Source: Candidatus Falkowbacteria bacterium RIFOXYA2_FULL_47_19 | GTDB taxonomy: Bacteria; Patescibacteriota; Patescibacteriia; Patescibacteriales; UBA12075 | Direction: 5' to 3' | DNA: 57,840 nucleotides | NCBI GenBank assembly: GCA_001780275.1 | Contig: MFGB01000017.1 | Span: 1-57,840, forward strand | Part shown: in pieces, positions 1 to 57,840 of the stretch | Numbering within the stretch: the stretch's first letter is position 1 | Layout: every line of letters starts with the position of its first letter | Position numbers and translations under genes: made by a program | The notes under the pieces: generated by a model | Told to the model about the DNA's origin: nothing | The model's database searches: none | Seen by the model: the letters and a program-made list of their open reading frames with translations, nothing else

Positions 1-36
1 GGATTCGGGGATGACAAATTAACGTTTTGGAAAATA

Positions 37-79
37 GGACGAAGTCCGTTAACTTATAATTCCACCGACGAAGTCGGTG
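37..79. repeat. Two GAA-triloop mini-hairpins (GGAC-GAA-GTCC; CACCGAC-GAA-GTCGGTG)
   Basis: Perfect stems of 4 bp (37-47) and 7 bp (63-79), both closed C-GAA-G. Confidence 0.6.
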
Positions 80-92
80 CGTAGTTTAATTA

Positions 93-133
93 TTCGGATT
101 TGTTTAGAATTTAGAGTTTTGGGTTTAAGATTT
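93..133 (+). repeat. Degenerate heptamer array (right-arm-like)
   Basis: TTCGGAT TTG TTTAGAA TTTAGAG TTTTGGG TTTAAGA TTT, intergenic, upstream of the first CDS. Confidence 0.45.
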
Positions 134-174
134 TTAAGAAGCAACAAGAATGATTTTAAAATTTTAATTATTCC

Positions 175-1383
175 ATGAATAAAATAATCAAAAGTATAAA
201 TAATAATCAGGAGGGCGCGACCGGCCTGATGCTGGCACTGGTAATACTGACGGCAATTCTGTCCATTACCTTGGCGGCCAACGAGATCGTCAGGCATGGC
301 GTATCGTTTTCCTGGCACCAGCTCCATTCCACCAAGGCTTATTACGCTTCCGAAGCCGGGATCGAGCAGATCCTTTTCGGTATCCGCAAGGAATATTTAA
401 GGTTCGATCAATGCGCCGGCACCGGCGACTGCATCCAGTTTTCCGGCTCTGATATCGCCACTATCCCTTCGACCGACAATATCGACTGCGACAATACCTG
501 TCCGAATGCCGGTGCCGTTAAAACCCTGTCCAACGGCGCTTCTTTTTACCTGGCTTACGCGAGTTCCACCTCGGCCTATATAGCCACTAACACCGTCGTC
601 TCTTTCGGAAGCTTTGACAGCGCCAACGACATAAACCGGGCGGTACAGATAGTCTATTTAAAGCATTTCTGCGTCGGCCCGGAATGCGCCGCCACCGCCG
701 ACCGATCCTGCCTGGATATCCTTAACAAAGGAGGATCGACGGGGGACGGCTATTACTGGATAAATCCTTTGGGTACTTTGGAATTCGAAGTTTATTGCGA
801 TATGTCCGGCGGCGGCTGGATAGAATTGGCCCCCTATAACGGCGTCCACGGCCACGGACTTTATATGTGCAGTTATGACGCCGCGCAAAGCGCCACGGAA
901 TGCGGACTACCCCTCGGCCCCGCGTCGCCGTACCCCGAAACGACCTGGGTGTATAATTCCAATACTGCCGTCGGCCAGACGATAGCTCCGGGGCACGATA
1001 CCAACGACTGCCAGAATAATTTTACCTGGCAATACGAATCCGGGCCGGGAAATATCCTTACGAATGAAGCCGTGTACCAGATATCGCAGATAATTACCGA
1101 AAAAAATTTCGATATTCATTCCACCTCCTGCGATGATGATAATCGGGCGGCTGACGAAGGGCATTGGAACGGCTTCTTCGACCGCGGCGGTTCCGGCCCT
1201 TATTACAGCGATTGCTCGAGCGGAAATATGGCTTATTGCGACAGCATTGTCGGCAATATTTTCGATACCTGGCCCCTGCCGATCGACGTCTGCTGCTCCA
1301 TAAACGAGGGCGGCGGCGGCGGGAACGACCCCGGAGGAGGGGTTTTCATGGGATTCAGCCGGCCGGATCTGAGAGTGAGATAA
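175..1383 (+). CDS. PilX-like minor pilin/adhesin with C-terminal fibrinogen-like (YCDxxxGGGW) Cys-rich domain
   Basis: N-terminal QEG|ATGLMLALVIL hydrophobic helix; AYYASEAGIE PilX-type motif; SCLDIL...GDGYYWINP...EVYCDMSGGGW. Confidence 0.7.
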   Translation: MNKIIKSINNNQEGATGLMLALVILTAILSITLAANEIVRHGVSFSWHQLHSTKAYYASEAGIEQILFGIRKEYLRFDQCAGTGDCIQFSGSDIATIPSTDNIDCDNTCPNAGAVKTLSNGASFYLAYASSTSAYIATNTVVSFGSFDSANDINRAVQIVYLKHFCVGPECAATADRSCLDILNKGGSTGDGYYWINPLGTLEFEVYCDMSGGGWIELAPYNGVHGHGLYMCSYDAAQSATECGLPLGPASPYPETTWVYNSNTAVGQTIAPGHDTNDCQNNFTWQYESGPGNILTNEAVYQISQIITEKNFDIHSTSCDDDNRAADEGHWNGFFDRGGSGPYYSDCSSGNMAYCDSIVGNIFDTWPLPIDVCCSINEGGGGGNDPGGGVFMGFSRPDLRVR

Positions 1384-4047
<2,664 letters not shown>

Positions 4048-4050
4048 TAT

Positions 4051-4335
4051 ATGCTTACTAAAAAAGACATACAACACATCGCCGATCTGGCTCGCTTGGA
4101 TTTGACCGAAGAAGAATTAGATAAATACGGGGAGCAGCTAACCCGGATTTTGGGATATATCGACCAATTGCAGGAAGTAAATACCGACGGGGTTGAGCCG
4201 GCCGCGGCCGCGACGGGCGAGAATGTCTGGCGGGAAGACGAAGTTTCGGAATGGGACGAAGGGGAAGTAAAAGAAGCTGTGGGCGAGGCGCCTGAGACGG
4301 AAGAGGGGCAGGTTAAGGTAAAAAGAGTTTTGTGA
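4051..4335 (+). CDS. gatC: Asp/Glu-tRNA amidotransferase subunit C
   Basis: HIADLARL...ILGYIDQLQEVNT...VWREDE...VKVKRVL; directly upstream of gatA. Confidence 0.95.
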   Translation: MLTKKDIQHIADLARLDLTEEELDKYGEQLTRILGYIDQLQEVNTDGVEPAAAATGENVWREDEVSEWDEGEVKEAVGEAPETEEGQVKVKRVL

Positions 4336-4432
4336 TTACAAATTCACAAATTAAATCACAAATGCACGAATATTTATAAAACATGTTGATCTGGTGTTTG
4401 TGAATTCGTGATAAGATTTGTGTATTTGTAAT
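4335..4432 (+). mobile_element. Empty inverted-repeat element, copy C
   Basis: 37-bp left arm 4335-4371, 24-bp spacer containing AACATGTT, 37-bp right arm 4396-4432; fills the whole gatC-gatA gap. Confidence 0.8.
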
Positions 4433-5891
4433 GAAATTAATGAAGCTAAATGAACTAACAATCAAAGAAGCCGGCGAGAAACTGCAAAGCAAAGAGATCA
4501 CATCGGTCGAATTGACTCGAGATTGCTTGGCGCGCATTAAAGCGGTTGACGATAAGATCAGGGCCTGTCTTACGGTCTGCGAAGAAGAGGCGATCGCGGC
4601 GGCCGAAGAAGCCGACCGGCGGATCGCGCGGGGGGAATCAGGCGCTTTTTTAGGGATTCCGTATCTGGCCAAAGACAATATCATGACCCGGGGCGTTAAA
4701 ACCACGGCCGCTTCGAAAATTTTGGCCGATTATACGGCGCCTTTCGACGCTACCGTAATAGAAAAACTTAAAAAAGCCGGGGCCGTGCTCCTGGGCAAGA
4801 CCAATCTAGACGAATTCGCGCATGGCGCATCGACGGAGAACAGCGCCTTCGGTCCGACTCATAACCCCTGGGATCTTGACCGGGTGCCGGGGGGTTCTTC
4901 CGGCGGTTCGGCGGCGGCGGTCGCGGCGGACATGTGCCTTTTCGCCCTAGGAACCGACACGGGCGGGTCGATCCGCCATCCGGCCGCTTTTTGCGGCGTG
5001 GCCGGTTTAAAACCTTCTTACGGACGCGTCTCCCGGTTCGGTTTGATCGCCATGACCTCCTCTACCGACGTGCCCGGACCTCTCGCTAAAACCGCGGAAG
5101 ATGCGGAGCTGGTTTTAAAGGTGATCGCCGGACGGGATAAAAAAGATCCCACTACGGTCGATCCAAAGAAAGCGCCGGCAAGATCGGTTTTATCGCTTTC
5201 GGGCTTAAAGATCGGATTGCCTAAAGAATATTTTATCGATGGTCTTGAGAAAGACGTGAAAGATATCATCGAGGGAGCTAAAAAGAGATTCGCCGAATTG
5301 GGCGCTCGTCTGGTCGAAGTCGAATTGCCGCACACAAAATACGCGGTGCCGGTTTATTATATAATAACGCCGTCGGAAATAAGTTCTAATTTGGCCAGAT
5401 TCGACGGCATCCGGTATGGACTTTCCGTTTCCGAAGCTACGGGCCTGCGGGAGATTTACGCGCAGAGCCGGGGCCGAGGATTCGGACCGGAAGCGAAAAG
5501 GCGCATTATGCTCGGCACTTACGCCTTGTCGGCCGGTTATTTCGATGCTTACTACCTTAAAGCGCAAAAAGTGCGGGCCAAGATCAGGGAGGAGCTGGAT
5601 AGGGTCCTTGATACCGTCGACTGCCTTTTAACCCCGGCCACGCCTCACGCCGCTTTTAAGATCGGCGCGCAATCGGATGATCCCTTAAAGATGTACCTGG
5701 AAGATATTTTTATGGCCGGGCCTTCGCTCGCCGGATTGCCGGCCCTGGTCATTCCGGCCGGCCTCGCGGACAACCTGCCCGTCGGATTGCAGCTTGTTGG
5801 CCGGCGGTTCGACGAGAAAACCATACTTGATATCGGACGGATTTATGAAGAAGCGGAGGGACGGACGATAAAGAAAGAATTGGATCTATAA
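4431..5891 (+). CDS. gatA: Asp/Glu-tRNA amidotransferase subunit A
   Basis: Amidase signature GGSSGGSAAAV, GTDTGGSIR, SSNLARFDGIRYG, KRRIMLGTYALSAGY. Confidence 0.98.
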   Translation: MKLMKLNELTIKEAGEKLQSKEITSVELTRDCLARIKAVDDKIRACLTVCEEEAIAAAEEADRRIARGESGAFLGIPYLAKDNIMTRGVKTTAASKILADYTAPFDATVIEKLKKAGAVLLGKTNLDEFAHGASTENSAFGPTHNPWDLDRVPGGSSGGSAAAVAADMCLFALGTDTGGSIRHPAAFCGVAGLKPSYGRVSRFGLIAMTSSTDVPGPLAKTAEDAELVLKVIAGRDKKDPTTVDPKKAPARSVLSLSGLKIGLPKEYFIDGLEKDVKDIIEGAKKRFAELGARLVEVELPHTKYAVPVYYIITPSEISSNLARFDGIRYGLSVSEATGLREIYAQSRGRGFGPEAKRRIMLGTYALSAGYFDAYYLKAQKVRAKIREELDRVLDTVDCLLTPATPHAAFKIGAQSDDPLKMYLEDIFMAGPSLAGLPALVIPAGLADNLPVGLQLVGRRFDEKTILDIGRIYEEAEGRTIKKELDL

Positions 5892-5895
5892 CAAG

Positions 5896-6144
5896 AGATC
5901 GGCGACTAGTATAGGCGCTAATATCATAGAGGCTAAAGCCGCAAGTTCTAAAAGAGATTTTATAAAGTTTTTTGAAATAGCTTTAAAATCAGCAAATGAA
6001 ACTAAATATTGGATTTGTCTTTTAAGAGACGGTACGGATTTTGGTAAAAAAAAGAAAGATACTTTAAATAAAGACCTTAAAGAGGCGGAGGAAATTTCAA
6101 GAATGCTCGGTTCCAGCCTGCTCACTCTGAAAAACAAAAAATAA
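5896..6144 (+). pseudogene. 5'-truncated four-helix-bundle (23S rRNA IVP-like, TIGR02436-type) gene remnant
   Basis: Not in the ORF track; + frame reads RSATSIGANIIEAKAASSKRDFIKFFEIALKSANETKYWICLLRD...EAEEISRMLGSSLLTLKNKK*; in-frame stop at 5869-5871 and no ATG ahead of the conserved block. Confidence 0.85.
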
Positions 6145-6192
6145 CTTTGAATTTTTAACTGTGGTTTTGCGCTTTGCGTTTTGAGTTTTGAT
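6145..6192 (+). repeat. Heptamer repeat arm downstream of four-helix-bundle remnant
   Basis: CTTTGAA TTTTTAA CTGTGG TTTTGCG CTTTGCG TTTTGAG TTTTGAT starting immediately after the stop codon. Confidence 0.7.
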
Positions 6193-6261
6193 TGAGTTAA
6201 ATAAAGATTTTTCAAAAAATTATATAATAAATGATTTATTAATAATTTTCACTTAAAAATT

Positions 6262-7059
6262 ATGTGGTTCCGCAAAAAGAAGAATCAAAAAAAAGAAAAC
6301 CGCAAATTCATCGCGGCCGTGGCCGTCTTGATCGTGCTAGTGGCGGTTTTATACGCCACGCTGGTTCTAAACGGCAGGAAAACGGCGTTAGATATTAAGC
6401 TTGCTGATGTTCCGACGATTCAGGATGATGCGGCTGTCATAACCGAGGCTAACCGGCAGGCGATCGAAGACGCCGAGCGGGCGGAATTTTTAAAAATCAG
6501 ACCGATAGATCCGACGGATCATATTAAGGGGGAAGCGGGCGCACCGGTAGAGATAATAGTCTATAGCGATTTTGAATGTGAATTCTGCGCCAATTTCAGC
6601 GATACGCTTAAGAAGGCGGAAGAAGAGTACGGCGAAAAATTAGCGATCGCTTACCGGCATTATCCCTTAAGGCTTAATCCTAATTCGGAAGCGGCCGCTA
6701 TCGCCTCGGAGTGCGCGGCCGAACAGGGGAAATTCTGGGAAATGCACGACAAGCTTTTCATGGATAACAAGAACAATAACATGGGTCCGGAGCAATTCAA
6801 GCAGGACGCGGCCGCGATCCAGCTGGACCGGGTTATGTTCAACCAATGCCTTGACATGGAAAAATACAAGGATAAGATCTGGACGCAATTCGCCGAAGGC
6901 AAGGATGCCGGGGTAGCGGGCACTCCTAACAGTTTCATAAACGGCGAACCCGTGCCGGGCGACGTGCCGTTCGAAGATTTTACGGATAGCGCCGGAGTTT
7001 CGAGAGAGGGAATGAGGATGATAATCGAAAGACATCTTGGTAATAGTATTCAGCGCTAA
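6262..7059 (+). CDS. Membrane-anchored DsbA/thioredoxin-family disulfide oxidoreductase
   Basis: N-terminal TM helix; YSDFECEFC (CxxC), YRHYPL, ECAAEQGKFWEMHD, GVAGTP. Confidence 0.92.
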   Translation: MWFRKKKNQKKENRKFIAAVAVLIVLVAVLYATLVLNGRKTALDIKLADVPTIQDDAAVITEANRQAIEDAERAEFLKIRPIDPTDHIKGEAGAPVEIIVYSDFECEFCANFSDTLKKAEEEYGEKLAIAYRHYPLRLNPNSEAAAIASECAAEQGKFWEMHDKLFMDNKNNNMGPEQFKQDAAAIQLDRVMFNQCLDMEKYKDKIWTQFAEGKDAGVAGTPNSFINGEPVPGDVPFEDFTDSAGVSREGMRMIIERHLGNSIQR

Positions 7060-7080
7060 GCATACGGAAGGAATGATTTA

Positions 7081-7210
7081 AAGATATAAGAAACAAGACA
7101 CAAGGGTACAAACAAATTTCAAATCACAAATTATCAAACGATTTTTGTGATTCGTGATTTGAAATTTGAGATTTGTTTGGAATTTGTGTCTTGTATCCTT
7201 GTGTCTGACT
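7081..7210. repeat. Empty imperfect inverted-repeat element built of heptamer-like units (distinct family)
   Basis: Left arm ...ACAAGACACAAGGGTACAAACAAATTTCAAATCACAAAT pairs imperfectly with right arm TTCGTGATTTGAAATTTGAGATTTGTTTGGAATTTGTGTCTTGT... Confidence 0.7.
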
Positions 7211-7221
7211 TTATGCCGGGG

Positions 7222-7249
7222 TTGCATTTTTTTCATAGTATTGTATAAT
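7222..7249 (+). promoter_or_regulatory. Putative sigma70 promoter for tRNA-Ser
   Basis: TTGCAT-N16-TATAAT about 33 bp upstream of the tRNA. Confidence 0.5.
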
Positions 7250-7282
7250 GCAAAAAGATCAGCGGAATTAAATTTCCGAATC

Positions 7283-7366
7283 GGAGAGTTCACCTAGCGG
7301 CCTATGGTACCTGCTTGGAAAGCAGGCGGGTTAACGCCCACGAGGGTTCGAATCCCTCACTCTCCG
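7283..7366 (+). tRNA. tRNA-Ser(GGA)
   Basis: Acceptor stem GGAGAGT/ACTCTCC, anticodon arm CCTGC-TTGGAAA-GCAGG, long variable arm, GGTTCGAATCC T-arm; CCA not encoded. Confidence 0.95.
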
Positions 7367-7373
7367 CTCGCAT

Positions 7374-7401
7374 AAAAATACCCATATTTTGGGTATTTTT
7401 T
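7374..7401 (+). terminator. Intrinsic terminator after tRNA
   Basis: AAAAATACCC-ATATTTT-GGGTATTTTTT. Confidence 0.65.
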
Positions 7402-7402
7402 C

Positions 7403-7431
7403 TTGACATTTTTTGAAAAGTATGCTATTTT
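7403..7431 (+). promoter_or_regulatory. Putative sigma70 promoter for the two-gene islet
   Basis: TTGACA-N17-TATTTT with extended -10 TG. Confidence 0.55.
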
Positions 7432-7495
7432 TTATATAATCTTGCATAAAAATGATCGATCCTTATAATTAAATTTTAAAAAACGGGAGGGAATA

Positions 7496-8110
7496 ATGGA
7501 ATTAGCGACGATTTTCGGCGTCATGGCCGCGCTCCTGCACGGCACGTCTTATTTCCTCTATAACCTGCAGGCTAAATCAGGAAAATCCACACCCAATATC
7601 GCCAGCTGGGGTATCTGGGTATTTTTAGCCGCGTTAAACGCGTTTTCATTCCGGGAAATGAGCGGTAATACGGTATTGGCCCTGCAGTTCTTTACCGGTT
7701 CGGGTGCATGCGCCCTGACATTCCTGTATGTTTTAAGTATCGGAAAATTTGCCAGGCCAAAACCCAGGGAAGCGGTAGTATTGGCGCTCGGACTCTTTTC
7801 GGCCGCGGTGTGGTGGATATTCAGGAGCGCCGCTGGGGCGAATATGATCGTTCTTCTTGCTCTCATTATCTCATTTTTTCCTACCTGGGAGGGCGTGTGG
7901 CGAGATCCATACAAAGAAACCCCTTTAACCTGGGTGCTTTGGACCGCGGCTTACGGCTTTACGATAATAGCCGTTATCATTAAGCATGGACAATTATTAA
8001 GCTTTTTCACTCCGGTCGCGTGCCTTATCATGCACGGCGCTGTCGCGATATTATCAACCGAAAAAAGAAAAACACGGTTTCGGCTTAAGCCGGGGCGGGC
8101 GGAGGCGTAA
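7496..8110 (+). CDS. Multi-pass membrane protein of unknown function
   Basis: About 6-7 hydrophobic segments with two similar P-x(3-4)-W motifs (PNIASWGIW, PLTWVLW); GGGAGGG RBS. Confidence 0.75.
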   Translation: MELATIFGVMAALLHGTSYFLYNLQAKSGKSTPNIASWGIWVFLAALNAFSFREMSGNTVLALQFFTGSGACALTFLYVLSIGKFARPKPREAVVLALGLFSAAVWWIFRSAAGANMIVLLALIISFFPTWEGVWRDPYKETPLTWVLWTAAYGFTIIAVIIKHGQLLSFFTPVACLIMHGAVAILSTEKRKTRFRLKPGRAEA

Positions 8111-8628
8111 TGGATAAAAATAGCCGAAATAAACGGAGAATAGTCGTGATACCCCGGGAGGAGGCCGTCTTTTGGATGGACGAAAACGGCGACTGGTGGA
8201 ACGAACATGGCCGGTTCGAAAAGCGCCGGATCATCGAGTATTTCCACGCTTCCATCAGGCACGATTTTTGCGGCTTTTATGTCGAGCAGGAGAACGGGGA
8301 TATTCTGGAAAGAGTGTATTTCCCCTATATAGATACGGCTCTGTTCGTGATCAGGATCATTGACGGGGAAAATCCGAAAGCGGTCTTGAATACGGGAATA
8401 AAAATAGACCTTGATCCGGCCGCTTTGTTCATGGAGAACGATAATCTGTATATCCGCGTCAACGGCGTAAAGGCGAAATTCATCAAACAGGGCCTCGAAG
8501 AGGTCTTAAAATTGATCGATCCCGAGAAAATGGCCATAAAGATAAATGGCCGGCAATACCCGATGGGAATCGAGAAAAACAAAGGCTTTGTAGATTTTTT
8601 AAAAGATTTTTTTAAAAAAATCTGGTAA
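8110..8628 (+). CDS. Hypothetical protein (DUF1285-like N-terminus)
   Basis: FWMDENGDWWNEHG...YFHASI...ERVYFPYIDTALFV; TAATG coupling to upstream gene and GGAGG RBS. Confidence 0.65.
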   Translation: MDKNSRNKRRIVVIPREEAVFWMDENGDWWNEHGRFEKRRIIEYFHASIRHDFCGFYVEQENGDILERVYFPYIDTALFVIRIIDGENPKAVLNTGIKIDLDPAALFMENDNLYIRVNGVKAKFIKQGLEEVLKLIDPEKMAIKINGRQYPMGIEKNKGFVDFLKDFFKKIW

Positions 8629-8632
8629 TTTC

Positions 8633-8658
8633 AATAACCGTTAAAGCGGTTATTTTTT
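8633..8658 (+). terminator. Intrinsic terminator
   Basis: AATAACCG-TTAAAG-CGGTTATT followed by T run. Confidence 0.65.
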
Positions 8659-8670
8659 ATTAAAAAAGCC

Positions 8671-8700
8671 TTGAAGTATCCGATTTGATTATGGTATAAT
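8671..8700 (+). promoter_or_regulatory. Putative sigma70 promoter for the + strand glycosyltransferase operon
   Basis: TTGAAG-N18-TATAAT with extended -10 TG. Confidence 0.55.
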
Positions 8701-8770
8701 AACTAAGATTTATGCCATTACGCAGTCTTCTTTAATAAGGAAAATACATTGGAATAATTATTTAAATTAC

Positions 8771-9985
8771 ATGAAAATACTACTGGCTACCGGGATCTAT
8801 CCGCCGGATATCGGCGGCCCGGCCACTTACGTTAAAACCCTTAAAGAAGAACTGCCTAAACGCGGCATCGCGGTTAAAGTTTTGGCTTACGGGGAAACCG
8901 AGCCGGAGGATGAAGAAGCGGGGGTCTATCGGATAAGCCGGAAGCAGAATGTTATATTAAGGTATTTTGAATATTTCCGGCAGGTTTTTAAAATAGCCGG
9001 CGAAGTAGATTTGGTTTACGCGCAGGATCCGGTCAGCGTAGGCTTGCCCGTTAGTCTCGCTTGTTTTTTAAAAAGAAAAAACTATATTTTAAAGATCGTC
9101 GGGGATTACGCCTGGGAGCAGGGACGGCAGAGAGCTAGCGTAAAAGACGATTTGGACGAATTCCAGAAGCGGCAATATGGATGGAAAGTGGAGCTGTGGC
9201 GGTTTATAGAGGGGGTCGTGGCGAAGAACGCGCGGCTGGTGATTACGCCCAGCGTCTATCTTAAAAATATCGCGCGAAAATGGGGGATCCGGGACGATAA
9301 GATCAGGGTGATCTACAACGCGGTCAAAGAGGTTAAAACGGCGGATTCGACCCGTTCGACAGGTTCGGGGCGGGCAAGCTCACCGCTGGCGGCGTCGCGG
9401 GATGAATTAAGGCGTAAATTAAAATTAGACGGATACGCGATATTGTCAGCCGGGCGGCTTGTTCCCTGGAAAGGTTTTGAATTATTAATAGATCTAATGC
9501 CGGAACTTTTAAAAATAGCGCCGGATTTTAAATTAGTGGTCATAGGCGAAGGGCCGGATAAAGAAAAACTGGCCGCCAAAATTAAAAATCTTAACCTGGA
9601 GAAAAATATTATTTTAACCGGCGCCCTGCCGCAGGCGGAGCTTTGGGAATATATGGCGGCGGCGGATATATTTGTTTTGAACACCGGCTACGAAGGCCTG
9701 CCGCATATCACGATCGAGGCGATGCAATCGGGGCTCCCCGTAATTACGACCAAAAGCGGCGGCAATCCGGAGGTTATTAAAAATGACGAGACCGGGATAC
9801 TAGTCGATTATGATAACCGGGAAGCGATAAAAAATGCGATTTTAAAATTATACAAGGACCGGGAATATGCCCGCGGATTATCCGAGCGGGCGAAACGGGA
9901 GATAGGGGACCGGTTCGGGCGGGAGAGGATGGTGGCCGGGGTTTTGGAGATTTTAAAGCTGTTGGGCATAGGGAAAAATGAATAA
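8771..9985 (+). CDS. Glycosyltransferase family 4
   Basis: GIYPPDIGGPATY, AGRLVPWKG, YEGLPHITIEAM (E-x7-E). Confidence 0.93.
   Translation: MKILLATGIYPPDIGGPATYVKTLKEELPKRGIAVKVLAYGETEPEDEEAGVYRISRKQNVILRYFEYFRQVFKIAGEVDLVYAQDPVSVGLPVSLACFLKRKNYILKIVGDYAWEQGRQRASVKDDLDEFQKRQYGWKVELWRFIEGVVAKNARLVITPSVYLKNIARKWGIRDDKIRVIYNAVKEVKTADSTRSTGSGRASSPLAASRDELRRKLKLDGYAILSAGRLVPWKGFELLIDLMPELLKIAPDFKLVVIGEGPDKEKLAAKIKNLNLEKNIILTGALPQAELWEYMAAADIFVLNTGYEGLPHITIEAMQSGLPVITTKSGGNPEVIKNDETGILVDYDNREAIKNAILKLYKDREYARGLSERAKREIGDRFGRERMVAGVLEILKLLGIGKNE
9341..9386. repeat. Nested REP-like palindrome inserted in frame in the GT4
   Basis: GCGG ATTCGAC CCG TTCGACAGGTTCGGGG CGGG CAAGCTCA CCGC; encodes low-complexity DSTRSTGSGRASSP in the interdomain linker. 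Confidence 0.6.
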
Positions 9986-9991
9986 CAGATA

Positions 9992-10039
9992 TTGACATAT
10001 TATTTCTGATAATATACAATTAATGTATATTATTAGAAA
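9992..10039 (+). promoter_or_regulatory. AbiE operon promoter with overlapping operator-like inverted repeat
   Basis: TTGACA-N17-TACAAT (9992-10020); IR TTTCTGATAATATACA-ATTAA-TGTATATTATTAGAAA (10003-10039, 15/16 match). Confidence 0.75.
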
Positions 10040-10043
10040 CGAT

Positions 10044-10685
10044 ATGAAAAATAATCTTACCGAAATAATCTGGAAAAAAATAAAAATGCTGCCGGTTTTT
10101 ACCGCGGATGATCTGGTGTTTGCCGGCGCGACCAGGGGGCATTTAAATATTATTCTGTCGCGCTGGTCAAAAAGCGGAAAAATTTTTCGTTTGAAAAAGG
10201 GGATATACGGTTCAGCTGATTTTTTGAGAGAAGCCGATAAAAAGCGTATTTTGCCGGCTTTTACCGAATACGCGGCGAACGCCATTTACCCGTCTTCTTA
10301 TCTTAGTCTGGAATATGTGCTTTACGGCCATAATATCCTGACGGATATGCCGAAAAATTTCACTTCGGTATCGCTCGGTAAGACGGCTGTATTTTCCAAT
10401 ATTTTCGGCCGGTATATTTATCATAAAATAAAGAAAGATCTGTTTCTCGGATTTACCGTAGAAAATATTTCCGGACTGGCGATCCTGAAGGCGAGCCGGG
10501 CCAAGGCCCTGTTTGATTATCTATATCTGAGAAAAAATATTTTAGCCGATGAAAAAGCGGTCAGGGCGCTGCGTCTTGATCCGGACGGTTTTACGGCGAA
10601 AGACCGGGCGGAGTTTGATAAATATCTGCGCCTGGAGGGTTCGGAGAAATTAAAAAAAATAGCTTTTTATTTATGGAAACATTGA
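10044..10685 (+). CDS. Type IV TA antitoxin, AbiEi-like transcriptional regulator
   Basis: LSRWSKSGKIFRLKKGIY wHTH-like segment, PSSYLSLEYVL, KALFDYLY; start may be 10023 or 10044. Confidence 0.85.
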   Translation: MKNNLTEIIWKKIKMLPVFTADDLVFAGATRGHLNIILSRWSKSGKIFRLKKGIYGSADFLREADKKRILPAFTEYAANAIYPSSYLSLEYVLYGHNILTDMPKNFTSVSLGKTAVFSNIFGRYIYHKIKKDLFLGFTVENISGLAILKASRAKALFDYLYLRKNILADEKAVRALRLDPDGFTAKDRAEFDKYLRLEGSEKLKKIAFYLWKH

Positions 10686-11497
10686 AGCCGTATCTGCGCA
10701 ACCTGACAGACGGCGCGACGTCCGCCAATAATCTTTTTAAACGCAATTTGCTCAAAGAGTACCTGCAAATCGCGGTTTTGGATTTTATTTATTCGCATCC
10801 GGAGTATAGCCGCCTGGTTTTTTACGGCGGTTCCTGCTTAGCCCAATGTTACGGCTTGCCGCGCCTGTCCGAGGATCTGGATTTCGTCGATACCGAAAAA
10901 AAAATCAAGGTCGGCGCCCTGGCGGCGGATTTGGAGAAATTCTTCCGGAATACTGATCTAAAAATGAAAGCGACCGAACAAAAATTCCGGATCTATCTTA
11001 AATTTTTTCTGCTCAAGGAATTGGGCCTGTCCGTCGGAAACGAAACCGATCAGCTGTTCGTCAAGGTCGAGATTTTTTCCGGCTTTGATTTTTGCCGGAA
11101 ATACCAAACGGAAATAAAGCCGCTGTTCAAGCATAACCGGACGGTTTTGGCTAATGTTTTTGATTTGCCGACATTAATGGCGACCAAGATCAGGGCCGTA
11201 CTCGGACGCAAATGGGAAAAAACGGATAAAAGCGGCCGGGTCATTATGCGTGTTAAGGGGCGGGATTATTTTGATCTGATGTGGTATCTGGAAAAAGGCG
11301 TTAAGCCCAATCTGGCCTGCATAGAAAGCGCGGCCGGCATGGAAGAACTGAAAGCGGACCTTTTGAAAAATGTCGAAAAACTTGACGAGCGTAGCGTCCG
11401 TCTGGATCTGGAGGCATTCATAGATGACGAAGAGTACGTGAAAAGGCTGAGTAAGAATTTAAAGAAAATTCTGGCGGCCCAGATAGAAAAAATGTAA
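10673..11497 (+). CDS. Type IV TA toxin, AbiEii/AbiGii nucleotidyltransferase
   Basis: KEYLQ, FYGGSCL, RLSEDLDF, ATKIRA, KGRDYFDLMWY. Confidence 0.92.
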   Translation: METLKPYLRNLTDGATSANNLFKRNLLKEYLQIAVLDFIYSHPEYSRLVFYGGSCLAQCYGLPRLSEDLDFVDTEKKIKVGALAADLEKFFRNTDLKMKATEQKFRIYLKFFLLKELGLSVGNETDQLFVKVEIFSGFDFCRKYQTEIKPLFKHNRTVLANVFDLPTLMATKIRAVLGRKWEKTDKSGRVIMRVKGRDYFDLMWYLEKGVKPNLACIESAAGMEELKADLLKNVEKLDERSVRLDLEAFIDDEEYVKRLSKNLKKILAAQIEKM

Positions 11498-11504
11498 GCT
11501 TTGT

Positions 11505-11621
11505 ATGAAACTACTTATCTGCACGCAAAAAGTAGACATCAACGACGATATTCTGGGTTTTTTCCACGGCTGGATCTTGGGATTTCCGATTGCCGATTTT
11601 CGATTTTCGATTTATTTATGA
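11505..11621 (+). pseudogene. Orphan 5' fragment homologous to the downstream GT4, ending in a heptamer array
   Basis: ATG 11505 reads MKLLICTQKVDINDDILGFFHGWI (versus MKILICTQKVDLNDDILGFFHSWI at 11618), then GATTTCC GATTGCC GATTTTC GATTTTC GATTTAT (11581-11615). Confidence 0.8.
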
Positions 11622-12703
11622 AGATTTTAATTTGTACTCAAAAAGTAGATTTAAATGACGATATCCTTGGTTTTTTTCACTCTTGGATCGCCGAGTTCGT
11701 GAAGCATTGTGAAAAAGTGACGGTGATTTGTCTTTGCAGGGGGGAATATGATTTACCCGGGAATGTAAAAATATTATCGCTCGGCAAGGAAGAAAAGTCG
11801 TTATGCGTTATGCGTTATGCGTTATGCGTTACGAGATTAAAGTATATTGCGCGGTTTTATCGCTATATCTGGCGGGAGCGGAAAAATTACGATAAAATAT
11901 TTGTCCACATGAATTCAGAGTATGTCGTATTGGGCGGATGGTTGTGGAAATTGTGGAACAAAAAAATTGGTCTTTGGTATGTGCATAAGGCGATTCCGTG
12001 GCAACTCAAAATCGCGGAAAAATTCGTGGGTGTTATTTTTACGGCGTCGAGGGAGAGTTGTAATTTAGCCAGCCAGAAAATAAAAGTGGTGGGGCATGGC
12101 ATTGATTTGCGGAAATTTGAAATTAGAAATTTGAAATTAGAAATTGGAAATATATTTAAGATTATTTACGTCGGGCGGATTAGTCCGATCAAGAACCAAG
12201 AACTGTTGATAGGGGCGATTGATATTTTGCGTCGTGATACGGCGTTACCGCGTTTATCCGTGAAACTGATCGGCGGTACTATATACGAAAAAGACGAAGA
12301 GTATTTGGGTAAATTGAAAAATTTGGTTAAAGAAAAAAAATTGGGGGGTGTAGTGGAATTCGTCGGTTCGGTGCCGAATAAGGATATAAATAAATATTAC
12401 TCTGAAGCGGATCTGGCGGTTAATTTATGCCCGACCGGCGGGGTGGATAAAGCGGTTTTGGAAGCTATGGCCGCGGGTCTGCCGGTAATAGTTTTTAATA
12501 AGACGTTTGAAAATATATTAGGGGAGCATAAAGAGGAAATGATATTGCGGGAGGAGAACGCGGAGGAATTGGCGGGGAAGATTAGGGGGATTATGGGGTG
12601 GGAGGCGGAGAAAAGAGAGAGGGTTGGCGGGGATTTAAGAGGGGTGGTGGAAAAGGGGTATGGATTGGAAGGCTTGGTTAAAAAAATAAGCGAAGAGTTA
12701 TGA
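11618..12703 (+). CDS. Glycosyltransferase family 4
   Basis: MKILICTQKVD start, VGHGID, VGRISPIKN, DKAVLEAMAAGLP; real start is ATG 11618, not TTG 11501. Confidence 0.92.
   Translation: MKILICTQKVDLNDDILGFFHSWIAEFVKHCEKVTVICLCRGEYDLPGNVKILSLGKEEKSLCVMRYALCVTRLKYIARFYRYIWRERKNYDKIFVHMNSEYVVLGGWLWKLWNKKIGLWYVHKAIPWQLKIAEKFVGVIFTASRESCNLASQKIKVVGHGIDLRKFEIRNLKLEIGNIFKIIYVGRISPIKNQELLIGAIDILRRDTALPRLSVKLIGGTIYEKDEEYLGKLKNLVKEKKLGGVVEFVGSVPNKDINKYYSEADLAVNLCPTGGVDKAVLEAMAAGLPVIVFNKTFENILGEHKEEMILREENAEELAGKIRGIMGWEAEKRERVGGDLRGVVEKGYGLEGLVKKISEEL
11800..11833 (+). repeat. In-frame heptamer tandem repeat (GTTATGC)x4
   Basis: Four perfect copies plus GTTACG, encoding LCVMRYALCVT. Confidence 0.85.
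12112..12153 (+). repeat. In-frame heptamer tandem repeat (GAAATTN)x5-6
   Basis: GAAATTT GAAATTA GAAATTT GAAATTA GAAATTG GAAATAT, encoding KFEIRNLKLEIGN in the interdomain linker. Confidence 0.8.
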
Positions 12704-13728
12704 AGATTTGTTATTTTGGAATTTATGACCCGAACTACAGCCGCAACCGGATACTCAACGGGGGTTTAAGGGAAAACGGAGTTGAAGTTATTGAATGCCG
12801 GACGGAACTTAAGGGGGTAAAGAAATATTTTGACTTGGTTAAAAAACATTGGCGGATCAGGAAAGATTATGATGCAATGGTGGTGGGGTTTCCCGGATAT
12901 CAGGCGATGATTTTAGCCAGATTCCTGACAAGAAAAAAAATAATATTTGATGCGTTTACCTCTCTGTATGATTCTTTGGTGTTAGACAGAAAAACCGTAA
13001 ACAAAAATTCTTTGTCGGCTTATTATTATTGGCTGCTTGATTGGTTGTCTTGCGGATTGGCCGATAAAATTTTACTGGACACGAACGAACAGATTGATTA
13101 TTTCGTTGATACGTTTAAAATAAAAAAAGAAAAATTTATCCGGATTTTTGTCGGCAGTGATATAAGATTGGACGATATTAATAAAAAAAAAGAGGAGCGG
13201 GATTATTTTTTAGTAAATTTTTACGGGACAGATATTCCTCTGCAGGGAGTTGAGTATATTATTGAAGCCGCTGAATTATTAAAAAATGAAAATATCAGGT
13301 TTAGTATTATAGGCACGAAAATAAAAAAACGATACGAAAGCGGCGGGTATGCGAATATTGATTTTTTTGATAATATGGAATTTAAAGAACTTATCCGTTA
13401 TGTAGCATCAGCTGATATTAATTTAGGAATATTCGGCGGAACCGAAAAAGCGCGAAGAGTAATCCCTAATAAAGTTTACGATGCCTTAGCAGTTGGGTCA
13501 GCGATCATAACCGGAGACACGCCTGCGGCCAGAGAAATATTGAGCGATGGCGTAAATGCGGTTTTTTGCCGGATGGCCGATGCGGGGGATTTGGCCGAGA
13601 AGATTTTATTGTTAAAAAGTGATAATAATTTAAGAAATAAAATTTCACGCGATAGCCGTGATCTGTTTCAGAATTATTTACGGCCGAAACTGCTAGCCTG
13701 CCAGCTTCTTAACTTAATTAATATCTAA
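12700..13728 (+). CDS. Glycosyltransferase family 4
   Basis: YSRNRIL, FYGTDIPLQGVEYI, LGIFG...VIPNKVYDALA. Confidence 0.9.
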   Translation: MKICYFGIYDPNYSRNRILNGGLRENGVEVIECRTELKGVKKYFDLVKKHWRIRKDYDAMVVGFPGYQAMILARFLTRKKIIFDAFTSLYDSLVLDRKTVNKNSLSAYYYWLLDWLSCGLADKILLDTNEQIDYFVDTFKIKKEKFIRIFVGSDIRLDDINKKKEERDYFLVNFYGTDIPLQGVEYIIEAAELLKNENIRFSIIGTKIKKRYESGGYANIDFFDNMEFKELIRYVASADINLGIFGGTEKARRVIPNKVYDALAVGSAIITGDTPAAREILSDGVNAVFCRMADAGDLAEKILLLKSDNNLRNKISRDSRDLFQNYLRPKLLACQLLNLINI

Positions 13729-13732
13729 AATT

Positions 13733-14416
13733 ATGTTTTATTTTCCTGGAACCAGAAATCCGAATTTCAAAAATTTGGAATATCTTAATTATGATAATTA
13801 TTGGGATTATCAATGTCCGGAGTTCAGGACGAAACTAAGAGAGCGTGAAGTCATGTTTATAAACCGGATAAAAGAGGGGAGCAAGGTTCTGGATATTGCC
13901 TGCGGCATGTCTCCTTTTTTACTCGAACTTAAAAAAAGAAAGAAATGCGACGTGACGGCTTATGATATATCAAAAAACGCCGTAGATGAACAGGTGAAAA
14001 GAGGCGTTAAGGGTAGGGTAGTAGATATCGGCGACCCGAAGTTTGAATTAGAAGAACAGTTTGATTATGTGGTTATGAGCGAAATCATAGAGCATTTAGT
14101 GTATCCGGAAAAATTGATAAACGCTTTAAAAAATAAAACCAAGTATATTCTAATTTCATTCCCGAACAGCGGTTTTTACAGATATCGCCTGGGCCTGATG
14201 TTTAAGGGAAGATTTTTTACCCAATGGGCTTATCATCCGTCAGAGCATTTAAGATTCTGGACGCACATTGATTTCGTAGACTGGTTGGATGCTCTGGGTA
14301 TGAATCTGGTAAAATGCGAAGCATCTAACGGATTAAGCATTGGTCCGATTAAATTATTTAATTTATGGAAAAATTTGTTCGGGCATCAGATCGTTTATTT
14401 ATGCACAAAGAAATGA
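13733..14416 (+). CDS. Class I SAM-dependent methyltransferase (MetW-like)
   Basis: KVLDIACG, FDYVVMSEIIEHL, ISFPN. Confidence 0.85.
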   Translation: MFYFPGTRNPNFKNLEYLNYDNYWDYQCPEFRTKLREREVMFINRIKEGSKVLDIACGMSPFLLELKKRKKCDVTAYDISKNAVDEQVKRGVKGRVVDIGDPKFELEEQFDYVVMSEIIEHLVYPEKLINALKNKTKYILISFPNSGFYRYRLGLMFKGRFFTQWAYHPSEHLRFWTHIDFVDWLDALGMNLVKCEASNGLSIGPIKLFNLWKNLFGHQIVYLCTKK

Positions 14417-14440
14417 TTAATAATAAACTGGTAAATTCAA

Positions 14441-15976
14441 ATGAAGCCGATTAAAGATAAATTTGTTTTGCTTTTCAATCCGCAACCCACAAGACATGGC
14501 CGCACAGTCGCTCCATTGGGTCTTTTGGCAATTTCCGCTTATCTGGACAAGGACGGATATGACATCAGGGTGTTTCATTCTTTTCAAAAAGAGAAATGTG
14601 CGGAAATTTTAGAATATCTAAATAAGGCGATTTGTGTCGGAATAACATCCATGACCGGATATCAAATCATAGACGGATTGAATTTCGCGAGAATGGTTAG
14701 GGAAAAAAACAAAAACGTTCCAATTGTTTGGGGCGGAATTCATCCTACGATCATGCCCCTTCAAACAGCCGAACACCCCCTAGTCGATATCGTTGTCAGG
14801 GGGCAGGGCGAGGAAACTTTTTATGATTTGGTTAAGGCGCTGGATAGCGGTAGTGAATTAGAAAAAATTTCCGGAATCGTTTATAAAATAAACGGAAAAA
14901 TTATTGAAACCCCGGCCCGGGCGGCAAAAGGCCTTAATGAATTTCCGGCATTACCATATCACATTTTAGGCGACAGCATTGAAAGTTATATCTCTAAGCC
15001 CAGTATTTATGCTAAGAGGCAATTACCAATTATAACCGGAGACGGTTGTTGCTTTAATTGCGGTTTTTGCTACTTATCTTCGCCTGAGTTCAAAAGAAAG
15101 TGGACAGCATATCCGGCGGAAAGAGTAGTTGATGAAATCGAATATTTAGTCGAGAAGTATAATTTATCAGGCATAGATATCAGAGACTCTAATTTTTTTA
15201 TTGACAAAGAGAGGTCTAGAAAAATTTTTCAGGGCATAATAGAAAAAAAACTCAAAATCGCCCTTATAGACGTTAATGGCCGAGTTGATCAGCTGGTGAG
15301 ATTTGATGAAGAATATTGGAGGTTAATGGAAGCTGCCGGTGTTAAGGAAATATTAGTGGGAGCTGAATCGGGCGATCAGGAAATGCTGGATTTAATAAAA
15401 AAGGGCATCACTCCGGAAGTAACACTGGAATGTACGAAAAAGGCAAAAAAATACAATATCAATATTATCAACTCATTGATGACAAATTTTCCACCCACCA
15501 CCGACGATTCGGTTCAGATAAAAAGAGATTTGAAACGGGAATTGAATAATACTGCGGAGTTAGCTAGAAAAATGTTTGAAATAAATCCACTGACCAACAT
15601 AATGTTATTTTTTTATACGCCTTATCCGGGCACCCCTTTGTATGAGTTGTGTTTAAAGAGCGGTTTTAAAGCTCCGCAAAATTTTGAGGATTGGGGTAAT
15701 AATGATCTTAATACGCAAACGGTTCCATGGGCAGACAGGAATCATACAAATAAGGCCATATTATTAAACGATCTGTTCGTATTAAAGAAAATCACGTCAA
15801 TAGAATATTTCAAATCAAGGCAAAACACAAAATTAAAACACTATATATTAAGGTATTCAGGACTGCCCACGTTGCTTAATTGGTGGATTACTTTTAGATT
15901 GAAACATAAAATTTATTTATTTCCTTTTGAAAGAATTCTATTTTGGCTTAGCCGCCAGATAAACAAAACGAAATAG
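14441..15976 (+). CDS. Cobalamin-binding radical SAM protein (#1)
   Basis: PLGLLAIS, WGGIHPT, RGQGEE, CCFNCGFC, GAESG, PYPGTPLY. Confidence 0.92.
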   Translation: MKPIKDKFVLLFNPQPTRHGRTVAPLGLLAISAYLDKDGYDIRVFHSFQKEKCAEILEYLNKAICVGITSMTGYQIIDGLNFARMVREKNKNVPIVWGGIHPTIMPLQTAEHPLVDIVVRGQGEETFYDLVKALDSGSELEKISGIVYKINGKIIETPARAAKGLNEFPALPYHILGDSIESYISKPSIYAKRQLPIITGDGCCFNCGFCYLSSPEFKRKWTAYPAERVVDEIEYLVEKYNLSGIDIRDSNFFIDKERSRKIFQGIIEKKLKIALIDVNGRVDQLVRFDEEYWRLMEAAGVKEILVGAESGDQEMLDLIKKGITPEVTLECTKKAKKYNINIINSLMTNFPPTTDDSVQIKRDLKRELNNTAELARKMFEINPLTNIMLFFYTPYPGTPLYELCLKSGFKAPQNFEDWGNNDLNTQTVPWADRNHTNKAILLNDLFVLKKITSIEYFKSRQNTKLKHYILRYSGLPTLLNWWITFRLKHKIYLFPFERILFWLSRQINKTK

Positions 15977-15978
15977 TC

Positions 15979-17481
15979 ATGGAGCTATTTGTAAATGATA
16001 AAATATGTTTGATAACACCCCCCTCGCCTTTTTTATTGGACGAGAGGGTTTTTGTACATGTCGGGATACTAAAGGTAGCTTCAACGCTTGAGCAGCAAGG
16101 ACATCCGGTTGATTTTTTAGATTTAAGCGGTATTGATAATTATCTTGAGGTTGTGGCTGATTACTGTAAGGCCTATAAAACCAAAGTATTCGGGTTGACG
16201 GCATCAACGCCGCAAATTCCTTTTGCCGTTAAAATCGCCCAAGAAATCAGGAGTATTGCTCCTGACTGTAAGATAATTTTAGGCGGACCGCATGTTACCC
16301 TAATGAACGCCGCCAGTAAAGGAGAGTGTCGCAGGGGGATGGAGGCGGGTGACAGGGCTACACAGGATATAGAAAAACTCAAAAAAATTTTTGATGTTTT
16401 GGTTTGTGGAGACGGTGAACTAGCTATATTTGAAGCTTTGAAAATAAAATCCGGAATCATAGACGCTGACACCAGAAAATCAAAATTTTTTTTGACAAAC
16501 GAACAATTTTCAAACTTACCACTGCCTGCCCGCCACCTAGTAGACATTAATTCTTACCACTATACGATCGAAGGCAAAAGATCAACAAGTTTAATAGCTC
16601 AACTAGGATGCCCCTTTCAGTGTTCATTTTGCAGCGGCAGGAATTCCCCCTTTCTCAGGCATATCAGGCAAAGGAATTCGGATTCTATTATTGATGAAAT
16701 GAGAAATCTTTATAAAAATTATGGTTTTACGGGATTCATGTTTTATGACGACGAATTGAATGTAAATACGGGTTTAGTGGAATTGTTGGACAAGATCACT
16801 GATCTGCAGTATGAACTTGGTGAAGAATTTAGGTTAAGGGGTTTTGTGAAGGCTGAACTTTTCAATGAGAAACAGGCGTCAGCCATGTATCGCGCCGGTT
16901 TTAGGTGGTTATTAACCGGATTTGAGTCTGGTGATGAAAGAATTCTGAAAAATATCAAGAAAAAGGCGAGCGTAGCCGATAATACTAGGGCAGTAGAGAT
17001 CGCTAAGAAGTATAATTTAAAAGTAAAGGCCCTGATGTCTGTCGGGCAGGCCGGAGAAAGTCACAAAACCATTGATAATGTGAAAAAATGGCTTTTAGAT
17101 GTCCAGCCAGAAGACTTTGACTGCACTATCATTACGGTTTACCCAGGCTCTCCTTATTTTGATGATGCAATAAAAAAAGATGATCATTATGTTTATATTT
17201 CTGATGTTACCGGAGACAAATTATACCAATCCGCAGTTGATTATCACACGGAACTCGGGTATTATAAAGGCGACCCCGATGGCGGATACATTTCTTATGT
17301 ATGGACGGATCATATTTCGGCCCAAGAATTAGTAAAAGCTCGCGACGAACTGGAAAGAGAGGTTAGGGCAAAATTAAACTTACCGTTTAATCAGTCGGGA
17401 AAGGGAATCAAGTATGAACATTCAATGGGGATGGGGGGCGCTGATATTCCGGATTATATTTTTAAAAAAAGTTATAAATAA
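15979..17481 (+). CDS. Cobalamin-binding radical SAM protein (#2)
   Basis: LGGPHVT, GDGE, GCPFQCSFC, FYDD, GFESG, YPGSPY. Confidence 0.92.
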   Translation: MELFVNDKICLITPPSPFLLDERVFVHVGILKVASTLEQQGHPVDFLDLSGIDNYLEVVADYCKAYKTKVFGLTASTPQIPFAVKIAQEIRSIAPDCKIILGGPHVTLMNAASKGECRRGMEAGDRATQDIEKLKKIFDVLVCGDGELAIFEALKIKSGIIDADTRKSKFFLTNEQFSNLPLPARHLVDINSYHYTIEGKRSTSLIAQLGCPFQCSFCSGRNSPFLRHIRQRNSDSIIDEMRNLYKNYGFTGFMFYDDELNVNTGLVELLDKITDLQYELGEEFRLRGFVKAELFNEKQASAMYRAGFRWLLTGFESGDERILKNIKKKASVADNTRAVEIAKKYNLKVKALMSVGQAGESHKTIDNVKKWLLDVQPEDFDCTIITVYPGSPYFDDAIKKDDHYVYISDVTGDKLYQSAVDYHTELGYYKGDPDGGYISYVWTDHISAQELVKARDELEREVRAKLNLPFNQSGKGIKYEHSMGMGGADIPDYIFKKSYK

Positions 17482-17486
17482 AATAT

Positions 17487-18548
17487 ATGAAAATAATAGC
17501 CATAACTCCGGTTTCAGACAAGACTACGGTTGGTAATATGATCATACAGGGATTGAATGATTTGGGGTGTAATGTAATCGCGACCTATCCCGGGAATAGC
17601 GTGATTAATCATTATAATGATGACGATGTCGTAAGACAATCAAAAGACGCTGACTATGTTTTTGTGTTTTGGGGCAAAGAGTCAAGCTACCAGCCCGGTT
17701 TTTTTGATAAAATTGCGGGACGAAAAAAAATAGTTTATGGATTACCAAAATATTACCTGCTTGACAGAATTAACAGGCCGGAAATAACGGCGTATATAGA
17801 CGAAAGCGAGTGGACAAGCACCGGATATCCCGATACGGGCGGTGAACTGTCGCCCGCGTATTGGACGACAAACAAAAATGGCCTTTTTAGCAGGCAGAAA
17901 GTTGAGGCTAAGTATAATCCAAAGAGATGCAAGGGGGAGCCCTGGTTAAACGAAAAGATGTTAAATTCCTGCAAGTGGTACTTTAAAAGAGAGTGTTATC
18001 CGGAAGACAAGAAAATGGGAATTATTCCACTGAACGTAGGATGTTGGAATGAATACTTCAGCGGCATAGAAATTAAAAAAGATATTGATATTTTTTGTTC
18101 ATTCGGACAACTTGACACCGGTCTTCGTTATGAGGTTTTTCATTTTTGCAGAAAGCTCGCGCACGAAGGTTTTAAAGTGAAATTTGTCGGAATGGGAAAG
18201 GAAAAAGTTGATTTTCGCACCTATCAAGAATTAATAGCGAGGTCATACATCGGCCTTTCCGCCTGGGGGGCCGGAAATAGCTGTCGGAGATTATTTGAAG
18301 TTATGGCTGGAAAAACATGTTGTTTCGCACAAAAGACCGAAATAGAATTTATTCATAAGCCGGAAGACGGCGTGCACTATGTTGAATATTCAACCATGGC
18401 TGAGTTCATGGATAAGATATACCATTATCTTTATAACAAAAAAACCTGCATTGAGATTGGTCAAAAGGGATACGATTTTGTTAAAGAGTATCACGCCCCA
18501 ATTGCCAGGGTTAAGTATATGCTGGAGATTATGTCAAAAAATAAGTAG
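17487..18548 (+). CDS. Putative glycosyltransferase (CgeB/GT-B C-terminal-like)
   Basis: YFKRE, YQELIARSYIGLSAWGAG..RRLFEV, EIGQKGYDFVKEYH. Confidence 0.65.
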   Translation: MKIIAITPVSDKTTVGNMIIQGLNDLGCNVIATYPGNSVINHYNDDDVVRQSKDADYVFVFWGKESSYQPGFFDKIAGRKKIVYGLPKYYLLDRINRPEITAYIDESEWTSTGYPDTGGELSPAYWTTNKNGLFSRQKVEAKYNPKRCKGEPWLNEKMLNSCKWYFKRECYPEDKKMGIIPLNVGCWNEYFSGIEIKKDIDIFCSFGQLDTGLRYEVFHFCRKLAHEGFKVKFVGMGKEKVDFRTYQELIARSYIGLSAWGAGNSCRRLFEVMAGKTCCFAQKTEIEFIHKPEDGVHYVEYSTMAEFMDKIYHYLYNKKTCIEIGQKGYDFVKEYHAPIARVKYMLEIMSKNK

Positions 18549-18574
18549 AATTAATTTATTAAGCCTATCAAAGT

Positions 18575-20374
18575 ATGGATAAAAAATATATTCTTGGAAT
18601 AAATCTTCCACTCAAGTCCCGCTGTCATGAGTCCGGCGTGGCTTTAATTGATTTTGACGGGAACGTTTTGTTTGCCGCCAGCGAGGAGCGGTTTTCACGG
18701 AAAAAACTTGAAGGCGATTTTCCGGAGTTATCAATAAAGGCCATGTTTGCCCATACCGAAATAAAGAAGGAAGACGTGGTTTTTGTGGTTGTTCCGACTT
18801 TAAGTTTTTACCGCAAAGCGTTTCGGTTTATGAAATTTGTTATTAGAGAGCGGTGGAGACATCTTTTCAGGTTAAAAACCTACCAGACGCTATGGAAAAT
18901 TTTTTTCAAAGAAAAAGATTTTCAGGCGGCCGCAGGCTCTAATCAGGAAGTGGAAGGTTCGGGGCTTAAGTATTATTGGAAGGACTTTATTAAGAATAAT
19001 TTTCCCAAAGCCGAACTAAAATTCTCGGATCACCATATTGCTCATGCCAGTGGCGCGTATTTTTGTTCGCCCTGGGAAAGATCACTAGTCCTAACTTTGG
19101 ACGGAGCCGGAAATTTATTGTCATCAGTTGTTGGGTTGGCTGATCGTGGCCGGATCAGGATTATCGGCCGGTCATTCGTGCCTAACTCCCTAGGATCTTT
19201 TTGGGGGAGTATTACTAAGGCCTGCGGTTTTAAATCCGGCATCCGCCACGGCGGGAAAGTTACCGGCCTGGCGGCGCGCGGCAACCCCGATAAATTAATT
19301 GATAAAATGCGCGAGGCCGTGAAATGCAAAGGTTTAGGCATAAAGATCAAGGAAGAGCTTTTCTTTAATCCGGATAAGTTATTACCTGATTGGGCGGGGT
19401 ATGAGCCGGAAAGGATCAAGGGGTTTTTGGGCGAGGCGAGCCGCGAAGATATCGCCGCCGCCGCTCAGCAGAGATTAATTGAAGTTGTTCTAGGTATTGT
19501 AAAAAACGCGCAGAAAAAAGTGGAATTTGATAAAGTCGTCATGGCGGGCGGGGTATTTGCCAACGTACTTATGAACCAGGCGATACTGGAATTGCCGGGA
19601 GTGAAAGATGTGTTCATATTTCCGGCCATGTCTGACGGCGGTTTAGCCTTTGGGGCGGCTATTCATTTTTTGTCTGAGCTGAAACTGCGAGAAGGGGAGC
19701 GGCTTAAACCAAGGGAATTACGAAATGTATACTTCGGTCCAAGCCATGACGAAAAAGAGATTCTGCAGGCGCTCCAGGAACAGAAAATTAATTATAAAAA
19801 ATTGGAAAATCCGGCTAAGGATATAGCTAAACTTATCTACGCTAATAAAATAGTGGCTTTTTATCAAGGAAGAGTAGAATTTGGTCCGCGGGCGCTTGGT
19901 AATCGTTCTATAATCTACGCGCCGATCGATCCAACCGCCAACGATTGGCTGAATAAAAAATTGCGGCGAAGCGAATTCATGCCCTTTGCGCCGGTGACCA
20001 TGCTTGAACACATCAAGGATTGTTACCTTGATATAGCGGACGATCCGCTGGCGGCCCGGTTTATGACCATAACTTATGCCTGTACAGATAAGATGAGAAA
20101 AGAAGCGCCGGCCTGCGTACACGTGGATGGCACCGCCCGCCCGCAAGTCATTACCAGGGAGGATAACCCTTATTACTATGATATCGTGAATGAATATTAT
20201 AAATTGAGCGGTATTCCCACCCTGATCAACACCAGCTTTAATATGCACGAAGAACCAATTGTAGAGAGTCCTTTTGACGCGGTTAGATCGTTTCTGGACT
20301 CAGGTATTGACTATTTGGTTATGGAAAATTATATTGCCGCTTTTGAAGACAATAAGCATTTGGCGAAAAATTAA
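18575..20374 (+). CDS. Carbamoyltransferase, NodU/CmcH family (#1)
   Basis: SEERFSRKK, HHIAHA, DGAG, EFGPRALGNRS, HVDGTARPQ, NTSFNMHEEP. Confidence 0.95.
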   Translation: MDKKYILGINLPLKSRCHESGVALIDFDGNVLFAASEERFSRKKLEGDFPELSIKAMFAHTEIKKEDVVFVVVPTLSFYRKAFRFMKFVIRERWRHLFRLKTYQTLWKIFFKEKDFQAAAGSNQEVEGSGLKYYWKDFIKNNFPKAELKFSDHHIAHASGAYFCSPWERSLVLTLDGAGNLLSSVVGLADRGRIRIIGRSFVPNSLGSFWGSITKACGFKSGIRHGGKVTGLAARGNPDKLIDKMREAVKCKGLGIKIKEELFFNPDKLLPDWAGYEPERIKGFLGEASREDIAAAAQQRLIEVVLGIVKNAQKKVEFDKVVMAGGVFANVLMNQAILELPGVKDVFIFPAMSDGGLAFGAAIHFLSELKLREGERLKPRELRNVYFGPSHDEKEILQALQEQKINYKKLENPAKDIAKLIYANKIVAFYQGRVEFGPRALGNRSIIYAPIDPTANDWLNKKLRRSEFMPFAPVTMLEHIKDCYLDIADDPLAARFMTITYACTDKMRKEAPACVHVDGTARPQVITREDNPYYYDIVNEYYKLSGIPTLINTSFNMHEEPIVESPFDAVRSFLDSGIDYLVMENYIAAFEDNKHLAKN

Positions 20375-21537
20375 TGCGTTTGGTACAATTGACAACAAAA
20401 AATCTCTTATCCGCAACGGCTGACAATGTCTATATCATGAATCTGGCTCGCAGTTTTAATAAGATTATGGGCAAAGACTACCGGTTAGTGGTAGCTAAAA
20501 AGAAACTGGAACAGATACCGGACGTGAACACCCTGAGTCTTGAGCTTGATTTTAGGTCAAAGATAGCCAGAATCAAGTTTTTACTGCCTTATTTATATTG
20601 TTTTTTTTGGCTGCCTTTTTATGTTAAGAAAAACGCCCTGGATAGCAAAGATACTGTTATTTTTACAAATGATCCGAATTTTCTACTATTGATCATATGG
20701 TGGCGCAAAATGTGCAATTATCAATATAAGATTTGCTCAGACTGGCATATGCTTTTTGGTAATTTTAAGGACGGATATAATGCCCGAAATAGTGATTTTT
20801 TAATTACTACTTCCGAAAAACTGAAACGGCAATTAATCGAAAAATGCGGAGCCGATGAACGGAAAATAAAAGTGGTTTACGGCGGCGTTGATTTGAGTAA
20901 TTATAGCGGCGGTGAAAACGGTAATTTAAAAAAGGGATTGGGATTGCCGACGGATAAAATTTTAGTCGGTTATGTCGGTTTTTATAAGACTATCGGCATG
21001 AGCAAGGGCATTGATACCATGATCCGGACCTTGCCGTTATTGGAGGGTAATATTGTTATGGCCTTTGTGGGTGGCTGGAAGCATGAAATAGATGAATATC
21101 TTGAGATGGCCCGGGATATGGGCGTGGATAAAAGATGTATTTTTGTAGAAAAAGTGAGTGTGGAGATGGCGGCAAAATATGAGATGGCGATGGATATTTT
21201 AACCATACCCTATCCCGATAAGCCGCATTTCCGGGATTACGGCTTTCCTATGAAGGTTTATGAATATATGGCGGCCGGAAAACCGATCGTTTATTCTGCT
21301 TTGGAATTAACCGAAGAGGTCTTGCATGATTGCGGTTTTACTTTCCGGCCGGACGACGCCGTTGCTTTAGCGGATAAAATAAAATATATTATCGATAAAA
21401 AAAATGAGCGGGTCGTGAAAATGTCCGTAGAGACGGCGAGCAAAAAAGTGGCTGGCTTGACCTGGGAAAAAAAGGCGGGAGAAATTATTAATTTAGTAAA
21501 TTATGCAAAAAGTATCAATAATCATCCCAACTTATAA
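20374..21537 (+). CDS. Glycosyltransferase family 4
   Basis: YGGVD, GYVG...KGID, FPMKVYEYMAAGKPIV. Confidence 0.9.
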   Translation: MRLVQLTTKNLLSATADNVYIMNLARSFNKIMGKDYRLVVAKKKLEQIPDVNTLSLELDFRSKIARIKFLLPYLYCFFWLPFYVKKNALDSKDTVIFTNDPNFLLLIIWWRKMCNYQYKICSDWHMLFGNFKDGYNARNSDFLITTSEKLKRQLIEKCGADERKIKVVYGGVDLSNYSGGENGNLKKGLGLPTDKILVGYVGFYKTIGMSKGIDTMIRTLPLLEGNIVMAFVGGWKHEIDEYLEMARDMGVDKRCIFVEKVSVEMAAKYEMAMDILTIPYPDKPHFRDYGFPMKVYEYMAAGKPIVYSALELTEEVLHDCGFTFRPDDAVALADKIKYIIDKKNERVVKMSVETASKKVAGLTWEKKAGEIINLVNYAKSINNHPNL

Positions 21538-22210
21538 CGAGGCCAAAAATTTGCCGTTATTGATCGAAGAGATTTATGGCCTTATTAATAAGCAGGAAAC
21601 GGATATAGAGTTCATAATCGTTGATGACAATTCTCCGGATGGAACCGGTCGGGTCGCAGAGGGATTGTCGCGCCAGTATCCGATAAAAGTAATTCATAGG
21701 CCGGGAAAGCTGGGCCTGGGTTCGGCCGTTATTGAGGGATTTAAAAGGTCCCACCGGGACATTCTCGGCGTAATGGACGGCGACATGAGCCACGATCCGG
21801 CTATTATCAATAATCTGATCAACGCTTTAAAGGATTATGATATCGCAATCGGCAGTCGTTTTGAGGTGGAGAGTTCGATCAATAACTGGAATTGGTGGCG
21901 TAAGATTGTTTCCTGCTCCGGCGTATTTTTAGCTAAGGCGCTGACCGGAGTTAAGGACCCTTTAAGCGGTTATTTTTTTCTACATCGCCGGATAATAGAC
22001 GGCGTCGAGCTAAAAACCAAAGGATACAAGATATTATTCGAGATTCTGGTTAAATGTAATTATTCGAAATGCAAAGAGATACCGTATACTTTTCGCATGA
22101 GGCAGTTCAGCAGTTCCAAGCTTAACTATAAAGAGTTTTTGCTGTTTGGGAGTCAGATATTATCTTATGGTTTTTATAAAATATATAAATTATTCCGTAG
22201 ATCATATTAA
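21503..22210 (+). CDS. Polyprenol-phosphate glycosyltransferase (DPM1-like GT2)
   Basis: IPTYNEA, VDDNSPDGT, GKLGLGSA, MDGDMSHDP, DPLSGYF. Confidence 0.92.
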   Translation: MQKVSIIIPTYNEAKNLPLLIEEIYGLINKQETDIEFIIVDDNSPDGTGRVAEGLSRQYPIKVIHRPGKLGLGSAVIEGFKRSHRDILGVMDGDMSHDPAIINNLINALKDYDIAIGSRFEVESSINNWNWWRKIVSCSGVFLAKALTGVKDPLSGYFFLHRRIIDGVELKTKGYKILFEILVKCNYSKCKEIPYTFRMRQFSSSKLNYKEFLLFGSQILSYGFYKIYKLFRRSY

Positions 22211-22211
22211 T

Positions 22212-22838
22212 ATGGAAGACAAGAAATATTGGGATAACTATTGGGTGGATAACAAGGAAAAGCATACTTTTTTTAATACCCTGGTAGATTTTGCCAGAAA
22301 ATATTATTTTGCCAGAGCCTTTGCCGCTTTTCTTGATAAAAATTATCCCGTGGCCGGAAAAAGCGTCTGCGAAATTGGCTCCGGCTCCGGCCTGACCCTG
22401 TCTTATCTTAAAAAAATGGGCGCTCGGGAATGTACAGGCATTGATTATTCGGAAGAAGCCGTTAAATACGCGCAAGCCAATATAAAGGATTGTAAATTCT
22501 CGGTCGGCGATGCTTTTAATCTAAGTAGCATACCAGAAAAAAGCTTTGATATAGTTTATTCGCTTGGTTTTTTAGAACACTACAATCGGGATGAACAGAA
22601 AAAATTATTAGCAGAGCAGTCCAGGCTGGCGCGGGAATGTGTTTTTATTGAGGTACCGTATAATTCTCCGCATATGAGCCTGTTGTGTTACCTGAACCGA
22701 AAAAGTGGCCGGACCACCACTTTCAGCGACGAGGAGTTGTTCTCTCCTAAAACTTTCCGGGAACTCGGCCTCACGGGTAAGACTAAGCTTATGCCAAATA
22801 CTTTTTTTATAACTATCGGCCATTTTGAGCATTTGTAA
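22212..22838 (+). CDS. Class I SAM-dependent methyltransferase
   Basis: EIGSGSG, GIDYS, GDAF, FDIVYSLGFLEH; ATG 22212 preferred. Confidence 0.88.
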   Translation: MEDKKYWDNYWVDNKEKHTFFNTLVDFARKYYFARAFAAFLDKNYPVAGKSVCEIGSGSGLTLSYLKKMGARECTGIDYSEEAVKYAQANIKDCKFSVGDAFNLSSIPEKSFDIVYSLGFLEHYNRDEQKKLLAEQSRLARECVFIEVPYNSPHMSLLCYLNRKSGRTTTFSDEELFSPKTFRELGLTGKTKLMPNTFFITIGHFEHL

Positions 22839-22847
22839 TATTATCTT

Positions 22848-24272
22848 ATGGAATTATCAAAAAATAAACTAGAGGTTATAAATTTTATGGACGAGATGGC
22901 CGGAAGCCGGTCGCAGTGGGTCAAAAAGAATCAATACTACTATGACGATTTGGCTGGATTTTTGAAATATAATATCCTGGAAAAATCGTCGATATTGGAA
23001 ATAGGTTGCGGCAACGGTTTTCTACTTGACGCGATCAAGCCCGGGCGCGGCGTCGGCATTGATCTTTCCGGAAAAATGATTTTTCACGCTAAAGAAAGTT
23101 ATCCGAATTTAGTTTTTTATAAAATGGACGCGGAAGATATAAATTTGGCGGAGGATTTCGACTATGTGGTTATGTCCGACGCGCTCGGATATATGGAAGA
23201 TATCCAGAAAGTTTTTCGCGGCTTAAAAGGGGTGGTGAGCAATAATAGTCGGATCATTATTACGTACCATAGTTTTTTCTGGCTTCCGTTCCTGCGCCTA
23301 GCGGAATCGCTCGGCCTGAAGATGCCGCAGAAAAAGCTTAACTGGCTTAACGGCAACGACATACTGAATCTTCTTGAGCTTGAGGGATTCGAGGCCGTGA
23401 AGACCGGCCGGAGATTTTTGTTACCGGTGAAAATTTCGGTAATTTCAGCTTTTATCAACCATTATATTGCGAATCTGCCTGTTGTAAACTGGTTTTGTCT
23501 TACAGGCTATATTATCGCTAAAACCGCATACGGCGAAAAAGAAACAGGATTAAAAAGCGTAAGCGTGGTCGTGCCGGCTCGCAACGAAGAGGGGAATATC
23601 GAGAATATTGTCAAGAGATTGCCGTTAATGGGAAATAACACGGAAATAATTTTTGTTGAGGGTCATTCGCGGGATGGCACTTTGGCGGAGATAAAACGAG
23701 TCCGCGAAAAATATAAGACCGACAGGGATATTAAATATTTCATCCAAGACGGCCGGGGGAAGGGCGATGCGGTCAGGAAGGGATTTGCGGCCGCGACCGG
23801 CGATATATTGATGATTTTGGACGCCGATATGACCGTTCCGCCGGAAGACCTGCCTAAATTTTTTGAAGCAATCGCTACGGGCCGGGGGGAATTCATTAAT
23901 GGAACAAGGCTTGTTTACCCGCTGGAGGACGAAGCGATGCGATTTTTAAATATTGGCGGCAACAAGTTCTTTTCCTGGATGTTTTCCTGGCTTTTAGGAC
24001 AGAGGCTTAAAGATACTTTGTGCGGCACTAAGGTTATTTCGAGACAAAATTATTTAAATTTAATCAAGAACCGGAAATTTTTTGGGGAATTCGATCCGTT
24101 CGGCGACTTTGATCTTTTGTTCGGTGCCGCTAAGCTCAATTTAAAGATTGTTGAGATCCCAATAAGATACCAGGCACGGGAATATGGAGAAACGCAGATA
24201 TCGCGTTTTACTCACGGCTGGCTGCTTTTAAAAATGGTCTTTTTCGCAATGAATAAAATCAAGTTTTTATAA
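22848..24272 (+). CDS. Methyltransferase-GT2 fusion protein
   Basis: N-terminal LEIGCGNG/GIDLS; C-terminal VPARNEEGNI, ILDADMTV, DTLCGTK, DPFGDFDLLFG. Confidence 0.9.
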   Translation: MELSKNKLEVINFMDEMAGSRSQWVKKNQYYYDDLAGFLKYNILEKSSILEIGCGNGFLLDAIKPGRGVGIDLSGKMIFHAKESYPNLVFYKMDAEDINLAEDFDYVVMSDALGYMEDIQKVFRGLKGVVSNNSRIIITYHSFFWLPFLRLAESLGLKMPQKKLNWLNGNDILNLLELEGFEAVKTGRRFLLPVKISVISAFINHYIANLPVVNWFCLTGYIIAKTAYGEKETGLKSVSVVVPARNEEGNIENIVKRLPLMGNNTEIIFVEGHSRDGTLAEIKRVREKYKTDRDIKYFIQDGRGKGDAVRKGFAAATGDILMILDADMTVPPEDLPKFFEAIATGRGEFINGTRLVYPLEDEAMRFLNIGGNKFFSWMFSWLLGQRLKDTLCGTKVISRQNYLNLIKNRKFFGEFDPFGDFDLLFGAAKLNLKIVEIPIRYQAREYGETQISRFTHGWLLLKMVFFAMNKIKFL

Positions 24273-24273
24273 T

Positions 24274-25011
24274 ATGGATATAATTAACGATAAATTAGCG
24301 CTGCACCGGGAGATCTGGTATAAAAAAAAGATATTAAGATTGATCTATGCGCAATGGTATCGGATGATACAAGCGGATTTGAAATCAGGCAAGAAAAAAA
24401 CACTGGAAATAGGTTCCGGTACCGGTAATTTCAAGGAGTTCAAAAGCGATATTATTGCGTCCGATATAGAGAATCGTCCTTGGCTTGATAAAGTTTTTGA
24501 TGCGCATGATATGCCGTTTACCGATGGCGAACTGAGCAATATAGTCATGATTGACGTTTTGCACCACCTGGTTGACCCGATTCGTTTTTTCCGTGAAGTC
24601 GGCCGCGTCCTGGAACCCGGCGGGAGGATAATTATGCTTGAGCCATTTCCATCTTTTTTTTCTTTGCCTGTTTATAAATGTTTTCACCCGGAGCCATTTG
24701 ATTTTAAAAAAAATTATTTTTTGCAAGGCGGTACAGATGAAAAAAAAGACGCCTGGGAGTCTAACCAGGCCATCCCATTTTTATTGTTTTATAGACAGAA
24801 AAAAGATTTTTTAAGATTATTTGAAAATAAATACGAAATAATCAAGAAAAAAAGAATAAGTTTTTTATTATACCCCCTATCCGGAGGCTTTGAACATCGT
24901 TCGTTTATTCCCGGTTTTTTGTTTCCGGTTTTTAGTATTTTAGAAAAAATATTGGCACCCTTAGCGAGCCTATTGGCGTTTCGATGTTATATCGTTTTAG
25001 AGAAAAAATAA
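24274..25011 (+). CDS. Class I SAM-dependent methyltransferase
   Basis: LEIGSGTG, DVLHH, RVLEPGGRIIMLEP. Confidence 0.88.
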   Translation: MDIINDKLALHREIWYKKKILRLIYAQWYRMIQADLKSGKKKTLEIGSGTGNFKEFKSDIIASDIENRPWLDKVFDAHDMPFTDGELSNIVMIDVLHHLVDPIRFFREVGRVLEPGGRIIMLEPFPSFFSLPVYKCFHPEPFDFKKNYFLQGGTDEKKDAWESNQAIPFLLFYRQKKDFLRLFENKYEIIKKKRISFLLYPLSGGFEHRSFIPGFLFPVFSILEKILAPLASLLAFRCYIVLEKK

Positions 25012-25016
25012 AACCC

Positions 25017-26726
25017 ATGCACCAGTTAATTAAAACAACAAAAGATTTTTTTATAAGAAATATTTGGTTAGGGTTGGTTTTATTTTTAGCCTTTGGGGCA
25101 AGATTATATGGGATTTATTTCGATTATCCTTATACGGATTTTATCTGGGACGAAACTTACAGTATTTCATATTTATTCGATTTGTTGACGCAAAAAACGG
25201 TTTTGGTAAATCCGCCATCCTCGACTTACCCGACCTTATTGCCGTTTTTACTGGCGCCAGTTTTTGTTTTGCGCCTTGGTTATATCGCTTTAATGAATGG
25301 CCTGCACTCGATAGCGGAGCTTAAAAATTTTATAGTTATGAACGGTTTAGGGCAGATCCATATAATATCACGCTGGTATTCGGTATTCTTCGGAACCGCT
25401 ACGGTTTATTTGGTGTATGGGATTATCAGAAGAATTTACCGAAAAAGATCCGTCGCGCTTTATACTGCCCTGGTTTATAGCTTTAGTTTAGTTCCGGTTT
25501 ATCTTTCCCATTGGGGCAAGCACCACGCAACCATGGTTTTTTTCGTGATCTTAAGTCTTTTATTCGTCATTATTTTTGAAGAGAAAAAAGTCAAAAAATA
25601 TGTTTATTTTTCAATGTTTGCCGCCGCCGCGGCCTTTTCCGTACATTATATCGGTGCTACGGCCGTAGTTTTTCCTTTCTGGGCGTGGTGGTCCAATCGG
25701 CGCGATTTTAACAACAAAGAAATAATTAAATGCATTTTATTTTTTGGAGGCATCGGGGCGTTTTTTTACCTATCGAATTTTTATGGAGTTAAGTCCATGC
25801 TCCATCAGATCATTTTTGATTATTATGCCAAGAATGATTGGGGTGGCATCGTGCCCACTGGCCGCTGGGAAAGGTTTTATTACGTCTTTCGGGATTCATT
25901 CATGATTGAGCCGATTTTTACGGCTTTATTTTTCGCCTTAGGATTGAAATTTAAACGTTTGATAAAAAATAACCGTCTTTGGGGTTATATTTTTGCCGGT
26001 TTGCTGTTTAATTATCTGTTGATGATTACTATAATCGTAGGGGCGCATTTGTCGCGCTGGCTTTTAACTTTTATCACGTTAATTACTTTGGTGTCAGCTT
26101 CGCTTTTTTATAATTGGCTTCTTGAAAGAAGCTGGCGGAAGGAGATAAAAATATTTTTAGCTATTATTTTTATTTTGCCCAATGTTTATTTTACTATACA
26201 CTGGCTCGGTCTGCTGCGGAACAATACCGCCCTGGAGGCGGAGGCGTGGCTTGAAAACAATGTAAAAAAAGATGAATATATATATTCATTCATGATCAGC
26301 TTTAACGCTCCGCTATCGCTTGAATCGATGGAGTGGAATTATCATAATAACGATCGTTTCAGAAATATGAGAAAGATTGTCCTGGTGCTTGAGAATAAAG
26401 AAAGGTTCAGGGATAAAAAGGGTCTGGCGATTATGTATGACGACAGGAATAATAGATATGATAATTTGGCCGGTGAAAAAACTAAATATATAATAGCGGA
26501 TGGGGGCAGTATAAAAGATTTGGAAAAAACCAGGAGGGAATTGGAAAAATATCACGCCCTTGAATTGGTGCGGTCGTTCTACCCTACGGAAAATATTGAA
26601 ATAACAAACGAAGGATTGGATAATGATTATTTGAACAGTCCGGAAAAATTAAGCACCCTATATCATCTGGATAAGAGCGGTCCGTTTATTGATATTTATA
26701 AAGTTAAAGGCGATTATAATGACTAA
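25017..26726 (+). CDS. GT-C fold membrane glycosyltransferase (ArnT/PMT-like)
   Basis: TM1 followed by IWDE loop, SRWYSVFFGTATVYLVY, about 11 TM segments, C-terminal soluble domain; start 24984 or 25017. Confidence 0.8.
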   Translation: MHQLIKTTKDFFIRNIWLGLVLFLAFGARLYGIYFDYPYTDFIWDETYSISYLFDLLTQKTVLVNPPSSTYPTLLPFLLAPVFVLRLGYIALMNGLHSIAELKNFIVMNGLGQIHIISRWYSVFFGTATVYLVYGIIRRIYRKRSVALYTALVYSFSLVPVYLSHWGKHHATMVFFVILSLLFVIIFEEKKVKKYVYFSMFAAAAAFSVHYIGATAVVFPFWAWWSNRRDFNNKEIIKCILFFGGIGAFFYLSNFYGVKSMLHQIIFDYYAKNDWGGIVPTGRWERFYYVFRDSFMIEPIFTALFFALGLKFKRLIKNNRLWGYIFAGLLFNYLLMITIIVGAHLSRWLLTFITLITLVSASLFYNWLLERSWRKEIKIFLAIIFILPNVYFTIHWLGLLRNNTALEAEAWLENNVKKDEYIYSFMISFNAPLSLESMEWNYHNNDRFRNMRKIVLVLENKERFRDKKGLAIMYDDRNNRYDNLAGEKTKYIIADGGSIKDLEKTRRELEKYHALELVRSFYPTENIEITNEGLDNDYLNSPEKLSTLYHLDKSGPFIDIYKVKGDYND

Positions 26727-28497
26727 GTTAAAAAACGTTTTTAAAGAACACTGGTTTATCTTTCTGCTGGCCGGATTTTTTTGTATTTTTCTGAATTGGC
26801 CATTGATCAGATCCATTCATTCTTTGGGAATCGAGAATTTTCGGGGCGTGTATCCGATGTTCGTGGACGATGCCGAGCATTATATTACCCGGACGCAGGA
26901 AGTTTTAAGTGGTCACCCCGGCCTGGGTAACGCCTATTTGGCGGAGCATAAAGGCGAGCCTTATATGTCGCCGCCTCTGGCCGAGATCGTTTTTGCCTAC
27001 ACGGCAAAAACTTTACATATTTCTGTGCCGGCGTTTTTCGCTTGGCAGGGTTTTCTATTTCCGTTTTTGTGTTTTATATTTTTTTATTTTATTCTTTTTT
27101 ATACCAGCAAATCGAAGATTGTGTCCTTGTTTTTAGCGCTTTTATTTTTTTTGATCTCCCCGCGTCAGTTTTCCAGGCCCATTATCCAGCAATTCATTTT
27201 TCTACCTTTTTTCCTCGGGTCTTATTTTATTTGGCAATTTTATAATGAGAATAAACAAAAAAGCATTTACGTTATTAATATAATAATAACATCTCTGGTC
27301 GGTTTGTTGGTCTATATCTCCCCTTATTTTTGGTCGCCGCTTTTTTTGTTATTCCACCTTACCCTCTTTACTGCCGCCTTCATACGCAAGGATGTACGTT
27401 ATTATTTTAAGAATCTGGGCTTGTCCGTTTTGATTTTCGGATTATGGGTAGCGCCATACCTGATAAATTTATTTAAAGCTGTAAAATCGCCCTGGTACGC
27501 AGAAACCGTAGTTCGTTTCGGGATGCTTAATACTCATTGGCCAGCCGCATTTTTTAACGTCTTGCCGGTTTTTATCTGCCTTGCGGCACTTTTATTCATT
27601 TTTAGGAAAACGGAAAGAGTAAAATTTTATTTTATTGGCATAATTCTTCTAACGGCTTTAGCCATAAATTGGCAGAATATCATAACCGGCCATTATCTTT
27701 TATTTTCGTCGCATTATATGGATGTGACTATTTTTTTGGTTCTTTGGTCGGCGGCCATGATCGGAGCGGGGGCAAAGGAAAAACTTTATTTCAACAAAGG
27801 ATTATTCAGCCCGACAATAAGCATCGTTTTGTTATTGGTAGTCGTGATATTTTTCGGTTACCGGCATCGCGGAGAGTTTCCATTTATTTTAAATTCCGGT
27901 TTCAACAAGGAAGAAATGTCCAGGATACAGGACATGAGACCGGTTTTCGATTGGCTTAATTATAACACAGAGAGAGATTCGGTGCTATATTTATTGGGAG
28001 GTGACTATGACATGTACTACCTTCGAAATATATTCTATACCATATATACTCATAATAATACTTATTACAATGGTTACCCCGGAATGTTTTTAGTATCTAA
28101 TGATGAGTTATTGGAGCGGTATTTAAGAAGTCTAATATTTGATCCGGAGGCTAATGAGGAATTTATCAGGCAATATGCATATCGGACAAGGGCGGTGGAA
28201 TTCCTGTCCGATTATCAGAATAAACTAATAAGAAATAAAACTTGGGGAAAAATACCGGGAATAAATTTCAAAATTCCCGAGTTAATTCCTGACGGTTTTA
28301 ATGATGAAGCCGTTAGAAGGTTTTTGGAAATAAAAAAACAAAACCCCATGGAGGTTTTAAAAAAGTATGATGTTGATTATATTTTGTTAAGCCTGGATGA
28401 TCCTAGGTTTTCCTCGCAAAAAGAAATATTAGATTCCCTGGATTCGGCAGAGCCGATCGTAGAAATCAGCAATATACTTATTTACAAAGTGAATTAA
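26719..28497 (+). CDS. Polytopic membrane protein, probable GT-C glycosyltransferase
   Basis: TM1 then DDAEHY acidic loop, multiple TMs, C-terminal FDWLN...KKYDVDYIL domain. Confidence 0.65.
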   Translation: MTKLKNVFKEHWFIFLLAGFFCIFLNWPLIRSIHSLGIENFRGVYPMFVDDAEHYITRTQEVLSGHPGLGNAYLAEHKGEPYMSPPLAEIVFAYTAKTLHISVPAFFAWQGFLFPFLCFIFFYFILFYTSKSKIVSLFLALLFFLISPRQFSRPIIQQFIFLPFFLGSYFIWQFYNENKQKSIYVINIIITSLVGLLVYISPYFWSPLFLLFHLTLFTAAFIRKDVRYYFKNLGLSVLIFGLWVAPYLINLFKAVKSPWYAETVVRFGMLNTHWPAAFFNVLPVFICLAALLFIFRKTERVKFYFIGIILLTALAINWQNIITGHYLLFSSHYMDVTIFLVLWSAAMIGAGAKEKLYFNKGLFSPTISIVLLLVVVIFFGYRHRGEFPFILNSGFNKEEMSRIQDMRPVFDWLNYNTERDSVLYLLGGDYDMYYLRNIFYTIYTHNNTYYNGYPGMFLVSNDELLERYLRSLIFDPEANEEFIRQYAYRTRAVEFLSDYQNKLIRNKTWGKIPGINFKIPELIPDGFNDEAVRRFLEIKKQNPMEVLKKYDVDYILLSLDDPRFSSQKEILDSLDSAEPIVEISNILIYKVN

Positions 28498-29488
28498 AAA
28501 TATTTTTTACCATAAATTTTAATATTTTTCTTTTACCCAATTCTATATTTTTACTCAGAGGAGATTGTTGTAGAATTTTCCAGGTATTTTGATTTAATGC
28601 TATATTTGCATAGCAGACTTCAAGCCAGCGGTTGGAGATTATTTTATCGAATGATTCTATATTGTAAATTTTTATTTTATGGTTAGCTTTACTGAGTTTT
28701 AAAAGCCATTTTTCTATTTCAGCAAGATAATTTTGTGTCGTATAGTCAGATGGTTTTAACAAGGCTCGATGCAAAAGCAATTCTTCTTTACCCGGTCTCA
28801 GGCCGAGTTTTTTTAATTCGCGTTCCTGAATCAGGCTAGCGTTCGTTCTCTGGGTTTTCGCGTATTGATTACTGATATTATTTTTTGTTATTCGATAGTA
28901 GAGCAGGATTTTATTTAGGTTGGCGAATTCGGTCAGGGGCGCAATCCGGGTCCAAAGTTCGTAATCTTCCGCATGGATAAAATTTGGATCGAAACACAGA
29001 CCGCGTTCTTTGAAGAGCGAGGCGCGGAAAATTACGCTCGGATGCGCCATCTGCGTATTAAAAAGAAAACCGGCCTTAATATCGTCCGATTTCGTATAAT
29101 ACTTATTGACACCAGTTGATTCACCGAAAGTTTTTACCCAGGTGCCGCAAGCGCCGATTTTCGGATTTTTATCCATAAAATCTACCTGTTTCTCTATGCG
29201 TTTGGGCAAGCTGATATCGTCGGCGTCCATGCGGGCGATATATTCCCCGCGTGCCAGGTCTATACCCTTATTTAGGGTGGCAATCAGCCGCAGGTTAGTA
29301 TCGTTAATAATCAGCCTGATTCTCGGGTCGTTATAGGATTCGATTATTTTCCGGCTATTATCGGTTGATCCATCGTCAATGATCAAAAATTCAAAATCAC
29401 GAAAGCTTTGATTAAGAATGCTGTCGATTGCTTCGTGTAAATATTTGGCCGCGTTATAAACGGGCATTAGAACCGTTACTTTTGGCAT
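28478..29488 (-). CDS. Glycosyltransferase family 2
   Basis: VLMPVYN, IDDGSTD, ARMDADD, HPSV, AEDYELW. Confidence 0.95.
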   Translation of the reverse strand: MPKVTVLMPVYNAAKYLHEAIDSILNQSFRDFEFLIIDDGSTDNSRKIIESYNDPRIRLIINDTNLRLIATLNKGIDLARGEYIARMDADDISLPKRIEKQVDFMDKNPKIGACGTWVKTFGESTGVNKYYTKSDDIKAGFLFNTQMAHPSVIFRASLFKERGLCFDPNFIHAEDYELWTRIAPLTEFANLNKILLYYRITKNNISNQYAKTQRTNASLIQERELKKLGLRPGKEELLLHRALLKPSDYTTQNYLAEIEKWLLKLSKANHKIKIYNIESFDKIISNRWLEVCYANIALNQNTWKILQQSPLSKNIELGKRKILKFMVKNIFNSLCK

Positions 29489-29490
29489 GG

Positions 29491-30960
29491 TTATATTTTT
29501 ATCCTCCGTTTTATGTAAGAGAGCGCCCGTTTGGGCTCGCGCACGGCCAGCCTGATTTGATCTTTTAAAACGGCGATTCTTTTTTTAAATTTTATCAAAG
29601 TAAATTTCCGGTTTTGCTTTTCCTGCTCCGCGAATATTTTTTTAATCAGCCGCTCCCAGGTGTCTTTACTGACGCTCCCGAAGATATTACCCTGGTTGTA
29701 GTGGTGGAAATAATTAGCCCAGTCGGTATCGCGGCTAACGAGTCCTTTGGCTTCGGCCAGGTTCCAAATATCCGTTCCGGGATAGGGCGTTAAAATACTC
29801 CAGATAGTATGATCCGGATTGATTTCACGCATCGCTTTAAGGCTTAAAAAGATATCCTCTTCGGATTCTGCCGGGAAACCGGCCATAAAATAGAGAGTCG
29901 TTTCTATTCCGGCGCGCCGGGCCGATTTGACCGCGTTTTTTACTTTATCGGTACTGAGATTTTTTTTGATCATCTTCTGGATCTTAGGACTGCCGCTTTC
30001 AAGGCCCAGATAGATATGCTGGCAGCCGGCCTCCTTCATTATTTTGAGCAGTGGATAGTCGAGGGTGTCGCCGCGGGTATCGCAGTGCCAACTGATCCTG
30101 AAATTAAGATTCAATACCAGGGCGCAGAATTCTTCCACGTATTTTTTTTTCAGCGTAAAAGTATCATCGTGAAAAGAGAAGTTGGTAATACCCAATTTTT
30201 TATGCCGATCCATTATTTCCGCGACGACGTTAGTAGCCGAACGAAAGCGCACCGCCCGGGTCCAGATAAGCTTCGAGGCGCAATAGTTACACTCAAAGGG
30301 ACAGCCGCGCGAACTTATTATGCCCCTGGAGGAGCTTAGTTGTTTTTTTAATTCATGAACCAGATGAAAGGCGGGAAAGGGGAGGGCATCAAGATTTTTA
30401 ATAAAGGGTCTCGCCGGATTTTTGATAATTTTTTTGTCTTTTTTATAGGTTATGCCTGAAATATTATCAAGTGATTTTTTTTGTTTAAGCGCGTTTACAA
30501 GCTCAATGATCGTTTCTTCGCCCTCGCCTCGCACAACGATATTAAACCCGCCTTTGACGATTGGTTCTTCGGGCAGGAGGGTGGGGTGGACACCACCGGC
30601 AATCAGGAGGGTATCCGGGAAGGCTTCTTTTAGTTTTCTTGCTAATATGTAACCGGAAAAAGAATTCGGGGTCATGAGGGATAAGCCGATCAGGTCAGGC
30701 TTGAATTCAATCGCGGTTTTTACGATATCGGAAAATATGTAATGGTCCGGATTCAGATTCTTTCGGTAAGATTCTTCGTCGATGGTTATTTTTTCTTCCC
30801 CGCCAGTTATTTTTTTAAAAAAAGTTTCACCGTTTAATATTAAAATATCATCACCGTTTTTTTCTAAAACCGCACCGATGTAAGCCAGTCCAAGATAGAC
30901 CCGGCTGCTCGATATATTTTGGAATCCGTACCAAGGGGGTTGGATTAGAAGTATTTTCAT
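29491..30960 (-). CDS. Cobalamin-binding radical SAM protein (#3)
   Basis: LGLAYI, AGGVHPT, RGEGEE, RGCPFECNYC, FHDDTF, GLESG, PYPGT. Confidence 0.93.
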   Translation of the reverse strand: MKILLIQPPWYGFQNISSSRVYLGLAYIGAVLEKNGDDILILNGETFFKKITGGEEKITIDEESYRKNLNPDHYIFSDIVKTAIEFKPDLIGLSLMTPNSFSGYILARKLKEAFPDTLLIAGGVHPTLLPEEPIVKGGFNIVVRGEGEETIIELVNALKQKKSLDNISGITYKKDKKIIKNPARPFIKNLDALPFPAFHLVHELKKQLSSSRGIISSRGCPFECNYCASKLIWTRAVRFRSATNVVAEIMDRHKKLGITNFSFHDDTFTLKKKYVEEFCALVLNLNFRISWHCDTRGDTLDYPLLKIMKEAGCQHIYLGLESGSPKIQKMIKKNLSTDKVKNAVKSARRAGIETTLYFMAGFPAESEEDIFLSLKAMREINPDHTIWSILTPYPGTDIWNLAEAKGLVSRDTDWANYFHHYNQGNIFGSVSKDTWERLIKKIFAEQEKQNRKFTLIKFKKRIAVLKDQIRLAVREPKRALSYIKRRIKI

Positions 30961-30971
30961 GGTCTTGTAGA

Positions 30972-31829
30972 TTATAATTTTAACCAGTTTTTCGGAAGTA
31001 ATTCGTCATGATTATATTTTTCAGTCGCGAACCATTTTCGGGGAGCAATAACAATTTTTTTTGGGTTTTCATTAAGCCAAGCACCCCACCAAGAGAAAGA
31101 GCTGTTGGCAATGATGTTATGTTGGCAGCGGCTCATAAGAATTAGCTCTTCATAATCTTCTAATTTTTTATAGCGACTGATAAAAATGGTTGAATGGGGC
31201 AGGGTTAGGTTTTTTTTAGTCCAAGGAATATCATCTGAAAAAACAAAAATATTCGGGTTTTTTATTTTTGAAGTTAAGACTGTAAGGGCGCGATAGTAAT
31301 ATTCAGGAGGTAAAAGTCCGTATATGCTTGAAATTTTTTCTTTTAGGTAATCACCTCGCCTGATATGAAGAGAAATTGAATTCTCGTCGAAGACAGATAG
31401 GAGGTCAGGAAATTTTTTCTCTAGCGGAATTTTTAATTTGAATTCCTTTCTGATGTCGTTTTCCATGTCGGAAAAATATTTTTCGCTTTGCCAATAACCG
31501 TCAAAGTAAAGATTTTTATTTTTTATTTTTAGTATATCTTCATTGAATTTATATCCCAGATATTGAATGTACTTTCTTTGAAAACGCGGTTTGAGTCTGT
31601 CTGCTATTTTTTGCCAGCCGCTAATTCTGTATCGCGCAATTTCTTCCCTGGTTGCTATATTTTCCTCAATTAAAAAATTATTCAGCCGATAACGCCGCTG
31701 ATTATTTTTATCGTCATATTCAGTTATATCCAGTTTGTGCGGGGTGTTATTTTTTGTCGCCAAATTTTTTCCGGCTGCATATTGAAAAAGTTGATTACCG
31801 AGTCCGCCCTGGATTTTAACTATAATCAT
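30972..31829 (-). CDS. Alpha-1,2-fucosyltransferase-like, GT11
   Basis: GGLGNQLFQYA, GYWQSEKYF, HIRRGDY, ANSSFSWWGAWL. Confidence 0.95.
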   Translation of the reverse strand: MIIVKIQGGLGNQLFQYAAGKNLATKNNTPHKLDITEYDDKNNQRRYRLNNFLIEENIATREEIARYRISGWQKIADRLKPRFQRKYIQYLGYKFNEDILKIKNKNLYFDGYWQSEKYFSDMENDIRKEFKLKIPLEKKFPDLLSVFDENSISLHIRRGDYLKEKISSIYGLLPPEYYYRALTVLTSKIKNPNIFVFSDDIPWTKKNLTLPHSTIFISRYKKLEDYEELILMSRCQHNIIANSSFSWWGAWLNENPKKIVIAPRKWFATEKYNHDELLPKNWLKL

Positions 31830-33598
31830 TTTTTTTGTATTAAATATGGCCCCATTACTAAGTATTTTAACCCCGAATCTTCAAAGGTGTGCATAGCATC
31901 TTTCGGTCCCTCTACGTTTGGCTCTCCGTGTAGATTAAAAGAAGTGTTCAGAATCCCGCCAATTCCGGTTAGTTTCCTGAATTCTTCTATAATTACATGG
32001 TAATCGGGGCTTAATTCTTTGTTAACGATCTGCGGGCGGCTCGTTTTATCGTAGGGGTGTAGCGCGGCCACAAGCTCCCTACTCGCTTTTTCTGTCGTGT
32101 TATAGGTTATGACCATGTAATTACCGTTCGTTCGTTTGGGGTTATAAATATATTCCTCCGCATATTCTTCGGCGATCGAGGTGGCAAACGGCATCCAGAA
32201 GTCCCGGTTCTTTATCATTTCATTGATGATCCTGATGTTTTCGTAGCTGGCGGGATTGGAAAGAATCGACCGGTTGCCGAGTGCTCTGGCGCCGAATTCC
32301 ATTTTGCCGTCAAACCTGGCGATCACCTCATTTTTAGCGAGCAATTCGGCGATTATTTTATTCAGATTATTCGGTTTGGAAATAGCATGCTTGCTAAAAT
32401 AACCGTTTTGATTAAGAAATTCTTTTATTTCTCCTTCGCTATACTCCGTGCCCAGATAATAGGTTTTGACAGGATTGACTACGAAATCGAGGTTATTGTT
32501 TTGGCAAAATTTTTTATAACCGTATAGACATCCACCCAAGACAAGGGATTCATCGCCGGCACTCGGGGTAACCGTAAAACATTCAACCTCCGGCATTTCG
32601 GCGATTTTTTGGTTCATTTTTACGTTCATGAATACGCCGCCAGCGACGGCGATTTTCTTTATGCCGGTTTTAAGAATCCAGCGTTTAACCCATTCAAGTG
32701 TTATATTTTCGGTGAATTTTTGGATGGCGCCGGCGATATTGTCAAATCTTTCATATGTCAAATTTTCTCTTAAATAATATTTTGTCAGCTGCATGGGAAT
32801 ATTTTTACATTTAAATTCATCTTTGTCGTTCAAGCTGAGAATATTTTCAAAAATCGGCAGAAGGGTTTCGGCGTATTTTTCCTTGGCGTATGGCGCCATC
32901 CCCATTACTTTAAATTCATGTTCGTCCGGCTTCATGCCCATAAAAGCAGTTACTTCCCGGTATAAGTAACCAAGTGAATGAATACGATTGATTTTAGAAA
33001 TGGTTTTAATTTCATTATTTTCAAATATGTTCACAGTGGCACATAAGCCATCTCCCTCACCGTCAAGCGTAAATACCAGGGTTTTTTCTTTTGAGTTCTC
33101 TAGAAAGGGGAGAGTTGAGTGGGCGTGGCACAGATGATGGTCTAGGTAAATTATTTTATTTTTTTCCGCGTTAAGCGTCTTGCTGAAGTATTCTTCCATC
33201 TCAAGTTTGTCGTTTTTATTTATATTTTTTGCGTCCGAAGCGAATCGCTCTTTAGCGCTTTTATAGAAATAATCCGGGAATAACTTGAATTTAAGAACAG
33301 TCTTTAGGGAAATATTTTTTTCTGTTTTAGAATACGCCGAATTATATGCCGAGGATTTAAAATCGCTCTTTTTGAGGTATTTGTATCCAAGTGGCAGTTT
33401 CTGTGTCAGGACATAATAGTCTATATCCGAAGCAAATTTGTCTTTTATATATCGCAAAGATAATTCCGGAAAGCCAGTGGAATTTTTTATCCGATTGAAT
33501 CTTTCTTCGCTGACGGCAAAAGTTATTTTTCCGTCTTGCATTAGGGCTACGGAGGCGTTGTGGCCGTAATGTATGCTGATGATGTTATTTTTTTTCAT
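31826..33598 (-). CDS. Carbamoyltransferase, NodU/CmcH family (#2)
   Basis: SEERFNRIK, HHLCHA, DGEG, KVMGMAPY, EFGARALGNRS, NTSFNLHGEP. Confidence 0.95.
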   Translation of the reverse strand: MKKNNIISIHYGHNASVALMQDGKITFAVSEERFNRIKNSTGFPELSLRYIKDKFASDIDYYVLTQKLPLGYKYLKKSDFKSSAYNSAYSKTEKNISLKTVLKFKLFPDYFYKSAKERFASDAKNINKNDKLEMEEYFSKTLNAEKNKIIYLDHHLCHAHSTLPFLENSKEKTLVFTLDGEGDGLCATVNIFENNEIKTISKINRIHSLGYLYREVTAFMGMKPDEHEFKVMGMAPYAKEKYAETLLPIFENILSLNDKDEFKCKNIPMQLTKYYLRENLTYERFDNIAGAIQKFTENITLEWVKRWILKTGIKKIAVAGGVFMNVKMNQKIAEMPEVECFTVTPSAGDESLVLGGCLYGYKKFCQNNNLDFVVNPVKTYYLGTEYSEGEIKEFLNQNGYFSKHAISKPNNLNKIIAELLAKNEVIARFDGKMEFGARALGNRSILSNPASYENIRIINEMIKNRDFWMPFATSIAEEYAEEYIYNPKRTNGNYMVITYNTTEKASRELVAALHPYDKTSRPQIVNKELSPDYHVIIEEFRKLTGIGGILNTSFNLHGEPNVEGPKDAMHTFEDSGLKYLVMGPYLIQKK

Positions 33599-35099
33599 GT
33601 TTGCAGTTTGATTTATAATAATTTTTTAACATCGAATAAATCTTATTCGGCATAACTCTTTTAGCCAATTTTATGAATAGTATTTTGAGAGTAGACGGGT
33701 TTTTTTTTAAGTATTTAGTAATGGTTGGAATCATAGATAGTTGTCTTATGAGACCAATGGGTGTTATTAGTCTGTTTAGTGATATGTAGCTCAACAAAAC
33801 CTCTTTAAAACGAAACAATCGCTCTTGGCTATGTTCAAGGGTAAAAAGAGGCGTAGGAACGTCATTGAACCAAAAATCATCATTTATTTTTCCGCTTGCT
33901 TTTGTAATTTCGTATACTTCCGTGCCGGGATAAATTGTTAATACGGCTACATCTTCAGGGTAATAAACGTATTTTATTTTTTGTAATTTTTGTATCAATC
34001 GCCCGGTTTCTTTAATGGTCTCCATGGTTTCTCCGGGAAGACCTACTATCAGAAAGGCGAGTACGGCCATTTTTTTATCGGCGAATATTCTAAAAGCATT
34101 GACGGCATCTTCCGGGGCGATTCCCTTTTTACATTTTTTTAATATTTCTCGGTTTCCGCTTTCCAGACCCAATAATACTTTGTGAAAATTAGCCTCTTCC
34201 ATTTTTTTTACCATTTCTTCACTAATCGGTCTCAGGCGACCACTGCACGTAAAATTTAGCTTGATGTTATTTTTTATGATTTCATTACAAAATTCAATTA
34301 CCCTTCGATTATCTATGAAAAAGGTGTCGTCATGTATCCAAACTGATTTAATGTTCGGTAATTTTTTCTGTATGTATAGAATCTCGTCTATAATATTCTT
34401 GACAGATCTTTTCCTGACCCGTCTTTGTGATATTTTATCAAGGCAGCAAAAACTGCAGTTAAAAGGACAGCCTCGGGAGGTAATGATACAGGCCGCGTGG
34501 CTTTTTGGAGTAATAAATTCCTCGTGTTTTGGGAAGGGTAGCTCATCCAGATTTTCTATTAGCGCCCTACCCGTTGTTTTTATGATTTCGTTACTTTCAT
34601 TTGCGAAAGCTATCCCGGCTATCATGTTTAAGTCGGGCTGGTTTTTGTCGAGTTCATTTAATAGCTTAGACAAGGTAATTTCCCCCTCGCCCAACACGGC
34701 GATCACATAGGGGTATTTTTTTAATATACTTTCGTACAAAACGGTCGTGTGTATTCCGCCAATTATGATTTTAATATTCGGATGATTTTTATGCAGATAT
34801 TCTACGGTGTCGAAACTGCTTATTCTATTCGGGGTCAGTATTTGCAAACCAACAAAATCAGGTTTAAAAACGTCTAGGGTAATTTTTATTTTTTTTAAGC
34901 AGTAAGAAAATTCGTGATTATTCAAAAAAAGACTTTTTACCTGATAACCGTCTTTTTCCAGATATGAATGCAGATAAGCTATCCCCAGGGGATAATGAGA
35001 TGTATCGTCGCCCGTTTTGACACCTTTTTTTTTACCGTGGCTAGCGGTCACCAAAGATATGTCTTCGAAACTTGTGCTTAACAAAAGTATTTTATTCAT
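33585..35099 (-). CDS. Cobalamin-binding radical SAM protein (#4)
   Basis: HYPLGIAYL, GGIHTT, GEGE, RGCPFNCSFC, HDDTF, GLESG. Confidence 0.93.
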   Translation of the reverse strand: MNKILLLSTSFEDISLVTASHGKKKGVKTGDDTSHYPLGIAYLHSYLEKDGYQVKSLFLNNHEFSYCLKKIKITLDVFKPDFVGLQILTPNRISSFDTVEYLHKNHPNIKIIIGGIHTTVLYESILKKYPYVIAVLGEGEITLSKLLNELDKNQPDLNMIAGIAFANESNEIIKTTGRALIENLDELPFPKHEEFITPKSHAACIITSRGCPFNCSFCCLDKISQRRVRKRSVKNIIDEILYIQKKLPNIKSVWIHDDTFFIDNRRVIEFCNEIIKNNIKLNFTCSGRLRPISEEMVKKMEEANFHKVLLGLESGNREILKKCKKGIAPEDAVNAFRIFADKKMAVLAFLIVGLPGETMETIKETGRLIQKLQKIKYVYYPEDVAVLTIYPGTEVYEITKASGKINDDFWFNDVPTPLFTLEHSQERLFRFKEVLLSYISLNRLITPIGLIRQLSMIPTITKYLKKNPSTLKILFIKLAKRVMPNKIYSMLKNYYKSNCKHEKK

Positions 35100-35112
35100 A
35101 CCGTTTATATCG

Positions 35113-35943
35113 TCATCTGTAAATTTTTTCTAGTTTATTAGTACCCTCAATCCAGTTAGCGGGGCTTTCTTTTTTTTGCTTTAATAGTCCGGTCTTACTG
35201 TAGGTATTCAGCTTGAATTTTGTTATTTTTCTGATGCGCCTGGACCATTCCACGTCCTCGCCTTCACCCCAGCGCAATTTTTCGTTTAGGGGGTTGTTCA
35301 GATAAAAATTACGCTTAGCTACGAAATAAGTACCGCTGATGATTTGATATGGCGTACACTCGGCGTGATACGGAAGAAGGCCTACGCCAATATTCGGGTA
35401 ATCCCAGGTTATCCAATCACGGAAGCGGGAGCCGTCATTATTAAGTATTATATTCATGCAAACATCGAAATTTTCACCGAATTTATCAAAACCCTTCTTC
35501 CAGCCGGGCAAAAAATGCACATAATCATGGCAAACGACTATTTTGTCGAAACGAGTGGATGCCACACCTAGATTTTTCTTGCGCGTTATCCAACCCGGTG
35601 ACCACCTCAATTCCCGGTATATAAGATGACGGATATTGCTTTGTGGTTTTATCTGGATATTAAGATTCTTTGGGCCGACAACAATGACTTCATGTGGGGT
35701 TCCGGACAACTCTCTTTCAGCGGAACTGATTAATTTTAAAAGATAGTCTGGTGCCTGACCGCCAGTGGTAATAACTATCGACCAACCGTTATCTATTTTT
35801 TTTGTTTTTGCGCCTATGGCATCAGGATTGTTTATTTTTTCATAATAATCATTAATCAAACGCATAATAATATCAACCCCCAGTAAGCGCCTGAATTTTA
35901 CTAAAAAAATTTTGGTCTTTAGAATAATAATTTTATTATGCAT
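35113..35943 (-). CDS. Putative GT-A fold (GT2-like) glycosyltransferase
   Basis: EVIVVG, WITRKKN, CHDY, WGEGEDVEWS. Confidence 0.65.
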   Translation of the reverse strand: MHNKIIILKTKIFLVKFRRLLGVDIIMRLINDYYEKINNPDAIGAKTKKIDNGWSIVITTGGQAPDYLLKLISSAERELSGTPHEVIVVGPKNLNIQIKPQSNIRHLIYRELRWSPGWITRKKNLGVASTRFDKIVVCHDYVHFLPGWKKGFDKFGENFDVCMNIILNNDGSRFRDWITWDYPNIGVGLLPYHAECTPYQIISGTYFVAKRNFYLNNPLNEKLRWGEGEDVEWSRRIRKITKFKLNTYSKTGLLKQKKESPANWIEGTNKLEKIYR

Positions 35944-37423
35944 TTTTAGTTTTTGCGTGAAATAAATTTAATAGTTTTCTAAACTCATATTTGCTTTTAT
36001 TAATAAGGCGAATGGCAAAATCTATCGGATATCTATTTATGATTATACGCAGTGGCAGGGTTACTCGGGATTTTACCATAAAGTCTGACATAAACAATTT
36101 ATTTATGCATTTCGGAATATTGATCGTGTTAAAATAAAAAAGAGAGTTGGCGTAATTATATTTGATATCCCTTCTGTAGTCCTTGTTGAATTCAGAGCGC
36201 AGTGATGGAAGTATTCCGTCTTTTAAGGCGCGCTCAGCTATGGCGGTACCCGGAAAAAACTCCAACGTATAAAGGCTTAGTGTTTTGGGCTGTGGAAGGG
36301 AAAGCCATAGTTTTAAACTATCTCTCCAGTCATTATTGTCCTCATAGGGATTATCAAGAATAAAACCGTAATCAGCCTTCAATCCCCGATCCTTGAAAGA
36401 AGAAACTATATTGGCCGCTTTTATCACCTGTTCGTTGGTTACGAATCGTTTATAAATCTTTTTCAAAATCCTTTCAGACCCCGATTGCACTCCAAAAGAT
36501 ATGCCCCTTAATCCGTAATTGACCAATAATGAAATTTTTTCCTCAGTAACAAAAGGTGGGGTTGCATTAATCGTAAACGTAAGGCCGAGGTCTTTGTTTA
36601 TGAAACTTGCTATGTTTTTTATCTCCTCTGCGTTTCTTACTAAAAAATTATCATCGTTTATGGCAATGTGGTTAACAAATGGGAGGTTAGCAAGGTGCGT
36701 TTTTAATTCCTTTTTTATTCGTTGAGGCGAAGCTAGTCTGTGCCACTTATGTTTGGAGTCGCGGGCCAACTTGTGATAAAGCGAATTGGAACAGTATGTA
36801 CAGGAAAAGTTGCAACCCCGTTGTCCGTAAAAAAGAAAAGAGTTTCCGAAAAATTTCCTTTTTTTTAACGCCTCTTCCGGAATTTTTATTATTTCGTTAT
36901 GGCCGCGTATAAACAGATAGCTATTCTTTAGTCTATAATCGGGAAACGGTAGGTTGTCCAGGGATTCCGCGAAAAAATATTCTGACGGCCTTTTGATTTT
37001 ACCGTTTTGTTTCTGAAAAATATTCGGTATATTCAAATCAATTTTTTTATTTATAATTGATTCATAAAGCCGTCTGAGCGGTTCTTCGCCCTCTCCCACG
37101 CACACAAAATCAGCGTGTTGAAGTGATTCCTCCGGTAATGCCGTTGGGTGTATTCCACCCAGAATTATGGGGATTTTTAGTCTGGTATTTATTTCCCTTA
37201 TTATTGGCAGACAGATGTCCCAATCTTTGCTCATTAGCGAAAAACCGATTAATTTTGAACCCCGGGAAATTTCTATAACCCTCTCTATTACAGACGCCGA
37301 CAAACAACTGCATTTATTTAAGTATATTACCCTCGCAGGGATATTGAAGTGTTCTACGTATGCTTTTAATGATTTTATACCGATCTCCTGCAGGGGATTA
37401 CTATTGGTAATTAAAGTTATCAT
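35936..37423 (-). CDS. Cobalamin-binding radical SAM protein (#5)
   Basis: LGGIHPT, VGEGEE, RGCNFSCTYC, DDNF, GVQSGS, FPGT. Confidence 0.92.
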   Translation of the reverse strand: MITLITNSNPLQEIGIKSLKAYVEHFNIPARVIYLNKCSCLSASVIERVIEISRGSKLIGFSLMSKDWDICLPIIREINTRLKIPIILGGIHPTALPEESLQHADFVCVGEGEEPLRRLYESIINKKIDLNIPNIFQKQNGKIKRPSEYFFAESLDNLPFPDYRLKNSYLFIRGHNEIIKIPEEALKKRKFFGNSFLFYGQRGCNFSCTYCSNSLYHKLARDSKHKWHRLASPQRIKKELKTHLANLPFVNHIAINDDNFLVRNAEEIKNIASFINKDLGLTFTINATPPFVTEEKISLLVNYGLRGISFGVQSGSERILKKIYKRFVTNEQVIKAANIVSSFKDRGLKADYGFILDNPYEDNNDWRDSLKLWLSLPQPKTLSLYTLEFFPGTAIAERALKDGILPSLRSEFNKDYRRDIKYNYANSLFYFNTINIPKCINKLFMSDFMVKSRVTLPLRIIINRYPIDFAIRLINKSKYEFRKLLNLFHAKTKNA

Positions 37424-37444
37424 GAACTTAAGGTTAAGATTATT

Positions 37445-38308
37445 TTAAACCGTTGATACTTGTTTACGGTTTGTTTCCACTAAAATATTGTAGTCTTTTA
37501 GAGGATTATAGGATAATGGTTCATTGGAACATATCATAATGTGGGGCAGTTTTGTCTCTTCGTTGATGCGGTAATAAAAATAAAGATTTTGCCAGGAGAT
37601 CAGTTTTTTTTCATGTAGTTTCTTTATGTCGTCCATAATGCTGTGGTTTTTCCAGCGCTCCATCATTACTACGTATTTTTTGGAAAAGTTAAAAAGATTT
37701 TTTAGGGCGATCAGGTGGGATTCGTTCGTGTGAATATGCATGATTACGGCTTGCGTGAAACTAAGATCCGCCACCCCAGTTAATTCCGGGAGCAGGGGGG
37801 ACGTAGCGTCGATTTTTCTTATTTCCGCCTTTATATCCGGGTAGCATTCCCTCAAAAAAGCCAATTGACGTTCGTCTTTGTCTGTGCCTAATAATTTCAT
37901 GTCAGGGGCCAGGACGTACAGGTTGTGCAGGTGCATACCGTTGCCGCAGCCCATTTCTATGACGATTTCCGGTTTAAGCTGCAGTATGGTTTCGTACAAA
38001 AGGTGGTGATTGGCGTGCAGGGGCTTGATATCCGGATTGGTTTTTTCGAGTTTTCCGTTTTTTGCGGCATAATCCCCGGGCGCAAGGCTCATAGTATGAA
38101 CCTTTGCCTCTTCCCTTAGCTCTCCACGGTAATGCAGATTATAAAGTCTCCAATTGAACATATCGGCGTTATCAGATCCGATTGTTTTGATTATCCGTAA
38201 TTTTTTCCCCAACCTGACCATCAATTTTAAGAGATGATATTCGATGTAATATATATTCGAATAATTGTGTTTAGGATCTTTTATGAAATTAATTATTTTT
38301 TTGATCAT
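37445..38308 (-). CDS. Class I SAM-dependent methyltransferase
   Basis: EMGCGNG, FTQAVIMHI. Confidence 0.8.
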   Translation of the reverse strand: MIKKIINFIKDPKHNYSNIYYIEYHLLKLMVRLGKKLRIIKTIGSDNADMFNWRLYNLHYRGELREEAKVHTMSLAPGDYAAKNGKLEKTNPDIKPLHANHHLLYETILQLKPEIVIEMGCGNGMHLHNLYVLAPDMKLLGTDKDERQLAFLRECYPDIKAEIRKIDATSPLLPELTGVADLSFTQAVIMHIHTNESHLIALKNLFNFSKKYVVMMERWKNHSIMDDIKKLHEKKLISWQNLYFYYRINEETKLPHIMICSNEPLSYNPLKDYNILVETNRKQVSTV

Positions 38309-38318
38309 AATAACGAAA

Positions 38319-39332
38319 TTATTTTTTAATATCTTTTAATATATAGCTAGTCAGGGTTTGGGCGTAGGTGGAGGCCTTGAACATATTTGCTCGACCGCTA
38401 CTTAAGTAATCAGATATATTATTAAGAATTTGCGCCAGAGTCCTTTCATTGAGACTGCAAATATGCTTATATAATTCTTCGTAAGATTCAAATTTTCGGC
38501 GGTCGATATAGCAGTCTTCGGGGATAAGCTTTTCTATGTTGGATGCGCCCCAGTATATCGGGATGCAGCCCGCCGAGAAACTGTCGAATATTTTTTCCGT
38601 AACGTATCCGGGGATTCCCCGCATATTTTCGTAGCATATGGAAAAGCGGAATTTTTGCAGAGTGGAATGTTTTGATTCGAGTACGCCTCCGTAGCTTATG
38701 TTTTCAAGCAGGAACAGCTTTAAAATCCATTGCGGCGCCCGGCAGAAGAATTTGTTCAAATGAGGCCGAAACAAGTAATTCGGCCAACCCTTTCCGTAAT
38801 ATTTAAAGTTTTCCGGATGGTATTTCGTGAACCACTTGACCGCTTTATACCTTTCCGAATACAGTTCGTCCGGGTGGAGATAAAAATATTTGAATCCGGA
38901 AATCATGGTGCATAATTGGCGGTCATTACTTTTTATATCCCCGGGATCATACCTGAATCTATAGCCGAAGCGCAGAAGAAAATATTTTTTGTTATCCACC
39001 AAAGATTCGTCCCAGGTGAATATTCGGTCAAAGCCTTCGTGATTTTTTTTATTCCAATTGGCCGGTAAAACCACGGGCGGTTCGACGATCAGTAGGTATT
39101 TTTTTTGGTTATGTTTTTTAGCCGTCCTGGCTCCCGGCGCCGAATTGTAAATAACGATATCCGCCTCTTCGATTTTATTTATATCCTCGGTCGCCAGATC
39201 TATGTCATGTTTTTTTAGTTCTTCCTTTAGCGTAATGTCGTAAGCATTCAAATTATCCCTGATGTCTTTTGAAAATCTGTAGTTGTTGTAGTATATAGGA
39301 TTTTCCACGACCAGGGTTGCTTTGTATTTCAT
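38319..39332 (-). CDS. Glycosyltransferase family 10 (fucosyltransferase-like)
   Basis: FRFSICYEN...GYVTEKIFD...GCIPIYWG. Confidence 0.92.
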   Translation of the reverse strand: MKYKATLVVENPIYYNNYRFSKDIRDNLNAYDITLKEELKKHDIDLATEDINKIEEADIVIYNSAPGARTAKKHNQKKYLLIVEPPVVLPANWNKKNHEGFDRIFTWDESLVDNKKYFLLRFGYRFRYDPGDIKSNDRQLCTMISGFKYFYLHPDELYSERYKAVKWFTKYHPENFKYYGKGWPNYLFRPHLNKFFCRAPQWILKLFLLENISYGGVLESKHSTLQKFRFSICYENMRGIPGYVTEKIFDSFSAGCIPIYWGASNIEKLIPEDCYIDRRKFESYEELYKHICSLNERTLAQILNNISDYLSSGRANMFKASTYAQTLTSYILKDIKK

Positions 39333-39335
39333 ATA

Positions 39336-40277
39336 TTATCGGGGTGACCAAACGATCACGGAATAACCGTCTATAAAAAAGCTGCCGATATAGGATCTTT
39401 GGGCTTTAAGAATTTTGATTTTGTTCTGTTTTTCTAATTTATATAAATGCGACAAAAAACCTTTTAGGTAATTCCTTTTTTCGAAATATTTTAGGGAAAG
39501 GAAGTCTAACAGATTATTTTCGTCCAATAATTCTCCAATCGGTTCAACGTGGATGCATAATTTTGGCTTATTGCCGATTAGAAAGTCGATAAATTTATCA
39601 AATTTTTCACCTACCTGTTCTAATGCGGCTACTGTGTAGATGACAGAATTTTTGCCTAGTTTAAATTTTTTATCAGGATTAAAAAAATCAAATTTTTTCG
39701 CGAAAAGCTTGTTGTTGTTTTTCTGCGCAGCAATTTTTTGAATGATTTTTTGCGATGATTCAACCCAATCCAGCCCCCACAGATTCGCATTTCGGTTTAT
39801 ATCCCTTATTTCCAGCAAGTGGTGTCCCGTGCCACAGCCGAACTCGTAAATCGAATCGGCATCCCGCATGTACTTGTCGGCCAGCCAGCCGACTATAACG
39901 GCCAGGGAGTTGCGTTCAAAATTTTTCGAGTGTGCCTTAATTAGTTTTTGATTAACGCGCACTATATCATATTTTCCAAAATAATGGGGGATTATTGCCG
40001 AGGAATTACCGTGCTTTTTTAAATTAGCCAGATTTTCCCCCCAGCCCTTTTCCCACTGCCCCAAACGATGCTTACCCGAATAAACCAACCCTCGATCAAG
40101 CAAGGTATCCACAATTTTTTTAATACAGTCATCGCGTTCATCGGGCGTGATATGCCGGTAGCGGAAACCGTAATCCTTGATTTTCTTTTTAGTATAAGAA
40201 CTAAGTTTTTCGCCGAACATCCGTTCAAAATCGTCTGTTTGCAATTTGTTTTGCGTATTTATTTTATTCATAGCCAA
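39336..40277 (-). CDS. Class I SAM-dependent methyltransferase-like protein
   Basis: YEFGCGTG, WGLDW, TVAALEQ. Confidence 0.75.
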   Translation of the reverse strand: MAMNKINTQNKLQTDDFERMFGEKLSSYTKKKIKDYGFRYRHITPDERDDCIKKIVDTLLDRGLVYSGKHRLGQWEKGWGENLANLKKHGNSSAIIPHYFGKYDIVRVNQKLIKAHSKNFERNSLAVIVGWLADKYMRDADSIYEFGCGTGHHLLEIRDINRNANLWGLDWVESSQKIIQKIAAQKNNNKLFAKKFDFFNPDKKFKLGKNSVIYTVAALEQVGEKFDKFIDFLIGNKPKLCIHVEPIGELLDENNLLDFLSLKYFEKRNYLKGFLSHLYKLEKQNKIKILKAQRSYIGSFFIDGYSVIVWSPR

Positions 40278-40281
40278 TTGT

Positions 40282-41304
40282 TTATATGATTTTAAGCCAG
40301 CTATCCAGAGACATATTAATTAAACCGGCATAATTTGTTTTTTCGATTTCCAGCAAGTTCTTATTGATCCATTCGGCGACATCGTTGATTGATTCTTTAT
40401 AGGACAAAGAGGGCTTAAAATCAAATTCAGCATTAAAGGCCGAGCAGTCTATTTGCAGGTTTCTTAAATCCCCGATATCGTGCATGGGGGCTATTTTGCA
40501 GCTAATAACATCCTGAATACCCGTTCCGAATTGCATTTTTGATAAGTTATAACTGCCGATATTATACAAAAGTTGTTTCCAGGAATTTTTTTCTATGACC
40601 TTAAAGTAACCATTGACCAGATCCCTGATATCAATTGCCGCCCGGTAAGCATTTAGTTCGGATATCCTTAAGACGCCTTTGGCGATAGCACAGTAAGTGA
40701 AGTGGTTCGGCAAAAGTTCAAGTCTCATGCGGGGCGCCGGACCACAGACGGTGGCCGGTCGGAAAACGATAATTTTGAATCCGGGGTTGGCCGCGATTCT
40801 TTCTTTGATGTATTCCTCCATCTTTAGTTTGTATTTGCAGTAATTATCGGTCGGTTCGGGCAGGGAATCTTTTTCGGTCATTAGTTTCAGATCTTTTTGA
40901 TTGCCATACAGACTGGAGGAGGAATTATATATAACCGGGATGCCAAGTTTTTCGCAGATTACCAGAACGCCCCTGGAAGCATTATAATTAATATCTTCCG
41001 TATAGCGGGGATTGTGGTTGCATGCATAAACGCTGCTGAGTTCGCCCATGTGTAAAATATAATCCGGTTTGAACGCCTTGATGGATTTTTCCAATAAATC
41101 AGTATTCCTTGTGTCGCCGATTATCGTTTGCAGGGAAGACCCCTCTTCGCGCTCAAGCTCAACCTCTTTGATTATTTGGTTATAATTCTGTTCGTAGATC
41201 AGTGAATCGTATAAAGCGACATCACAGCCCCTTTTTAAAGCCTCCCGGGCAAAGACAGTGCCTATGTAGCCCAGGCCGCCAGTAATAAAAAATTTATTTT
41301 TCAT
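40282..41304 (-). CDS. NAD-dependent epimerase/dehydratase (extended SDR)
   Basis: ITGGLGYIG, SSSSLYG, YCKYK (YxxxK), RPATVCG. Confidence 0.9.
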   Translation of the reverse strand: MKNKFFITGGLGYIGTVFAREALKRGCDVALYDSLIYEQNYNQIIKEVELEREEGSSLQTIIGDTRNTDLLEKSIKAFKPDYILHMGELSSVYACNHNPRYTEDINYNASRGVLVICEKLGIPVIYNSSSSLYGNQKDLKLMTEKDSLPEPTDNYCKYKLKMEEYIKERIAANPGFKIIVFRPATVCGPAPRMRLELLPNHFTYCAIAKGVLRISELNAYRAAIDIRDLVNGYFKVIEKNSWKQLLYNIGSYNLSKMQFGTGIQDVISCKIAPMHDIGDLRNLQIDCSAFNAEFDFKPSLSYKESINDVAEWINKNLLEIEKTNYAGLINMSLDSWLKII

Positions 41305-42346
41305 AATCGTGATTTTTAAATTTGTTATATAATATTTTTTGCCACGCGATAGTTTTTTTTAAACCCTCGTCCAGATCGATATATTTTTTTTTATTGAATT
41401 CTCTTTCCGCTTTCGTCATATCTAACGATACATCTTCCGGCGCGCTTATGAGGGAGTTTTTGGAATCAGGCGGAAAGTTTACCGGTACCCGCAGGTATGC
41501 GCCGATTTTTTTTGCTAATTCGCCGATTGTAGTCTTGGAGTGGCCGCCAACGTTGTAAATAGCGTCCTTTCCGTTCAAGAGTATGTTCCACATTATTTCG
41601 ATCGCATCGGAAACGTAGCAGAAAGTTCTTTTGGCGTCGCCCTGGTCGAGTAAATTAATTTCACCGTTTATCGCTTTTTGGATAAATGAGTTCATTACTC
41701 TTTGGTCGTTGTGTTTTGTGCCCGGACCGTAAGCCAGGGATAGTCTGGCTATTTTCGCCTCAATATTTTTTGCTCGATTAGCGATGCAAATAGCTTCTCC
41801 ACAGCGCTTGCCCTCTATATAGCAGGAGCGGGGATGGTCGGTGTTGGTTGTGCCGATTTCCGTTTCTTTATGCGGGTAATTATTGTTTCCGCTGTACACC
41901 TCGCTGGTGCTGACAAATAAAAATTTTCCGCCTTCGTTTAATTTTTCGAACAAACCAAGGGTCGTTAAGCTGTTTAGCTTAAGAGTTTTTATCGGGTTTT
42001 CCATAAAACGTCCCGGTTGGCCATATCCGGCGGCATGGATAATATAGTCGGCCCGAGGGAGAGTTTTGCAAAAATCGTAATCAGCCAGATCGCCTCTGAT
42101 TATTCTCGTTCCCTGGTAATCTAAAAAATTTTTTAAGCAAGGAGAGGGTTCGCTCTGCATAACGGCAACAACCTTCGTGCCCGCGGAATTAGAACGAAGA
42201 AGGTTCCATAGGCTGGCTAAAAAATGATTACCAATCAGGCCGGAAGCTCCGGTAATTAATACGGTTTTTCCTATTATTTCACTTAGTTCAACGTTTTTCA
42301 CCACCCGCTCCGCGTCTTCGGCAATTATGCTGAAAATTTTATCCAT
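41294..42346 (-). CDS. NAD-dependent epimerase/dehydratase (UDP-glucuronate decarboxylase-like SDR)
   Basis: ITGASGLIG, STSEVY, PRSCYIEGKRCGE, RTFCYVSD. Confidence 0.9.
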   Translation of the reverse strand: MDKIFSIIAEDAERVVKNVELSEIIGKTVLITGASGLIGNHFLASLWNLLRSNSAGTKVVAVMQSEPSPCLKNFLDYQGTRIIRGDLADYDFCKTLPRADYIIHAAGYGQPGRFMENPIKTLKLNSLTTLGLFEKLNEGGKFLFVSTSEVYSGNNNYPHKETEIGTTNTDHPRSCYIEGKRCGEAICIANRAKNIEAKIARLSLAYGPGTKHNDQRVMNSFIQKAINGEINLLDQGDAKRTFCYVSDAIEIMWNILLNGKDAIYNVGGHSKTTIGELAKKIGAYLRVPVNFPPDSKNSLISAPEDVSLDMTKAEREFNKKKYIDLDEGLKKTIAWQKILYNKFKNHDYEK

Positions 42347-43220
42347 AGATGAGTTTTTTTAATTTTTTATTAATATTAATTGCCGATAACCCAATATTCA
42401 AGTCATGCTCATCGGCCGATCCGTAGTTCGATAAAAATCTTTTTGGAACGCCGATGGAATCGATCACAATCGGTCTTAAACTTAGCGCCTCCGCGATTTC
42501 GGCCGTTAGACCCCCCTTATAATATGGCTCACATAATAAAATTTTTCCTGACGCACTGTTATTTTTTAAGGTCTCCGAATCAAATGGTGTTACGGTTGTA
42601 TAGTAAAGGATAGTAACATCCATCCCGGTACAGGCTTCCAGTACATGATTCAGGGTGGGGCCAACGGCTACAATGGTCGCTAAATTGCCCCTTTGCAGTA
42701 TTTCGGCTTTGCCGAATTTTACGTTATAACTGTTTTTATTAGGCCTGTCGCTCAACCTGAAATAAGTAGGATGCCCATTAGCGTAAGTATCCCGGAACAA
42801 GGTATCGAATTCCTGAGCGGTACCAGGCAGGATAATTTCCATGCCGGGCAAATTTTTTAGAATACCGACATCGCCGGGGCAATGATGCGTGCAGCCCAGG
42901 GCGGCGTAATCATATGAACCGCCTATGCTCAGGAAGTTTCCCCCCATTTTTTGATAACAAAAATCAAGTTTCAGTTGTTCATAGCTTCTTTCAACCAGAA
43001 AGGGGGCGATAGTATGGATAACCGGAATAAAACCGGACATAGCTAGTCCAGCCGCCAGACCGACAGTGGATTGTTCCAGAATCCCGATATTATAGACTCT
43101 TTCCGGATATAATGCTAACGCTTTATTGAATCCCCAAACGCCGATATCGCCAAGCAGTAATACCAGCCTTTCGTCCGTTGTTAGTATATTTTCAATTGTG
43201 TTTACAAATTGTTTGCGCAT
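42339..43220 (-). CDS. Transketolase, C-terminal (pyrimidine-binding) subunit
   Basis: NIGILEQSTVGLAAGLA, ERSYEQ, GCTHH, PTYFRL. Confidence 0.93.
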   Translation of the reverse strand: MRKQFVNTIENILTTDERLVLLLGDIGVWGFNKALALYPERVYNIGILEQSTVGLAAGLAMSGFIPVIHTIAPFLVERSYEQLKLDFCYQKMGGNFLSIGGSYDYAALGCTHHCPGDVGILKNLPGMEIILPGTAQEFDTLFRDTYANGHPTYFRLSDRPNKNSYNVKFGKAEILQRGNLATIVAVGPTLNHVLEACTGMDVTILYYTTVTPFDSETLKNNSASGKILLCEPYYKGGLTAEIAEALSLRPIVIDSIGVPKRFLSNYGSADEHDLNIGLSAININKKLKKLIYG

Positions 43221-44020
43221 GCTTTTTGATATTCATAATTATTAAGTTCGGCAATGATTTGCTCGTATTCTTCTTCTGTGGGGGTTTTGTGATGCCAGGC
43301 CGGATTATTTTCTATGAATTTTACACCCTCACCCTTTATCGTTTTTGCGATTACAGCTGTCGGTTTTTTTTCATGCGTATTCGTTAAGGCGTTAAGGATC
43401 TCTCCATGGTCGTGGCCATCCACCACAACACTATTCCACCCGAATGCTCTGAACTTTTCCGACATATCACAAATCTTAAGAGCCCTGTCCGTTGAATGGT
43501 TGTGATCAACTACGCAGATAAGATTACTTAAATTGTGGTGGGAAGCCAGCAGGGCAGATTCCCAGATCGTACCCTCGTTGCTTTCTCCGTCCCCGATAAT
43601 GGAGTAAACCCGATTTGATTTTTTTTGTATCTTAAATCCTAGGGCGATCCCCACGCTTATCGGCAGGCCATGTCCCAATGAACCGGTAGAGGCTTCGACG
43701 CCGGGGATTTTATTTCGATCCGGGTGGCCTCCCAATATGCTGTCGAATTTTCCGAAGTTATCGAATTCACTGAAAGGGAAGTAGCCCTTTTCCGCCAAAA
43801 CCGCGTATAATCCAAGGGAAGCATGTCCCTTACTTAAAATAAAATAATCCCGATTCGGATCCTCTTGGTTGGAGGGATCAACTCTAAGAATCTTATCATA
43901 AAGCACCCACACGACATCAAGAATGGAAAAAGCGCTCGGTATATGCCCCTCTTTAGATCTATAGGCTGTTTCAACGATGATTTTTTTTAAATTTATTATT
44001 TTTTCGATTGGGTACGCCAT
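43202..44020 (-). CDS. Transketolase, N-terminal (ThDP-binding) subunit
   Basis: EGHIPS, RDYFILSKGHA, TGSLGHG, GDGESNEG...N, TIKGEG. Confidence 0.95.
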   Translation of the reverse strand: MAYPIEKIINLKKIIVETAYRSKEGHIPSAFSILDVVWVLYDKILRVDPSNQEDPNRDYFILSKGHASLGLYAVLAEKGYFPFSEFDNFGKFDSILGGHPDRNKIPGVEASTGSLGHGLPISVGIALGFKIQKKSNRVYSIIGDGESNEGTIWESALLASHHNLSNLICVVDHNHSTDRALKICDMSEKFRAFGWNSVVVDGHDHGEILNALTNTHEKKPTAVIAKTIKGEGVKFIENNPAWHHKTPTEEEYEQIIAELNNYEYQKACANNL

Positions 44021-44021
44021 A

Positions 44022-45689
44022 TTAGAGTTTAAATAAAAATTTAAATATTCTTTTTATACGTATTAGGAATGGTATTATCGTCGGTCCGTTCTTTCTGTAA
44101 AAATCAAACCTTATTAAGTGGGTAGATAAAAATATAAATAAGTATTGCCCGGTCATCATCAAAATACTGTGGTCTTTTCCGAATATTTTATAACTGAATA
44201 TTTTATGCTGACTGGTGCAGTGTTCGCAATAGAAGTGGGTGTACATTGAATTTGTGGCCGGTTTTTTATATTCAGATACCCGCCCGCAAAAAGGACATTG
44301 CGTTGTTATTAAATACAGGTTGTCCTTTTTTTTCTGCCCGCTTGCCCTTACCGCGCCCGTAAGCTTCCCCAGTTTAAGTTGTTTTTTTATATTTTTTTGC
44401 CAGATAATTTTACCCATTAGTTTATAAAATCTGCCTTCGCTTAATTTGGTCATATTTATGGTCGGAAATCTTCCCGTGACATGCTTTAACCTGTCCTTGA
44501 TTAGGTTGTTTTTAATCGCTAATTGAAATATGGGTGAATTGGGAATTACGCGTAAGAAAACAGGCACGATATTGTATTGTGGATTATTAAGCCACCAGCG
44601 CAGGGAATTTTTTGCGGTTTCTTCCGTTTCGGACGGATCCCCGAATATTATATTACCCGAGCAAGAAATACCCGCCTCCCTTGTTAGTTTTAAGGCATTT
44701 TCAATCTCCGCCTTGGTTGTGCGTTTTTTCATGCTAACCAGAATCTCGTCATTTATATTTTCAAGTCCATATCCGATATACTTCAAGCCGGATATTTTTA
44801 ATGTTTTTAGTATTTCGGAATCAACGTCATTGACCCGGAAAGATCCTCCCCAACCGATTATGTTATAATTTTTTATCCTCTCGGCGAAATCGATCATTCT
44901 TTGATGATTTGCCGAAAAAAGTTCATCTAAAAAATAAAAGAAATTAATATCATATTCTTTGATCAAATAATCAATTTCTTTGAAAATATTATCAAGCGAA
45001 CGCTGTCTGTATTTTTGCCCGAGATGATGATAACAGAAGGTGCAGCTAAACGGACAGGAGCGAGAACCAATAAATTCCGTATAATGCAAATTTTCACATC
45101 TATCGAGTACGTCAAAATTCTCCGAATCAATAACTAACGATGTCCATTTTTCGAATTCAAAGCCCTCATAATCTGGAAACGGTAAACTATCCAGATTTTC
45201 TATGTATGGTCGTTCCGGTGTCTTTATCACTTCCTTGTTTTTTAGAAAAGCCAAACCTTTAACCGTTTCTATGCTGCCATTTCGGCAAAGCACGTCCGCC
45301 AGCTCGGCCATGGTTTCCTCACCTTCGCCCATAACCGCTATGTCAATATCCAAATTTTCCAATGCTAATTTAGGATCAGAAATCACGATAGCTCCGCCGA
45401 CAACGGTAATGATCTCTGGTTTTATCTTTTTAGCGATCTTTAAAATTTCATCAACTTTATTCCAATAAAACGATAAGGTCCCGGTGCAAAAAACATCGAT
45501 TTTATTATTTGTTATATGTTCCTTAAGGATGTTCTCAAGCGATATCGATTGGTCGTAATGGCATAAATTCAGACAAAAGACATTGAATCCTTTGCTTTTT
45601 AAAAATGATGATACGTAACCAAGCCCAAAAGGAAAGCTATAGTACTCTCCCGAGAAAACAAATTGTGGTACGACTAATAAAAAATTCAT
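44022..45689 (-). CDS. Cobalamin-binding radical SAM protein (#6) with C-terminal CxxC...CxxC
   Basis: PFGLGYV, VVGG, MGEGEE, RSCPFSCTFC, LDELF, GLE; CPFC and CEHC near the C-terminus. Confidence 0.92.
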   Translation of the reverse strand: MNFLLVVPQFVFSGEYYSFPFGLGYVSSFLKSKGFNVFCLNLCHYDQSISLENILKEHITNNKIDVFCTGTLSFYWNKVDEILKIAKKIKPEIITVVGGAIVISDPKLALENLDIDIAVMGEGEETMAELADVLCRNGSIETVKGLAFLKNKEVIKTPERPYIENLDSLPFPDYEGFEFEKWTSLVIDSENFDVLDRCENLHYTEFIGSRSCPFSCTFCYHHLGQKYRQRSLDNIFKEIDYLIKEYDINFFYFLDELFSANHQRMIDFAERIKNYNIIGWGGSFRVNDVDSEILKTLKISGLKYIGYGLENINDEILVSMKKRTTKAEIENALKLTREAGISCSGNIIFGDPSETEETAKNSLRWWLNNPQYNIVPVFLRVIPNSPIFQLAIKNNLIKDRLKHVTGRFPTINMTKLSEGRFYKLMGKIIWQKNIKKQLKLGKLTGAVRASGQKKKDNLYLITTQCPFCGRVSEYKKPATNSMYTHFYCEHCTSQHKIFSYKIFGKDHSILMMTGQYLFIFLSTHLIRFDFYRKNGPTIIPFLIRIKRIFKFLFKL

Positions 45690-45727
45690 AAGATAGTTAT
45701 GCTAACTCATGTTTTATTTAATAACGG

Positions 45728-46987
45728 TTAATTACTTTTTTTCAAAAAAACAATAGCCAGGACAGACAGCTCATAAAGCATCGAACAGATTATGGCATAA
45801 GCCATACCATTTAATCCGAATAGCGGCAAAAGAACAGCGAATAAAATCATTTTTAATACATTTCCGGATATTGAAATAAAGTAAAGCAGCTTTTGGTAAC
45901 CCTGGGACATCATGGCCGTATTGAACAGCCCCAGTGGCACTACCGCCAAGGTAATTACCATGATTTTCGTCAGAGGAATAGATTCGAGGTATTGCGGGAA
46001 GAATATTTTATAGATCCAAGGGGAGAAAAAAAAGTATAAGAGGGACAGGGCGGAAGTAAGGGCGGTTAATTTGGCGATTTTTAGGGGCAGGGTTTTTTTT
46101 AGATTAGCGAAGCTGTTTTCGGAAAATTTCGGGAAAGCCAGAGCGGATAGGTTTTTCAGAACGAAAGATTTCATCTGGTCGAGCGGAACAAGCGCAAAGG
46201 AGTAAATGGCCAGCTCCGCTGCCCCGATATAGTGGAAAATTATAATCTTATCAATATTCTCGGTAATCGTTCCGAATACTCCCATAAAACTAAGATGTTT
46301 ACCATAGGTCACGTCTTCAGGATTGTGGTTTTTGTTCGGTTTATATTTCTTAATAGTATATTTAAGGGCAAGGTAACTAAACAAAATCCGGCTTGCGAAA
46401 TATACGAAAATTATAATAAGAATATTGTCGGTCAGATAGATGACCGCTATCGTAACTGCCGCCACGAATAATTGGGAGACTATTGATATCAGGGTGGAGG
46501 CGCCGAATTTTTTCTTACCAGATAGAAAAGACGCGTATAAAGAGAAGGCCGTGTAGAAAGGAATAAAAACAGTAATTATCAAAAGGCTTAAAGCGACGGC
46601 ATTGTTGTGGTTAATGAAATAATAAATAGCCATCAACAAACTTGCCAGACTGCCGATTGTACCCCATTTGATCTTGGTTTTGATGGCCGGCATCAAAATC
46701 CCTTCATTTCCCTTGGCTACGGCCATGGTCACGGCTGAATGCATATTTATCAACGAGGGGATGGTCAATATGCCGATAAAGGATAATATGTACCGGTAAA
46801 GACCGAAAATTTCTTGAGGTAAAAAATTCGCGAAAGCGATTGATGTCAGGCCGCCGGCAAAAATGGAGACAAATTGACCGATAGTAAGCCAGAAATTGCC
46901 CTTAGCCAAATAGACCATGTCTGTGTGTGTCCACTTTTCCGTCCACCGGAGAAATTCTGCGGTTTTATTTTTGGTTTCGGTTAGCAT
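45728..46987 (-). CDS. wzx: Oligosaccharide flippase (Wzx/MOP family)
   Basis: About 12 TM segments, FGLYRY, NIDKIIIFHYIGAAELAIYS, PLFGLNGMAYA. Confidence 0.88.
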   Translation of the reverse strand: MLTETKNKTAEFLRWTEKWTHTDMVYLAKGNFWLTIGQFVSIFAGGLTSIAFANFLPQEIFGLYRYILSFIGILTIPSLINMHSAVTMAVAKGNEGILMPAIKTKIKWGTIGSLASLLMAIYYFINHNNAVALSLLIITVFIPFYTAFSLYASFLSGKKKFGASTLISIVSQLFVAAVTIAVIYLTDNILIIIFVYFASRILFSYLALKYTIKKYKPNKNHNPEDVTYGKHLSFMGVFGTITENIDKIIIFHYIGAAELAIYSFALVPLDQMKSFVLKNLSALAFPKFSENSFANLKKTLPLKIAKLTALTSALSLLYFFFSPWIYKIFFPQYLESIPLTKIMVITLAVVPLGLFNTAMMSQGYQKLLYFISISGNVLKMILFAVLLPLFGLNGMAYAIICSMLYELSVLAIVFLKKSN

Positions 46988-46990
46988 GTG

Positions 46991-47239
46991 TTACCAGCGG
47001 TTGATTTTTTTAACTACCGCTTTTTTAATTTTCAGATAGGAGCTTATCGCTTTTTGTTCCACCTCTGGCGAAACCAGGCGCAGAATTTCTTTGCCCATGA
47101 TCCGGTATTGTCCACCCACCTTATTGGCCTTAATTAACCCTTTCTTTAATAATCTTTTAATTGTGCTATTGCTGATTTTTAGAAGATCCTGCGTTTCTTC
47201 GGTGGTATAAACGGCATTAGGTTTTATTTCATTAGTCAT
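46991..47239 (-). CDS. Small excisionase-like (MerR-type/HTH_17) DNA-binding protein
   Basis: YTTEETQDLLKISNSTIKRLLKKGLIKANKVGGQYRI; ATG 47239 (the TTG at 47275 is the -35 box). Confidence 0.88.
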   Translation of the reverse strand: MTNEIKPNAVYTTEETQDLLKISNSTIKRLLKKGLIKANKVGGQYRIMGKEILRLVSPEVEQKAISSYLKIKKAVVKKINRW

Positions 47240-47246
47240 ATACACA

Positions 47247-47285
47247 AGTATAGTCCCGGTATCAAAAGGTGTCAACAGGTATCAA
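47247..47285 (-). promoter_or_regulatory. Sigma70 promoter with three phased direct repeats
   Basis: Minus strand TTGACA-N17-TATACT (47275-47247); GGTRTCAA at 47258, 47268, 47278 (10-bp period). Confidence 0.8.
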
Positions 47286-47350
47286 GTGTGGAAAACTTTT
47301 TAAAAAATTGGCTTGTTATAGCCAATTGTAATATAACTCGTTTTTCTGCT

Positions 47351-47680
47351 TTATGATTCAATATTATGTTTATCACCAATCACCGAAGGTCTTTTAATAA
47401 CCGCCGTAGCCCCATCTTCAAGGCACTCAAAACCGGTCATCTCGTCGCCCGGTTTCAGCCAGATCGCGTCGCCCCTTTTTAAAATTTCATCGTTCATTTG
47501 GAATTGGCCGTAAACCACCACGGAAATCTCATCCGCAATTTTGTGGATATGCGCTTTTTCGGTGTCGCCTTTTTTGTAGTATTGCACCGCGAATTCAAAA
47601 TCCTCGGTTTTAAGTATGGCCGGTTCAAAATTTCCCGCGACCCAGCCGCGGGTAAAATTTTTCAGCTTGAATATTTCCAT
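47351..47680 (-). CDS. Small cupin-fold protein
   Basis: GWVAGNFEP, HIHKIADEISVV, GDAIWLKPG, IKRPSVIGDK. Confidence 0.75.
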   Translation of the reverse strand: MEIFKLKNFTRGWVAGNFEPAILKTEDFEFAVQYYKKGDTEKAHIHKIADEISVVVYGQFQMNDEILKRGDAIWLKPGDEMTGFECLEDGATAVIKRPSVIGDKHNIES

Positions 47681-48261
47681 CAGAATTTCAAAAAATTAAT
47701 ATTGAGATTTCGCGATTCTTTATTTATTATTAACAATTCATTATGGGGAGGGGAGTAGGCGGCGGTTTCTTCCGGGTTAAGTTTATTGAAATATTTATTG
47801 GCCGCCCGCAAGACTCCGCAGTGCGCGACGATCAATAGATTGTGTAGCGGCCAATCGTCCGTCAGGCGGCCAAAAGCCGGTTCCAGGCGGCGATAAAGCG
47901 CATCATAACTTTCTCCCTCCGGATGCGCAAAGAAATATTTATTATTTTCGCGCTTCTGCCAATCAGGCAGATTTTTTAAATCCTCTTTTTTCTTTCCGTC
48001 CCAGGCGCCATAACTCATTTCCCGCCAGGTTTCGTCTATATTCATATCCGCACCGGTCAAACCGGAAACTATCGCCGCGGTTTGCCGGCTTCTTTTGAGC
48101 GGGCTTGATATTATTTTTTTTATATTCCGGTCTTTTAAAAAAAGACCGAGTCGTCCGGCTTGTTTTTTTCCTTCATCCGTCAGTTCGCTGTCGCTTACGC
48201 CTTCAAGCCTGTGTTCCTCGCCGTATTCGGTTTTGCCGTGGCGCGCAAAGTAAATAGACAT
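47680..48261 (-). CDS. Histidine phosphatase (phosphoglycerate mutase superfamily)
   Basis: ARHGKT, SSPLKRSRQTA, EMSYGAWDG, PEGES, VAHCG. Confidence 0.92.
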   Translation of the reverse strand: MSIYFARHGKTEYGEEHRLEGVSDSELTDEGKKQAGRLGLFLKDRNIKKIISSPLKRSRQTAAIVSGLTGADMNIDETWREMSYGAWDGKKKEDLKNLPDWQKRENNKYFFAHPEGESYDALYRRLEPAFGRLTDDWPLHNLLIVAHCGVLRAANKYFNKLNPEETAAYSPPHNELLIINKESRNLNINFLKF

Positions 48262-48266
48262 ATTCG

Positions 48267-48986
48267 TTAACCTCGGAAATATTTTTTAAAATGCTCCACG
48301 TCTTCCGGAATGCCCAATGACCACATTTCTTTAACCAACGGGGCGCTTATTTTATCACCGCGTCCGATTAATTCATTATAAACCGGACAGACGTAGAATT
48401 CGCCGCTGACGCGCAGGTTTTTGGTGATCATTTGTTCGGCCGCCCAGACGAAATCTTTGCCCTGGGTAAAATAGTATAGACCCACGGTCGCCAGATTTGA
48501 GATCGGCTCTTTTTCCGCCACTCTTTTAACGTAGCCGGTTTCATTCAATTCAACAAAACTCCATTTTTGGTTAGTGGCGCGGAAAATCGGTATTATTCCT
48601 TTCGTATCCTCCGTCTTGTTTAATATCGCATCTTCAATCCCGTTCTGGAAATACTGGTCGCCGTTATAGATTATCAATGCTTCGTCGGTATTGATTTGAT
48701 CTTTGACCAGGAGAACGGTAGAAGCCGCTCCGTCGGTCTGTCCCACCGGGATTATCTGCGGCCCCGATCCGTATAATTCCCGCAGTTTATCGCCTAAATT
48801 ATAATTTTTGTCATGTTCTTCGTTTATTAAAAAAATAATATTTTCGTCAAAAACAAGAAAGGGCAGGGCATCGGTGGCCCAGCGGATCATTAACTTGCCT
48901 TTTATTTCAATTAATGGCTTTGGCCTGTCGTAAGCGGCAGCGATGAATTTTGAGCCGCGGCCGGCTATGGGGATGACCACTTTCAT
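48267..48986 (-). CDS. Nucleotidyltransferase-fold protein (BcbE/GT2_BcE-like)
   Basis: IPIAGRGSKF...PKPLI, GAASTV, KWSFV, VAEKEPIS, GLYYF, GEFYVCPVYN, LGIPED. Confidence 0.85.
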   Translation of the reverse strand: MKVVIPIAGRGSKFIAAAYDRPKPLIEIKGKLMIRWATDALPFLVFDENIIFLINEEHDKNYNLGDKLRELYGSGPQIIPVGQTDGAASTVLLVKDQINTDEALIIYNGDQYFQNGIEDAILNKTEDTKGIIPIFRATNQKWSFVELNETGYVKRVAEKEPISNLATVGLYYFTQGKDFVWAAEQMITKNLRVSGEFYVCPVYNELIGRGDKISAPLVKEMWSLGIPEDVEHFKKYFRG

Positions 48987-48989
48987 ATA

Positions 48990-49775
48990 TTATAAGTTAT
49001 AATTAGTGTTATCAATAAACCACTCCAAATCTTCCGGCGTGCCGAGGCCGTGAACATATTTCGGGTAAGCCAGCTTAACCTTGCCGCCCTTTTCAATGAT
49101 TTTATTGTAAAGCGGCGCCAGGTAGAATTCGCCGTTAGTGTATTCTTCGCGGGCGATCACGTCTTCCGCGATTTCCACGAAGTTTTTCCCGCTGCTGAAA
49201 TAATAGACGCCGATATTTGCCCAATCGGATATCGGTTTTTTCTCGGCCACCTCTTCGACATATCCGTCCGCGCCCAGTTTACTGAAACTCCACTTAGGAT
49301 TGCCGTCGGTCACTTCAAAAACCGGGATAAGACCGTCCAGGCCGGGATTAGCGGCGATTTCCCGGGCCATGGCTTCGCCGTCAAGAAAATGGTCGGAATC
49401 AGTAATGATTATTGGTTCGTCTTTGTTTATAAATTCCTTGGCTTTTAGCGCGGTTTCAGCCGCGCCGCGGGTAAAACCGTCCAGGGTGATAATATTAATA
49501 TCATCGCCGTAATGTTTTTTTAAGACCGCGCAGATATTATGATTTTCATTATGTTCTTTCTGGATAATAAAAACGAGGTCATGCGGTTTAACGGCCATGG
49601 CGCTATCAATGCTTTGTCCCGGATGCTCTATAAATGGCAGAGAGCCGGTGGCCCAACGTATCATCGGATAGCCTTTTACGTCAATTATTGGCTTAGGTTT
49701 TTTATATTCCGGATTACGGTCGGCTTGTGCCTGAAAACGGGAACCGCGCCCGGCCATAGGGATGACGATTTTCAT
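48990..49775 (-). CDS. Nucleotidyltransferase-fold protein (BcbE/GT2_BcE-like), paralog
   Basis: IPMAGRGSRF...PKPII, GAAETA, KWSF, VAEKKPIS, GEFYLAPLYN, LGTPED. Confidence 0.85.
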   Translation of the reverse strand: MKIVIPMAGRGSRFQAQADRNPEYKKPKPIIDVKGYPMIRWATGSLPFIEHPGQSIDSAMAVKPHDLVFIIQKEHNENHNICAVLKKHYGDDINIITLDGFTRGAAETALKAKEFINKDEPIIITDSDHFLDGEAMAREIAANPGLDGLIPVFEVTDGNPKWSFSKLGADGYVEEVAEKKPISDWANIGVYYFSSGKNFVEIAEDVIAREEYTNGEFYLAPLYNKIIEKGGKVKLAYPKYVHGLGTPEDLEWFIDNTNYNL

Positions 49776-49786
49776 AATATTACTTA

Positions 49787-49815
49787 ATTATACAATTATA
49801 TGGTTAATTTTTCAA
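49787..49815 (-). promoter_or_regulatory. Putative sigma70 promoter (very short leader) for the NTP-transferase operon
   Basis: Minus strand TTGAAA-N17-TATAAT ending 11 bp before ATG 49775. Confidence 0.6.
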
Positions 49816-49851
49816 CATTAATATTTTAGCTTGTATTAGTTTTTTTGTCTA

Positions 49852-49880
49852 TTGACATTTTATTGTTTATATGTTAATAT
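49852..49880 (+). promoter_or_regulatory. Putative sigma70 promoter for the IMPase/2H pair
   Basis: TTGACA-N17-TAATAT with extended -10 TG. Confidence 0.6.
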
Positions 49881-49930
49881 ATTTTATTAGATAATTTTTG
49901 TTCTTTACATTTTTTATCAGGAGAGAATAA

Positions 49931-50836
49931 ATGACGACAAGAAGCGGGAGGGATATGATTAGTAAGATCGTAAAAACGATGGAACGTGCGGTACTGGCCA
50001 GTTGCGAAGTCATTCGTCCCTTTGCGATGGGATCAAGAAGTTTGGGCGATGTGTCGGTAAAAGCAGATGAGACGCTTCTTACCGCGGTGGATAAAATGAG
50101 CGAAGATGTTGGCAAGGTGATTTTGCGGGACGCTTTTCCCGATATTCCGTTTATTGGGGAAGAGGGCGGACAAAGCGGAGCTAATGCCCGGTACGAATTC
50201 TGGTATGACCCGCTGGATGGTACCGCCCCCTTTGTCATCGGCACCCCCACATCCACTGTGATTTGTGCTTTGTATGATAATATCGAGTGCGTACTTAAGG
50301 CGGTGGTAATTGCCGAACCAGCCTATCAAAGAGTCTGGTCAGCTATCCGGGGTCAGGGTTCTTATTTCCGGGTTGCTGACATACCGAAGCAAAAAAGAGT
50401 CGTCTGGCCGGGCGACTTGGGCCGCGGCACCGGCGTTTTTTGCGATTTTACCCAGGGGTTTAAACGGGATAAGGGGGTACGACAAATTTTTTCCGATCAT
50501 CAGGCTCTAGTGTTGACTACCCAACTGGCCGCCAATACCAGGTTGCTTTTACTGGGCTCCAACGGCGCCCATCAGGCGTATGTAGCTGATGGCCGGGACA
50601 AAGTTGCCGGCGGCATAACGACCGCTATGGGCGGGCCTTGGGATGCGGCCGGCGCCTTGCTTGTTATGGAAGCCGGGGGAGCGGCTAAAGCTTTTTCAAT
50701 GGACAAAAGCATACTCAGTGAACGAAATCCGCTTAATCCGAAATCGTACGATATCTTGGTTTACGGCAATTCTCCACAAACCACGGAAACTCTAACCGAT
50801 TACCTCAAACAAGCAATACTGGAGGCAGTAGAATGA
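49931..50836 (+). CDS. Inositol monophosphatase/FIG superfamily phosphatase
   Basis: LTAVD, IGEEG, WYDPLDGT, PWDAAGALLVMEAGG. Confidence 0.9.
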   Translation: MTTRSGRDMISKIVKTMERAVLASCEVIRPFAMGSRSLGDVSVKADETLLTAVDKMSEDVGKVILRDAFPDIPFIGEEGGQSGANARYEFWYDPLDGTAPFVIGTPTSTVICALYDNIECVLKAVVIAEPAYQRVWSAIRGQGSYFRVADIPKQKRVVWPGDLGRGTGVFCDFTQGFKRDKGVRQIFSDHQALVLTTQLAANTRLLLLGSNGAHQAYVADGRDKVAGGITTAMGGPWDAAGALLVMEAGGAAKAFSMDKSILSERNPLNPKSYDILVYGNSPQTTETLTDYLKQAILEAVE

Positions 50837-51549
50837 AGCAAATAATTTCCGAGACCGACTTTATGAAAAATATGAGCACTATTTATCAAAAAAATGAAGC
50901 GGCGCAAAATACGGTTATGGCGGAGGGGTTGACCGTCGATCCGGTGGTCAGCAAAAAAGAGGGTGGGCATTTGGTGATTTTTCGCTTTCCCTTTGAATTC
51001 GCTGTCGCATTGTCGGAGTTTTCACTGGCGATTTCACGATTGGTTTCAGCTGTGTATTATCGGATAACCGATATCCATTTGACGATTATCAGTCACGATT
51101 CGGCGCCTGGCATGACCCATCCAAATAGCACCACCCTGAAGATCCTGGAAGCGGCGGTCACGAAAGCATTAGATGAATGCCGAGTCCCAGCATTTCCCTT
51201 AATCAGATATTCCGGCTTATTTTTCAACAAGACTAGTGTCGTAGCCAAGGGCACCCCGGAAAATGATAGTTTTTATCTCTTGGCCAACGCTATCGTTTAC
51301 CATTGCCGCGAATTGGGACTGGATGCTAAGTTTCCTTGGGGGGTGCACAGTACCATTAACCGTTTTGCGGAGGTTACACCGCCGGAGGAACTGGAAAAAT
51401 TGAGTGATTATATAAAAAGCTCAGTCGTTCCTTTATATTCCTCCCCGGATCATATTAATATCGGCTGGTACACATTTTCTAAAAATAATTTCAACATCAA
51501 TGTGACCAAGTCATTTGATATCAAAACGACCAGAAGATGGGGTTTGTAG
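50833..51549 (+). CDS. Putative 2H-phosphoesterase superfamily protein
   Basis: Two HxT motifs (IHLTI, VHSTI) about 90 aa apart. Confidence 0.65.
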   Translation: MKQIISETDFMKNMSTIYQKNEAAQNTVMAEGLTVDPVVSKKEGGHLVIFRFPFEFAVALSEFSLAISRLVSAVYYRITDIHLTIISHDSAPGMTHPNSTTLKILEAAVTKALDECRVPAFPLIRYSGLFFNKTSVVAKGTPENDSFYLLANAIVYHCRELGLDAKFPWGVHSTINRFAEVTPPEELEKLSDYIKSSVVPLYSSPDHINIGWYTFSKNNFNINVTKSFDIKTTRRWGL

Positions 51550-51568
51550 TACTTTTAGAAATATAAAA

Positions 51569-51594
51569 ACCGCCTCGGTTTAAATCGGGGCGGT
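51569..51594. terminator. Hairpin between convergent genes, probable bidirectional terminator
   Basis: ACCGCCTCGGT-TTAA-ATCGGGGCGGT flanked by A- and T-rich runs. Confidence 0.65.
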
Positions 51595-51609
51595 ATTTAT
51601 TTTAAAAAA

Positions 51610-52467
51610 TTATGTCATTTTTTGGACGGCTTCCGGATGATCGGTGCAGACCGCGTCCGGTTTCAGGTCTATTATTTCCCGGATCCGCGGGAATAGCCGG
51701 TTTTTGTCCGCGTCCGGGTGTGCTTCGCCGCCCAGAAGACCAGGGGATGTGCCGTGCAGTTCCGGGGTAACCAGGGCGATTTTTAGACCGGCATTTTTGA
51801 ATATAGAAAAATTCTCTTCGTTATATAATCTTTTCGCGCGGCCATTTTCGTCCGAGAGATCCCATTCATCCAGCCATACCCAGTTAAACAAATCTTTATT
51901 TTTCAGAACTTCTTCAATACTATAAAGCGTACCGCCGGTACAAATGTTGTATCTTTTTATATCGTAAAAATGCGAGACGGACGGGGCCATAATAAGTTCC
52001 GGCATTTTTTTCTTTAAATACTGAGCGGTTTCTATTGTTACGTCAAAAAGCAGAAGATTTTTGAAAATCACGGGAAAATTTTTTAGGTAGCTGAGCATTA
52101 AATCTAGAGACGCCTTGTTTTGCAGGCGGCTTTTTAGGTGCAGGGCGCTTAAAGGCGCTCCGTGCCGCGCGACTTCATCCAGTAATTCATCCAGAGAACA
52201 AAGCCGGTGGCCGTTTTTCCCTAAGCGGATTTTTTTGATTTCCGACACTGTCAGGTCCGCGAATTTAGCCGTATTTTTGCCCGCAGTTATCCGCCCCAGA
52301 TTATCGTCGTGAAAGACCACTATTCGTTTGTCTTTAGTAAAGCAAGGGTCAAATTCCAAACCCCAGCCTTGTTTAAGGAATTCCACGAACGCTTCGTATG
52401 TGCTTTCGGCTGGAAAATCCGAATCAGCCGGATTCAGGCCGCGGTGAGTTATTATATTCATGCTCAA
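51610..52467 (-). CDS. Glycerophosphodiester phosphodiesterase-family protein
   Basis: ITHRG, GLEFD..FTKD..IVVFHD, DAVCTDHP. Confidence 0.85.
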   Translation of the reverse strand: MSMNIITHRGLNPADSDFPAESTYEAFVEFLKQGWGLEFDPCFTKDKRIVVFHDDNLGRITAGKNTAKFADLTVSEIKKIRLGKNGHRLCSLDELLDEVARHGAPLSALHLKSRLQNKASLDLMLSYLKNFPVIFKNLLLFDVTIETAQYLKKKMPELIMAPSVSHFYDIKRYNICTGGTLYSIEEVLKNKDLFNWVWLDEWDLSDENGRAKRLYNEENFSIFKNAGLKIALVTPELHGTSPGLLGGEAHPDADKNRLFPRIREIIDLKPDAVCTDHPEAVQKMT

Positions 52468-54008
52468 AGATTATTTATTGTATGCCTCGTTTCTTCCTCT
52501 GTCTTTATCCTGTCTAGCATATCAAGGCGTTTAGAGAAAGAATGATTCGTGTCTTCATAGAGTTCTTTGAAAAGCTGATAGATGTGCCGGTATTTTTGAC
52601 GCGCTTTTTCGTCGGGCGTAAAAGTTTTTTTAATCCTAACGATTTCCGACGCTTTTTTAAAATCAGGAAAAATCCCAAGAGATATAGCTACAATCATGAA
52701 GGCACCTAGGGCGGTCGTTTCGGTTTCTTCAATCAGGAGTACCTCCCGGCCGGTAATGTCGGCCCGGAGCTGGGAGATAAGGTTATTTCGAGCGAGCCCG
52801 CCGGATAAACGAATTTGTTTAACCTCTACGCCTAGCCCCTCAATTGCCTCCATAATGCCTAGGGCTAAAAAACCGGAACTTTCAAAAATACTGCGCATGA
52901 GGTCCTGGCGTTTATGGTGCCGTTCCAGGCCGAAAAACATGCCCCGGACCTTCGTGTCAAAAAACGGCACGCGTTCGCCCAGAAGATAGGGGAGAAAGAT
53001 AAGACCATTGGCGCCGTGTCCGCTCATAGACGCTTCGTCTTCCATGATATTGAAAATATGTTTTTCCGGGTAAGCATCGCCGTAAAAAACATCTTTGGCC
53101 CACTCCAGGAGTCCGCCATCAAGATTATTGGAACCTCCCACTATATAAACATTGTTATTAGCGTCAAAGCATTGGCTTAGGATACCATATTTAGCCGCGC
53201 ATTTATCGGGAGCGTGGACGCGGAAAGAAGTGACTGTGCCGCAGACATTGCAGGCCTGGCCATGTTCGCTAACGCCTGCCCCCCAAAAAGCGCAGAGGGC
53301 ATCATAGGTGGAGAGGATTATTCTTATATCCTGCTTAAAGCCGAATTTTTGTTTAAGTTCCGCTTTCAGGTTGTCTACAACAAATCCGACGGGCTTCACT
53401 TCCGGCAGATGATCCTCGTTAATTCCTAAAAATTCTAACAGTTTTTCCGGATATTTTTTTTCTTCCTGATCGTAATACAGCTTTTCCGCGTTTAAGGGGT
53501 CGGTAACACACGCCCCCGATAATTTATATAAAATATAGTCGTTTGAAGAAATGAATTTGGCGGTTTTCGCGAAATTGGCCGGCTCGTTTTCCTTGAGCCA
53601 TATTATTTTCGGAAACATATAACTCGCCACCGCCAGGTTATTGGGGCTTAGAAATATATCCGTGAAATCGGGGTTATTCTTGAGCCATTCGGCTTGGTTG
53701 TGGCTGCGCTTATCCGATACGATCATAGACGGCCTCACCGCCTCGCCGTTCTTGTCTACCGGAACCAGAAAACAGGCCGATGACGTTACGGTTATTGCGG
53801 AGATATCGTTTTTTATCCGCTCGTCGGCGGTCGCCTCTTTTATTACCTCCTGGCACAAAGACCACCATTCATCCGGATCCTGTTCAACGTGATCGCCTTT
53901 GATGGTTGTCCTGACCGGATACCAGCTGTGCACAAGTTTTTCGCCGCGTTCATTAAAAACGATCGCGCGCATGCTGCGCAGGCCCAGATTTATGACTAAT
54001 ATATTCAT
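52464..54008 (-). CDS. FGGY-family carbohydrate kinase (xylulokinase-like)
   Basis: VEQDPDEWW, PKIIWLKENEP, FLPYLLGERVP, LSGGLAR, ETTALGA. Confidence 0.9.
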   Translation of the reverse strand: MNILVINLGLRSMRAIVFNERGEKLVHSWYPVRTTIKGDHVEQDPDEWWSLCQEVIKEATADERIKNDISAITVTSSACFLVPVDKNGEAVRPSMIVSDKRSHNQAEWLKNNPDFTDIFLSPNNLAVASYMFPKIIWLKENEPANFAKTAKFISSNDYILYKLSGACVTDPLNAEKLYYDQEEKKYPEKLLEFLGINEDHLPEVKPVGFVVDNLKAELKQKFGFKQDIRIILSTYDALCAFWGAGVSEHGQACNVCGTVTSFRVHAPDKCAAKYGILSQCFDANNNVYIVGGSNNLDGGLLEWAKDVFYGDAYPEKHIFNIMEDEASMSGHGANGLIFLPYLLGERVPFFDTKVRGMFFGLERHHKRQDLMRSIFESSGFLALGIMEAIEGLGVEVKQIRLSGGLARNNLISQLRADITGREVLLIEETETTALGAFMIVAISLGIFPDFKKASEIVRIKKTFTPDEKARQKYRHIYQLFKELYEDTNHSFSKRLDMLDRIKTEEETRHTINNL

Positions 54009-54060
54009 AATTCATTTAAGCATATTAGCATGTAAACATTTTAACATGCAGGCGGTATTT

Positions 54061-55131
54061 TCAGATTTCTATCTTACTTACCCGCCTTTGGTGGCGGCCG
54101 CCCTCGAATAATTCATTTAACCATGTATTGATAATTTTTTCAACTTCGTCTGCTTTTATGCTTTTTTGGCCCAGGACCAACACATTGCTATCGTTATGCC
54201 GCCGGGACATTTTAGCGGCCCGGGAATCGGCGCATAAAGCCGCCCGCACGCCGTAATGCCGATTGGCGGCTATGGACATGCCGATGCCGGTCGTGCAGAT
54301 AAGAATGCCGCGTTGCGCGACGCCGCCACTGATTTGCCTAGAAAGCGCGTGGGCAATATCCGGATAATCGCAAGCGGCAGGGGAGTAACAACCGAGATCC
54401 TCTACGGCTAATTTGTTTTCAGTTAAAATATTTTTTATTTTTTCTTTCAGTTTATAACCGCCGTGATCAGAGCCGATCAGAATCGTATTTTTTATTTTAG
54501 AAATAACTTCCTGGTAATTTTTTGCGCCTAATATCCCTGAACCGGATACCAGTATATCGGCGCCGGCATTGATCGGCAGATAGGCGTTATCCGCCTTTAT
54601 ACCGCCGTCTACCTGGGTCAGGGTTTTTAAATTTTTCTCCCGTATATATTTTTTAAGATTTTTTATTTTGGCGGTGGAATTTTTTATGTAAGCCTGTCCG
54701 CATTTTCCCGGAACCACCGACATAATTAAAACATAGTCTAAATATGGCAGAAATTTATAAATTTTTTCGAGAGGCGTTCCTGGATTTACGGCCAGACCGG
54801 CTTTTCTTCCTCGTTTTTTTATTTGTCGGATAGTGTTATTTATATTGATCTTACTTTCAACATGCACGGAAATACAATCCGCCCCGGCCCTAATATAGCC
54901 CGTCATCAGATTATCGGCGTTTTCCGTCATCAGGTGCGCGTCCAGCGGCAGTTTTGTCCATTGTTTTATTTTTTTGACCAGAGCCGGATAAAAGGCCGTC
55001 GTTTGTGGCACGAATTTTCCGTCCATAACGTCAATATGCAGCCAGTCAGCGCCGGACGATTCCAGTTTTTTTATTTCGGTTTTTAAGTTTCGGCCCGAAG
55101 CGGCCAGAAGAGAGGGGGAAATAGTAATCAT
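54061..55131 (-). CDS. rpe-rpiB: Fused ribulose-phosphate 3-epimerase / ribose-5-phosphate isomerase B
   Basis: N-terminal SPSLL, LHIDVMDG, DAHLM, MSVVPG, VDGGI; C-terminal GSDHGG, DYPD, ICTTGIGMSIAAN, RRHNDSN, FEGGRHQRRV. Confidence 0.95.
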   Translation of the reverse strand: MITISPSLLAASGRNLKTEIKKLESSGADWLHIDVMDGKFVPQTTAFYPALVKKIKQWTKLPLDAHLMTENADNLMTGYIRAGADCISVHVESKININNTIRQIKKRGRKAGLAVNPGTPLEKIYKFLPYLDYVLIMSVVPGKCGQAYIKNSTAKIKNLKKYIREKNLKTLTQVDGGIKADNAYLPINAGADILVSGSGILGAKNYQEVISKIKNTILIGSDHGGYKLKEKIKNILTENKLAVEDLGCYSPAACDYPDIAHALSRQISGGVAQRGILICTTGIGMSIAANRHYGVRAALCADSRAAKMSRRHNDSNVLVLGQKSIKADEVEKIINTWLNELFEGGRHQRRVSKIEI

Positions 55132-55913
55132 ATTATTCTTCGTTTTAAGCCCGCCTTTATTCTGGATATTTGTCTGAAAAAAATTCCCAACATCGGTAAA
55201 TTTCTTAATTTCCTGTCGATGTATGTTTTTCGGGGCTCAACACCCCGAGTGTTAAAATTTATTTTTTTAAAACCTTCTTTTTTTAAGAATTTAACCGCGC
55301 CGTATTCCCACCTACCCTTTACGATGCCGGTCATATAGTAATTAATGGCTGGTTTGTTCGCGCACAAAAACGGTTCCGCGATTTTTTTTGCTCTTTCCCG
55401 GCCGCCGCCGAGTTCCATATCCCAGCCGGTTTCACCGTCTTTAAGCAGGTTACGCAAAGTATTAGTTTCCCAGATAGCGGCCTGTAGGGAAGCGCGGTAA
55501 GAAGCTTCCGGGCTAATCGCGCCGATTTCTTTGTAACGCTTGTGTTGGCGGTCGGGCGGGGGAGTGGGCGTTAGTCGTAAATAAGCGGCGTTTTCTTTTT
55601 TTATTATTTCTAAAAATTTTAGGATTTTTTCGGTATTAACCGGACTGGTAAGAAAATAGTCTTCTTGTAAATATATTATATACGGATATTGGTATTTTTC
55701 TAAGGCAATTTTCAGGTTAGAGGCCCACTGCCCGTCTTTGCCCACTGGAATGCTAACCACCTTTTTATCTGGGTAATTTTTATAGTTCGTAATCAAACAG
55801 ACAGGGTATGGACAATCGGGCCAGTATTTGAAAAATAGTTTAAAAAAAGGCACCCAAGCATCGCTGAAAGTATCACAGGAGGAGATAAAGATTGCACATT
55901 GTTGGATACTCAT
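55128..55913 (-). CDS. Putative glycosyltransferase-like protein of polysaccharide loci
   Basis: SSCDTFSDAW.PFF..FFKYWPDCPY, YLQEDYFL, SLQAAIW, GIVKGRW. Confidence 0.6.
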   Translation of the reverse strand: MSIQQCAIFISSCDTFSDAWVPFFKLFFKYWPDCPYPVCLITNYKNYPDKKVVSIPVGKDGQWASNLKIALEKYQYPYIIYLQEDYFLTSPVNTEKILKFLEIIKKENAAYLRLTPTPPPDRQHKRYKEIGAISPEASYRASLQAAIWETNTLRNLLKDGETGWDMELGGGRERAKKIAEPFLCANKPAINYYMTGIVKGRWEYGAVKFLKKEGFKKINFNTRGVEPRKTYIDRKLRNLPMLGIFFRQISRIKAGLKRRII

Positions 55914-57412
55914 TTGTTTTTCAGCTTGCTATATATTTTTTTTGCCAACAGAAAATTTTCTTCGGATAAGATAGAAAAAGCTACAGCCGAAAGCGTGTGT
56001 ACCACTAAACGATTTTTTATTATATATTTTATAATTTGCGGCATCATCGTGAATTGCGCCTTAAATCCGGTCCACGAGGAAAACGCCCTGTCCAAAGACA
56101 AATGATTCAGCATCAGTTCTTTATATTCTAGAAGTTCGCTATACGGGTGTTCCAGGGTAAAAATTGGCGTGGGCATATCAGTGAGCCAATAATTATCATC
56201 TATTATACCGCCCTCCTTGGCGATTGCGTACACCTCTGTGCCCGGAAAAATCGCCAGCAAGGGAAATCCTTCGCCAAAATGAAAGTATTTTATTTTCTGT
56301 ATTTTTTTTGCAAAAATTATTGTTTCCTTGATTGTTTCAATTGTTTCTCCGGGAAGACCAACTATCAAGAACATTTTAACCACAATATCGGTTTTGGCGA
56401 ATAATTCATATGCCCTTACGGTATCTTCCTGGGTTACGCCCTTGTGGCATTTTTTTAATATTTTTTCGTTAGCGCTTTCCAGGCCGAGAAATACTTTAAT
56501 GAAGTTTGTTTCAATCAGCTTATCTACCATCTCCGGGCTTATTGGCTTCATTCTGGCGACGCAAATAAAACCGATTTTTTTCATTTTTCTTTTAAGTACC
56601 TCGTTGCAGAATTCTATTACCCGCTCATTATTTACAAAAAACGTGTCATCCTGAATCCAGATTTTTCCAATTTGGGGAAACTTATTTATCAACCATTCAA
56701 TCTCATCAACTACATTTTTAATAGATCTAAACCTCACACGCCTATTAGAAATCGTATCCAGGCAGCAAAAACTGCAATTAAAAGGACAGCCCCTGGCGGT
56801 TAGTATGCAGGCTGTGCCCCGTTTATTATTTTCAAAAAATACTTCATGTTTCGGCCAGGGTAAACTATCAAGATTTTCTATGGGTGCCCTGGGACTGGTT
56901 TTAATAACGCCGTTATAGTAGTGTGCTATGCCGTTTACCTGGTTTAAGTTTTTTTTACCGGACAATTCGGTAAGTAGTTCTATCAAAGTTATTTCGCCTT
57001 CTCCTAAAACAGTAATGACGAATGGATACTTCCTAATTATCTGATCGTACATTATGGTGGCATGAATACCGCCAATAATTAACTGAATATTTGGAAAATT
57101 TTTATGTATATATTCAATTAGACGGAACGTACTTACCCGGTTATTCGTAAGAACCTGAAAGCCAATGGCTTCTGGCTGGAAATTTTCAATAGAAGTAATA
57201 ACTTTTTTAAAACATTCGTCGTCGCTATAGTTGTTTAAAAATAAGTTTTTTACATCAAAATTATTTTTTTCCAAAACGGCATGCAAGTATGCCAGACTAA
57301 GGGGATAGTGTGACTCTTCTGTTGTTTTGCCGCCTTTAGCAAGCCTGGCGCTTGAACCCTGCATGTCTATGTCTTCAAAGTTACTTGACACCAGTAATAT
57401 TTTTTTTATCAT
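55910..57412 (-). CDS. Cobalamin-binding radical SAM protein (#7)
   Basis: HYPLSLAYL, GGIHAT, GEGE, RGCPFNCSFC, QDDTF, GLES. Confidence 0.93.
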   Translation of the reverse strand: MIKKILLVSSNFEDIDMQGSSARLAKGGKTTEESHYPLSLAYLHAVLEKNNFDVKNLFLNNYSDDECFKKVITSIENFQPEAIGFQVLTNNRVSTFRLIEYIHKNFPNIQLIIGGIHATIMYDQIIRKYPFVITVLGEGEITLIELLTELSGKKNLNQVNGIAHYYNGVIKTSPRAPIENLDSLPWPKHEVFFENNKRGTACILTARGCPFNCSFCCLDTISNRRVRFRSIKNVVDEIEWLINKFPQIGKIWIQDDTFFVNNERVIEFCNEVLKRKMKKIGFICVARMKPISPEMVDKLIETNFIKVFLGLESANEKILKKCHKGVTQEDTVRAYELFAKTDIVVKMFLIVGLPGETIETIKETIIFAKKIQKIKYFHFGEGFPLLAIFPGTEVYAIAKEGGIIDDNYWLTDMPTPIFTLEHPYSELLEYKELMLNHLSLDRAFSSWTGFKAQFTMMPQIIKYIIKNRLVVHTLSAVAFSILSEENFLLAKKIYSKLKNK

Positions 57413-57425
57413 AGATGCGGCGGAT

Positions 57426-57839
57426 TTAGTAGTTAATCCATTTTTTGTGCGTAAATATAGAATTCAGGCCGGTTTGCCCGTAAATAAGGTAGCCGACGCC
57501 TAGTAGAAAATTTATTAACTCTTTGTTCTCATTGGTTGACCTATAACCGCCGTACCCCATAGTTTCAGCGCAGATGATTTTGGGAAAATTTTTAACGTAG
57601 TCTATGGTTTGGAGTATTTCCAGTTCCGTGCCCTCGGTATCAATATTTAAAAATGGTGGAAAGATGCCATTGTTGTATTTGTTGATGACGCTGTTTAGTG
57701 TAGCGATCGGAATTTCATCTATGGCAATGATTTTAAAATTATGTTTTTTCTCGTATTCACGGGCTTCGTTTTCCGAAAAAGTGTTCAGGGTAGATTCGTT
57801 TAATCGAAAATAAGGCATTATTCCTTCTTTTGTATAAAC
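57426..57839 (-). CDS. FkbM-family methyltransferase, partial (5' end outside window)
   Basis: LNIDTEGTELEILQ...PKIICAE...NSIF; frame stays open to the window edge. Confidence 0.85.
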   Translation of the reverse strand, partial: VYTKEGIMPYFRLNESTLNTFSENEAREYEKKHNFKIIAIDEIPIATLNSVINKYNNGIFPPFLNIDTEGTELEILQTIDYVKNFPKIICAETMGYGGYRSTNENKELINFLLGVGYLIYGQTGLNSIFTHKKWINY

Positions 57840-57840
57840 T

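Follow-up and report, generated by a model that had tools for sequence, protein, structure and literature searches.

The junction between gatC and gatA of Candidatus Falkowbacteria bacterium RIFOXYA2_FULL_47_19, an ultra-small member of the CPR, holds a 98-nt palindromic element without an ORF (copy C, positions 4335-4432 of the window, the 57,840-nt stretch of DNA that was analysed; neither strand is assigned). We read it, with a probability of roughly 60%, as one of about 16 copies of a MITE-like, ORF-less derivative of a hairpin-armed nuclease-gene cassette, kept as an insert that acts at the RNA level. The element lies between gatC (4051-4335, plus strand; profile match 75.8 bits) and gatA (4431-5891, plus strand, counted from the first ATG; profile match 588 bits), and its termini, read from the sequence, are ATTACAAAT...ATTTGTAAT. 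The first-pass annotation described copy C as beginning on the A of the gatC stop codon (TGA, 4333-4335, plus strand) and ending in the first in-frame ATG of gatA (4431-4433, plus strand), and the sequence confirms both contacts: the A doubles as the first base of the element, and the ATG consists of the terminal AT of the element and the following G and is paired in the base of the predicted stem. The position of the gatC stop is conserved among relatives (...GTTTTG TGA/TAA). A second in-frame ATG (4440-4442, plus strand), which is the start position in most relatives, lies 7 nt past the element. The left arm of copy C (4335-4372; nhmmer E 1.4e-6) is made up of four CACRAAT-type units, separated by 1-nt linkers and, in the middle, by a 5-nt spacer, and the right arm (4395-4432; nhmmer E 8.2e-7) is an inverted version of the left; both arms, like the element, are listed without a strand.

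Two related elements lie upstream in the same window. Copy A (1384-1482, 99 nt, no strand assigned), which also lacks an ORF, separates the stop of a GGGWT-domain gene from the start of ligA: it directly follows TAA 1381-1383, and there are 6 nt from its end to the ligA ATG at 1489. The other is a full cassette at the ligA-gatC junction (3568-4047, plus strand), consisting of a left arm (3568-3604), a GxxExxY ORF and a right arm (4011-4047), the last of which stops 3 nt short of the gatC ATG at 4051. Its left arm supplies the last five codons of ligA (1489-3588, plus strand; profile match 794 bits), TNSRI, as well as the TGA at 3586-3588; in relatives the ligA product ends ...KMI/KLI. These placements, too, are as first described.

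In each arm, four CACRAAT units recur at 8-nt intervals, and the two arms are predicted to pair into an imperfect stem of ~35 bp, broken by single mismatches and by an internal 5x5 loop. The arms measure 36 nt with 81% complementarity in copy C and 37 nt with 86% in the full element. Long stems had been proposed for all three loci, and folding bears this out: for the plus-strand RNA, copy C has a predicted energy of -32.4 kcal/mol (z -4.6) and copy A one of -25.6 kcal/mol (z -3.2), with 0 of 200 shuffles as good in either case. In the full element, pairing between the arms is seen in the MFE structure as well as in the centroid. In the predicted folds, the upstream reading frame stops at the hairpin or inside it, and the hairpin extends to the start region of the downstream gene, the arrangement that characterizes hairpins in RNA-unfolding coupling.

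The cargo of the full cassette (3606-4004, plus strand) is a 132-residue protein of the GxxExxY/PDDEXK_3 family (TIGR04256, 99 bits; PF13366, 101 bits). D73, E83 and K85 show little or no variation across 68 sequences, and the predicted structure is a confident PD-(D/E)XK model (pLDDT 91.5). Searches by sequence against solved structures gave no relative at E up to 1, and the fold search returned generic PD-(D/E)XK proteins only, the nearest, weakly, being Cas4, lambda-type exonucleases and Hjc resolvases (TM 0.44-0.56). A table in PMC3424549 lists the function of this PD-(D/E)XK family as ‘Unknown’. In G001, a genome of the same genus, the cargo ORF contains an in-frame TAA, that is, it is decaying.

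The association of such genes with arms extends beyond this locus. All 8 GxxExxY or four-helix-bundle (PF05635) genes of the genome are flanked by inverted repeat-unit arms and wedged between a stop codon and an ATG, in the order stop, arm, gene, arm, ATG; the analogy with rRNA intervening sequences (IVSs) drawn by the first-pass annotation is in this respect apt. Among GxxExxY loci from other genomes, at least two ACRAAW upstream together with at least two WTTYGT downstream were found at 35 of 70, and the reverse arrangement at 1; the proteins encoded at loci with this recurring unit are only 33-68% identical. Arms scoring at least 14 were present at 42 of 77 loci, and among these a stop stood no more than 12 nt away in 25 of 37 cases and an ATG in 21 of 39.

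An nhmmer search of this genome detected 15 elements with two arms, an atypical copy of 57 nt and a single arm on its own. The MITE-like character of the family is seen in 14 two-armed copies without an ORF, which are 78-110 nt long, distributed on 9 contigs and bounded by terminal inverted repeats. The full element and these minis have their arms and part of the loop in common, and in family D1 the homology between mini and full cassette continues past the right arm for ~20 nt and so takes in the last part of the ORF. All copies start with AT, and all end with AT except C5:90216 and the atypical C10 copy; such ends are compatible with a 2-bp AT target duplication. The distribution across genomes is patchy: there are 21 matches in this genome (G000), 22 in G001, 25 in G013, 23 in G019 and 7 in G011, and 1-2 in 11 further genomes, while 25 of 41, including G005, which belongs to the genus of G019, have no match. 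Within G013 and within G019 the copies share loops that are specific to that genome, a pattern of bursts. The copy at gatC|gatA has an orthologue in G001 with 98% identity to copy C. Seven of the nine sites compared between this genome and G001 are shared. At the two that differ, scpA|scpB and fmt|VTT, G001 holds unrelated sequence of 51-52 nt rather than joined flanks, and no clean empty site was found among the sites compared with G001.

In this genome the loops of the minis differ from one another, and at the copy A junction G001 has a full cassette of the GxxExxY type whose arms are different. From these observations came the idea that each mini is an independent relic of deletion in situ, which is weakened by the genome-specific shared loops and the bursts in G013 and G019; both in-situ deletion and spread of minis may occur. 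We also rejected the idea that most operon spacers are cassette debris: among 599 spacers (20-160 nt) between co-directional genes, strong 7-nt periodicity was found in just 23 (0.2 in shuffles), and none was found at lag 8.

The copies dock closely on stop and start codons. Of the 16, ten have a start no more than 10 nt away, ten a stop and seven both, compared with 6.9%, 6.8% and 0.59% under a uniform intergenic null (binomial tails 1e-8, 1e-8 and 3e-12, with gene calls and starts taken from our own crude gene caller). Under a per-junction null, the residual spacer is at most 25 nt in 8 of 16 copies versus 23.6% of junctions (P = 0.019). In docked copies the 5′ end is 0-8 nt past the stop (10/16; for ligA the stop is inside the arm) and the 3′ end is 1-10 nt ahead of the start (10/16; for copy C the two overlap), while 6 of the 16 copies are not docked. 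As in copy C, the final A of the stop is the first A of the element in C10:74758, L148 and L151. Housekeeping junctions that host a copy are gatC|gatA, scpA|scpB and pilB|pilC, as well as those after gatB and after lepA. A genome-wide check on whether copies are placed or oriented at random had been proposed, with a split outcome: placement between stop and start codons is non-random, as the seven copies near both attest, whereas orientation relative to transcription is not fixed (4 copies same, 9 opposite; p 0.27). Since mixed orientation is what a palindrome would be expected to give, it does not refute the coupling idea.

The strictest form of that idea is that the stem of copy C loops out the insert and re-forms an ancestral overlap of stop and start, TGATG, thereby keeping termination-reinitiation coupling. 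The arithmetic is right: excision of 4336-4431 does give TGATG. The stem of copy C is predicted to be stable, and the genome is indeed SD-poor, as had been claimed, with GGAG at -20 to -4 in 12% of 1298 genes; published work has shown coupling efficiency to drop with stop-start distance (PMC12548453). The relatives, however, give a different picture. In 24 of 26 relatives from outside the genus, the gatA start aligns with ATG 4440 and not with the first in-frame ATG at 4431, and the three extra codons read MKL in this genome versus MKS in G001. TGATG is found at gatC|gatA in 0 of 26 relatives. Relatives without the element had been expected to have abutting or overlapping gatC and gatA, but the junction is tight (1-4 nt) in 2 of 26, and in 13 of 26 there are unstructured spacers of 23-53 nt, so neither an abutting stop and start nor a hairpin is necessary for gatA there. 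A ribosome on the stop would also be expected to melt the very stem base that holds A4431-U4432. Furthermore, the remaining copies finish 1-10 nt before an ATG and not within it, and exact excision of the full element, read from the sequence, leaves ligA without a restored stop. We consider recovery of an ancestral TGATG improbable; the motif is probably incidental, a by-product of the AT ends of the element rather than a regained ancestral signal.

Between this genome and G001, 7 orthologous minis are 94.2% identical in their arms (517 nt) and 86.7% in their loops (143 nt); the rest of the intergenic DNA (1939 nt) is 86.9% identical, and third codon positions are 79.0% identical. The comparison of arms with other intergenic DNA gives p = 1.3e-6. 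Substitutions fall at 23 of 476 paired and 26 of 184 unpaired positions, a contrast that is inflated because the structure was taken from one genome and that amounts, by a rough estimate after correction, to ~6% versus 11%. The G001 orthologues of all 7 copies are still predicted to fold, at -19 to -33 kcal/mol. Judged by these sequence comparisons, the arm sequence is constrained between species; gene conversion among the copies or a role at the DNA level could explain this conservation.

A DNA-level role is at the heart of a possible, if doubtful, alternative, in which the elements are selfish DNA and play no part in RNA: docking would mark the sites at which insertion is survivable, and the arms would be kept as ends bound by the GxxExxY nuclease or by gene conversion. 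The recurrence of the ACRAAW unit at GxxExxY loci (35/70, with 1 reversed) fits a protein-recognition site, and the weak resemblance of the cargo fold to Cas4, lambda-type exonucleases and Hjc resolvases, as well as the decay of the cargo ORF in G001, is in keeping with such a history. Complementarity of the arms within an element (81-86%) is no higher than that between copies (79-83%), and the loops evolve as other intergenic DNA does. Nor is there asymmetry between sense and antisense folding, such as selection on the RNA should produce through G-U pairs: the sense strand folds better in just 10 of 16 copies (p 0.45), and in two copies the antisense fold is far better (C16, by 14.4 kcal/mol; C17:113763, by 9.3 kcal/mol). 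The docking is harder to reconcile with survivable sites alone: 98.5% of intergenic bases are in spacers longer than 25 nt, yet half of the copies (8/16) are at junctions with a residual spacer of at most 25 nt. The scpA|scpB junction has 8 nt of residual spacer here versus 51 nt in G001. The lower rate of change at paired than at unpaired positions likewise tells against this alternative.

In overall form, the elements resemble Correia, ERIC and REP/BIME repeats (PMC2649163, PMC2229807, PMC10969869): they are ~100 nt long, have terminal inverted repeats and many dispersed copies, lie in presumably transcribed intergenic DNA, form hairpins, spread in lineage-specific bursts and may duplicate 2 bp of target. 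Unlike those repeats, they have arms that are arrays of four 8-nt units and not a simple terminal inverted repeat, their full-length relative encodes a small PD-(D/E)XK protein and not a known transposase, and they dock much more tightly on stop and start. Promoter creation and RNase III binding have been reported for Correia elements (PMC2649163), and TG(A/T)TAAGAT can be seen by eye in the right arm of each of the three elements in the window. It could be imagined that the arms carry outward promoters (a TGnTAAGAT-like extended -10, ~20 nt from each end) which drive the downstream gene. We regard this as highly improbable: a sigma-70 scan of 1300-4600 found 5 promoter-like sites versus 4.8 expected, the level of shuffled sequence. 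On the arms, such sites occurred in the right arm of copy A and, on the minus strand, in the right arm of the full element, and there were none in copy C. The TG(A/T)TAAGAT motif is absent from some subfamilies, and most copies are inside operons, where a new promoter is unneeded. A scan for terminator-like sites at the elements found none.

The IVS of Coxiella 23S rRNA, according to PMC4990558, has a 28-bp terminal stem and tandem GACAGAT heptamers and is cleaved by RNase III at the start of the first repeat. Such 23S rRNA IVSs (Coxiella burnetii helix 45; Leptospira) share with our elements a long stem formed by terminal inverted repeats, tandem short units in the arms, a small decaying ORF in the loop and host RNA that runs on both sides, and their PF05635 protein family also occurs in sister cassettes of this genome. 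The elements differ in lying between protein genes (gatC/gatA) and not in 23S helix 25 or 45, and in their cargo: that of the full element is PF13366 rather than a four-helix bundle (S23p/PF05635), while neither copy A nor copy C contains an ORF. No element arms were seen in the displayed part of the alignment of the genome's own 23S rRNA, which contains expansions and is partial, the gene on contig C4 being truncated by the contig end.

If the analogy were literal, RNase III would split the gatC and gatA messages; the half-stem left at the 3′ end would protect the upstream message, and the downstream one would have a very short leader, suiting SD-independent initiation. We regard this explanation as possible but doubtful. 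The architecture matches that of the Coxiella 23S IVS (PMC4990558). The genome contains a gene for RNase III (238 bits), the predicted stems of ~35 bp have internal loops, and a start is found 1-10 nt past the stem in 10 of 16 copies. Intercistronic hairpins cut by RNase III have a precedent in the early region of phage T7. Cutting would, however, uncouple genes that encode subunits, such as gatC/gatA and scpA/scpB, and the folding has no strand asymmetry.

In our preferred reading, that of an insert kept for its action in RNA, the element would have inserted at an AT that lies within a stop codon or closely follows one, with TG[AT]...[AT]G as the expected trace of a 2-bp duplication, and would be co-transcribed with the operon. 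The insert would be tolerated, and then retained, because it folds back on itself. The fold would hold the flank with the stop next to the flank with the start, and a ribosome that terminates at the base of the stem would melt the last few pairs there and free the A/U-rich start region, allowing coupling by RNA unfolding or reinitiation; RNase III may also cut the stem, as it does in rRNA IVSs. Comparable coupling (reviewed in PMC12548453) is that of phage f1 VII/IX and of MS2 coat/lysis, where likewise a long hairpin ends just before the downstream start and the upstream frame terminates at or in the hairpin. Those known hairpins are native to one operon, whereas here a mobile repeat sits at many and the coupling is proposed. 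A wider generalization is rather unlikely in its entirety: that the elements are mRNA counterparts of rRNA IVSs, that a nuclease cassette with ACRAAW arms invades the junctions of essential operons across the CPR, and that its gene-less hairpins have been selected as intercistronic RNA modules, through shunt-like reinitiation across ~100 nt or through RNase III trimming to near-leaderless messages.

Our survey of the literature on GxxExxY, PDDEXK_3/PF13366, cassettes with IVS proteins and MITEs of the CPR, in which subscription journals were mostly outside coverage, found no description of such elements. What is new is the ORF-less mini form, the bursts in copy number, the association with GxxExxY genes flanked by ACRAAW arms and the between-species constraint on arm sequence. 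The elements provide genes with stop codons, additional starts and C-terminal tails, such as TNSRI on LigA, and hence affect gene calling in the CPR. The findings offer a testable function for the GxxExxY/PDDEXK_3 and ‘23S rRNA IVS’ four-helix-bundle families, both large and of unknown role, and they would link the rRNA IVSs, long puzzling, to a wider class of operon-riding cassettes. If the hairpins do act in RNA, they would constitute a mobile, modular way to insert ~100-500 nt between coupled genes of essential operons with expression intact, which would suit an organism with almost no Shine-Dalgarno sites. Either route, the reinitiation shunt or trimming by RNase III, would, if true, represent a general mode of operon expression in genomes that lack Shine-Dalgarno sequences.

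All genes listed in the first 6 kb of the window lie on the + strand: a GGGWT-domain protein (175-1383), LigA (1489-3588), a 132-aa GxxExxY/PDDEXK_3 protein (3606-4004), GatC (4051-4335), GatA (4431-5891) and a truncated four-helix-bundle (“23S rRNA IVS protein”, PF05635) fragment (5893-6141). Three related inverted-repeat elements sit between these genes exactly where the first-pass annotation had read them from the sequence. Two are minis, ORF-less elements of ~100 nt: copy A (1384-1482) directly follows a TAA and is separated from the ligA ATG by 6 nt, and copy C (4335-4432) begins on the A of the gatC TGA and opens an in-frame ATG with its terminal AT. The full element (3568-4047) is a cassette with the GxxExxY gene between two inverted arms, of which the left supplies the last five ligA codons and TGA and the right ends 3 nt before the gatC ATG. 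Each arm, ~37 nt long, strings together four CACRAAT units on an 8-nt register; the 1-nt linkers between them vary, and a 5-nt spacer lies at the centre. As RNA, the three loci fold as had been proposed: copies C (-32.4 kcal/mol, z -4.6) and A (-25.6 kcal/mol, z -3.2) each outdo all shuffles (0/200 as stable), and in the 511-nt stretch surrounding the full element the arms pair in MFE and centroid structures alike.

The four-helix-bundle gene after gatA (PF05635/TIGR02436) retains its C-terminal two-thirds, lacks the N-terminus and adjoins the gatA stop in another frame. A row of TTTGCG/TTTGAG-like units (~6160-6195) comes next, and the whole (5893-6195) resembles a decayed cassette. Within ligA, an in-frame CAGAAAACAGAGAACAGAGAACAGAGAAC run at 3321-3348 consists of three AGAGAAC units (repeat family D8); aligned with 12 relatives, it falls in the variable linker that precedes the BRCT domain and leaves the length unchanged.

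A profile of six arms returned 32 matches in the genome at E <=0.08 and one more at E 2.4. They pair into 15 two-armed elements, 14 of them ORF-less and 78-110 nt long, and leave an atypical 57-nt copy (C10:74758) and a solo arm on contig C23. By our own crude gene calls (1545 genes, 87% coding), 10/16 copies have a start codon within 10 nt, 10/16 a stop codon and 7/16 both, where random intergenic points would give 6.9%, 6.8% and 0.59% (binomial tails 1.4e-8, 1.2e-8 and 2.8e-12); limiting the points to AT dinucleotides left the outcome unchanged. Counted per junction, spacers of <=25 nt are expected in 23.6% and observed in 8/16 (binomial tail 0.019). Because the docking counts exceed these null models, placement is clearly non-random, and the degree of surprise hinges on whether insertion is reckoned per base or per junction. 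The internal orientation of the near-palindromes relative to transcription is mixed (4 same, 9 opposite, p 0.27), as expected of a palindrome and not a refutation of the idea. The junctions belong to housekeeping units: scpA|scpB, pilB|pilC|next gene, and those after gatB and lepA and ahead of murJ and a DEAD-box helicase gene. Upstream of scpA lies an unrelated ~130-nt repeat (C16:153657-153797; L035:258-398), with copies at at least six places in the same-genus genome G001. The orthologous G001 site lacks the repeat and its flanks overlap there by ~7 nt. The repeat thus resembles another small element that has moved recently.

On sequence evidence, the minis derive from the cassette that carries the ORF. 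Arms of minis and full element are 79-86% identical, and the similarity extends ~20 nt past the right arm into the ORF 3' end (family D1). The genome’s one other GxxExxY gene and its six four-helix-bundle genes (one truncated) are all flanked by inverted arms composed of short tandem units, every cassette with a unit sequence of its own; four (C10, C13, C17:99541, C25) are flush with stop and start, in a check of all but C23, C6 and the truncated copy. We also collected 80 GxxExxY relatives from other genomes, mostly CPR, of which 77 were analysable. Arms scoring >=14 flank 42/77, nearly all built of ACAAAT/ACGAAT-type units; among these armed loci the arm is no more than 12 nt from the end of a co-directional upstream ORF in 25/37 and from a downstream ATG in 21/39. 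At least two ACRAAW upstream and at least two WTTYGT downstream occur in 35/70 loci, the reverse arrangement in 1. This tie between ACRAAW arms and GxxExxY cargo, even at protein identities of only 33-68%, points to a sequence-specific partner of the arms in addition to pairing. The window’s protein retains D73, E83 and K85, and its model is a confident minimal PD-(D/E)XK fold (pLDDT 91.5). Its nearest structures, all weak (TM 0.44-0.56), are Cas4 SSO0001, lambda-type exonucleases and Hjc resolvases; sequence search found no solved-structure relative, and an excerpt of PMC3424549 tabulates the family’s function as “Unknown”.

It had been suggested that looping out copy C re-forms a TGATG overlap of gatC stop and gatA start in an SD-poor genome. 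The genome is indeed SD-poor: GGAG occurs at -20..-4 in 11.9% of 1298 called genes (shuffles 4.5%), which have T at -1 in 61%, A in 45-50% at -6..-3 and A/T-rich upstream sequence. The TGATG idea itself is weakened by relatives. The arrangement ligA-gatC-gatA is conserved throughout the order (GatA match in 36/41 genomes, 30 loci fetched). Where relatives outside the genus have both genes, 24/26 place the gatA ATG opposite codon 4 here (ATG 4440). The three extra codons differ within the genus (MKL here, MKS in G001), and, counted to ATG 4440, copy C leaves a 7-nt gap to the start, in the range of its siblings (1-10 nt). TGATG occurs at gatC|gatA in none of the 26. Spacers are 1-4 nt in 2/26 and 23-53 nt in 13/26, the latter with no significant structure (MFE -8.8 or weaker) and several with single ACRAAT-type arm remnants (L003, L012, L013, L017, L021); in 2/26 the junction holds a hairpin made of heptamers with a different unit sequence (z -4.6, -7.9). 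Abutting stop and start codons are thus not needed here. Nor does the restoration logic suit the full element, whose removal would not give ligA back a stop; LigA in relatives ends ...KMI/KLI, with ligA/gatC overlapping as ATGA in 3/25 and an arm-derived tail (ITNLQV) in one other genus (L017). The remaining 9/26 relatives have gatC|gatA inserts of 178-868 nt. One of these, in L006, is a full GxxExxY cassette whose arms belong to the same family and whose protein is 63% identical; two four-helix-bundle cassettes and one GIY-YIG gene also occur. The ligA-gatC-gatA junctions are thus insertion hot spots for different classes of selfish DNA. Occupants include, in L007, a GIY-YIG gene of 99 aa accompanied by GC-rich hairpins and, in L006, L011, L014 and L008, palindromes of type TGTCATTGCGAG...CTCGCAATGACA.

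Seven orthologous minis were compared with G001. Arms are 94.2% identical (517 positions), loops 86.7% (143) and the rest of the aligned intergenic DNA 86.9% (1939, with a further 494 gapped); codon positions 1, 2 and 3 stand at 94.2% (5182), 96.6% (5183) and 79.0% (5175). Against other intergenic DNA the arms differ (p = 1.3e-6) and the loops do not (p = 0.9), and the arms are therefore constrained. A+T content was rejected as the cause, A/T third positions being 74.8% and A/T element positions 92.5% identical. Substitutions fall at 23/476 paired and 26/184 unpaired positions (p = 1e-4), a contrast inflated by taking the structure from one of the two genomes (roughly ~6% vs ~11% when corrected); standard pairing survives 15 of the 23 changes at paired positions and is lost in 8. 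Every one of the seven G001 minis still folds (-19 to -33 kcal/mol). The constraint may stem from an RNA stem, a DNA hairpin, a protein site or gene conversion, which these data do not separate; sense folds better than antisense in only 10/16 copies, with two far better antisense, which argues against a role specific to RNA.

The family has a patchy distribution over the 41 related genomes: matches number 21 here, 22 in G001, 25 in G013, 23 in G019 and 7 in G011, with 1-2 in 11 others and none found in 25, G005 (G019’s genus, 91% complete) included. Among nine clear-ended copies of 11 fetched, one loop sequence is common to those of G013 and another to those of G019; the mini form thus multiplies as a unit, like a MITE. 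This genome and G001 share 7/9 mini sites compared, and no clean empty site was found among the nine; fmt|VTT and scpA|scpB in G001 hold unrelated sequence of 51-52 nt. The copy A junction in G001 (L043:1807-2316, contig C24) instead has a full cassette with ATGCGAATCTAC-type arms and an intact, different GxxExxY gene (128 aa, 29-30% identical to the window’s protein), and it too is docked, with 1 nt separating it from the stop and 5 nt from the ligA ATG. The pattern TG[AT]...[AT]G hints at a putative 2-bp AT duplication at insertion. In the ligA|gatC cassette of G001 (L002:620-1135) the arms are intact while the GxxExxY orthologue has an in-frame TAA at codon 71 (TAT here); the cargo decays before the hairpin, and decay is likewise reported for the Coxiella IVS ORF in an excerpt of PMC4990558.

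The minis have the descriptive features of MITEs; the AT target duplication is putative and the cassette cargo is no known transposase. Correia, ERIC and REP elements are likewise transcribed intergenic palindromes, according to excerpts of PMC2649163, PMC2229807 and PMC10969869. As the proposed mRNA counterpart of rRNA IVS, the elements would work like an IVS but differ from it in location and cargo. The 23S rRNA gene here (C4:23332-25562, L147) is truncated by the contig end, at model position ~1955. Compared with the Rfam model it has extra stretches of ~65 nt near position 282 and ~30 nt near position 314, with no heptamer arms in the alignment portion displayed. We found no description of hairpin-armed GxxExxY or four-helix-bundle cassettes in operons in the literature covered, which mostly excludes subscription journals.

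An RNA-level role of the docked hairpins is plausible. The general coupling idea outlives the TGATG claim: a hairpin from stop to start would keep the flanks together, and it fits the RNA-unfolding model of translational coupling described for f1 VII/IX in an excerpt of PMC12548453. RNase III processing, shown for the heptamer-armed Coxiella IVS stem (PMC4990558, excerpt), is equally possible; the genome has an RNase III gene. The elements have no terminator-like tail, and promoter-like matches in their region are at shuffle level only. The observation behind the first-pass annotation is confirmed and its interpretation partly supported. The elements are best read as MITE-like hairpins under constraint that derive from a nuclease cassette of IVS type and dock at the junctions of operon genes.
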